Positions 1 to 38,726 of a DNA stretch of 38,726 nucleotides are shown here, piece after piece. The stretch is from Candidatus Parcubacteria bacterium. GTDB taxonomy: Bacteria; Patescibacteriota; Microgenomatia; Levybacterales; UBA12049. The notes under the pieces are model-generated. The model had not been told where the DNA came from. It made no database searches and worked only from the letters and a program-made list of their open reading frames with translations. Each line of letters opens with the position of its first letter. Positions within the stretch are counted from its first letter, which is position 1. The position numbers and the translations under genes were made by a program. The stretch spans positions 1-38,726 of the forward strand of contig JBDKFM010000003.1 of assembly GCA_039798685.1 (NCBI GenBank). Direction: 5' to 3'.

Positions 1-611
1 GTGTGGCAGGTTCAGATATTGATAATCAGGTTGCAATACCTATTACCGCGGCGAGAACACTGACTGAAGCAGATCAGGTAAATTCGATCATAGTCAAAAC
101 TGCATCGCCTCAGGTGTTGGGGCAGGCGAAGAAAAAAATCGAGACGATTCTTTTGAGAAGTCTCTCTGAGGATGATTTTTCAATTCTCAGTCAGGAGCAG
201 CTACTTAACTCTATCTTGCAGATCCTGAGTGTGTTGACTGTCATGCTTGGCGGGATTGCTGCTATTTCTTTGGTTGTCGGTGGGGTCGGGATCTCAAACA
301 TCATGCTAGTATCGGTCACAGAAAGAACTAAAGAGATCGGTCTTCGCAAAGCAGTCGGTGCCCGACCTCGTGATATTTTGCTGCAGTTTCTTTTTGAGGC
401 GGTAATCCTCTCGGTTCTGGGAGGGCTTATCGGTGTCGCGTTGGGGTATCTTGGGTCACTTGCGATCTCTGCGTATCTGAAAACAGCGGTGCCTCTTTGG
501 GCAGTGTTGTTGGGTGTCGGATTTTCCTCGCTTGTCGGTATCGTCTTCGGCGTTGCCCCGGCAATTCGCGCGTCCCGTCTCCAGCCGATTGAGGATTTAA
601 GACATGAATAA
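1..611 (+). CDS. ABC transporter permease, MacB/FtsX family (5'-truncated by window)
   Basis: IAAISLVVGGVGISNIMLVSVTERTKEIGLRKAVGA...ILLQFLFEA and C-terminal PAIRASRLQPIEDLRHE are MacB-family FtsX-domain signatures. Confidence 0.95.
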   Translation, partial: VAGSDIDNQVAIPITAARTLTEADQVNSIIVKTASPQVLGQAKKKIETILLRSLSEDDFSILSQEQLLNSILQILSVLTVMLGGIAAISLVVGGVGISNIMLVSVTERTKEIGLRKAVGARPRDILLQFLFEAVILSVLGGLIGVALGYLGSLAISAYLKTAVPLWAVLLGVGFSSLVGIVFGVAPAIRASRLQPIEDLRHE

Positions 612-722
612 ATGCCTTAAAGTCGAAACCCTGCACCGCAGGTGCATAGGTCGAGGCATTGAGGCATGAATGAGAGTCTCATTATCGAGACCTACTCGGT
701 TGAGGCACTACGGTATGAGTAA
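588..722 (+). repeat. Tandem degenerate copies of the permease 3' end
   Basis: 588-611 att gag gat tta aga cat gaa taa (IEDLRHE*); 650-673 gtc gag gca ttg agg cat gaa tga (VEALRHE*); 699-722 gtt gag gca cta cgg tat gag taa (VEALRYE*). Confidence 0.85.
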
Positions 723-723
723 G

Positions 724-1770
724 TTAGATGAGTGATGCATCAACTCTAGGTACAGGTGATGTTTTTGTCATCATAATTGTGTAGTTGCTTATTTTAGATT
801 CTATTTGATCGGGGTGTGTGGAGATCATTTCAAGAAGAGTCTCTCTTTTATGATCTGAAATGATTCTAGCCTTCTTTAATTCAAGAAATGTTTGTAGACA
901 CGCAATCCCCACAATTATTTCAGCGGTACTCGTAAAATCTTCGGATATTTTGAGGATCTCTGCTTGTGCATCAAAACCTAATATTTTTGTGTATCTTGTT
1001 GCAAGTGTAGAATACAATTGATGTGCTTCTGCGATTGTGGTTATATCCTGAGTTGTAATCCCTGCTGCAAATAACCTTTCGAGCATATCGATTGCTCCTA
1101 TTTTGTGATGCGATGGTGATCTTCTCGTATATGCACTTTGATCATGATGAAGTTTTGTGTGAAAAGGGGCAGCGATAAACATACCTCCCTCTGTTAAAGA
1201 ATCAATGACTTCTCTTATTGTTTTTTGAAAAAGGAACGGATGAAAATAGGGTAGAGAAAAAGTCGCCAGTGTGAGATTTACATCGGTAATTGAGTGATCT
1301 CTTAAAAATTGTGCGTATGATTGTTCACGGGTAAGACTGTAGGAAATATTTTCAAAAGTCACCTGCGGATTGTTGTCGTTTGAATAGTCTCTATCGTGCG
1401 TATTAAACTCATCAGATGTGAGTGCATCGGTGAGGCCAATTAGGTGTATCTGTATATCAGGATGGGTTTGCAGGAAATCAGACGTTTTGGGTACTTGTGT
1501 TTTGGTTTTGGGTGTACCATTCTGAATGTTTTCAAGTTCCTGAATAAAATGTTGGAAGATACCCCCTGATCCGCTACCGAGATCAACAATGGTAATTGCG
1601 CTTTGTTCACGTAGTAAGGCATTATCTAGTTGTCGTACAACAAGGTCATCGAAGGTTCCTACACGAAATGCATTTTCTATATTCCAAAGTTCCTGACATT
1701 CTTTAATTCCTCTTGCAAAATGTGAAGAATCTTTTGATCCTGAATAGACTTCGGTTTGTGGTGTTCCCAT
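724..1770 (-). CDS. Class I SAM-dependent methyltransferase-like protein, paralog 1
   Basis: Motif I VDLGSGSG and post-motif LTEGGMF. Start moved from 1788 to ATG 1770 (MGTPQ) because TTGAAT-17-TATACT ends 8 nt upstream. Confidence 0.7.
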   Translation of the reverse strand: MGTPQTEVYSGSKDSSHFARGIKECQELWNIENAFRVGTFDDLVVRQLDNALLREQSAITIVDLGSGSGGIFQHFIQELENIQNGTPKTKTQVPKTSDFLQTHPDIQIHLIGLTDALTSDEFNTHDRDYSNDNNPQVTFENISYSLTREQSYAQFLRDHSITDVNLTLATFSLPYFHPFLFQKTIREVIDSLTEGGMFIAAPFHTKLHHDQSAYTRRSPSHHKIGAIDMLERLFAAGITTQDITTIAEAHQLYSTLATRYTKILGFDAQAEILKISEDFTSTAEIIVGIACLQTFLELKKARIISDHKRETLLEMISTHPDQIESKISNYTIMMTKTSPVPRVDASLI

Positions 1771-1808
1771 AAGGGGAGAGTATATCATTTACCTATAGTA
1801 TATTCAAT
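1745..1808. repeat. 64-bp exact direct repeat, copy 1 (promoter + first ~8 codons)
   Basis: tagacttcggtttgtggtgttcccataaggggagagtatatcatttacctatagtatattcaat is identical to 2934-2997. Confidence 0.97.
1779..1807 (-). promoter_or_regulatory. Sigma70 promoter TTGAAT-N17-TATACT with extended TG
   Basis: Minus strand ttgaat atactataggtaaatga tatact ctcccctt ATG; identical copy at 2968-2996. Confidence 0.8.
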
Positions 1809-1832
1809 GCGTGTTGAAGTTTTTTGAAGTGT

Positions 1833-1871
1833 ATCAATACATACCAGGTTGCTGCACTATGGCATGAATAG
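1833..1871 (+). repeat. Fourth, more degenerate copy of the permease 3' end
   Basis: 1848-1871 gtt gct gca cta tgg cat gaa tag (VAALWHE*); 1833-1871 matches 684-722 at 28/39 nt without gaps (hand count). Confidence 0.75.
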
Positions 1872-1882
1872 GCTTCGTCTGT

Positions 1883-2959
1883 TTATGCACCAGATTCAAA
1901 TATTGTTGTCGGTGCTACGTGTGAAGTGGTTCGTCGTTGTATAAAAAATAATTCTTCTCCGATATGGCTTACGATACGATCTCTATATTTCTCTGCGAGT
2001 TCGTGAAGTGTTGCCTTTTTATGGTCTTTGAGAACACGGGCTTTTTGATCTTTTAGATCATCTTCAAGATTTCGGCTTTCATTATGTACTCCGAGTGCCG
2101 GAGTTGGATGTTGTTGTAGCTTGTTTACATACTCCTCAGGTGAAATGTGTGTGACTCGTCCTAATCGGGAAGCAATCTGAATGAATCGCGTCGTCACTTC
2201 AGGGAGTGTGCGACTAAATTCTTCGTGTGTTTGAGATAATTTTGCATTTTCGAGTGTATTCATAAGTCTTTTAAGTGGACCATGAGATTGAGCGTCATTT
2301 TTTCTTGGAGTATAGGCGCTGAGTGGATAGAGGACTTCATGACCATACGGAGCACCGACAAAGACACCTCCTTCGCCAAGTGATGTGATTGCTGTTTCGA
2401 CAGTATCTCTGAAAAGAAACGGGTGAAAATAGGGGAGTGAAAAAACAGCAACGGTGAGATGTGTTTCATCGATGCCGTTTTCACGGAGAAACTCTGCATA
2501 TGTTTGGTCTTTTGTCAGACTGAAGTAGACATTTTCTGCGGTCACTTGAGGATGTCTTGTCCACGAATCACTGAGGTTTGTGCGTGTATTAAATTGAAAT
2601 GGTGCTTTTGCATCAGTAAGCCCGATCATGCGTAGATGCATTTCAGGATGTGTCTGTAGATATCGTGTCGCCTCAGGTGCGAGTTGCAATTCCTCAGGCA
2701 GATCTGTTTGTCCGGAGTATCGGAGATTGGCAAGAAAACTGGTCATTAAGCCACCTGACCCACTTCCGATATCGACGAGTGTGACGTTTCCTCTTCCTTG
2801 TGCTTCAGCGTGAAGAAATTGTTGGAGGAGGAGTGTGTCGAATTTGCCGACACCTAGTGTTGCTTCTTTGTTCCAGAATTTTTCATACCCTGTGATATTT
2901 CTGTTGTGATATTGCGTGAGCACCGTTCCTCTGTAGACTTCGGTTTGTGGTGTTCCCAT
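1883..2959 (-). CDS. Class I SAM-dependent methyltransferase-like protein, paralog 2
   Basis: VDIGSGSG; shares IGLTDA, PQVTxEN, FSLPYFHPFLF and EGG blocks with paralog 1. Start moved to ATG 2959. Confidence 0.7.
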   Translation of the reverse strand: MGTPQTEVYRGTVLTQYHNRNITGYEKFWNKEATLGVGKFDTLLLQQFLHAEAQGRGNVTLVDIGSGSGGLMTSFLANLRYSGQTDLPEELQLAPEATRYLQTHPEMHLRMIGLTDAKAPFQFNTRTNLSDSWTRHPQVTAENVYFSLTKDQTYAEFLRENGIDETHLTVAVFSLPYFHPFLFRDTVETAITSLGEGGVFVGAPYGHEVLYPLSAYTPRKNDAQSHGPLKRLMNTLENAKLSQTHEEFSRTLPEVTTRFIQIASRLGRVTHISPEEYVNKLQQHPTPALGVHNESRNLEDDLKDQKARVLKDHKKATLHELAEKYRDRIVSHIGEELFFIQRRTTSHVAPTTIFESGA

Positions 2960-2997
2960 AAGGGGAGAGTATATCATTTACCTATAGTATATTCAAT
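2934..2997. repeat. 64-bp exact direct repeat, copy 2
   Basis: Identical to 1745-1808 (offset 1189). Confidence 0.97.
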
Positions 2998-3034
2998 AAT
3001 TTGTGAGTCTGCGAAGATATATTAGTCCTATAAG

Positions 3035-3063
3035 TTGAAAAATCGCTTGTAATCTTCTATACT
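3035..3063 (+). promoter_or_regulatory. Sigma70 promoter TTGAAA-N17-TATACT
   Basis: Ends 8 nt before ATG 3072; no SD. Confidence 0.75.
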
Positions 3064-3071
3064 CGCGAGTC

Positions 3072-4232
3072 ATGGGTAGTGTAGAACTTAGAACGCGGGA
3101 AAGAGCAGAACCAGCAGTCAAGAAATTGTTTGTTCCTGACGGATTTGCAGGACTTGGGGATGATTCTGTGACGTATCGTAAAGTGTTTAGTGAGCGTGAG
3201 GCCTTTGAGATACGAAAGATGTTTGAGAGTACAGGGTGTGTAGTCCTGGCTGGTGAGAGTGACTATCAGGATGGTTCTTTTGGAATTTTATCTGATCCTC
3301 CGTATCCTGCGTCACATGAGCTTCGCAGAAATCTCGCAGATGCCATAGGCTTACGGGAACCTCGTCTGTTTCCGGTTACTGAAGCTGAGAAGCATTTACC
3401 AGCGGTCGCTAAATATCCGAAATTACATAAGGGAAATGGGATTTTTCTCATCGAAAATCGTGTGCAACTGGCAAGGTTGAAGGCAAAAATGCTTATCGAA
3501 CATACAACGATGACACGATTATTTCCTGTCGGTACACCGAACTTCGTTATGGCGCGCCAAGTGCTTTCACATGTGCTCTCTGACACAATTCATCCCGATG
3601 CGGAAGAGTCGCTCAGAAGAGTTGCGATGAACTATCCTCTTGAGGAATATATTGAGACTCCGGGAGATTTTGATGCGTCTTTTAGAATAGTTGCAGACGG
3701 TCACGGTGAGCTGCATTACGGTGCATTGATTCGTTCACCTATGAGAAAAGGTCATGCGAGAAGAGTAAAGACAAGAGATATAGATCCTCGTAATAAATGG
3801 AACAGGCTTCTTGAAGATCCTTTCAGTCCGCTTTTTCTGAAGTCTAAAAAAATTGTCTCAAATGAGGCGCAAGGGGGATTGCTTATCATGTTAAATGGAG
3901 AAAGTGTCACGGATATTGAAAGTGCTTCTGTTCTTCTCGCTCATGGATTGAATCCTGAGTGTCCGAGGGTTCCTGTGAGGATGCTTGAGGCAGCTTCCAG
4001 AATCGGTGTGTTGTCGAGAGCGATGTTTCCCTATGTCGGCGTAGATTTTATTATGGATAAAAACGATATGAAGACCCCTGTACTCCTTGAGGTAAATGCC
4101 TATCCGGTCATTTATCCGACAGAGATTGGTATTGCGGATAAGATTCCTGAATCGCATTCACTCGACGTCAAGGTTGTTGAGTGTATGATGGAGATGATGC
4201 AGAGGGTGGCGAATTTCAAGCCGGTATTTTAG
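3072..4232 (+). CDS. ATP-grasp fold protein (RimK-like, divergent)
   Basis: PAVAKY..HKGNGIFLI, LEEYIE, FRIV, VSNEAQGG, YVGVDFI, LLEVNAYP in the canonical ATP-grasp order. Confidence 0.75.
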   Translation: MGSVELRTRERAEPAVKKLFVPDGFAGLGDDSVTYRKVFSEREAFEIRKMFESTGCVVLAGESDYQDGSFGILSDPPYPASHELRRNLADAIGLREPRLFPVTEAEKHLPAVAKYPKLHKGNGIFLIENRVQLARLKAKMLIEHTTMTRLFPVGTPNFVMARQVLSHVLSDTIHPDAEESLRRVAMNYPLEEYIETPGDFDASFRIVADGHGELHYGALIRSPMRKGHARRVKTRDIDPRNKWNRLLEDPFSPLFLKSKKIVSNEAQGGLLIMLNGESVTDIESASVLLAHGLNPECPRVPVRMLEAASRIGVLSRAMFPYVGVDFIMDKNDMKTPVLLEVNAYPVIYPTEIGIADKIPESHSLDVKVVECMMEMMQRVANFKPVF

Positions 4233-4308
4233 TGTCAACGTTTTGCTCCATTCTGATCCACTTGGACATCTTGCCAAGACCTCTTTTTATTTGTTATAAG
4301 TTTAGTAG

Positions 4309-5160
4309 ATGAAACGATTCTGCCTATCGATTCTCCTTCTTCTCCTCGTTCTCTTTGTACCGACGACTGTTTCTGCTGCAGCTCCTGATGGAGCTGGTCC
4401 ATGGGCTGATTCAGTTGTTTCTTCCTCTCAGGGACTTCGTAAAGACGGTAGTGCTGTGTTACCTGCGAGGTCAAATCCTACAAGCGCACTAGGGGTTGCG
4501 GAAAACGACACACTCGATGGCAGTTTTTTCTCACTTGGGTTTGGCGGCAGTATCGTTTTGGGATTTGACAACGGTATCTCAGGCGGTACGCTCGTCGTTG
4601 AAGCGACAAATCCAGGGTACCCAAATGAGACCGCGCAGGTTGAGGTATCTCCTGACGGAAGTGTCTGGACAGTTGCCGGTTCTGTGACAACTGATGGGGA
4701 GGTAGCACTTCCTCAGAGTGTGAGTTGTGCCAAATTTGTCCGACTCACCGATACGAGTAACCATGTAAATTTTGCTGATGCGACAGCTGATGCGTATGAT
4801 GTCGATGGAGTGCGTTCTACTGGTGAGTCATGTACTGTCGTGACACCGACTCCGACTGTCACACCGACTCCGGTCTGTGGTTCAGGATCACAATGTTGTG
4901 ATGTCACTGTGTCACAATCCAATACGACAACTGCTGTCACAGTGATTGGTGCGAGTGCAAATACAGGAGGCAATAAAGCTAATAAAAATACGGGAGGTAC
5001 AGTCAGTATCACGACCAAGAAAGCGAAAACCACAGTGAATGTGACGACGACCGGAGGGCATAATGTCGCCAATGTGACGGGATGCTGCGGCAGTACATCG
5101 ACCAAAAATGTCATCAAAAATAACGGTGCCGGTTCAAAAAACACCATCAAAATCCACTAA
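4309..5160 (+). CDS. Secreted/cell-surface protein with PT linker and Asn/Thr/Gly-rich C-terminus
   Basis: Signal peptide ending VSA; globular domain (FFSLGFGGSIVLGFDN, DVDGV); TPTPTVTPTP linker; ANTGGNKANKNTGG tail. Confidence 0.75.
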   Translation: MKRFCLSILLLLLVLFVPTTVSAAAPDGAGPWADSVVSSSQGLRKDGSAVLPARSNPTSALGVAENDTLDGSFFSLGFGGSIVLGFDNGISGGTLVVEATNPGYPNETAQVEVSPDGSVWTVAGSVTTDGEVALPQSVSCAKFVRLTDTSNHVNFADATADAYDVDGVRSTGESCTVVTPTPTVTPTPVCGSGSQCCDVTVSQSNTTTAVTVIGASANTGGNKANKNTGGTVSITTKKAKTTVNVTTTGGHNVANVTGCCGSTSTKNVIKNNGAGSKNTIKIH

Positions 5161-5198
5161 ATCTCCGAATTTCTTTTGAAAAATCTTGTTCTGCTTTT

Positions 5199-5930
5199 TT
5201 ATTGTAGAAATTGGGGTCTTGCCTCCATCGGCACTGAGGCATCGAAGACAAATGGAGCTCTATAGTAGCTGCTCTGAGGATCAGTTGAAAAATGCAATCC
5301 ATCGATATCACGCGCAGTGCTACGCGTTTCAAGTGTGTGCTTCGTGCCGATCATCATCATGAGACTAGGAGTATCCTGTCTGTCGTTTAATCTCCCTCGG
5401 AGTGCAACTCCTACCATGCTTCCGGGTTGTCTTTGGGGGATTATCAATGGGCGGTCAAATGACCATCCTGGGTCCTGTTGCAAACGTCTGGCTTGCTCTG
5501 CGATACCTATCATATCGTTGACACCTGCAGCATAGTTCGTGGTGAGGACAAACTGATAGAGCTCCTTCAGTCTGTCCTGAGTGTTTTGTGTTTCTTCCAC
5601 AGATTCTCCTGCATTAAACACGATATGGTATCGATCGAGCTCAAATGTCTGGCTATTTTTATCAAATTTTCCGTTACGTATCAGTTCAAGAGTGACTGTG
5701 TCATCCGGAAATATCGTCTTCATTTCGTCAGCAAATGCTGAGATTTCCGGAGTGAGTTCGGGCGGTGGAAGCTCAGCATGGAGACGAGTGTATTCGATCA
5801 GAAATTTCTCAGCTGCTTTTTCGTCTTCGATCGACCTCCAGCGAAGACCTCCCATTATTCCAGCTCCAACTCCAACTGCTGCTCCAGCCTTGAGGATATC
5901 ACGCCTGCTTATTCCTTCTGTCCTGCTCAT
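5199..5930 (-). CDS. Hypothetical protein with twin-arginine-like N-terminal motif
   Basis: ISRRDILK followed by a hydrophobic stretch; promoter TTGTAT-17-TATAAT 9 nt upstream. Confidence 0.7.
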   Translation of the reverse strand: MSRTEGISRRDILKAGAAVGVGAGIMGGLRWRSIEDEKAAEKFLIEYTRLHAELPPPELTPEISAFADEMKTIFPDDTVTLELIRNGKFDKNSQTFELDRYHIVFNAGESVEETQNTQDRLKELYQFVLTTNYAAGVNDMIGIAEQARRLQQDPGWSFDRPLIIPQRQPGSMVGVALRGRLNDRQDTPSLMMMIGTKHTLETRSTARDIDGLHFSTDPQSSYYRAPFVFDASVPMEARPQFLQ

Positions 5931-5982
5931 TGTCCGAGGATTATACGCCCGGTTTTGGGAGAATACAAGAGATGGCTAATGG

Positions 5983-6795
5983 CTAAGGGGCATCTTTATA
6001 GCAATCCTGGTAAATGCTTTTCGGAATATCGAGCTTCTCCATCTCATTACATGAAGCGATCTCATTACCTTTCCAGATGAGTTTCCAAGAATCGTCAGTT
6101 TTTTTTGCAATAAAGACATAACCCTCGATGATTTCTGAGTAACTACCTCTCGCATATGGGGGATCGATTGTATCGACTCGGAAGGAGTAGTATTTTTTCG
6201 GATTGTAGCGTGTTGAGAAGAGTGAGGAGAGTTGTTTTTGTCGGGTTCTTTGTAATTCATCTACTATCCCACAGAAAAAGTATCCATACGGATCTGATTG
6301 AGGGGTGAGCCGAAAGAGGCATTTGATGGTGTTTCTCTCAAACCCACCAAATACTTCATTGAGCTCGTCTTTCATCGTGCTCCGTGCATTTTTTTCACTC
6401 GGTATGAATTTACTTTTGGTAAAGTACTCCGTCATGGTGACGGTAATTGGAGTAAAGAATTTCTTATTAATTTTTGTGAGATTGTTCGAGTGTACATTGC
6501 CGTATTTTCCGATGCCGTTTGTATCGACAGTTCCGAGGAGGAATTGTTTGCCTGTCAGTGGGAGGAGTGTCCCGTCTTTATCGATCCAGTCCCAGTAGGT
6601 TGTTTCCTGAAGTGTCCCCGTTACGCCGAGTTCCTCCTGCAGTCCTTCAAGGTAGCGGCTGCTCCGCTCAAGGTATTGTTCTTTTGTTGGCGGTGTGTAG
6701 GTTTTGGCGAAAAATACCGCACCGCCAATGAGAAGTAAAAGAAAAAGGAGGGAGAGTAGGACATGGGGCAGCCGAATTCTTTTTTTTCTCGCCAT
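5983..6795 (-). CDS. Hypothetical membrane-anchored protein
   Basis: 270-aa ORF, basic N-terminus + single TM helix, C-terminal Cys pair. Confidence 0.75.
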   Translation of the reverse strand: MARKKRIRLPHVLLSLLFLLLLIGGAVFFAKTYTPPTKEQYLERSSRYLEGLQEELGVTGTLQETTYWDWIDKDGTLLPLTGKQFLLGTVDTNGIGKYGNVHSNNLTKINKKFFTPITVTMTEYFTKSKFIPSEKNARSTMKDELNEVFGGFERNTIKCLFRLTPQSDPYGYFFCGIVDELQRTRQKQLSSLFSTRYNPKKYYSFRVDTIDPPYARGSYSEIIEGYVFIAKKTDDSWKLIWKGNEIASCNEMEKLDIPKSIYQDCYKDAP

Positions 6796-6833
6796 ACGTT
6801 AGTTGTTGCAGAAAGAGTGCATAAGAAATAAGG

Positions 6834-7280
6834 TTATTCGCACTTTTCGTTATATACATCTTGAGTGCTGCAGATTTTGCCACTTGGTAAGGTGCACTGC
6901 GAGTTTTGCACAGCGAGCGTTTCTCCTCCGAGCCATACGCAGTACATCTGTTGGATGTTATCGTAGCCTGTTGTTTTTCTTCCTCCGACAGGACAGTCTC
7001 CTCGAAACAGCGCCCATTCCTCACATGCCATATTGTCTTCGAATTCACAAAGTCCGTACTCATTACCTGCGCCATTTTTTTTGATTGTGAGTGTGCCTCC
7101 GACCTTTTCACAATGTACTGACGCGGGGTTTGCAAGTGTCTGCGGTGCACGCGGTGTGATCGTCGCAGATGGATATGATGACAGCTGCGTAGGATATTGT
7201 TTCTCGATCAGCGTAAATACCGCTGCGACTGAAAAAATACCGAGGATGACAAGAAAGAGGACTGAGTGTGCTTGTTTCAT
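6834..7280 (-). CDS. DUF333 (putative hemolysin) domain protein, two Cys domains
   Basis: LANPASVHCEKVGG...GLC...CEEWALFRGDC, then a second YCVWLGG...CTLPSGKIC unit. Confidence 0.85.
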   Translation of the reverse strand: MKQAHSVLFLVILGIFSVAAVFTLIEKQYPTQLSSYPSATITPRAPQTLANPASVHCEKVGGTLTIKKNGAGNEYGLCEFEDNMACEEWALFRGDCPVGGRKTTGYDNIQQMYCVWLGGETLAVQNSQCTLPSGKICSTQDVYNEKCE

Positions 7281-7326
7281 TACTAGTATTGTAGTGCTGT
7301 GTGCGCTGTGGTGTAAAGAGTTGAGG

Positions 7327-7764
7327 TTATCTCAGGTACAGATAGATTTTGTCACGTGACGTCGTGTGTTTCCAGGTAGGAAGAGTGTAAAAGTTTGTCA
7401 GTACCCGTGCACCGCTTTTGAGTTCTTTTTCCAGTTTCTTTTCAAGTGCATCCATGATATCAGGCATGGGGTAGATCGTGACGATATCAAAACCGGAGAG
7501 ATCGGCATCCCAAAAGTTTTTGTGATGTATGAATGCATTTGTGATATTCGTTTCCTTTATATTTTTTTCCGAAAGTTCCAGGAGTTCTTTATCAAGTTCA
7601 TATCCATGCATTGTGACTCCTTTTTCCGCAAATGCGATGACGATTCTTCCGTCACCTGATCCGAGATCGATACCGCACTCTCCCTGCTGCGGTTTTGCAA
7701 GCTCTACCATAGTCTGTACTCTGTATCGTGAGGTCTGAAAATACGGAACAAATAGATTGGTCAT
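7327..7764 (-). CDS. Small class I SAM-dependent methyltransferase
   Basis: VPY..T, IDLGSGDGRIVI, GYELD, LEKKLEKELKSGARV. Confidence 0.9.
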   Translation of the reverse strand: MTNLFVPYFQTSRYRVQTMVELAKPQQGECGIDLGSGDGRIVIAFAEKGVTMHGYELDKELLELSEKNIKETNITNAFIHHKNFWDADLSGFDIVTIYPMPDIMDALEKKLEKELKSGARVLTNFYTLPTWKHTTSRDKIYLYLR

Positions 7765-7850
7765 CGCATAAGTATATCCTGTTTTTTGCGTTTTCGTTGT
7801 GTGATGCGGATCACAGCGGTATGTGTCCTATTTGAGTAGGATATTACTCC

Positions 7851-8183
7851 ATGCAACACATCACAGTCGATGAAGTCGGATCCGCACTCGCAGAAGGAAA
7901 GGAAGTGATTCTTCTTGATGTCAGGACACCCGCTGAGTACGCGGCGGGACATATTGAAGGAAGTGTACATGTTGAATTAAACCGTCTTAAGCATGATATT
8001 GAGGGAGCGATTCCGGAGAAGTCGCGTACGATGTATGTGTATTGCCTGAGCGGGTCGCGTAGTGATCTTGCTGTACCGCTTCTTGAGCGTCTTGGATATA
8101 GTGATGTCTACAGTGTGACCAGTGGACTTCTCGCGTGGCGTGCAAAAGGACTTCCTCTCATAAAAATACCATCTGAGTCATAG
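7851..8183 (+). CDS. Rhodanese-like domain protein
   Basis: LLDVRTPAEYAAGHIEG, active-site YCLSGSRS, GLLAW. Confidence 0.93.
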   Translation: MQHITVDEVGSALAEGKEVILLDVRTPAEYAAGHIEGSVHVELNRLKHDIEGAIPEKSRTMYVYCLSGSRSDLAVPLLERLGYSDVYSVTSGLLAWRAKGLPLIKIPSES

Positions 8184-8300
8184 ATGTTTTATTGTCTTCC
8201 TCAGCCTTCTTTCAGGTTCTTCAGTTAAAGTATTTGCATACACACAAAATTCTCGTCTTAGAATTGAGTTAATAGTTCTTATCGAAAGGAGGTGAAATAT

Positions 8301-8798
8301 ATGCAACACAAAAAAATACTGATTCCCGTTCTTGGAATAGCGCTTCTTAGTAGTGCTCTTTTTGGGGTGACGTTCGTGCAGGCTGCTGATACGACTCCGA
8401 CGACCCCATCGATAGTGCAGAAAATAGCTGAGAAGTTTAATCTCAAGACTGATGAGGTGCAGAAAGTCTTTGATGAAGAGCACGAAACTCGCCATAAAGC
8501 GATGCAGGAGAAGATGCAGGAAGGTCTCTCGCAGGCGGTAAAAGACGGCAAGATTACTTCAGTTCAAAAAGATGCGATCGTGAAGAAGTTCCAGAGTTTG
8601 GATATGGGATTTAAGAATCACGAATCGTTTAAAGAGATGACTCAGGAGGAACGCCGGAGTGCCATGCAGACAAAGAAGGCTGAACTCGAGAGTTGGGCGA
8701 AGGAAAATAACCTTACGCTTGAGACCCTCCATGAAGTTCTTGGAGGAAAAGGAGAGTTCGGATTTCATGGGAAGTTCGGGCGGGGGATGATGAAGTAA
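8301..8798 (+). CDS. Hypothetical secreted helical protein
   Basis: Strong SD gaaaggaggtga before ATG 8301; signal peptide ending VQA; LSQAVKDGKIT motif; Gly-rich tail. Confidence 0.8.
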   Translation: MQHKKILIPVLGIALLSSALFGVTFVQAADTTPTTPSIVQKIAEKFNLKTDEVQKVFDEEHETRHKAMQEKMQEGLSQAVKDGKITSVQKDAIVKKFQSLDMGFKNHESFKEMTQEERRSAMQTKKAELESWAKENNLTLETLHEVLGGKGEFGFHGKFGRGMMK

Positions 8799-8812
8799 AA
8801 GGTTCCCTCAAG

Positions 8813-8845
8813 GTTCCGCATTTTTCTAGGGAATGCGGAACTTTT
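8813..8845 (+). terminator. Probable intrinsic terminator
   Basis: gttccgcatt-N9-aatgcggaac stem followed by tttt. Confidence 0.7.
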
Positions 8846-8891
8846 CCTGTTTTGAAGTTGCGAAGATTTTTGTATACTGTGTACTCAAGAA

Positions 8892-10010
8892 ATGGAGCAA
8901 GAATTACCACCACATATGGTTTCTCCGGCGCACACTCAGTGGAGTAGAAAGCGAATCGTTCTTTCTCTACTTGTCATTGTATTTCTTCTTTGTTTGATCG
9001 TTCTTTTTTTGTTTCTGACAAAAAGTGGTAAAACGATTGTCAAACAGGCAAGAGAGTCACTCGTTGAGTCGATTTCCCCCACACCTTTTCCGTATGCAGA
9101 GATGACGATTCCGGCACTTCGGAATCGTACATATTCGAGCAGTCTTGGAGAACTTGAGTTTTTGAGTGATAACGGAAGTTATACAACGTATACAACATCG
9201 TATCTTTCTGACGGATTGCGTATCAACGGTTTATTGACAATCCCAACTGGTCAACAGCCTCCTGGATGGCCTGATAACGTGCAGAAATGGCCAGCAATTG
9301 TGTTTATTCACGGATATATTCCGCCATCTCTCTACGTGACGACAGAAAAATATGGGGATTATATTGATTACTTAGCGAGAAATGGTTTCGTGGTGTTTAA
9401 GATCGATCTTCGCGGACATGGTGAATCAGAAGGTGAGCCGGGAGGCGGATATTATGGAGCAGACTATGTGACAGATACCCTCAATGCATATGCTGCGCTG
9501 CAGAATACATCATTTGTTGATCCGAAACGGATCGGTCTTTGGGGGCATAGTATGGCAGGAAATATCGTACTGAGGAGTCTTGCCGCGAGGCCGACAATTC
9601 CGGCTGTCGTGATCTGGGCCGGGGCAGTGTATTCGTATGTGGATATGGCCAAATACGGCATCGATGACAATAGCTATAGACCACCAACGGATGCGACACG
9701 AAGGCTAAATAGGAGGCGTGATCTGTTTGAAAAAAACGGTAGTCCGAGTGCACAAAGTGCGTTCTGGCGGCTTGTTGCTCCGACAAATTTCCTTACCGAT
9801 ATCAAAGGAGCGATTCAGCTGAATCATGCGACAGATGATGATGTGGTAAATATAGGGTATAGTCGTGATCTTGATGCGCTTCTTGATGACACAAATGTTC
9901 CGCATGAGCTGCATGAGTATACGAGCGGTGGACACAATATCACGGGAAATAGTTTTGTGAGCGCTATGGAAAATACCGTACGGTTTTTTAAGGAGCATTT
10001 AAATGGCTAA
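8892..10010 (+). CDS. Membrane-anchored alpha/beta hydrolase (S9 peptidase-like)
   Basis: N-terminal TM; IVFIHGY, DLRGHGES, nucleophile GHSMAG, HATDDDVV, GGHN. Confidence 0.9.
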   Translation: MEQELPPHMVSPAHTQWSRKRIVLSLLVIVFLLCLIVLFLFLTKSGKTIVKQARESLVESISPTPFPYAEMTIPALRNRTYSSSLGELEFLSDNGSYTTYTTSYLSDGLRINGLLTIPTGQQPPGWPDNVQKWPAIVFIHGYIPPSLYVTTEKYGDYIDYLARNGFVVFKIDLRGHGESEGEPGGGYYGADYVTDTLNAYAALQNTSFVDPKRIGLWGHSMAGNIVLRSLAARPTIPAVVIWAGAVYSYVDMAKYGIDDNSYRPPTDATRRLNRRRDLFEKNGSPSAQSAFWRLVAPTNFLTDIKGAIQLNHATDDDVVNIGYSRDLDALLDDTNVPHELHEYTSGGHNITGNSFVSAMENTVRFFKEHLNG

Positions 10011-10085
10011 TGGCTTTTTGTGTTGAAAAAGTAGGAATGAACGTTCTTTCTTGACAAACGACGCATATTGCACTACTATCAGCCT

Positions 10086-10766
10086 GTGGATAACGCAGAA
10101 CCGACAGCGCAAACGACGAAATCATCGGGGTCACAGAAATTTATTCTTCCTCTCATTCTTCTCTCAATTCTCATCATAGCCGGTGCAGGTGCCTACATGT
10201 TTCTTGCAAAAAACACTTCAGAAAAACAGGACTCCAAGGCAGTTGTCGCTGAGACAGTTCCTTCTCCGACCACAGGTACTGTGATTTCCTCCATCAAAGA
10301 AGCACTCGCAGGTTCACAAAGTATCAGGTGTGATTTTACAGATGAGACAGGTCGTCAGACAACGTCATATCTGAAGTCCGGATCTGTGCGGACTGATTAT
10401 ACAGGTGCTGATCCGGACGATTCCGGCAGTATGCTTATGAAGGACGAGACGCTTTATATCTGGAACGGCAAAGAAGGGACAAAAATGGCGTTTGATATGC
10501 AGGCAATGATGAACAAGGCAGGTAGTATTGCTCCTACAGCAACGAAAAAATCATCCACATCTGACCAGGAGGAATTTCTCAGTACTCTTGAAAAATACAA
10601 AGAAAGTTGTAAGCCAGCGACAGTTGATGATGCGTTATTTACTCCACCTGCAGATGTAAAATTTACTGATTTGTCATCCATGATGCAAAAAGCCACACAA
10701 TCAATCCCTACAGGCGGATTAACTGAGGAGCAGAAAAAGGCCCTCGAGGAACTTACCAACCAATAA
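10086..10766 (+). CDS. Hypothetical membrane-anchored protein
   Basis: Single TM, Cys pair, LFTPPADVKFTD motif. Start moved to GTG 10086 because TTGACA(10051)-17-TACTAT ends 6 nt upstream. Confidence 0.75.
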   Translation: MDNAEPTAQTTKSSGSQKFILPLILLSILIIAGAGAYMFLAKNTSEKQDSKAVVAETVPSPTTGTVISSIKEALAGSQSIRCDFTDETGRQTTSYLKSGSVRTDYTGADPDDSGSMLMKDETLYIWNGKEGTKMAFDMQAMMNKAGSIAPTATKKSSTSDQEEFLSTLEKYKESCKPATVDDALFTPPADVKFTDLSSMMQKATQSIPTGGLTEEQKKALEELTNQ

Positions 10767-10919
10767 TCATCCTCCAGTTTTACTCATCACACCTAAGGCA
10801 GATACGATTTGTAACGCATACGTGTGACTCAACACGATTGTATTACAGTGTATTTCTGCATAAAACAGTACAATGAAGTCGCGACACATGAATATATACG
10901 TGAAAGGAGGTGAGATAAC

Positions 10920-11177
10920 ATGAATTTTTTAGTGTTTATTATTTTTGGTGCGATTGCAGGATGGCTTGCATCACTCGTCATGAAGACAAATGCCAGTCAG
11001 GGTTTGATGATGGATATCATCATGGGTATCGTCGGAGCGGTCGTTGGAGGATGGCTCTTTAATACATTTGGTCAGCCGGGCGTGACAGGATTTAATGTGT
11101 ATAGTTTTGTCGTGGCTGTTGTTGGTGCAAGTGTTGTTATTTGGATCGGCAGAATGCTGATGAGGAAAAACGTATAG
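10920..11177 (+). CDS. GlsB/YeaQ/YmgE (transglycosylase-associated) membrane protein
   Basis: IIFGAIAGWLAS...IIMGIVGAVVGGWLF...SFVVAVVGA; strong SD. Confidence 0.93.
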   Translation: MNFLVFIIFGAIAGWLASLVMKTNASQGLMMDIIMGIVGAVVGGWLFNTFGQPGVTGFNVYSFVVAVVGASVVIWIGRMLMRKNV

Positions 11178-11191
11178 TCCTCGAAATATTT

Positions 11192-11222
11192 AAAAAGGGT
11201 AGAGAGCAGCTCTATCCTTTTT
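11192..11222. terminator. Bidirectional intrinsic terminator
   Basis: aaaaagggtagag-agcag-ctctatccttttt between convergent genes. Confidence 0.85.
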
Positions 11223-11298
11223 ACTTTTGAAAGCAAGTTTAATGTTTTTGTTCATTTTTAATGATGTATCTGAGTAGAAGAAGAGATTCCTGAAGAGC

Positions 11299-12315
11299 TC
11301 ATTTACTATGAAATATACCTCTCACAGAGATTGGGTTTCGTTTGATAAAACTGACACGCGGGTATCGTCGTTGGGAGACAATCTCGCTCGCAATGGCTGA
11401 GTTCCATGCCCATTGTTTTTGAATCGGTGAACCATTTCCTGAGAGATTCCCTTGCGCGAGACATCCTACAGTTGGTGAGACAGTTGGTAAGGAATCAATA
11501 AGCATTCTCGCATTTCGTCTGTAGTGCTCAACTAGTCCCTGTCCATATTTTGAGAAGTCAAGCTTACGATCGTCTCCTTCACCTACAAGTTGAAAATTCT
11601 CTATTTCAAATGGTGTAAATGGCAACCTGGGAAATTCTTTGAGCATTTCTATAACAGGAATAGATACGTCGGCATGATCGCTAGCGAGTTTGCTTACAAC
11701 CGGAAATGAGTTCTTCGCAGTTATCGCGTAGTCATCCGGTGACAGTTCTGTTCCGAGTTTTGCTGCTACGTCGAGTAGTCCTGACATCACATCACAATTT
11801 GTCGTAATACCTTCTCGCATCAGGAATCTAAAGCCAGGTTCTCTTCGTTTTTCAGGATTTATCTCATGCAGGAACCATGTGAGCATATCGAGTCGTCTGT
11901 ACGCTGAGGAAAGATTCGGATCACCCATGCCAACTTCGAACGCACGTGCTTCATTTTCCATGGTTTCTTCAAGCGTTGATCGCATAAGCCTGCCCATGAC
12001 TTGAAACGCATCGTCGAAACTCGGATAAATTCTGCTCGATTGATACGTAACAGGATATGCGGATTCATCAAGAGGCGCTACCAAACCCCATTCACCACGT
12101 CTATGTGCGTAAGCCTCATCTATAATTCTGTCGGCGAATAGAAGACCGAGTGCAAAGAGTTCCGGCTTGAGTGTATTTGTGAGCGCGATCGCTTCTTTAC
12201 TGTCAGGCTTAATTTTTCCAAACGGAAGAACCGGGTGTTCATATTGAGAAGGGTTGTATCCGTTGTCTCGAAAATGTCTTGCTTGTTTCACTATTCCCGT
12301 CACTCTTTCGCCCAT
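11299..12315 (-). CDS. Hypothetical protein
   Basis: 338-aa ORF with own promoter TTGTAA-17-TATAAT; no recognised motif. Confidence 0.75.
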   Translation of the reverse strand: MGERVTGIVKQARHFRDNGYNPSQYEHPVLPFGKIKPDSKEAIALTNTLKPELFALGLLFADRIIDEAYAHRRGEWGLVAPLDESAYPVTYQSSRIYPSFDDAFQVMGRLMRSTLEETMENEARAFEVGMGDPNLSSAYRRLDMLTWFLHEINPEKRREPGFRFLMREGITTNCDVMSGLLDVAAKLGTELSPDDYAITAKNSFPVVSKLASDHADVSIPVIEMLKEFPRLPFTPFEIENFQLVGEGDDRKLDFSKYGQGLVEHYRRNARMLIDSLPTVSPTVGCLAQGNLSGNGSPIQKQWAWNSAIASEIVSQRRYPRVSFIKRNPISVRGIFHSK

Positions 12316-12431
12316 AGTAATAAAAGATTATAGCGTCTCAGTATGGGAATTACAAATTATAGGACAGGATTGTATCTGACTGGATGAGGGAGTATATGTC
12401 CATTGATTGGGTGACACCGTTTGTTAATTTC

Positions 12432-13448
12432 CTATGAAGAAGCAGGAAAAATCTGAGTCATTGCCTGCGCGAGCATCTCCGGATTGTGTCTAACAACGTG
12501 CAATCCGTCTCTACTCGTTACTAAGTTCGTTGCCTGATGCTGGATAATTTGTATTCCTTCATCTGCTGCTCTATACAGATCACTGTCCTCCCACCCTAAG
12601 AAAAATGAGTGATCCTTTGCATATGCTTCGGCGACTGTTGGGTATCGAGATTCAAACTCTTGTCGTGTCATTTCCGGTATGATTAGTCCGTCGATTCGTC
12701 TGCCTGAATATTCTTCTACTTTTTCCACAAAGTCGAGCGGGGTATACTCATGATTTTCATTTCTGGTACTCGTAAGGTTGGTTACCATGTACACTTCAGC
12801 CTTTGATTTCGCAAGCGCTTCTTTCATACCAACAGGTAAAAAGTTTGAGAGCACTGAGCCATGCATGCTCCCACATGCTAAAACGATACGTGATGCATTT
12901 TCAACTGTTTTTGCTGTTTTTGGGAAGACGGGGACACTTGGTTCCAGATCCATCTTTACCACCATTGCCGCTGAGAGTCTCTGGTAGTCGAGGTTGTGTT
13001 CTCCCGAAAACTGTCTGCCTAAGTCATCCTGGAAGACGATGTGTGCGGGTACTGTTGAAGAGGGAAGGACTCTTCCCAAAAGCGGAATGCCAAATGTCTG
13101 AGCATCGTGCTCTATTTGAGCAAAGCCTCGTTCCTGATCAAAAAACCTATCCATAATTTCCTGTCCGAGGACTTCGTCTCTTTCGTTTCTATTGCTGATC
13201 CATCTGATAAATGTCGCGACGGCGGGATTGTCACTATCCGGTTTGATGAGTGAACGAAGAATTTTTAACCCGTCTGCATAGGCAACCTCATTGCCACGTG
13301 CGTTTAGACGCCTTCGTCCTGTAGCTCCTCCTGAATCAAACATTGCTGCGACAGCGTCGATATGATCGACCTGACCGGTTCGTAGCAGTGCCTCATTTAT
13401 GACCGGTGAGCCTGTGCCTCCACCGATTGTGACTATTTCTCTTGGCAT
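12432..13448 (-). CDS. YvcK/CofD-family protein (divergent)
   Basis: IVTIGGGTG, FDSGGATGR, GEHNLD, VYMVTNL, VRHNPEMLA. Confidence 0.85.
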   Translation of the reverse strand: MPREIVTIGGGTGSPVINEALLRTGQVDHIDAVAAMFDSGGATGRRRLNARGNEVAYADGLKILRSLIKPDSDNPAVATFIRWISNRNERDEVLGQEIMDRFFDQERGFAQIEHDAQTFGIPLLGRVLPSSTVPAHIVFQDDLGRQFSGEHNLDYQRLSAAMVVKMDLEPSVPVFPKTAKTVENASRIVLACGSMHGSVLSNFLPVGMKEALAKSKAEVYMVTNLTSTRNENHEYTPLDFVEKVEEYSGRRIDGLIIPEMTRQEFESRYPTVAEAYAKDHSFFLGWEDSDLYRAADEGIQIIQHQATNLVTSRDGLHVVRHNPEMLAQAMTQIFPASS

Positions 13449-13522
13449 AGTCTTGTTATGGTAGCAGATTATTACTATAAGTCAAATTTTGAGCGTGAAT
13501 TGAAGCGATTTATTCGTTAAAA

Positions 13523-14113
13523 CTATGAGGATTTATACTCGTCTTTTATGTCACTCGCGTAGTCGCGGAGAAGCTTGTGGATCTTCGGGTCAATGACGAA
13601 ACTACAATATGATTTTTCTTTATTTCGGTCAAAATAATTTTTATGGTAGTCTTCAGCGACATAGAAATTTGTAAATGGGACAATCTCCGTGACGACAGGA
13701 TCGGCGTACACTTTTTCTTTTTCAAGTTCCTGTTTTGATTTCTCGGCAATTTCTTTTTGCTTCTCATCATGATAGAAGATGCTTGAGCGATACTGCGGTC
13801 CGATGTCATTGCCTTGTTGGTTGAGGGTAGTCGGGTTATGTGTATGCCAGAAGATATCCAGAATTTTTTCAAACGGGATAAGAGTTGGGTCAAACTCTAT
13901 CTGTATTGTTTCAGCATGGCCTGTGTTGCCGGCTGTCACCGCTTCGTATGCAGGATTTTCAACAAATCCGCCAGCGTATCCGGGCATGACTGAGGTTACT
14001 CCCTTGAGTCGTTTGAAAATTGCCTCAGTGCACCAGAAGCATCCGCCTGCAAGCGTTGCGGTCTCGTGGTGGGTGTTTTCAATGGTTTTCGTTGCTTGTT
14101 GAAGGTTACTCAT
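13523..14113 (-). CDS. msrA: Peptide methionine (S)-sulfoxide reductase
   Basis: AGGCFWCTE, GYAGG, TGHAE, QGNDIGPQYRS, AEDYHKNY. Start at ATG 14113, overlapping the msrB stop. Confidence 0.96.
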   Translation of the reverse strand: MSNLQQATKTIENTHHETATLAGGCFWCTEAIFKRLKGVTSVMPGYAGGFVENPAYEAVTAGNTGHAETIQIEFDPTLIPFEKILDIFWHTHNPTTLNQQGNDIGPQYRSSIFYHDEKQKEIAEKSKQELEKEKVYADPVVTEIVPFTNFYVAEDYHKNYFDRNKEKSYCSFVIDPKIHKLLRDYASDIKDEYKSS

Positions 14114-14489
14114 GGTGTACTTCAGGAAGCGTTTCACCTTTTTTAATAAACTGGATAGAGAGTGAGTTGACGCAGTGTCTGGTGTCTTTGTCGGTGAGTT
14201 TCTCACCCAAAAAGACGTGTCCCAGATGTCCGCCACAGTTTGCACACTGAATCTCAGTTCTTTGTCCGTCCGGATCCGGGATGCGCTTTACTGCATCTGG
14301 GAAATTTGCATCAAATGCCGGCCAGCCGCAGTGGGCGTTGAATTTACTTTCTGCAGAGAAGAGGGGAGAGTTGCATCGTCTGCAGATAAAGAGTCCGTCC
14401 TCATAAAAATCATCATACTCACCAGAAAAAGGAGGTTCTGTGCCTTTTCCTGTGATGATCATTTCTTCTTTAGGAGTCAGGGTGTTCAT
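14106..14489 (-). CDS. msrB: Methionine (R)-sulfoxide reductase
   Basis: GTEPPFSG, CRRC, CGWPAF, RTEIQCANCGGHLGHVF, RHCVNS. Confidence 0.97.
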   Translation of the reverse strand: MNTLTPKEEMIITGKGTEPPFSGEYDDFYEDGLFICRRCNSPLFSAESKFNAHCGWPAFDANFPDAVKRIPDPDGQRTEIQCANCGGHLGHVFLGEKLTDKDTRHCVNSLSIQFIKKGETLPEVHHE

Positions 14490-14534
14490 GCGTTGTTAGT
14501 ATAGCATGGAATGTGAATTTTTCTGTTGTGAGAC

Positions 14535-15197
14535 TTATTGGATGAGACTTATGGCCCGACTTGCGACCATACCGATTATGATGAGTGAGATAAATGCTTC
14601 AATCATCATAAGAAGCTTTGCGCGTTTTGAGAGTGGGAGAGTATCTGCTGGTGAAAATCCGGTACTGGTAAAAAATGAGAAGAAAAGATAATCGAGAAAT
14701 TTCGGCTTCCACTCCTTCCAGCCCGGAATATCTGATTGATACTGAGGAAATAACAAATCATATCGGGTTTTTTCGTCGTTTTTCAGTCGGGAAATAGGTC
14801 CACCTCGGTCGACGATCCAGTACCAGAGACTAAACACAATCAGGCTGACAGCCCAGATGATAAACGCATCGGCGAGAATAACTTTACCATCATCTGCAAT
14901 GACGGGGTTTATGATCAGAAGATAGAGATTGATGATGATATGAAAGGTGAGAAATGAGAGGAGGAGGACGAAGCTCATCTTTAGAATATGAGTATTTTTT
15001 AACATAATTGCGATCGTACTCACAAAAACATAGAGAACATAGACAGCAAATGACATCTGCAAATTCGCAAACGCGACGATTGATGATGGTGTGCTCGATG
15101 TGAGATGGATGAAGAGTTGATTATTTATGAGCGCAACAGCCAGGAGAAGAAAGGCAATTTTTAGTTCAAACCAGAGATTTTTTTGTACGTGTGCCAT
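14535..15197 (-). CDS. DUF1345-like membrane protein
   Basis: Multiple TMs; DLLFPQ...WKPKFLDYLFFSF..STGFSPADTLPLS; SD gaggaggt before ATG 15197. Confidence 0.8.
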   Translation of the reverse strand: MAHVQKNLWFELKIAFLLLAVALINNQLFIHLTSSTPSSIVAFANLQMSFAVYVLYVFVSTIAIMLKNTHILKMSFVLLLSFLTFHIIINLYLLIINPVIADDGKVILADAFIIWAVSLIVFSLWYWIVDRGGPISRLKNDEKTRYDLLFPQYQSDIPGWKEWKPKFLDYLFFSFFTSTGFSPADTLPLSKRAKLLMMIEAFISLIIIGMVASRAISLIQ

Positions 15198-15287
15198 AAA
15201 TACCTCCTCTTTATACTCGTAAGAATCAGCTCGAAAGTCAAGTAGAATGACTTGACAGATATCTCTCTTATGATTCATATTATTTCT

Positions 15288-15476
15288 ATGGCGAAGAAGT
15301 TAAAAGCGAAAAAACAGACAGAGAGTTTCTGGCACGTATACAAACAGTACATTGTGCCTTCCCTTATCGGTGGTGTCATTGCCTGGATTTTTTCTGAGGA
15401 TCTGCGTCTTGGTGTGATGGTGGGTATCACTGTCTGGATTGGAAGTTGGATTGGTATGTATCTCCGCCGGAAATAA
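15288..15476 (+). CDS. Small hypothetical membrane protein
   Basis: Two hydrophobic segments; TTGACA at 15252 and a -10-like box just upstream of ATG 15288. Confidence 0.6.
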   Translation: MAKKLKAKKQTESFWHVYKQYIVPSLIGGVIAWIFSEDLRLGVMVGITVWIGSWIGMYLRRK

Positions 15477-15532
15477 CCCCTTCTGTAGAGTATTTTCTCA
15501 CTTCTCGTTTTTGTTATACTTTTCTTGTGAAT

Positions 15533-15940
15533 ATGTTTAAGTCGACAGGGGCAAAAACCCCTGAAGAATATATACGATCAATTGATGAGCCGAGGCGGTC
15601 TGAGATGCGGAAGATGCATGAGTTTATTATCTCAGTAGTTCCGGATCTGAAATCGTTTATGATCTCGGGTATGATCGGTTACGGTTCGTACCATTATGTC
15701 TATGCAAGCGGGAGAGAAGGAGACTGGTCTGTGATAGGACTAGCCAGTCAGAAGAATTATATTTCCGTATACGTGTGTGCGGTCACAGAAGGAGTGTATA
15801 TTGCAGAGAAATATAAGAAAGATCTTCCAAAAGCAAGTATAGGTCGGAGTTGTGTGCGGTTCAAAAAAATAGAAGATGTAGATTTTGGTATTCTTAAAAA
15901 AATGCTTCTTGAAGCTGCAGCTACTCTCCCAAAGACATGA
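15533..15940 (+). CDS. DUF1801 (YdhG-like) protein
   Basis: TPEEYI, MIGYGSYHY.YASGREGDW..IGLASQKNYISVY, GRSCVRFKK; start moved to ATG 15533. Confidence 0.9.
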   Translation: MFKSTGAKTPEEYIRSIDEPRRSEMRKMHEFIISVVPDLKSFMISGMIGYGSYHYVYASGREGDWSVIGLASQKNYISVYVCAVTEGVYIAEKYKKDLPKASIGRSCVRFKKIEDVDFGILKKMLLEAAATLPKT

Positions 15941-15990
15941 TTTGTGAGTTTACTTTTTCCATACAGTCGGTTACAGTAAAAAAGAGGAGG

Positions 15991-16078
15991 CTTGCCCCTC
16001 CGAAGCCCGACTAGGACATTGTTAAAAAGAAGAAAAGTGAAACCCGCCTACGTTATCACATCGGCGGGCGAAGGGGGG
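15991..16078. repeat. Nested GC-rich palindromic (REP-like) element
   Basis: Outer arms cccctccgaagccc / gggcgaagggggg; inner stem cccgcc-N14-ggcggg (16043-16068). Confidence 0.6.
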
Positions 16079-16087
16079 TGAATATAT

Positions 16088-16513
16088 ATGACTATTGAAG
16101 TGAATTATCTCGCAGTATTACTTGCAGGAGTTGTCTCGATGGTACTTGGTTTTCTCTGGTATTCTCCGATTATTCTTGGTAAGCCATGGATGAAAGAGAG
16201 AGGATTTACTGCTGAGAGCATGAAGAAGGCGCAGAAAGAGATGGGAAAACTTTACGGTGTATCTTTTGTCGTCAGCCTTATAACAGCCTATGTGTTGTCA
16301 CATGTGATGACTTTATCGATGAGTTTCTTTCGTTATGATGCACTGACGGCTGGGTTTTCGACAGCGTTTTTTATGTGGCTTGGATTTGTGATGCCCGTAC
16401 AACTGACGGGAACAATTTTCAGTGATAAGAAAAACTGGAAATTACTCGCAATTGATACAGGATATCAACTCGTCTCGCTTCTCGGGATGGGCGTTGTACT
16501 CTCGATGCTTTAA
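16088..16513 (+). CDS. DUF1761 family membrane protein
   Basis: VNYLAVLLA...LGFLWYSP..LGKPWM...WLGFV.P...IDTGYQLV. Confidence 0.9.
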   Translation: MTIEVNYLAVLLAGVVSMVLGFLWYSPIILGKPWMKERGFTAESMKKAQKEMGKLYGVSFVVSLITAYVLSHVMTLSMSFFRYDALTAGFSTAFFMWLGFVMPVQLTGTIFSDKKNWKLLAIDTGYQLVSLLGMGVVLSML

Positions 16514-16529
16514 TTGCGTATTTTTTTTG

Positions 16530-16560
16530 AGACACGCGGAAATACCGCGTGTCTTTTTTT
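16530..16560 (+). terminator. Intrinsic terminator
   Basis: agacacgcgg-aaata-ccgcgtgtct followed by a T run. Confidence 0.85.
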
Positions 16561-16573
16561 GTATAATCGATCT

Positions 16574-17152
16574 ATGAAGAGTGATGAGTACCCCATACTT
16601 TTTTTTGAGACGCAAAAAGCATGGGAATCGTGGTTGATGACGCATCATGCAGAGACACTCGGTGTTTGGCTCAAATTCGCCAAGAAAAAGAGTGGTCATA
16701 CATCAGTACAGTACGATGAGGCACTCGATGTTGCGCTTTGTTACGGATGGATCGACAGTCAGACTAAATCACTTGATGACGCATTTTATCTCCAGAAATT
16801 TACACCCCGTGGTCCGAGAAGTATCTGGTCAAAAATAAATACCGCACATATAGAAAGACTCACACGACTCGGAAAGATGGAGCCAGCAGGTGTTGCGCAG
16901 GTAGAAGCGGCAAAAAAAGACGGCAGATGGGAGAGGGCGTACAGTTCACCTGAGACGATGCAGATACCTGAGGATTTTTTACAGCTTCTTACGAAACATG
17001 CAAAAGCGCACGCATTTTTTCAGACACTGAACAAAACAAACAGATATGCTATCGCGTGGCGAATAGAGACAGCCAAAAAAGAGGAAACCCGCCAGCGTCG
17101 GATGCAGACTATTCTTACGATGCTTGAAAAAGGAGAGAAATTTCATTCATGA
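16574..17152 (+). CDS. YdeI/OmpD-associated family protein
   Basis: ALCYGWIDSQ, FTPRGPRSIWSKIN, AKKDGRW, AKKEETRQRR; start moved to 16574 (TATAAT 6 nt upstream). Confidence 0.93.
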   Translation: MKSDEYPILFFETQKAWESWLMTHHAETLGVWLKFAKKKSGHTSVQYDEALDVALCYGWIDSQTKSLDDAFYLQKFTPRGPRSIWSKINTAHIERLTRLGKMEPAGVAQVEAAKKDGRWERAYSSPETMQIPEDFLQLLTKHAKAHAFFQTLNKTNRYAIAWRIETAKKEETRQRRMQTILTMLEKGEKFHS

Positions 17153-17652
17153 GAAAAGTAGTGGTGCATGATTTGATGCAGAATGGTTATACCTATACGT
17201 GTACAGAGCCTCTAGGACAGAACTTCGCATCCGATTTTGCACCTGAGCTCACACCAAAAGAGATGCTGAGACTTGGAGTCTTTGGAGGAAAGTATATGAC
17301 TGATTGTCAGAAAGAATTTCCAAAAGACTGGTTTACGCATGCGAAACTCAGTCACGAAGTTCATGATCCGGAGCTGAATTTTTTTAAGGTCAATGCCAGT
17401 CAGCCATTGTCTGAGTGGCGGCGCAAACACTGGGTCAGTCCTGAGGATCCGAGGGGATGGTTTCAGTGGTACTGTCGGTACTATATGGGCAGAAGAATTC
17501 CTGAGGTAGATTCCGTGCAGATTAAGAGATGGAAGGGGATAACACGTCACATCGCACAGCTCAAAAAACACTGCAGAAAAGGGGATTTTTCCTGTCGGCC
17601 GGTACAACGGCAGGCGCTCCTGCACTGGGCATATGACAGTAGGGAACTCTAG
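17149..17652 (+). CDS. Conserved hypothetical protein (DPRGWFQWYCRYYMGRR family)
   Basis: Dense aromatic motifs LGVFGGKYM, DPRGWFQWYCRYYMGRR, RQALLHWAYD; ATGA overlap with the upstream gene. Confidence 0.85.
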   Translation: MRKVVVHDLMQNGYTYTCTEPLGQNFASDFAPELTPKEMLRLGVFGGKYMTDCQKEFPKDWFTHAKLSHEVHDPELNFFKVNASQPLSEWRRKHWVSPEDPRGWFQWYCRYYMGRRIPEVDSVQIKRWKGITRHIAQLKKHCRKGDFSCRPVQRQALLHWAYDSREL

Positions 17653-18119
17653 GATTTTTTCTTTGTTCTGAGGAAGACAGCGATGACTGCTCCGTAGAGA
17701 GTTCCCATGATGAGAGCCGCGACAAATTGCACAAGCACATCCATGAGGATAACCATCCCGAGTGAGGATATCTGCATGCCGTATTCCTGTCGCATAAAGA
17801 CGACGATTTCAGGATTGATAAGTAGATAATAGATCAGATACACAAAAGGTGAGGTGAGTGCATAGACAAGTGCGATGAGAAAGCCTTCTTTTGTTCCTTC
17901 TCTCCATGATAATTTTCCCTGTAATTTCTTTTTATGTGCGCGTATACCGAAATACCAGACGAGGACAGGAGTGACCGCGATAAAGACGAACTCAAAAGGT
18001 GAGCGTTCTTTCAGCTGTGTGTACTGACCGGTGAGGTGCATTATGAGGATAAACGCCGCAGTTAGCGCTGACATGATCAGTCCGTACTTTACATGCGTTT
18101 TTTCCAGAAGTTCCTTCAT
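17649..18119 (-). CDS. DUF4199-like membrane protein
   Basis: KYGLIMS, four TMs, LSWREGTKEGF, YY..INPE. Confidence 0.75.
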   Translation of the reverse strand: MKELLEKTHVKYGLIMSALTAAFILIMHLTGQYTQLKERSPFEFVFIAVTPVLVWYFGIRAHKKKLQGKLSWREGTKEGFLIALVYALTSPFVYLIYYLLINPEIVVFMRQEYGMQISSLGMVILMDVLVQFVAALIMGTLYGAVIAVFLRTKKKS

Positions 18120-18251
18120 AAGTTTGAGTATAGCGAAGGATTTTTACAAAAGTCAAAAGGCAATGTGTGGCAATAATTTTCTGGCTTTGGGCACTATTTT
18201 TATTGGTAGATTACTTTACTTTGGGAGAGCTTTTGTTATAATCGGCCTATT

Positions 18252-18965
18252 ATGGCAGGAGAAACGATGGGCCCGGTAACTTTGGAATCTGCAAAAGCAG
18301 CTCTTGGAGATGCGATTCACACCTCAGGGGCGTTTGATCGTTCAAAGGGGATATTTAATATCGATAATTTCTGGGCAAGACCGTTTGGGCAGCCGTTTAT
18401 TGATGCGTTTGCTGAGTATATTCGTGCGAGTACTGAATTTTCAGATGCACAGTCGGTGGTCTCGTTTCAGAGATTTCGTTCAGATAATAGATACGGTCTC
18501 TCGCCTCTCGTTGGGCGGATAGGTGATGCACTCGGTTTACAAAGTGGGGTCTGGAGGGAGTCGACTGGTAGTCTCGGGGTGCCAGGGTTTAATGGATCAG
18601 ATGCAGAGAGAGTTCTTTTAATCGAGGACACAATTGGAAATAGTGAATTGTATCCAGCTCTCTCTTTAATAGATCTAAAAAAAAGAGGTTTGTCACCTGT
18701 GGGGCTTATAAGTATAGTTGCGGGAGATTTTGAAACGGATGCTGAAGATATTAAGCGTCTTTATCGTGCAAATACTGGAGATGAGATTGTCGTGAAGGCA
18801 ATTTTTACACGCGAAGAGTTGGGGTATGTGCAATCAAACGTAGATACAGATACTTCTGAGAATGATAGTGTGATTGTTGGCGAGCAAGTAGTCTTTGAGC
18901 ATGCAGAAGTTTCTCATCTACTGCCGAGAAGATTTCCCAGGCTTCCATGGAGAAAGAACAAGTAG
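18252..18965 (+). CDS. Type I phosphoribosyltransferase-like protein (divergent, PyrE-like fold)
   Basis: RVLLIEDTIGNS resembles the PRPP-binding loop; C-terminal VKAIFTREELG. Confidence 0.55.
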   Translation: MAGETMGPVTLESAKAALGDAIHTSGAFDRSKGIFNIDNFWARPFGQPFIDAFAEYIRASTEFSDAQSVVSFQRFRSDNRYGLSPLVGRIGDALGLQSGVWRESTGSLGVPGFNGSDAERVLLIEDTIGNSELYPALSLIDLKKRGLSPVGLISIVAGDFETDAEDIKRLYRANTGDEIVVKAIFTREELGYVQSNVDTDTSENDSVIVGEQVVFEHAEVSHLLPRRFPRLPWRKNK

Positions 18966-19017
18966 TCAACTCAGCATGTTTACACATGTTTTTTGAACTG
19001 CGAATGATGGTTTTTCA

Positions 19018-19058
19018 TTTGTGAAAAGTTGCAATTTTCACAAAGAGTGTACTACACT
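19018..19058 (+). promoter_or_regulatory. Promoter TTGCAA-18-TACACT with a 10-bp inverted repeat around the -35
   Basis: tttgtgaaaa (19018-27) gttgcaa ttttcacaaa (19035-44). Confidence 0.55.
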
Positions 19059-19064
19059 ATTTCT

Positions 19065-19457
19065 ATGCAGCGGATCCTCGTGTCACTTGTCCTCGTCGTT
19101 ATCCTTTTTGTCCATACATCATTTATCTCCTCAGCTGCGCCGAAGAAATCATCGGGTACGATGACATCGAGTGCACAGTTGCTAAAATCTCGTAACTCTG
19201 TCCGTACATATTTTGGAAATCTGAAAAGTGTTTCCAAAGTCTCATATACGCTCTATTACAACGGCAATGGCATAGGGCAGGGAGTCTACGGTAGTTTCGT
19301 ACCGGGTAAAAAGACATCATGGTCGAAGGATTTGTATCTTGGTACCTGTTCGGGAAAAGTCTGCACCATGCATAGAAACGTAAAAAATATTCAGCTTGAG
19401 GTCGTGACCAAATACAAAAACGGTACATCATCGACCAAAATTCTCAAAGTAAAATAA
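19065..19457 (+). CDS. Hypothetical secreted protein
   Basis: Signal peptide; VSYTLYY...QGVYGS...LYLGTCSGKVCT; start moved to ATG 19065. Confidence 0.75.
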   Translation: MQRILVSLVLVVILFVHTSFISSAAPKKSSGTMTSSAQLLKSRNSVRTYFGNLKSVSKVSYTLYYNGNGIGQGVYGSFVPGKKTSWSKDLYLGTCSGKVCTMHRNVKNIQLEVVTKYKNGTSSTKILKVK

Positions 19458-19564
19458 GCCTCTCGTTCCTCATCTTTTTTCAGGTGATTGATATCACAGT
19501 AATTCATTTGACTGAGATGTATCCTTTTTTCAATGATTGTAGTGAGAGGAGGTGTAGAGTGTGT

Positions 19565-19735
19565 ATGAAAAATAATGCCGGTTCCGGTGCAATATATGGC
19601 ATCGGTATGATTGGTGCGTTAGTGTACTTCCTCCAGCATGCAACATCGATTCTCGATGGTATCATCGGAATTGTGATGGCTGTATTTTGGCCTGGTGTTG
19701 TCGTCTACAAAGTGCTGGAAATTTTTAAACTGTAA
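19565..19735 (+). CDS. Small hypothetical membrane protein
   Basis: SD gaggaggtg; GAIYGIGMIGALVYFLQHA...AVFWP. Confidence 0.75.
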   Translation: MKNNAGSGAIYGIGMIGALVYFLQHATSILDGIIGIVMAVFWPGVVVYKVLEIFKL

Positions 19736-19767
19736 ACCAACTGGGTGAGAAGTTGTGAATTTAGGTC

Positions 19768-19796
19768 TTGACATATACCCTAGGGGGGTATATGAT
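19768..19796 (+). promoter_or_regulatory. Copper operon promoter TTGACA-17-TATGAT with CsoR operator
   Basis: catataccc-taggg-gggtatatg (19772-19794), a C/G-tract palindrome of the Bacillus-type CsoR operator, fills the promoter spacer. Confidence 0.9.
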
Positions 19797-19802
19797 CTTT
19801 GC

Positions 19803-20075
19803 ATGAAATCTCACTATCAGGACGTAAAAGTCAAAGCTCAGAAACGTATTAATATCATAAAAGGCCAACTCGATGGTCTGCAGAGGATGATTGATGCAGA
19901 CGAGTATTGTATTGATGTGCTCAACCAGAGCCTGGCTATCCAAAATTCCCTCAGAAGTCTGGATTCCGTACTTTTTGAACGGCATTTGTCGACTCATGTG
20001 TCTCATCAGATGAAAAATGAAGAAACCAAAGCGGTTTCTGAACTTGTGACACTTTTTAAGAGGATCAACAAATAA
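19803..20075 (+). CDS. csoR: CsoR/RcnR-family copper-sensing repressor
   Basis: KRINIIKGQLDGLQRMI..EYCIDVLNQ...HLSTHV; start moved to ATG 19803. Confidence 0.9.
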   Translation: MKSHYQDVKVKAQKRINIIKGQLDGLQRMIDADEYCIDVLNQSLAIQNSLRSLDSVLFERHLSTHVSHQMKNEETKAVSELVTLFKRINK

Positions 20076-20093
20076 GACACTTGCAAAATACCT

Positions 20094-20459
20094 ATGACAA
20101 TAGATGAGTTTTTTGTTTTAATTTTTTGCGGAATTGGAATCGGTTTTATCTATTGGTTTTTCTTGATGAAGAAAGATGAAAAAGCAATTGCGGTGACGGA
20201 AAACGACGTGATTATCACGGTTGAGGGAGGATATACGCCGCAAAATATCTCAATTCCGAAAAACAAAACAACGACACTCAATTTTTTTCGAAAAGATCCG
20301 AGCGGTTGCCTTGAAGAAGTGGTGCTTCCGGATTTTAAAGTACGGAAATATCTTCCGCTTAAGAAAACAACTGCGATAGTTATAACTCCCACAAAAAGCG
20401 GTGTTTTTGAGATTTCCTGCGGTATGAATATGTTTCATGGAAAAATAACGGTGGTGTAA
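20094..20459 (+). CDS. Membrane-anchored cupredoxin (CupA-like)
   Basis: N-terminal TM; [28 protein letters not shown]. Confidence 0.9.
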
Positions 20460-20460
20460 T

Positions 20461-22704
20461 ATGAGTGATACAAAAAAGACATTTCCAATCAAAGGTATGC
20501 ACTGTGCATCATGTGTCGGTGTGATTGAGAAGTCACTCAAGCGGACTCCTGGAGTGACTGATGCGGTTGTAAATCTCGCGACAGAAAAAGCGACAGTTTC
20601 ATACGATTCAGATGAGTGCGGGGAAGATCAGATTGCTACTGCGGTCTCAAATGTCGGCTATAAAATTGTTGCTGATTCCGATGCTGTTTCAGAAGACCGG
20701 GAGAAAATTGAAAAAGCAAAAGAACTAAAGAAACTAAAGATGAAAGTCGGCATGAGTCTCTTTCTCGGAGCGTTGCTTGTCTGGGGTAGTTTTCCGGGAC
20801 TCATGGAGACTGCGCCTGAGTTTTTAAGGAGTTTTTGGGTACAACTCCTATTTGCGACACCTGTGCAGTTTTGGGCAGGGTGGGATTTTTATAGGGCGAC
20901 GATTCCCGCACTAAAACATAGAACTGCAAATATGGACACGCTTGTTGCACTCGGGACTACCGTCGCATATCTTTACTCCGCCTTCGTGACATTTTTCCCG
21001 TCAGTTGTGATGGATCTTGGATTTGATGCAATGCCGTATTTTGATGTCGCGGCAATAGTCGTAGGTTTGATTTTGCTCGGACGTTATTTTGAGGCGAGAG
21101 CAAAAGGTCAGACGTCTGAGGCGATCAAAAAACTCATCGGTTTGCAGGCAAAAACAGCACGCGTTATTCGTGATGGGAAAGAAATAGATCTACCTCTTGA
21201 ACAGGTGATGAAAGGGGATGTGCTCCGTGTACGTCCTGGCGAGAAAATTCCCGTTGATGGTGTGCTCCTTACAGGCGAGTCAACAGTTGATGAGTCTATG
21301 GTGACTGGTGAGAGTCTACCTGTTGAAAAATCAAAAGGTGACAGTGTTGTGGGTGCGACGATGAATGGGACAGGGACGTTTACATATAAAGCGATGAAAG
21401 TCGGACAGGAGACCATGCTCGCGCAGATTATCACACTTGTTCAGGAGGCTCAGGGATCGAAAGCTCCGATTCAGCGGATTGCAGATGTGATCTCGTCATA
21501 TTTTGTGCCGATCGTGATCATGCTCGCGATAGGTACCTTTGGCGCATGGTATATCTTCGGACCACAACCTGCCTTACTTTTCGCATTACTTAACTCGGTT
21601 GCTGTGCTTATTATCGCATGTCCTTGTGCGATGGGACTTGCGACCCCAACTGCGATTATGGTTGGGACTGGTCTTGGAGCAAACCGCGGGATTCTTATAA
21701 AAGATGCAAAGAGTTTGGAGATCGCACATAAAGTCACGACAGTGATATTTGATAAAACCGGTACTCTCACGAAGGGAAAGCCTGAGGTCACCGATATTAT
21801 CCCGCTTCGAAAGATGAAGAGTGATGCGTTGTTGGTCTCAGCGGCATCTCTTGAGAAAGGCTCGGAACATTCTTTGGCAGAGTCTATTGTGAAGAAAGCT
21901 GAGGAGCAAAATTTGACACTTGTCGCTGTGTCGAAATTTAATGCGATTGCCGGACATGGTGTTGTGGGAGTAGTAGGTGGAAAGAAGTTTCTTTTAGGAA
22001 ACAGAAAGTTGATGGTACGGGAGAACGTAGCATTTGAAGAACATGCAGAGCGCATCGAGAAACTGGAGACTCAAGGAAAGACAGTGATGCTTCTTGCGAA
22101 TGATGGCGAACTTGTTGGCCTACTTGCTGTTGCAGACACGATAAAGGACTCAGCGAAAGAAGGGGTGAGCGCATTGCAGAAGAAAGGCATAGAAGTCGTG
22201 ATGATAACAGGTGATAATCAGAGAACAGCGAATGCTATTGCGTCACTGGTTGGTATTACCCGTGTCGTCTCAGAAGTGCTCCCGGATCAGAAAGAAGCAG
22301 AAGTGAGAAAACTACAAGCAACAACCTACAACCTAAAACCTCGAATTGTCGCCATGGTTGGAGACGGGATCAATGATGCTCCTGCGCTCGCAGTCTCAGA
22401 TGTTGGGATAGCCATGGGAACCGGAACCGATATCGCGATTGAGGCAGCGAATATCACACTGATAAATAAGGATCTGAGAACTGTTGCATCGGCTATTGAG
22501 CTGTCGCGAAAAACGATGCGAACTATAAAGATGAATCTCTTCTGGGCCTTTGGGTATAATGTGATACTGATACCCGTTGCAATGGGTGTGTTGTATCCTT
22601 TCTGGGGTATTCTTCTGAATCCGATATTTGCATCAGCTGCGATGGCAACGAGCTCAATTTCGGTTGTTGCGAATTCTCTTTTATTGAAACGGGCAAAAAT
22701 TTGA
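20461..22704 (+). CDS. copA: Cu(I)-translocating P1B-type ATPase
   Basis: [34 protein letters not shown] and MxxSS. Confidence 0.97.
22309..22343 (+). repeat. Degenerate heptamer tandem repeat inside copA
   Basis: aaactac aagcaac aacctac aacctaa aacctcg. Confidence 0.7.
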
Positions 22705-22705
22705 T

Positions 22706-23716
22706 ATGGAACTCTGGGTTATTTTTCTCACAGGTTTAACAGTAGGTGGTTTGAGTTGTCTGGCGGTGCAGGGCGGATTATTGGCGTCGGTTATTGCAGC
22801 CAGGGAAGATGCTGCTGCAACTGACGTGAAGCGTCATGCGCTTTTTGCAACGGCTGTGTTTCTGGTAGCCAAACTCGTCGCATATACTATCCTCGGATTT
22901 ATACTCGGAAGCTTCGGAGGCGCTCTGAATATCAGCCCGACAATGCAAACCGTGATGCAGCTTGCTGCAGGGCTGTACATGGTGGCAGTTGCGTTGAATC
23001 TCTTGAATATTCATCCTATTTTCCGTTATGCAATTATTCAGCCGCCTAGATTTCTGACCCGTCTTGTAAGAAATCAGTCAAAATCGAAAGATATTTTTGC
23101 GCCGCTACTTCTTGGTGTTATGACAATTTTTATACCTTGTGGGACTACTCTTGCGATGGAAGCACTCGCGATAAGCAGCACGCATCCGGTGGTTGGTGCG
23201 TCGATTCTTGCAGCGTTTACTCTGGGTACTATTCCTTTGTTTTTCGGTATCGGATTTCTTACTTCAATACTCGGGGATGCATATAAGACTCGGTTTCTGA
23301 AACTCGCGGCTGTTGCAGTATTGTATCTTGGTATTACCTCAATCAACGGAGCGTTTATTGCGCTCGGTTTTCCGCTCAACTCGCAGACTCTCGCAGAAAA
23401 CTTCTCGGGACTCGGACAAAAAGAACAGAAGTTGTATTCGGAGGTGCCTGTGAGTCAGAATGCTGAGATTATCGTCACGTCCAGAGGTTATTCTCCAAGT
23501 TATCTCAGAGTAAAAAAGGGAACACCTGTGACATTAACATTGATCAGTAAGGACGCATATAGTTGCGCGTCAGCATTTCGTATCCCTTCACTCAATGTGA
23601 GTCGCAATCTTCAGGCAAATGAGACACAGACGATTACATTTGTACCTGAGAAAACGGGAAAAATCCCTTTCTCCTGCTCAATGGGGATGTATACGGGAAT
23701 TATAGAGGTGATATGA
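22706..23716 (+). CDS. DsbD_2/TauE-SafE-like membrane protein with C-terminal cupredoxin
   Basis: GGLSCLAVQGG, FIPCGTT, FTLGTIP, then GYSP, SCAS, FSCSMGMYTG. Confidence 0.9.
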   Translation: MELWVIFLTGLTVGGLSCLAVQGGLLASVIAAREDAAATDVKRHALFATAVFLVAKLVAYTILGFILGSFGGALNISPTMQTVMQLAAGLYMVAVALNLLNIHPIFRYAIIQPPRFLTRLVRNQSKSKDIFAPLLLGVMTIFIPCGTTLAMEALAISSTHPVVGASILAAFTLGTIPLFFGIGFLTSILGDAYKTRFLKLAAVAVLYLGITSINGAFIALGFPLNSQTLAENFSGLGQKEQKLYSEVPVSQNAEIIVTSRGYSPSYLRVKKGTPVTLTLISKDAYSCASAFRIPSLNVSRNLQANETQTITFVPEKTGKIPFSCSMGMYTGIIEVI

Positions 23717-23940
23717 GTACAATTAAAAAAACATTTAAGATTGACGGTATGCATTGTAGTGCATGTGCGATGAATATAGATTTTGATCTTGAGGATCTGA
23801 ACGGTGTGATTTCTGCGAAGACGAATTATGCGAAACAGGTCAGTGAAGTAGAGTTTGATGAGACAGTGGTTACAGATGACGATATCATACAAGCGATTAG
23901 TAAAACTGGCTACAAAGCGAAACTTCTGAAGTCAGATTGA
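23713..23940 (+). CDS. copZ: Copper chaperone (HMA domain)
   Basis: IDGMHCSAC...AISKTGY. Confidence 0.9.
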   Translation: MSTIKKTFKIDGMHCSACAMNIDFDLEDLNGVISAKTNYAKQVSEVEFDETVVTDDDIIQAISKTGYKAKLLKSD

Positions 23941-23971
23941 CATTCGTACTTCTTCTTGGCTTAATACATAT

Positions 23972-25429
23972 ATGCCAAGGAAAACTGTCCGTCCCCGTAG
24001 CCTTGATAAAAAGAAAAGAACCCAGAAGATGCGCATTGCGCTGTTTCTATTTGGAGCGCTTATTGTGCTACTTTTTTTGTATTTTGTTGATTTGAATCCT
24101 CAGTGGCAGGAACCATCAGTCCGAAAAAGCGACAATGGAGTACTCAGTATGGTGCTCGCAGTTGTTAAGCAGAAAGTGTTGATTGGCGGCAAAGAAAAAA
24201 TGTCACAGGTTTATAACGGCACATATATCGCAGATACATGGGATATACGTGGGGGAGATACAGTAAAGGTGCGACTCGAAAACGGCATGACAGATCCGAC
24301 CAATCTCCATTTTCACGGAGGACATATCTCGCCAAAGGGACATTCTGATAACGTACTCGTCGCGATAAAACCAGGTGAGACGTTTGCGTATGAGTATAAA
24401 CTGCCTGCGACCCATCCTCCGGGACTCTATTGGTATCATCCTCATCTGCACCGCTATACAGATAGCCAGGTGATGGGAGGTATGCTCGGTGCGATTATCG
24501 TCAGAGGAGATATTGATGAACTGCCCGGGATAAAGGGTGTACCCGAGCGATTACTAGTGATGACGACAGAAGACGCAGGCAATAATGTCATACGACTTGT
24601 TAATAATCAGAAAAATCCCGTGCTTTTTATGCGTCCTTACGAGACGATCCGACTCAGGCTTCTCAATGCGAGTGCAGATGATTTTTATAATTTTTCAATT
24701 CCCGGGAAGACACTGCATGTCATTTCTCGTGATGGCAATACGCTTTCAGAAGTTGAGCAGGTGCAGAGTGAGGTCATGGCGCCGGGGGATAGAGTTGAGG
24801 TCTTATTGCAGGCGGGATCGTGGGGAGAATACATAGTCAAATCACTCCTTTATAAACAAGGGGCATTTACGTACCCTGAAGATACGTTTATGACGATTCG
24901 CGTTGCGGGATTTCCAGTACTTCCGGACAAGCTCCCGACGACACTTCTCCCGTATGATAATTTTTCTGACGCGGTCATTGATAATACGAGAACGCTGACA
25001 TTTTCAGAGGGAGGAACAGCACAGAATACAACATTTTTACTTGATGGTAAGGAGTTTAATCCTGAAGTGATCGATCAGATTATGACACTCGGTACGACTG
25101 AGGAGTGGCATATTATCAATCAGAGTAGTGAGATTCATCCGTTTCATATTCATATCAATCCATTCCAGGTCGTTTCAGTAAATGGACAACCACTTGTGCG
25201 GAAAGGTATGGACGATACGTTTCCAATTCCGGCGAAAGGTGAAATTGTGATCCGTACAAAGTATCGTGATTTTGACGGCAAATATGTCCTGCACTGTCAT
25301 ATCCTTTTTCATGAAGATCATGGCATGATGCAGCTTGTTGAGGTAGTCAAACCCGGTGCATCATCAGCACCGGATAACGGACTCCCGGATCGTGAAGGGA
25401 TGCTTCAGATGCGTGAGATGGCACACTAG
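23972..25429 (+). CDS. Multicopper oxidase (three-domain)
   Basis: TNLHFHG, WYHPHLH, HPFHIH, HCHILFHEDHGMM; N-terminal TM. Confidence 0.95.
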   Translation: MPRKTVRPRSLDKKKRTQKMRIALFLFGALIVLLFLYFVDLNPQWQEPSVRKSDNGVLSMVLAVVKQKVLIGGKEKMSQVYNGTYIADTWDIRGGDTVKVRLENGMTDPTNLHFHGGHISPKGHSDNVLVAIKPGETFAYEYKLPATHPPGLYWYHPHLHRYTDSQVMGGMLGAIIVRGDIDELPGIKGVPERLLVMTTEDAGNNVIRLVNNQKNPVLFMRPYETIRLRLLNASADDFYNFSIPGKTLHVISRDGNTLSEVEQVQSEVMAPGDRVEVLLQAGSWGEYIVKSLLYKQGAFTYPEDTFMTIRVAGFPVLPDKLPTTLLPYDNFSDAVIDNTRTLTFSEGGTAQNTTFLLDGKEFNPEVIDQIMTLGTTEEWHIINQSSEIHPFHIHINPFQVVSVNGQPLVRKGMDDTFPIPAKGEIVIRTKYRDFDGKYVLHCHILFHEDHGMMQLVEVVKPGASSAPDNGLPDREGMLQMREMAH

Positions 25430-25502
25430 GCTTGTGAGAGAAGAAAACTTCAGTAGTGTCTGCAAAAATCTACAGTCTCAAACTCGTTATCCCGAAGATA
25501 CT

Positions 25503-26690
25503 TTAGGCTTTGATCAGTCGTTTTCTGTTTACTGTAAATATGATGAATGTGAGAATGATGAGGGGGAGTGCGAGGAAATTGAGATAATTCCAACCTCCGG
25601 TGAGGAGTATGCTCCCAATCATAAATGACGAGACGACCTGGCTCACAAAGACTATAAAATCATTGATGCCCTGTGCTTTAAATCTCTCAAGGTGTGTATG
25701 GGTTTGAGAGAGGAGGACTGTTGCCGGAATAAAAAGAAAATTCCACCCGATGCCGATAAGGACTGATACTCCCCAGTAGAAAAGGAGAGAATGTGCATGA
25801 ACTGCCAAAAAAATTGAGAGACAAAATGCGCCAAGTCCTAAGAGAAATGTCCGGTACACACCAAGCCGTTGCATAAGTACTCCGGTAAAAAGAGAGGGAA
25901 GATACATCCCCACCACATGGCTTTGACTAAGAAAGACGATATTGTCGAACGTATATGCCGGCATCATATGCAGATGGATCGGGACTGCTCCCATGATAAG
26001 TGACATGACGCTGTACGATGTGGCAGCTGCAAGGACAGCGACGTAAAATCGTGGATCAGTGACGATATTTTTTAAAGGCCTTTCTTTCACATGGATTTTT
26101 TCTTCAAGTGCATGGGTGTCTTTCAGGAAGAAAAGGAACGCACCCGATAAGGCAAAAAGCAGTGACAAAAGAATAAATGAACTTGTGAATCCTGGAAGAG
26201 TGAATGTATCCTGCGTCAGTTTTGCGATCTCAGGTCCGAGAATTCCCGCGATGATGCCGGCAAACAGTATAAATCCTACCGCTTTCCCGGCAGTGTTTTT
26301 CGTGACACTTTCACCACCTGCGAAGCGGTATTGTTGGACAAATGCGCCGTGGAAACCCATAAAAAAACAGCTTACACACAAGAGGTAAAACATCTGTTGT
26401 GAGACGCTGAATGCTGCGATGAGGGAAGCAATTGACGCGAGGAGAGCGGAGAGCAAAAATCCATTTCTTCTGCCGATTTTTTTCATTAAAAGCGCTGCAG
26501 GGATCGTACCCACAGCGATGCCGATAAACATACTCGTTGCGGGAAATGTCACGAGACTGGGTGTCGGTGCGATGTCGGCTCCTATAAGTCCGCCAAGAAG
26601 CGGGACGACACTCGCTGAGATTCCGCCGATAATTTGTGCGAGGAAGAGGAGGTAAATATTTCTGGGAAATGAGAGATACGCATGACGCAT
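25503..26690 (-). CDS. MFS transporter
   Basis: About 12 TMs; MKKIGRRNGF, QQYRFA, HVVGMYLPSLFTG, GIGWNFLF; start moved to ATG 26690 (TATAAT 6 nt upstream). Confidence 0.92.
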   Translation of the reverse strand: MRHAYLSFPRNIYLLFLAQIIGGISASVVPLLGGLIGADIAPTPSLVTFPATSMFIGIAVGTIPAALLMKKIGRRNGFLLSALLASIASLIAAFSVSQQMFYLLCVSCFFMGFHGAFVQQYRFAGGESVTKNTAGKAVGFILFAGIIAGILGPEIAKLTQDTFTLPGFTSSFILLSLLFALSGAFLFFLKDTHALEEKIHVKERPLKNIVTDPRFYVAVLAAATSYSVMSLIMGAVPIHLHMMPAYTFDNIVFLSQSHVVGMYLPSLFTGVLMQRLGVYRTFLLGLGAFCLSIFLAVHAHSLLFYWGVSVLIGIGWNFLFIPATVLLSQTHTHLERFKAQGINDFIVFVSQVVSSFMIGSILLTGGWNYLNFLALPLIILTFIIFTVNRKRLIKA

Positions 26691-26879
26691 CGTACTATTA
26701 TACATGTGTTCCTCTTTGCGACTTGCCACAGCAGTGATCGAAAGAGACTCGTGAGGTAAAAACCATAGTATTTGATACTTTCAGCCTGAGAAAGAATCCA
26801 TGAATAAAATAACCTACCAGTTTCATACTGAGAGCGTGTTCTTAGTTGAAAATATCATTAAAAAGAGGCTACTATAGTA

Positions 26880-28490
26880 ATGAGTAGTTTCCTGATGAAA
26901 AAATCCTTATTTATTATCTTCTTTTGTTTGTCATTTTTTTTCGTAAGCAGTACCAGTGCTTATGCAGCGCTTATGTTATCAGAGACTCAGCCTGGTGGTA
27001 ATATAAATCGGTCTTGGGCTGCATCGGCAATTTCTTCAAACGGGCAAAAAATAATTGTAGGAAATCAAGACGGAGGGTTGTATTTCTCATCAAATGGCGG
27101 TAATAATTGGGCACAAATAAATCCCAGTCCCTACGATAGTAGTGTTTGGTATACGGCAGCTATGTCGGGAGACGGACAGGTAATTCTGGTAGGTACGTAT
27201 GGAAACAGGATCTATCTTACGACGAATGGGGGAGTCAGTTGGTCAGAAACCCAGCCGAAGGGTGATGCTGATGCGAACTGGATTTCTACCAGTATGTCAT
27301 CAGACGGGCGGGTGATGTTAGCGGGAGTGGAGAGTGGCAGGCTCTATCTTTCGACTAACTCCGGAGTCAGTTGGTCAGAAACCCGGCCTGCGGGGAATGT
27401 CAATACAACGTCATATACAGCTGTTTCATCAAATGGGCAAACGTTATTGGTAGGCGAAAATGAGGGTTCCGGCGGCAGGCTCTATCTTTCGACTAACTCC
27501 GGAGCCAGTTGGTCAGAGACACGGCCTGCAGGTGATACGGATTATGGGTGGCGTACGGTGAGTATGTCTCCGGATGGTCAGGTAATGCTGGCAGGTACAG
27601 GTGGTGGAGGAGGCAGGCTCTATCTCTCAACAAACGCAGGAAACAACTGGTCAGAGACCCAGCCTCGGGGAGATTCAGGAGCAGATTGGATTTTAAGTTC
27701 TGTTTCTTCAGGCGGACAAACAATGTTTGTCAGTATGGACGATAGGCTCTATTTTTCGACAAACGCAGGAAACAGCTGGTCAGAAATGCAGCCTAACGGA
27801 GATCAAAATGGGAATTGGCAGCTTTTAAGTATGTCAGGTAATTCACAGGTTTTTGTGGCGGGAAATTATGACGGGAGAATCTTTTTAGGGTCCTATCCTC
27901 CGGTATCAGGTGCAGGCAGTCCTTCGGATTCTCCGCCATGTCCAACTATAAATGGAGCACCGGATCTTTTTCAGATAAACACCGACACCGGCTCTGCAAC
28001 AGTCTATTTTTCTCCGGTCGGACAGGCGACAAACTACGTTATCTCTTACGGATTTTCTTCTGATGCCAACCAATTTGCTGTCATGACTGGGCTCGGGACA
28101 TCAACTGGAGTTTTATCGTATACGATCAACTCATTACCTCTGAATACAACAACTTACTTTAAAATCTATGGTCAAAATAACTGCGGACAGGGGAATTGGA
28201 GTAATACGATGTCTGCCACTACCGTGAATAACGGACAGTATTACAAAAATATTGTTGCCCAGGTCCTGAGTATTCTACCGAGACAAACGACAGTCTTTGG
28301 AGCCAAAACAAGTAAGGTTTTGGGCGCTCATGCTCAGTGTGAAACGTATACAGTGAAATCAGGAGATTCTTTATGGGGAATTGCGAGTAAGAAATTAGGA
28401 ACAGGCGTTTTATATAAAACCATAGTGGAGTCGAATAATCTTCAGAATACGTCTCTTTCTCCCGGACGAAAATTAAAAGTAGGTTGTTAA
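26880..28490 (+). CDS. Secreted Asp-box/BNR beta-propeller + FN3-like + LysM protein
   Basis: Signal peptide; about 7 repeats of GRLYLSTNxGxSWSETxP; FN3-like APDLFQI...YVISYG...TYFKI..NNCG; YTVKSGDSLWGIA. Confidence 0.88.
   Translation: MSSFLMKKSLFIIFFCLSFFFVSSTSAYAALMLSETQPGGNINRSWAASAISSNGQKIIVGNQDGGLYFSSNGGNNWAQINPSPYDSSVWYTAAMSGDGQVILVGTYGNRIYLTTNGGVSWSETQPKGDADANWISTSMSSDGRVMLAGVESGRLYLSTNSGVSWSETRPAGNVNTTSYTAVSSNGQTLLVGENEGSGGRLYLSTNSGASWSETRPAGDTDYGWRTVSMSPDGQVMLAGTGGGGGRLYLSTNAGNNWSETQPRGDSGADWILSSVSSGGQTMFVSMDDRLYFSTNAGNSWSEMQPNGDQNGNWQLLSMSGNSQVFVAGNYDGRIFLGSYPPVSGAGSPSDSPPCPTINGAPDLFQINTDTGSATVYFSPVGQATNYVISYGFSSDANQFAVMTGLGTSTGVLSYTINSLPLNTTTYFKIYGQNNCGQGNWSNTMSATTVNNGQYYKNIVAQVLSILPRQTTVFGAKTSKVLGAHAQCETYTVKSGDSLWGIASKKLGTGVLYKTIVESNNLQNTSLSPGRKLKVGC
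27205..27796 (+). repeat. Intragenic ~130-138-bp blade repeats
   Basis: ggcaggctctatctttcgactaactccggag identical at 27336 and 27474; related units at about 27205, 27612 and 27741. Confidence 0.9.
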
Positions 28491-28509
28491 TTCTGCTATA
28501 ATCTGCCCC

Positions 28510-29223
28510 ATGTATCAAGAGAACCGTTCGCTACCAGCACTGATGACACGCGCTGAAAGGCTTCGTTATGCGCGCACACGTGTTGATCGCAGTGCATTTA
28601 TTAGAGAAGCAATAACTGATCCCCGTCAGGTGTTTCGTGCGGAGATAGGATTTGCTGCAGGCGTAAAGATAACACCCGAAACATGGTCGACGATTTCTGA
28701 AACGCAGTTAGTGTTGGAGATGGTGCATTTAGCCCGGGTTGAAAATGGAGACACAGTCTTTGAGCTTGGGACGGGGACCGGATACTCAAGTGCCATTCTT
28801 TCGGAAATGGTTGGGCCTACTGGACGCGTAATTACTGTTGAACGGGACGAAGAGCTGGCGCATAAAGCCTCTGAGAGGTTATATCGATTTGGGTACACAA
28901 ATGTTGATGTCATAGCGGGGGATGGCACCAGGGGATTTGTTGGGGCAGCACCATACGATGCCGTAATCCTGACAGCCTCGCTTGCTCAGGTACCTTTCGA
29001 GCTTCATGACCAATTGAAAGAACGAGGACGATTCGTTGCTCCTATGACTGTGAGCGAGGGTACTCAAGAGCAGCGCTTGCGGGCTGGGACGAGGATTGGA
29101 AATAGAATCGGTATTCATAAAGAGATTACAGATATCGCTTTTGTACCGGTTGTTTCTGAGCGTGGATATGGATGGACGTCGCAGCAGCTCCGAAACGCTG
29201 TGGGAGAAATGACGCGCGGGTAA
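28510..29223 (+). CDS. pcm: Protein-L-isoaspartate O-methyltransferase-like
   Basis: VFELGTGTGYSSAILS, GDGTRG...APYDAVILTAS, QLKERGRFVAP, FVPV. Confidence 0.85.
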   Translation: MYQENRSLPALMTRAERLRYARTRVDRSAFIREAITDPRQVFRAEIGFAAGVKITPETWSTISETQLVLEMVHLARVENGDTVFELGTGTGYSSAILSEMVGPTGRVITVERDEELAHKASERLYRFGYTNVDVIAGDGTRGFVGAAPYDAVILTASLAQVPFELHDQLKERGRFVAPMTVSEGTQEQRLRAGTRIGNRIGIHKEITDIAFVPVVSERGYGWTSQQLRNAVGEMTRG

Positions 29224-29259
29224 CTCTCTGACCTTCTGCTATAATAAGCCTCTAGTAAA

Positions 29260-29934
29260 ATGAGTAATTCAGAATATTCGCAGGTTGGCCGATTTACAGG
29301 TCTTAGTAAAGACTATCTGCAGCTCCGCGTTCGAGTCAGCGCTGATGCAAAACAAATGAGTAAAGTTTCACCGTGTCAAAAAGGGATGGCATATTGCTGT
29401 GAAGGTCATGTAGAGGTCAGTATGGAGGAGGGGCAAGAGATCATAGATGCAGCGAAGAAGGGTAAGATTCCTGAAGGAGTTATCGATCGGGTCAGAGAGA
29501 ATCTTGATGATGAGTCAAATAATATGTGTCCTTTTTTGGGTAAGAACCGTAGTTGCATGATCTACGACAGGCGTCCATTGGAGTGTGTTAATTTCGGAAG
29601 AGGAGCAGTGATCGTCACAGAAGAAGGAAGGGAGCAATATAAGGAAATTGGCCAAGGGATCAGAGAGGATGGTATACAAGAACCGGATGTCATTCCACGA
29701 CTTTGTGGACATTGTAGAGCTCTCAGAGATCCCGATGTTTCGTATTCTCGGGATTTACTTATTAGTTCGCAATCAACTGTTGCGTACTACCAGTTGCAGC
29801 CGGTAATCGGGAAGCTTACGGACGTTGCTGTCACAATTACGACAGGTGAGTTCATGCCATTTTATCCCAACCCCAAGTTTCATTCTTCAGTAAAGACGTT
29901 ATTGGATTCAGGCCAAACGAGTGCCTCGGAATAA
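29260..29934 (+). CDS. YkgJ/CxxCxxCC cysteine-cluster protein (divergent)
   Basis: PCQKGMAYCC, CPFL...SCMIYDRRPLEC, plus an extra CGHC. Confidence 0.8.
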   Translation: MSNSEYSQVGRFTGLSKDYLQLRVRVSADAKQMSKVSPCQKGMAYCCEGHVEVSMEEGQEIIDAAKKGKIPEGVIDRVRENLDDESNNMCPFLGKNRSCMIYDRRPLECVNFGRGAVIVTEEGREQYKEIGQGIREDGIQEPDVIPRLCGHCRALRDPDVSYSRDLLISSQSTVAYYQLQPVIGKLTDVAVTITTGEFMPFYPNPKFHSSVKTLLDSGQTSASE

Positions 29935-29983
29935 AAATCACTTTCAATTTGTTATAATCAGCCTCAGTTTTTCATTGTTAGAA

Positions 29984-30454
29984 ATGATAGAGAAAAGTAG
30001 TAGCGAAAAGAAAAAAGCCGTTGAGCACATTGTATATGAGATTATGATGTTTAATGCTGCCTCTCTTCAGTTAATGCCACCGCCTAGCAATCAACTTCAA
30101 ACAAATATCTTACTTGAATCATTTGCGATTCATAGTAGAAATTTGTTCGATTTTTTTTATACAAAGCCAAAAAAAGACGACATCTCTGCAGGCGATTATC
30201 TTTCAAGAAAAAAGGAGTTCATTTTAAAACGAACAAAGAAAAAGGTTTTAAAAAATTTAACACGGAAAACAAATAAGCAAATTGCTCATCTAACATATTC
30301 AAGAAATAATTATAATTCGCATACAAAAGGTTGGGGTGTAATTAGTATTAATAAATTTATGAATCAAACGATAATAGCATTTCTTGAATGTTTAGAAAGA
30401 GATCAGAAAGATTGGTTTCGTGAACTTTATAGGAGATATAATATAAAGGTATAG
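29984..30454 (+). CDS. Hypothetical protein, HEPN-like (AT-rich)
   Basis: LLESFAIHSRNLFDFF and RKTNKQIAHLT resemble the helical HEPN pattern; start moved to ATG 29984. Confidence 0.55.
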   Translation: MIEKSSSEKKKAVEHIVYEIMMFNAASLQLMPPPSNQLQTNILLESFAIHSRNLFDFFYTKPKKDDISAGDYLSRKKEFILKRTKKKVLKNLTRKTNKQIAHLTYSRNNYNSHTKGWGVISINKFMNQTIIAFLECLERDQKDWFRELYRRYNIKV

Positions 30455-30508
30455 TTTGGTTATTACTAGTTTTTAATTTTCAATTAGTTCAATTGATAAA
30501 AGTAACAA

Positions 30509-31027
30509 ATGACAATTTTTATTGACCATCTTAATCTTGAGAGAGAATCTGATCCAGGTTATTGGTATATTTGGGCGGCCGATTTTAAAAATACATTCAT
30601 ATATTTATTTACCTCTGAACAGAAACTGCTCAAACGAAAGAGAATAAATATTGATAGATTACCTCCTCAACCAGGCCACCTATCCATGTGGATTATTTAT
30701 TTTTCGGCCATTGAACTTTATCTCAAAACATTTTTAATAAAAGAAGGAGATTGTGATATCGAAACCCTTAGAACAAAATACGGCCACCGTCTTAAAGAGT
30801 TGCTGCAGGAGTGTAAGAATGTAAGTAAGCTTAGAATCCCAAATGAGTTTGAGAATAGAGAGCTAAATGAAATCATCGAGATCTTGCAAAAAATGACTAA
30901 AACTGATGACTGGACAGTGATACGTTATCCTGGCAAAAGCCTCGGAATGCTTGGAAGGGATTCTGTGATCAAGCCCCTTTTATTTTTAGAGGAAAGGGTA
31001 AAGTCTCTGGTGTGGGTTAAGGACTAA
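30509..31027 (+). CDS. HEPN-domain-like protein (AT-rich)
   Basis: FSAIELYLKTFL...YGHRLKELL...IRYP matches the classic HEPN E..LK / H.L..L / RYP layout. Confidence 0.65.
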   Translation: MTIFIDHLNLERESDPGYWYIWAADFKNTFIYLFTSEQKLLKRKRINIDRLPPQPGHLSMWIIYFSAIELYLKTFLIKEGDCDIETLRTKYGHRLKELLQECKNVSKLRIPNEFENRELNEIIEILQKMTKTDDWTVIRYPGKSLGMLGRDSVIKPLLFLEERVKSLVWVKD

Positions 31028-31049
31028 GCCTCCATGATATAATCTCACA

Positions 31050-32153
31050 ATGAATCTATCTGTTGGTATCGTTGGTCTTCCAAATGTAGGGAAAAGTACG
31101 CTGTTTAATGCGCTTTTGAAGAAGCAGCAGGCTTTGGCTGCGAACTATCCTTTCGCGACGATCGAGCCGAATGTTGGGATAGTTGCCGTGCCTGATGACA
31201 GGTTAACTAAGCTTGCCGAAGTTACCAAAGAAGAGGAAAAAATGACGTCACTTCCTCCACTAAAGCCTGCAACTGTCGAGTTTTATGACATCGCGGGGTT
31301 AGTGAAAGGTGCGTCTGAGGGTGCGGGACTTGGAAATAAATTTTTATCCCACATTCGTGAGACCAAAGTCATCGCACACGTCGTCAGAGCATTTTCTGAT
31401 GCAGATGTGATCCGTGAGGGGAGTGTTGATCCATTAAGTGATTACAAAACCATCCAGACAGAGCTGATTCTGGCGGATTTACAGACTGTTGAGAAGCAGC
31501 GGGAGAGTAAAGCAGTCAAAACCGATCCTGTGAAGAAATCAGCAGTTGAGAAACTTTTCAAAGCGCTCAATGATGGTCAATCAGCCAAAGACGTTACACT
31601 GACAGATGAAGAGCGCGAGTCAGTGAAGGATTTATTTCTTCTCTCAAACAAGCAGGAAGTCGTTGTCCTTAACGTCGATGAGTCTGAGTACACACCAGGT
31701 GGCATGGAGAGTGCAGTGAAAAAATATGCAGCGCTTCTTGGAAAATCAGAAGATGGATTTATCGTGATTTGTGCCAAGATCGAATCAGAACTCGCTGGTT
31801 TGACGGATGATGAGCAGGCAGAGTATCTCAAGGAACTAGGGCTTGAGACCTCGGGTCTCGAGCGGTTGATCCGTAAATCCTACGAACTGCTCGGACTTGT
31901 TTCATTTTTGACAGCGGGAAGTATAGAGGTCAAGGCGTGGACGATAAAAAAAGGAAGTAATGCCGTGCAGGCAGCAGGCGAGATCCATACAGATTTTATG
32001 AAGCGGTTTATCAAGGCAGAAGTGATCTCATTTGAGGACTATGTTACAGTTGGAGGTCGGAAGAAGGCAAGAGAGGTCGGCAAAGCGAGGCTTGAGGGCA
32101 AGGACTACATTGTAAATGATGGAGATGTTATAGAGTTTAAGATCGGAGCATAG
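31050..32153 (+). CDS. ychF: Redox-regulated ATPase YchF
   Basis: GIVGLPNVGKSTLFNAL, ANYPFATIEPN, DIAGLVKGAS.GAGLGNKFL, TGS domain. Confidence 0.98.
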   Translation: MNLSVGIVGLPNVGKSTLFNALLKKQQALAANYPFATIEPNVGIVAVPDDRLTKLAEVTKEEEKMTSLPPLKPATVEFYDIAGLVKGASEGAGLGNKFLSHIRETKVIAHVVRAFSDADVIREGSVDPLSDYKTIQTELILADLQTVEKQRESKAVKTDPVKKSAVEKLFKALNDGQSAKDVTLTDEERESVKDLFLLSNKQEVVVLNVDESEYTPGGMESAVKKYAALLGKSEDGFIVICAKIESELAGLTDDEQAEYLKELGLETSGLERLIRKSYELLGLVSFLTAGSIEVKAWTIKKGSNAVQAAGEIHTDFMKRFIKAEVISFEDYVTVGGRKKAREVGKARLEGKDYIVNDGDVIEFKIGA

Positions 32154-32175
32154 AATCACAAATTTGTTTCTCCAC

Positions 32176-32204
32176 TTGCTGCTGAGGCTCACATAGTGTA
32201 AAAT
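32176..32204 (+). promoter_or_regulatory. rpsF operon promoter TTGCTG-17-TAAAAT
   Basis: ttgctg ctgaggctcacatagtg taaaat, 12 nt before the rpsF ATG. Confidence 0.6.
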
Positions 32205-32216
32205 ACAGAGAAGTTT

Positions 32217-32495
32217 ATGAGGTTATACGAATTAGTTTTGGTTTTGAAGACCACACTCACTGAGCCGCAACGCAAGAAGCTTGTGGAGCAGATCAAAGAG
32301 ATGCTGAAGGGCGTAAAAGTCGTCAAAGAAGAAGACTGGGGTCAAAAACCTCTTTCATACAAGATCAAGCGTGAATTTTCAGGATTTTATATCCAGATGC
32401 AGCTTGAGAGTGAGACGGGAATCGAAAAAGGATTTGAGAACAAACTGGCAGGAAACGACAATATTCTCAGACACCTATTGATTAGGAAAAAGTAG
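32217..32495 (+). CDS. rpsF: 30S ribosomal protein S6
   Basis: MRLYELVLVL, WGQKPLSYKIK, ILRHLLI; gene order. Confidence 0.96.
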   Translation: MRLYELVLVLKTTLTEPQRKKLVEQIKEMLKGVKVVKEEDWGQKPLSYKIKREFSGFYIQMQLESETGIEKGFENKLAGNDNILRHLLIRKK

Positions 32496-32510
32496 TGTCT
32501 ATACAGAGTT

Positions 32511-33005
32511 ATGGCCAGGAGTCTTAACAGAGTAGAGTTGATCGGAAATCTTACGCGTGATCCTGAGTTACGATATACGCCAAGTGGCGCAGCAGTCTGC
32601 ACCCTCGGCATCGCAACAAACAGATCATGGAATACGGATTCCGGTGAGAAGAAAGAGGAGACAGAGTTTCATCGCATCGTCGCATGGAACAAGCTCGCTG
32701 AGATTTGCAGTCAGTTTTTGGTCAAAGGTCGGAAAGTCTATGTACAAGGCCGGCTTGCGACGAGGAACTGGACTGGTCAGGATGGTCAGCCGAGGACGAC
32801 AGTTGAGATCGTGATAGATGATATGATCTTACTGGATTCCGGAGGAAGGACTCAAACAGGTGCAGTACAGAGTCCGGCGAAACCGGAAGAGGTAGCTGAA
32901 GAACCGGTCAAAAAGACCGCAAAACCGAAGCGGGAGACAAAAGAAGAACCTGCGCATGAGCAATCAGGCACAGATGAGGTAAATCCAGACGATATACCTT
33001 TCTAA
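32511..33005 (+). CDS. ssb: Single-stranded DNA-binding protein
   Basis: LNRVELIGNLTRDPELRYT, C-terminal DDIPF. Confidence 0.98.
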   Translation: MARSLNRVELIGNLTRDPELRYTPSGAAVCTLGIATNRSWNTDSGEKKEETEFHRIVAWNKLAEICSQFLVKGRKVYVQGRLATRNWTGQDGQPRTTVEIVIDDMILLDSGGRTQTGAVQSPAKPEEVAEEPVKKTAKPKRETKEEPAHEQSGTDEVNPDDIPF

Positions 33006-33008
33006 GAT

Positions 33009-33254
33009 ATGAAGAAAAAACAGTTTAAACGACAAAATAGAAAAATCAGCGTTCCGAAGGAGTGCTACTTCTGCAAAGAAGAAAAAGAACCATGGTACTC
33101 AGACGTTGCGACACTCCAGAAATTTATTACAGATAGGGGCAAGATCGTCGGCAGACTCCGCAATGGTTTTTGTGCCATGCATCAGAGGAGACTGACTATC
33201 GCGATCAAGCATGCCCGCCATTTGGCTCTCCTTTCCTTCGTCACACGAGACTAA
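33009..33254 (+). CDS. rpsR: 30S ribosomal protein S18 (Zn-binding type)
   Basis: CYFC...FITDRGKI...CAMHQRRL..AIKHARHLALL. Confidence 0.96.
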   Translation: MKKKQFKRQNRKISVPKECYFCKEEKEPWYSDVATLQKFITDRGKIVGRLRNGFCAMHQRRLTIAIKHARHLALLSFVTRD

Positions 33255-33330
33255 GTTGTTTACAATCCTCAGTTAAAAGTGCAAAATACTCTTAGGGATT
33301 TTAGTTTTTTTATTGTGAACTTTTAATTTT

Positions 33331-34092
33331 ATGAGCCTGCTGCCCATACAGATTCCAACTGGATACACGCTTTCCGTGCAGAGTGGCGAGACGGTTGTTG
33401 CCGGTCAGGTACTTGCACGTCTCTCCTCAGATGCCAGTCTGGCGCGGATTCAGGTAGCCTCTCTTCTCAATATACCTCCTAAGAAAATCAAAAAATATCT
33501 TCGAAAAAATCCCGGTGATATGGTAAAAAACGGGGAGATTATTGCGGCAAAAGCATCATTTATAAGCATAAGTGAACTTGTGTCGCAGATTACAGGTACG
33601 GTATTGAGTATCGATGAGTCAAAGGGGGATCTGATTCTTGAAAAAACTGGTCAGGATGTTGTGAGCGGGGGAGATGTTGTCTCACCGTTTGCAGGTGTCG
33701 TGACTGACGTGCAGGAGTCTCAGGTGACGTTGAGTACAAAAGATGGTGGTCTGGTCGGGACCAAAGGTACAGGCGGGAGTGCAAAAGGACAGCTTTTTCT
33801 CATCGAGACAGGTCAGCAGGCTGTAGAAGGAGCGCATATCACTGTTGCGATGATCGGCAACATCGTCTTAGGGTCACTTTTTTCTAAAGAAGCACTGGTC
33901 AAAGCATCAGGTATGGGTGTTGCAGGCGTCGTCTCGTTGAAAATTGATGATGAAGATATTATGGTGCTTGAACAGAAGCGTATGCTCTTGCCGATACTTG
34001 AGGTAGATCTTCAGACATGGCAAACACTTGCCAAACAGGCAGGCAAAAATGTATATTTAGATTCTGTTGCAAAAACAATTCTCGTCTCGTAA
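33331..34092 (+). CDS. Hypothetical protein with barrel-sandwich-hybrid-like motifs
   Basis: VQSGETVVAGQVLA, PGDMVKNGEIIA, SQITGTV, SPFAGVV. Confidence 0.7.
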   Translation: MSLLPIQIPTGYTLSVQSGETVVAGQVLARLSSDASLARIQVASLLNIPPKKIKKYLRKNPGDMVKNGEIIAAKASFISISELVSQITGTVLSIDESKGDLILEKTGQDVVSGGDVVSPFAGVVTDVQESQVTLSTKDGGLVGTKGTGGSAKGQLFLIETGQQAVEGAHITVAMIGNIVLGSLFSKEALVKASGMGVAGVVSLKIDDEDIMVLEQKRMLLPILEVDLQTWQTLAKQAGKNVYLDSVAKTILVS

Positions 34093-34102
34093 TCCATTTT
34101 TT

Positions 34103-35395
34103 ATGCGTTTCCCACGATTATTTTTACTGACAGTTATTGCATTTGCGCTCGGTTACATGATCGGCGTGAATAAAATTGAGGTCGACTGGAAAAATTACCG
34201 TCCGACAGTGTCAGTTGTCAATAAAGAACCCCCGAATCCGGATCAAAAACTCGATCTGGGACCGATGTGGATCGTGATGGAAAAACTGCAGACGCAGTAT
34301 TACGACAAGACCAAGATCGACTCACAAAAGATGCTCAATGGTGCCATCACAGGACTCGTCAGCAGCTTAGATGATCCGTACACAGTGTATCTTCCTCCCG
34401 TGCAGAATACACAGTTTAAACAAACCCTCGCAGGTCAGTTTGAGGGAATCGGTGCTGAACTCGGGATGAAAGATAAGCAGATTATCGTCGTCGCGCCGCT
34501 TGAGGGAAGTCCAGCGCAAAAAGCTGGGATTAGAGCGGGTGATGCGATTGTAAAAGTCGATGACGCGCCGACATTTGGATGGACATTGAATCAGGCGATC
34601 GAGAAGATCAGAGGGCCTAAAGGCACGAAAGTCACGCTCTCTGTACTGCACAAAAACGAGCAGTCGCTAAAAGACATCGCTGTTTCGAGGGATACGATCT
34701 CTGTGAAAAGTGTGTTTCTTTGGACGAAGAAGATACAGAATATCGATGAGATCAATCAGAAAGCATTCCCGAAAGAGCAGCTGCAAAATGAGGTTGCGTA
34801 TATCAGACTCTCACAGTTTGGTGATAGTACAAACGAAGAGTGGCTCTCACTTATCAACAAACTCTCTCTTGAGGTGCAGAGAAATAAAAATATCAAAGGT
34901 CTCGTCCTTGACCTTCGCAACAATCCAGGAGGGTATCTCACCGATGCGACGTTTATCTCATCTGAGTTTCTACCGATCGGGAAAACAGTGGTGACACAGG
35001 ACGACGGAAATGGTAATACACTCGATTTGAAGGTTGAGAAAAAAGGAGTTCTCCTCAATCTCCCAATGGTGATACTTGTGAATAAAGGCTCAGCATCAGC
35101 GAGTGAGATTCTCTCAGGTGCGATGCGGGATTATGATAGAGCACTTATTGTGGGTGAAACTTCATTCGGAAAAGGTACGATTCAGACGGCTGAAGATCTC
35201 GGTGGAGGAGCCGGGATTCATATCACGATCGCGAAATGGCTGACGCCGAAAGGTACATGGGTACATCAAAAAGGTATCGAACCTGACATTGTTGTCGAGC
35301 CAGATGCCAAAAATCTTGCGCGGGATGCGCAGCTTGAAAAAGCGATCGAGACACTGCTCGCAAATCAAACCGCGGTCGTTGCCAGAAGTAACTAA
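34103..35395 (+). CDS. ctpA: S41 family C-terminal processing peptidase
   Basis: LDDPYT, FEGIGAEL (PDZ), LDLRNNPGG, GSASASEI, SFGKGTIQ; start moved to ATG 34103. Confidence 0.95.
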   Translation: MRFPRLFLLTVIAFALGYMIGVNKIEVDWKNYRPTVSVVNKEPPNPDQKLDLGPMWIVMEKLQTQYYDKTKIDSQKMLNGAITGLVSSLDDPYTVYLPPVQNTQFKQTLAGQFEGIGAELGMKDKQIIVVAPLEGSPAQKAGIRAGDAIVKVDDAPTFGWTLNQAIEKIRGPKGTKVTLSVLHKNEQSLKDIAVSRDTISVKSVFLWTKKIQNIDEINQKAFPKEQLQNEVAYIRLSQFGDSTNEEWLSLINKLSLEVQRNKNIKGLVLDLRNNPGGYLTDATFISSEFLPIGKTVVTQDDGNGNTLDLKVEKKGVLLNLPMVILVNKGSASASEILSGAMRDYDRALIVGETSFGKGTIQTAEDLGGGAGIHITIAKWLTPKGTWVHQKGIEPDIVVEPDAKNLARDAQLEKAIETLLANQTAVVARSN

Positions 35396-35473
35396 GACAC
35401 TTTTCAGCAAATCCTCAGGAAATTTATTTATCTTTCAGATGCGAAAATTCGGTGGTATAATCGTCTACGCGAT

Positions 35474-36658
35474 ATGAGAAAACTTATCGTTTTTATAGGG
35501 ATTGTCCTCATTGTACTCGGCATAGTAAGCGCTGTTGAGCAGTATATGCCCACACTCAGGAAGCAGTTTGAAGAGGTCGGATTCGCGTTGCCGTTTACAA
35601 CAACTCAGACGAACGTAAGAGTGGTGACTGAGGAGTCAGTTGTGATCGATGTCGTAAAAAAAGTCGGTCCCTCAGTCGTGACAGTCGCGGCAACTTCGCA
35701 GGTGCCGGTGATTGATTCTTCCGATCCATTCTCATTTTTCGGTTTCCCGGGGCAGGGGACTACGACCCAACCGGAAACCCAAAATATTGGTTCCGGATTT
35801 ATCGTCAGCAAAGACGGGATTATCGTTACCAATAAACATGTCGTTGCAGATCCGGAAGCAACATATACAGTCATTACTGCAGATGAGAAAAAGTACACAG
35901 TAGAGAAGATATACCGAGATCCGCAGAACGATATTGCGATCGTCAAAATAACTCCCTCTGAAAATAAAAACACACAACTCGTACCGGTGCTTCTGGGTGA
36001 CTCATCACGTCTTCAGGTTGGACAGATTGCGATTGCGATCGGAACGCCGCTTGGGGAATTTAGTAACTCCGTCACGAAAGGAATTGTCTCAGGACTTGGT
36101 CGCGGAATTGTTGCGGGAAGTCCGTTTGAAGGATTTGTTGAGAAGCTTGAGAACGTTATTCAGACAGATGCAGCGATAAGCCCGGGCAATAGCGGAGGGC
36201 CACTCTTGAACGCCTCAGGACAGGTTATCGGTGTGAATACCGCGGTTTCACAAAACGGAGAGAATATCGGGTTTGCATTACCGATCAATCTCGTCAAAGA
36301 GAGAATTGCTGAGTTTAATAAATCAGGACAGTTTAACAGGCCGTATCTCGGGATTACCTACAAAATGATCCCGCGCCAGCTGGCGCTTCAGAATGATGTT
36401 CCTGAGGGTGCGTATGTACAGAGTATCAGTGCTGATTCTCCTGCAGAAAAAGCAGGTGTAAAAACCGGAGATATTATTACAAAGATCGATGGTACTAAAG
36501 TGCAGTCCCGGGATTCAGAGCTGGTAACTATCGTCGCCAAGAAAAAAGTCGGTGAGACAGTGACCCTCTCTATCTGGCGCGAAGACCCGACTGATTATTC
36601 AGGTGTTGGGGAAGAGCTGAGTATTGATGTGACTCTCGGAAACTCGACGGACCAGTAA
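35474..36658 (+). CDS. htrA: HtrA/DegP-like serine protease (trypsin + PDZ)
   Basis: GSGFIV, TNKHVV, DIAIVKI, QTDAAISPGNSGGPL, PDZ domain. Confidence 0.96.
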   Translation: MRKLIVFIGIVLIVLGIVSAVEQYMPTLRKQFEEVGFALPFTTTQTNVRVVTEESVVIDVVKKVGPSVVTVAATSQVPVIDSSDPFSFFGFPGQGTTTQPETQNIGSGFIVSKDGIIVTNKHVVADPEATYTVITADEKKYTVEKIYRDPQNDIAIVKITPSENKNTQLVPVLLGDSSRLQVGQIAIAIGTPLGEFSNSVTKGIVSGLGRGIVAGSPFEGFVEKLENVIQTDAAISPGNSGGPLLNASGQVIGVNTAVSQNGENIGFALPINLVKERIAEFNKSGQFNRPYLGITYKMIPRQLALQNDVPEGAYVQSISADSPAEKAGVKTGDIITKIDGTKVQSRDSELVTIVAKKKVGETVTLSIWREDPTDYSGVGEELSIDVTLGNSTDQ

Positions 36659-36688
36659 AAAAGATTTTAATTGCAGAATTTTTCCCTC

Positions 36689-36717
36689 TTGCAATAGGAT
36701 GATTAGGTTCTTATAAT
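36689..36717 (+). promoter_or_regulatory. Sigma70 promoter TTGCAA-17-TATAAT
   Basis: Ends 6 nt before ATG 36724. Confidence 0.75.
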
Positions 36718-36723
36718 AAGCTA

Positions 36724-37422
36724 ATGGCAGCAAAGAAAACAGTTAAAAAATCGACAACAAAAAAATCGGTTTCCACAAAAAAAACCACACCAGCTGTAAT
36801 GATGCCTGAGTCCTCAATGCCTTCTGCAAACTTTATGAAATCAGCGACACCGCAACAGCGAAAGAGAATGTACGTGATCTTTGTCGCAACTGCAGTCGTC
36901 ATCCTCGCACTTTTTGCGATGAGAGGGTATATCGTTGCTGCGATGGTAAACGGTCAGCCAATAACCAGACTCAAGGTCATCGGCCAGCTTGAGAAACAGG
37001 GTGGAAAACAGATTCTTGATTACTTCGTCAGACAAAGTCTCATTATCCAGGAAGCAGAGAAGCGTGGGATAAGTGTGACAGAAGAAGACAATAAAAAATT
37101 CCTCGCAAAGATTGATGCATCCCTCAAGCAGCAGGGTCAAACGCTCGATCAGGCACTAAAGATAAACGGTGTCACCAAGCAGGAAGTACTGGAACAGGCA
37201 AAAGCAGATATTTTGCTTGAAAAAATGGTTGGAAGTGACATAAAAGTCACACAAAAAGAAGTCGATGATTTCATCGCAAAGAACAATGAAGCGTACGGTG
37301 GCACGTTGACTGCTGCTCAGGTAAAAACCGATCTCCTTGCTGAGAAACAGAAAGCGAAGCAGGACGAACTTCTCGCAAAACTGCAAAAAGACGCCAAGAT
37401 TGATTACTTCGTAAGCTACTAA
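36724..37422 (+). CDS. SurA N-terminal domain / PrsA-like chaperone
   Basis: TM then VAAMVNGQPIT, LIIQEAEKRGISVT, LQKDAKID; no clear PPIase domain. Confidence 0.85.
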   Translation: MAAKKTVKKSTTKKSVSTKKTTPAVMMPESSMPSANFMKSATPQQRKRMYVIFVATAVVILALFAMRGYIVAAMVNGQPITRLKVIGQLEKQGGKQILDYFVRQSLIIQEAEKRGISVTEEDNKKFLAKIDASLKQQGQTLDQALKINGVTKQEVLEQAKADILLEKMVGSDIKVTQKEVDDFIAKNNEAYGGTLTAAQVKTDLLAEKQKAKQDELLAKLQKDAKIDYFVSY

Positions 37423-37431
37423 AAAATCTAC

Positions 37432-38726
37432 CTATAATCCCGTGGCAAATTCAGAAAGTATGTCCTTTGAGAGAGGGACTATTTTTGCGTTATACCGACT
37501 GTTTTTTAGAAAACTCCTCAGGATTTTGTACGTATCCAGATCAAATCCAAGCGGCGTATGTGATTCATCTCTATTGCCTTCCTGGTCGATCCTGATACTG
37601 CCCAGATAGCACCAATTGTCGACAACCGTATACTCTGTTATCCCTTCGGGGGATTTCTCTTCAATCGCGATCGGACCGGTAAACGGCCAGTGCATCAGTT
37701 TTGAGGCGGTAAATGCAGTTGTCATCCGCATGTTATATCGCACTGATGGCTCTTTCTGTTCACAGGCTCCGGGACAGTACCCGAGGCGGTGATAAAAACA
37801 TGCAGTCGAAGTTTTTTCAAGTCCGAGAAGTTTGGGGCAGAGTGAGTAGTCTTTTGCGGTCATATAGAGAAATTCTTTTGCATCTTTGTCTGATCGAAAG
37901 ATGCCGAGAATATCACGGATCTCACCTAATGCATCACCGCTTATAAATGGCTCCCGTGTGACTGTCTCATATCCGTGTTCGTTTGTGTGTCTTTTGAGAA
38001 GAAGCATTTTCCGGCTGTTTCTCAGGCGTTTGTTGTAGAGAGGGAGCATGGATTTAATGAGTTGTGATTCGAGAAATAGTGCTCCCAGCTCGCCGGCTGT
38101 CACCCTATGCTCAATTCGTTGTACCTGTTGGGAAAGTTTCATCTCTGTTTTACTGTGCATATCATCTGCAAAGTGGGAGAGGACACGGTCTTTAATATTT
38201 TTACTTTTTCCGATATAAAGAGGAAGATCGGACTCGCCGAAAAAAAGATACACGCCGGCAGATTCAGGAAGTATTTCAAGATCCGTTTCACTCAGATGGA
38301 CGGGCACGCTGGCTTTTTTCATAAGCCTTGTTATGACATCGTCATACTCAGGTTTTTTTTCAGCGTGTTGCATAAAATAATACATTGCTTTAGCATCATC
38401 AAGTGCCCTGTGTCGTTTTTCACAGGGAAGATTGAAATGTGTGATGAGCGCATCAAGATTATGTCTTTGGAGTTCGGGGAAGAGTGCGCGTGAGAGCCTC
38501 ACCGTGCAGAGTTGCTTGGCTGAGTATTTTGTCTCGTGACGGGCAAACTCATGTTTTAGAAATCCGTAATCAAACCTGGCATTGTGTGCAACAAGTACTG
38601 CGCCTTCGAGGAGGTTGTAAATTTTTTCCTTTACTTCCGAGAACTCAGGAGCATCCAGAAGATCCTCAGTCGTGATTCCTGTGATTCTTGTGATCTCTGG
38701 CGGGAGGTGTGTATGCGGATTGATCA
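37432..38726 (-). CDS. DEDDh 3'-5' exonuclease (DnaQ-like) fused to GIY-YIG/Cho-like nuclease; 5' end outside window
   Basis: Frame is open to the window edge: INP..ITRITGIT, LVAHNARFDYGFL, CTVRLSR, HRALDDA, then GVYLF..YIGKSKNIKDRVLSHF, ESQLIK..PLYN, Cys cluster. Confidence 0.93.
   Translation of the reverse strand, partial: INPHTHLPPEITRITGITTEDLLDAPEFSEVKEKIYNLLEGAVLVAHNARFDYGFLKHEFARHETKYSAKQLCTVRLSRALFPELQRHNLDALITHFNLPCEKRHRALDDAKAMYYFMQHAEKKPEYDDVITRLMKKASVPVHLSETDLEILPESAGVYLFFGESDLPLYIGKSKNIKDRVLSHFADDMHSKTEMKLSQQVQRIEHRVTAGELGALFLESQLIKSMLPLYNKRLRNSRKMLLLKRHTNEHGYETVTREPFISGDALGEIRDILGIFRSDKDAKEFLYMTAKDYSLCPKLLGLEKTSTACFYHRLGYCPGACEQKEPSVRYNMRMTTAFTASKLMHWPFTGPIAIEEKSPEGITEYTVVDNWCYLGSIRIDQEGNRDESHTPLGFDLDTYKILRSFLKNSRYNAKIVPLSKDILSEFATGL

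Follow-up and report, generated by a model that had tools for sequence, protein, structure and literature searches.

Integrative elements that enter the 3' ends of genes and tRNA genes duplicate their att site and can form tandem arrays, as SCC does at rlmH. Integron cassettes carry attC hairpins with RYYYAAC/GTTRRRY core sites, and other miniature palindromic elements, among them REP sequences and MITEs, occur in multiple copies per genome. Homology-facilitated illegitimate recombination after DNA uptake was reportedly set out by de Vries and Wackernagel in 2002.

The mORFs of fungal mitochondria are endonuclease ORFs with a foreign C-terminal, found in Allomyces atp6 and in atp6, atp9, cox2 and nad3 of Glomus (PMC3630166). 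Their C-terminal pairs share 64-81% DNA identity, and the protein sequences are identical or nearly so (PMC3630166). Double-hairpin elements are present in Allomyces mitochondrial DNA (Paquin et al. 2000, as cited in PMC3787672).

The locus described here lies at the start of a 38,726-nt stretch of DNA from a Candidatus Parcubacteria bacterium; this whole stretch is referred to as the window. An initial annotation had proposed that single-gene cassettes were repeatedly captured at the end of a permease gene, each bringing its own terminus. The pattern of spare termini was found to recur in related tiny bacteria, and the spare copies do not indicate gene-cassette capture; instead, they look like the leftovers of hairpin inserts.

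Four copies of a permease terminus

The window begins within an FtsX/MacB-type ABC permease gene, the 3' part of which (3-611, + strand, 202 codons; Pfam FtsX PF02687, E 1.3e-20) has its closest relatives at 52-59% identity. A repeat search of the window located four copies of the permease terminus, all on the + strand and all at the positions first annotated. The live terminus, copy 1 (588-611), reads I-E-D-L-R-H-E-stop, or I-E-A-L-R-H-E in related strains (595 A>C). Copy 2 (650-673) is a displaced terminus of seven codons, V-E-A-L-R-H-E-stop, with no open frame upstream, and its two strain differences (658 and 664) are both synonymous. Copy 3 (699-722), also displaced, reads V-E-A-L-R-Y-E-stop, and copy 4 (1848-1871), V-A-A-L-W-H-E-stop, is held in a decayed repeat of 650-722 that occupies 1811-1871 (alignment of 612-1810 with 1811-3010). 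The most decayed copy is the one farthest from the permease gene. The stops of copies 3 and 4 fall, as described, 1 and 11 nt from the stops of the convergent ORFs 724-1788 and 1883-2977 (both − strand).

When up to 3 mismatches were allowed, the degenerate pattern RTYGARGCNYTNMGNYAYGARTRR matched exactly four sites in the window, namely the four copies, copy 4 using all three mismatches. The initial annotation had named chance matches in shuffled sequence as a way in which its reading could fail; dinucleotide shuffles contained 0.26 ± 0.56 sites and none of 100 reached four. A relaxed six-frame peptide scan of the whole genome (78 contigs, 1,183,993 nt) returned the same four termini only. 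The permeases of relatives end in P-I-(E/D/Q)-A-L-R-Y-E-stop, with Tyr in 79 of 81 single-terminus loci, and copy 3 is indeed the nearest of the copies to this consensus. The codons tcg aaa and tcg aga 5' of copies 2 and 3 had been taken for decayed S-R-L codons of the gene, but they belong to a spacer motif, GYCGARAY..., that is kept 3' of the live stop codon in other genomes.

Copies 1, 2 and 3 start 62 and 49 nt apart and are separated only by hairpin-forming spacers of 38 and 25 nt, of a type that is homologous across genomes. What stands of the proposed cassette capture is that the copies act as displaced ends, each event with its own terminus; the repeated capture of single genes does not, there being no cargo between these three copies. 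The second spacer (674-698, + strand) contains a small inverted repeat, CGAG (686-689) and CTCG (695-698), and its fold was no better than those of shuffles (z -0.39). It is similar to the spacer of another genome (G136).

Copies 2 and 3 differ by five synonymous codon changes, counting stop to stop, and one non-synonymous change, a bias that had been remarked on earlier and that extends to other carriers. Over 17 neighbouring pairs from 15 carriers, 77 changed codons were synonymous and 11 were non-synonymous, in a sample of which part was found by peptide motif, favouring a synonymous result; about 21% of random point changes would be synonymous. The spare copies are thus differently coded versions of the same peptide, in agreement with their annotation as displaced gene ends. 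The differences between neighbouring copies were distributed 26/12/72 over the three codon positions, and those at third positions were of all kinds, not the adenine-specific changes of a diversity-generating retroelement. From genome to genome, second copies vary like coding sequence, with all four Ala codons in use and Leu and Arg switching between codon families.

The 1,189-nt repeat and the methyltransferase-like genes

The first of the two convergent genes (724-1770, − strand, GC about 0.39) probably starts at the ATG at 1770-1768 (MGTPQTEVY...), and one public record (P0004) has 348 aa, the length counted from this codon. The second (1883-2959, − strand, GC 0.41-0.45) has its likely start at the ATG at 2959-2957 and is present in public records in a 358-aa form. 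The two genes, which are 37% identical, had been called methyltransferases. This held for the fold, the predicted class I SAM-dependent methyltransferase fold being supported at that level only, while all Pfam and PDB sequence matches were below threshold. An AlphaFold2 model (pLDDT 86.3) had nothing but class I SAM methyltransferases as its top Foldseek matches (E from 6e-6; TM scores low, at 0.2-0.3), and a D-x-G-S-G motif, corresponding to the GxGxG test of a Rossmann-like methyltransferase, was invariant in 41 sequences. A search of genome contigs gave no relative of the methyltransferase-like gene, and among 60 relatives there was one distant match only, which was not beside a permease.

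An exact 64-nt repeat on the − strand has its first copy at 1745-1808 and its second at 2934-2997 (blastn 64/64; 71 nt at 96%), both supported by repeat search, blastn and promoter scan. It contains a promoter-like TTGAAT-17-TATACT, 8 nt, and the ATG with the first nine codons. Copy 4 falls within another repeat, of 1,189 nt, made up of the decayed terminus region, a methyltransferase-like gene and the 64-nt promoter and 5' end. This repeat arose either by additive insertion of gene 1 or by tandem duplication and later homogenisation of the 5' end. The gene between copies 3 and 4, the sole possible cargo, could equally well be the product of segmental duplication. Contigs of one run each omit or duplicate 1,189 nt at joints in the 64-nt repeat; these joints may be assembly artefacts, since the repeat is longer than the assembler's word, and they are given no evidential weight. 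The cargo turnover expected of a cassette hotspot was not seen: contigs of four runs from four other studies (97-99% identity) have the same organisation, with no gain or loss of a module and no joint at copies 1-3.

Hairpins and recurrence in other genomes

The RNA of the first module (588-660) is predicted to fold into two hairpins (-19.6 kcal/mol, z -2.47). In P1 (589-620, + strand), the first bases of the live terminus pair with those directly 3' of the stop, and the stop codon (609-611) is at the 3' foot of the loop; judging from the sequence, the 602 A>G change in related strains would remove a mismatch in P1. P2, the hairpin of the first spacer (622-657, + strand), starts GTCGAAAC..., the local form of a conserved GCCGAAAT motif, and its 3' strand enters copy 2. 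The homologous helices, P1 enclosing the stop codon and P2 forming a capped hairpin, covary in 12 other modules, with 93.3% paired against 79.6 ± 2.2 in shuffles (0 of 500), a covariation of 0.344 against 0.104, and compensatory changes in 5 of 10 pairs; slid controls gave 19-50%. Single-sequence folds of three modules also beat shuffles (z -2.5 to -2.9). The covariance model R1 had its best match in the whole genome at 588-658 (E 0.006, 21.7 bits), with one weak match only elsewhere in that genome. The travelling unit is probably the terminus together with the spacer that follows it, a view supported by P1, which would pair the two, and by a stack in Berkelbacteria, where units A1+B'' and A3+B'' are identical at 49 of 50 positions and the termini after each B'' are unrelated.

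A live terminus, spacer and second terminus were present at 8 of 89 related permease loci sampled by protein. The strict two-copy pattern was found in 5 of 245 genomes of the order (reversed control, 0) and a looser one in 8 of 401 genomes of a class sample (control, 0), the latter comprising the host genome itself, six clear cases and one probable chance match. When 185,579 species genomes were scanned for the spacer alone, 21 stretches matched; six of these, from Gottesman-, Curtiss- and Berkelbacteria and two further records, were linked to a permease and had a second terminus. Stacks of at least three termini occur in G313 and Berkelbacteria (2 genomes). Throughout, the spacers between copies are 20-70 nt long and lack an ORF. 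Two genomes of the same genus lack the permease at E <= 1e-10 and also the downstream 386-aa gene. In 150 genomes sampled from the phylum, R1 had no match to a full module, only to cap hairpins in four non-permease places and to plain termini.

A metagenome scan with the permease gave a best match of 57%, with no close relative; a live terminus could be located at 54 of its 80 loci, and one of these (L216) was a further case. In this 69%-GC contig a perfect 21-nt direct repeat flanks the insert, and the last five codons of the insert are all recoded, all synonymously, to codons rare in that gene (TTG 2/45, CGA 3/29, TAT 2/8); the remnant has common codons. Such codon usage favours the downstream copy as the probable native end. 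Divergent DNA encoding the same C-terminal, the property of mORF pairs, was therefore seen both here (5 of 5 synonymous) and in the 77 to 11 count.

On a permease tree of 91 rows, the 11 carriers need 11 changes (shuffled mean 10.5) and are thus not clustered; genera g2, g82 and g15 have a single carrier each. With the carriers scattered as singletons, a single origin would need very many losses. At third positions the live copies of carriers are identical at 3.07 of 7 sites, against 2.86 for ordinary termini; being no more alike than the latter, they do not support a recent common origin of the inserted termini. The exception is codon 2, which is GAG in 13 of 15 live copies against 14 of 53. 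The nearest non-carriers are only 60-80% identical and about equally close to both copies.

Origin of the stack and comparison with known systems

The favoured explanation, to which we give roughly an even chance, is that a module of about 50-60 nt, lacking an ORF and consisting of a terminus and hairpins, replaced the permease end serially and additively, the older termini being fossils. Copies 1-3 would be the resulting stack. Each event would have set a module immediately 5' of the terminus live at the time, its entry point being the Ile/Val codon that stands seven codons ahead of the stop. The first part of the module would supply a working, differently coded version of the last seven codons and the stop, and the second a spacer with two hairpins, P1 formed by the new terminus with the bases after its stop, and the capped P2; the older terminus would be left downstream, untranslated and decaying. 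The direction (new copy in front), the mobility of the module and the enzyme or recombination route behind it are what we infer here, no enzyme being encoded at the locus. Since the module has neither ORF nor cargo and is recurrent and patchy in MacB/FtsX-type permease genes across Patescibacteria, it is read as a miniature non-autonomous insertion or as the footprint of targeted recombination, and may spread because it brings its own replacement gene end. The state of the displaced copies counts against replacement, in that their preservation exceeds what neutral decay would be expected to leave in old modules: the displaced copy is intact in 13 of 16 carriers found via the spacer.

A bolder version is advanced more tentatively. 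ORF-less double-hairpin mobile elements of about 50 nt might home into the DNA for the last seven residues of MacB/FtsX-type permeases, be tolerated through their recoded codons and stop, and re-target their own 5' end to give stacks, moved in trans by a nuclease or recombinase, or through an intermediate, either RNA or single-stranded DNA, for which the P1-P2 fold is required.

It is unlikely that the terminus, P1, P2 and second terminus instead form a conserved device that acts in cis, as RNA or single-stranded DNA, where the permease message ends, and that arose by local duplication and is kept by selection, second terminus included. Such a device could, for instance, enclose the stop codon in a hairpin or link termination with the gene downstream. 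The covariation of P1 and P2, the three module folds that beat shuffles and the coding-like variation of second copies all fit it, as does the P2 cap, CCUGAGCUUGUCGAAGG, which also tips other hairpins, such as the terminator-like ones of a Chitinophagaceae genome (8 copies, at up to 3 mismatches). The occurrence of the cap outside permease genes in other phyla means that its conservation may reflect function and not recent spread. It is multi-copy only in other genomes, and among its non-permease copies flanking direct repeats were found only at a tRNA (L130; 25 nt, 1 mismatch). The device is harder to reconcile with the scattered carriers (11 changes for 11) and with a second copy that is broken by deletions in 3 of 10 carriers from other genomes of the order. 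The frame of the second copy is moreover closed by a TGA in ATTGAGGC and another in CCTGAG, so that no route to its translation was found; with both TGA conserved, translation by frameshifting was rejected. Nor was there covariation to support a longer P2 in which the spacer pairs with the first bases of the second copy (pair 28-58 was unpaired in 8 of 12), and RNAalifold gave no consensus structure on the first alignment. None of 10 carrier loci had a relevant Rfam 15 match at E <= 1, and 9 loci that contain the cap motif matched, at E <= 0.1, only through the T-box, RNase P and tRNA beside it. The conserved capped hairpin is present in several phyla and has no Rfam match, and literature searches returned no description of it.

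Three further candidates were set aside. A hammerhead-like reading (UGA-helix-GAA-A:U helix-H), compared with the hammerhead consensus, lacks CUGA and stem I and has no Rfam match; ribosome hopping over 50 nt, as in T4 gene 60, would yield the same protein; and in a CRISPR-like reading the 'spacer' is of identical type in many genomes.

Less probable than the RNA device is a model in which integrase-driven elements or single-gene cassettes enter an att site in the permease 3' end, each with a replacement terminus, the short units being cargo-less scars. The 21-nt direct repeat of the metagenome contig resembles an att core, a gene does lie between copies 3 and 4, contig joints occur in the 64-nt repeat, and a Gottesmanbacteria genome has repeats of about 135 nt (groEL end, hairpins and terminator) that are 92-95% identical and stand 3.67 kb apart on either side of three genes. 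Recombinase genes, which the initial annotation had suggested seeking elsewhere, do exist in the genome: three tyrosine (PF00589 matches on contigs C42, C27 and C7) and two serine genes (PF00239 matches on C38 and C8). None of them is at the locus, however, or near it; the studied part of the window, annotated as lacking an integrase, and the groEL-case cargo have no recombinase. No Y1 transposase was found, nor any terminal inverted repeat or target duplication to account for mobility, and blastn gave no other copy of the region in its own genome, where a MITE- or REP-like element would be multi-copy. The longest identical run in neighbouring pairs of window copies is 6-7 nt (3-12 nt elsewhere, and 21 nt only in L216). 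Copies 1, 2 and 3 have no cargo between them, the organisation is unchanged in the four other runs, and independent internal deletions would not yield one conserved spacer in many genomes.

That the spare termini are the last remains of deleted tandem paralogues is very improbable. Many genomes do have two permease paralogues, and in one (G047, locus L093) the live gene is followed, 1.4 kb downstream, by part of a permease with a frameshift, about 190 codons long, which ends in IDALRYE and a stop and differs from the live end only synonymously; but in all short cases the remnants begin at the same Ile/Val codon, and the spacers of different genomes are homologous, neither of which random deletions would give. 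Slippage duplication of the gene end with neutral decay, or chance resemblance, is hardly credible despite the close spacing of the copies, as the spacers are not repeats of each other, no shuffle gave four sites, and the synonymous excess contradicts the unbiased substitution that the initial annotation had coupled with slippage.

If the serially replaced module is mobile or recurrently acquired, it would be a minimal way to overwrite a gene end with the gene unharmed, and a marker of end-replacement events in small, hard-to-study Patescibacteria genomes. For annotation, C-terminal peptide echoes 3' of a stop can be replacement fossils, to which neither chance nor cargo capture need apply.

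Among the known systems, homology-facilitated illegitimate recombination likewise adds DNA beside a homologous anchor, may leave the resident segment in place and needs no element-encoded enzyme, but it predicts variable junctions, whereas all short cases of the module share one boundary codon and a conserved spacer. Integron cassettes share with the module a hairpin site on the 3' side of each unit and units in series; the module has no adjacent integron integrase or attI, its spacer misfits the core sites by eye, and units 1-3 are geneless. Integrative elements at 3' ends also leave the displaced end downstream and form stacks by repeat events at one site, and the cap hairpin at L130 flanks a tRNA as they do; the permease stack is without a recombinase at the locus, an identical core in the window copies or an element body. 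The Allomyces double-hairpin elements and REP and MITE sequences resemble the module in being tens of nucleotides long, patchy, apparently mobile and located at gene ends with two hairpins, but they are multi-copy and have no copy of the last codons of the host gene, whereas the module is confined to one locus per genome and one gene family. Like the mORFs, the module would insert in the 3' end of a conserved gene, bring its own C-terminal and leave the native one downstream, and it is sporadic among close relatives. It differs from them in that no homing endonuclease ORF lies between the C-terminals, the whole insert being 50-60 nt, in that only seven codons are replaced, and in having two covarying hairpins, a bacterial chromosome as its host and stacks three or four deep. 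If the bolder version is true, homing double-hairpin elements would be the smallest known gene-end-replacing elements, and a bacterial counterpart of the mitochondrial mORF inserts.

Permease termini and neighbouring genes in the window

The contig (C3, from a 1.18 Mb genome in 78 contigs, 90% complete) begins inside an FtsX/MacB-type permease gene (Pfam FtsX, E 1.3e-20), the 3' part of which occupies positions 3..611 of the + strand. The live end, I-E-D-L-R-H-E-stop (copy 1, 588-611), is followed on the same strand by three displaced copies, VEALRHE* (copy 2, 650-673), VEALRYE* (copy 3, 699-722) and VAALWHE* (copy 4, 1848-1871), identified by sequence reading and a repeat search. The initial annotation had described these spare termini and all were found: a degenerate terminus pattern (≤3 mismatches) matched exactly four sites in the window, copies 1-4, compared with 0.26 ± 0.56 sites in shuffled sequences, of which 0 of 100 reached four. 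Since copies 1-4 were also the sole matches when the entire genome was scanned in six frames under relaxed criteria, the four termini are not due to chance. The permease had no match at E ≤ 1e-10 in the two same-genus genomes, and its branch in the permease tree is long (0.72); the gene itself may have been acquired.

The stops of two convergent ORFs, as also annotated, lie 1 nt from the end of copy 3 and 11 nt from that of copy 4. The ORFs are 37% identical to each other and belong to a small family (135 cluster representatives at E ≤ 1e-3 among 1.84 billion). They had no Pfam match above threshold, and the top Foldseek matches of an AlphaFold2 model (pLDDT 86.3) were class I SAM methyltransferases only, with E from 6e-6 and low TM-scores, so that "methyltransferase-like" is a fair label for the predicted fold. 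An identical 64-nt stretch, comprising a promoter-like TTGAAT-17-TATACT, 8 nt, and ATG with nine codons, precedes each gene, and outside it their DNA is about half identical. When 612-1810 was aligned to 1811-3010, 650-722 had a decayed repeat at 1811-1871, so copy 4, judged by this alignment, is part of a 1,189-nt segmental repeat. At 1779-1807, 2968-2996 and 3035-3063, a promoter-like site (TTGAAT/TTGAAA-17-TATACT) stops 8 nt ahead of an ATG, which suggests that messages in this organism are leaderless or nearly so. Elsewhere, two neighbouring - strand ORFs of exactly 338 codons each (11299-12315 and 12432-13448) may be tandem paralogues.

In Logan contigs of four runs, from four other studies, the region was 97-99% identical and organised in the same way. 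The live end was IEALRHE (595 A>C) in three of these related-strain contigs (X3, X4 and X9), the two strain differences inside copy 2 were both synonymous, and of the 21 differences in one 1,016-nt contig, 9 fell at 573-722 (150 nt). One contig skipped 1,189 nt through the 64-nt repeat and another went back 1,189 nt, but these joints were set aside as evidence because the assembler works with a word shorter than that repeat. In contigs of two runs, an insertion of 8 nt, TCTTGAAT, follows position 4240, a short way downstream of a 386-aa gene (3072-4232) and ahead of the next ORF at 4309.

Recurrence and predicted fold of the module

Within the order of the source genome, the nearest permease genes were sampled by protein and their ends read at 89 loci. 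Eight of these had a module made up of a live terminus (A), a ~26-nt spacer (B; consensus nGCCGARATCCTGAGYTTGYCGAAGG) and a second terminus (C), the last broken by deletions in three carriers. Of 245 genomes from the order, five matched a strict two-copy pattern, adding two carriers, and none its reversed control. A looser pattern, applied to 401 genomes sampled from the class, matched eight: the genome of the window itself, six clear cases from other families and one likely chance match. The spacer-only pattern gave 21 stretches among 185,579 species genomes, six with a permease gene before and a second terminus after; their records were named Gottesman-, Curtiss- and Berkelbacteria and "Patescibacteria group", and one was labelled Gammaproteobacteria; this last record matches the locus in genome G135 over the stretch shown. 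One genome (G313) had three successive termini, and the Berkelbacteria record had the order A1-B''-A2-B-A3-B''-A4, with A4 decayed.

Two hairpins are predicted. P1 forms between GGCNN at the beginning of A, in the Glu and Ala codons, and NNGCC directly 3' of the stop, which leaves the last codons and the stop in the loop. P2 (AUCCU...AGGAU) has a conserved cap, CCUGAGCUUGUCGAAGG. In 12 modules, 93.3% of cells were paired (shuffled, 79.6 ± 2.2; 0/500), the covariation score was 0.344 (shuffled, 0.104) and 5 of 10 pairs had compensatory changes; slid-partner controls were 19-50% paired. P1 and P2 reach 10 and 7 bp in genome G441. The first module in the window has the same fold (z -2.47) and was the best match of the module covariance model in its own genome (E 0.006). 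RNAalifold found no structure in an earlier, poorer alignment, and no Rfam family fits the module.

The spacer pattern also occurred away from permeases: inside a T-box leader (Dehalococcoidales), 72 nt 3' of an RNase P RNA gene and after groEL in a Gottesmanbacteria genome. In the last (L142, G620:C40:38300-46300), a ~135-nt repeat consisting of the last 36 nt of groEL, the capped hairpin and a terminator is present at 2010-2134 and 5673-5805, 3.67 kb apart and 92-95% identical. ORFs of 311, 444 (AMP-binding-like motif, by eye) and 410 aa lie between, none a recombinase. The pattern is also present at an acidobacterial locus (L130, around 3400-3580), where a two-hairpin element with the cap motif has the full tRNA on one side and a 25-nt repeat of the tRNA 3' end (1 mismatch) on the other, and in a Chitinophagaceae genome the motif tips terminator-like hairpins (eight copies, ≤3 mismatches). 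Hairpins tipped by the 17-nt motif CCTGAGCTTGTCGAAGG occur in records of Bacteroidota, Acidobacteriota, Chloroflexota, Gammaproteobacteria, Nitrospira and Patescibacteria (L112-L141); some are terminator-like and one lies within a T-box leader. They matched no Rfam family, and no paper with the motif string came up in a literature text search.

Differences between copies and distribution of carriers

Changed codons between neighbouring copies (17 pairs, 15 carriers) were 77 synonymous and 11 non-synonymous, in a sample partly found with the peptide motif and hence biased towards synonymous changes, where about 21% synonymous is expected of random point changes. The differences by codon position were 26/12/72, and carriers found by spacer alone had the same synonymous pattern. 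This excess means either that the copies were born different, from different working genes, or that both were kept as coding sequence. P1 links each terminus to its following spacer. Two stretches of the Berkelbacteria stack, A1+B'' and A3+B'', agree at 49/50 positions, with unrelated sequences after each B''. Both observations indicate that the unit is the terminus with its following hairpins. At 1880-2070 of a 69%-GC metagenome contig (L216), the end of a MacB-type permease precedes a GC-rich hairpin and a second terminus, and the insert lies between the copies of a perfect 21-nt direct repeat. All five of the insert's variable codons are synonymous replacements that the gene otherwise uses rarely, whereas the remnant has common codons. 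Another locus (L093, genome G047) has a partial permease, frameshifted and about 190 codons long, that ends IDALRYE* (1545-2101). It follows the live permease at a distance of 1.4 kb and comes after a gene with a MutY-like start (by eye).

On a permease tree of 91 ends, it takes 11 changes to place the 11 carriers (10.5 on average after shuffling), which implies many gains or very many losses, and three genera with several species sampled have one carrier each. High turnover would account for the intact state of most displaced copies. Third positions of live copies across carriers are no more alike than those of ordinary termini, which speaks against a recent common origin, except at codon 2, within P1, where GAG occurs in 13 of 15 live carrier copies and 14 of 53 ordinary termini.

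Origin of the displaced termini

The best fit, to which we give about an even chance, is serial additive replacement of the permease end by a small ORF-less module with its own terminus, each new unit of terminus and hairpins being placed ahead of the older terminus, at the Ile/Val codon. The main rival, a selected RNA device at the permease 3' end, accounts for the covarying helices and for the good preservation of the second copies, but leaves the scattered distribution unexplained, and we consider it rather unlikely. Capture of cassettes by an integrase, as first proposed, is improbable, although it could fit the gene between copies 3 and 4. It is weakened by the lack of cargo between copies 1-3, by a search that found no recombinase at the locus, by the lack of a shared core and by the same organisation in other strains.

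For serial replacement, the closest known case is the mitochondrial mORF insert, which brings a foreign C-terminal and displaces the native one (PMC3630166). The endonuclease ORF, a defining feature of mORF inserts, is absent here. The window appears to work like the mORF system while not being a member of it.
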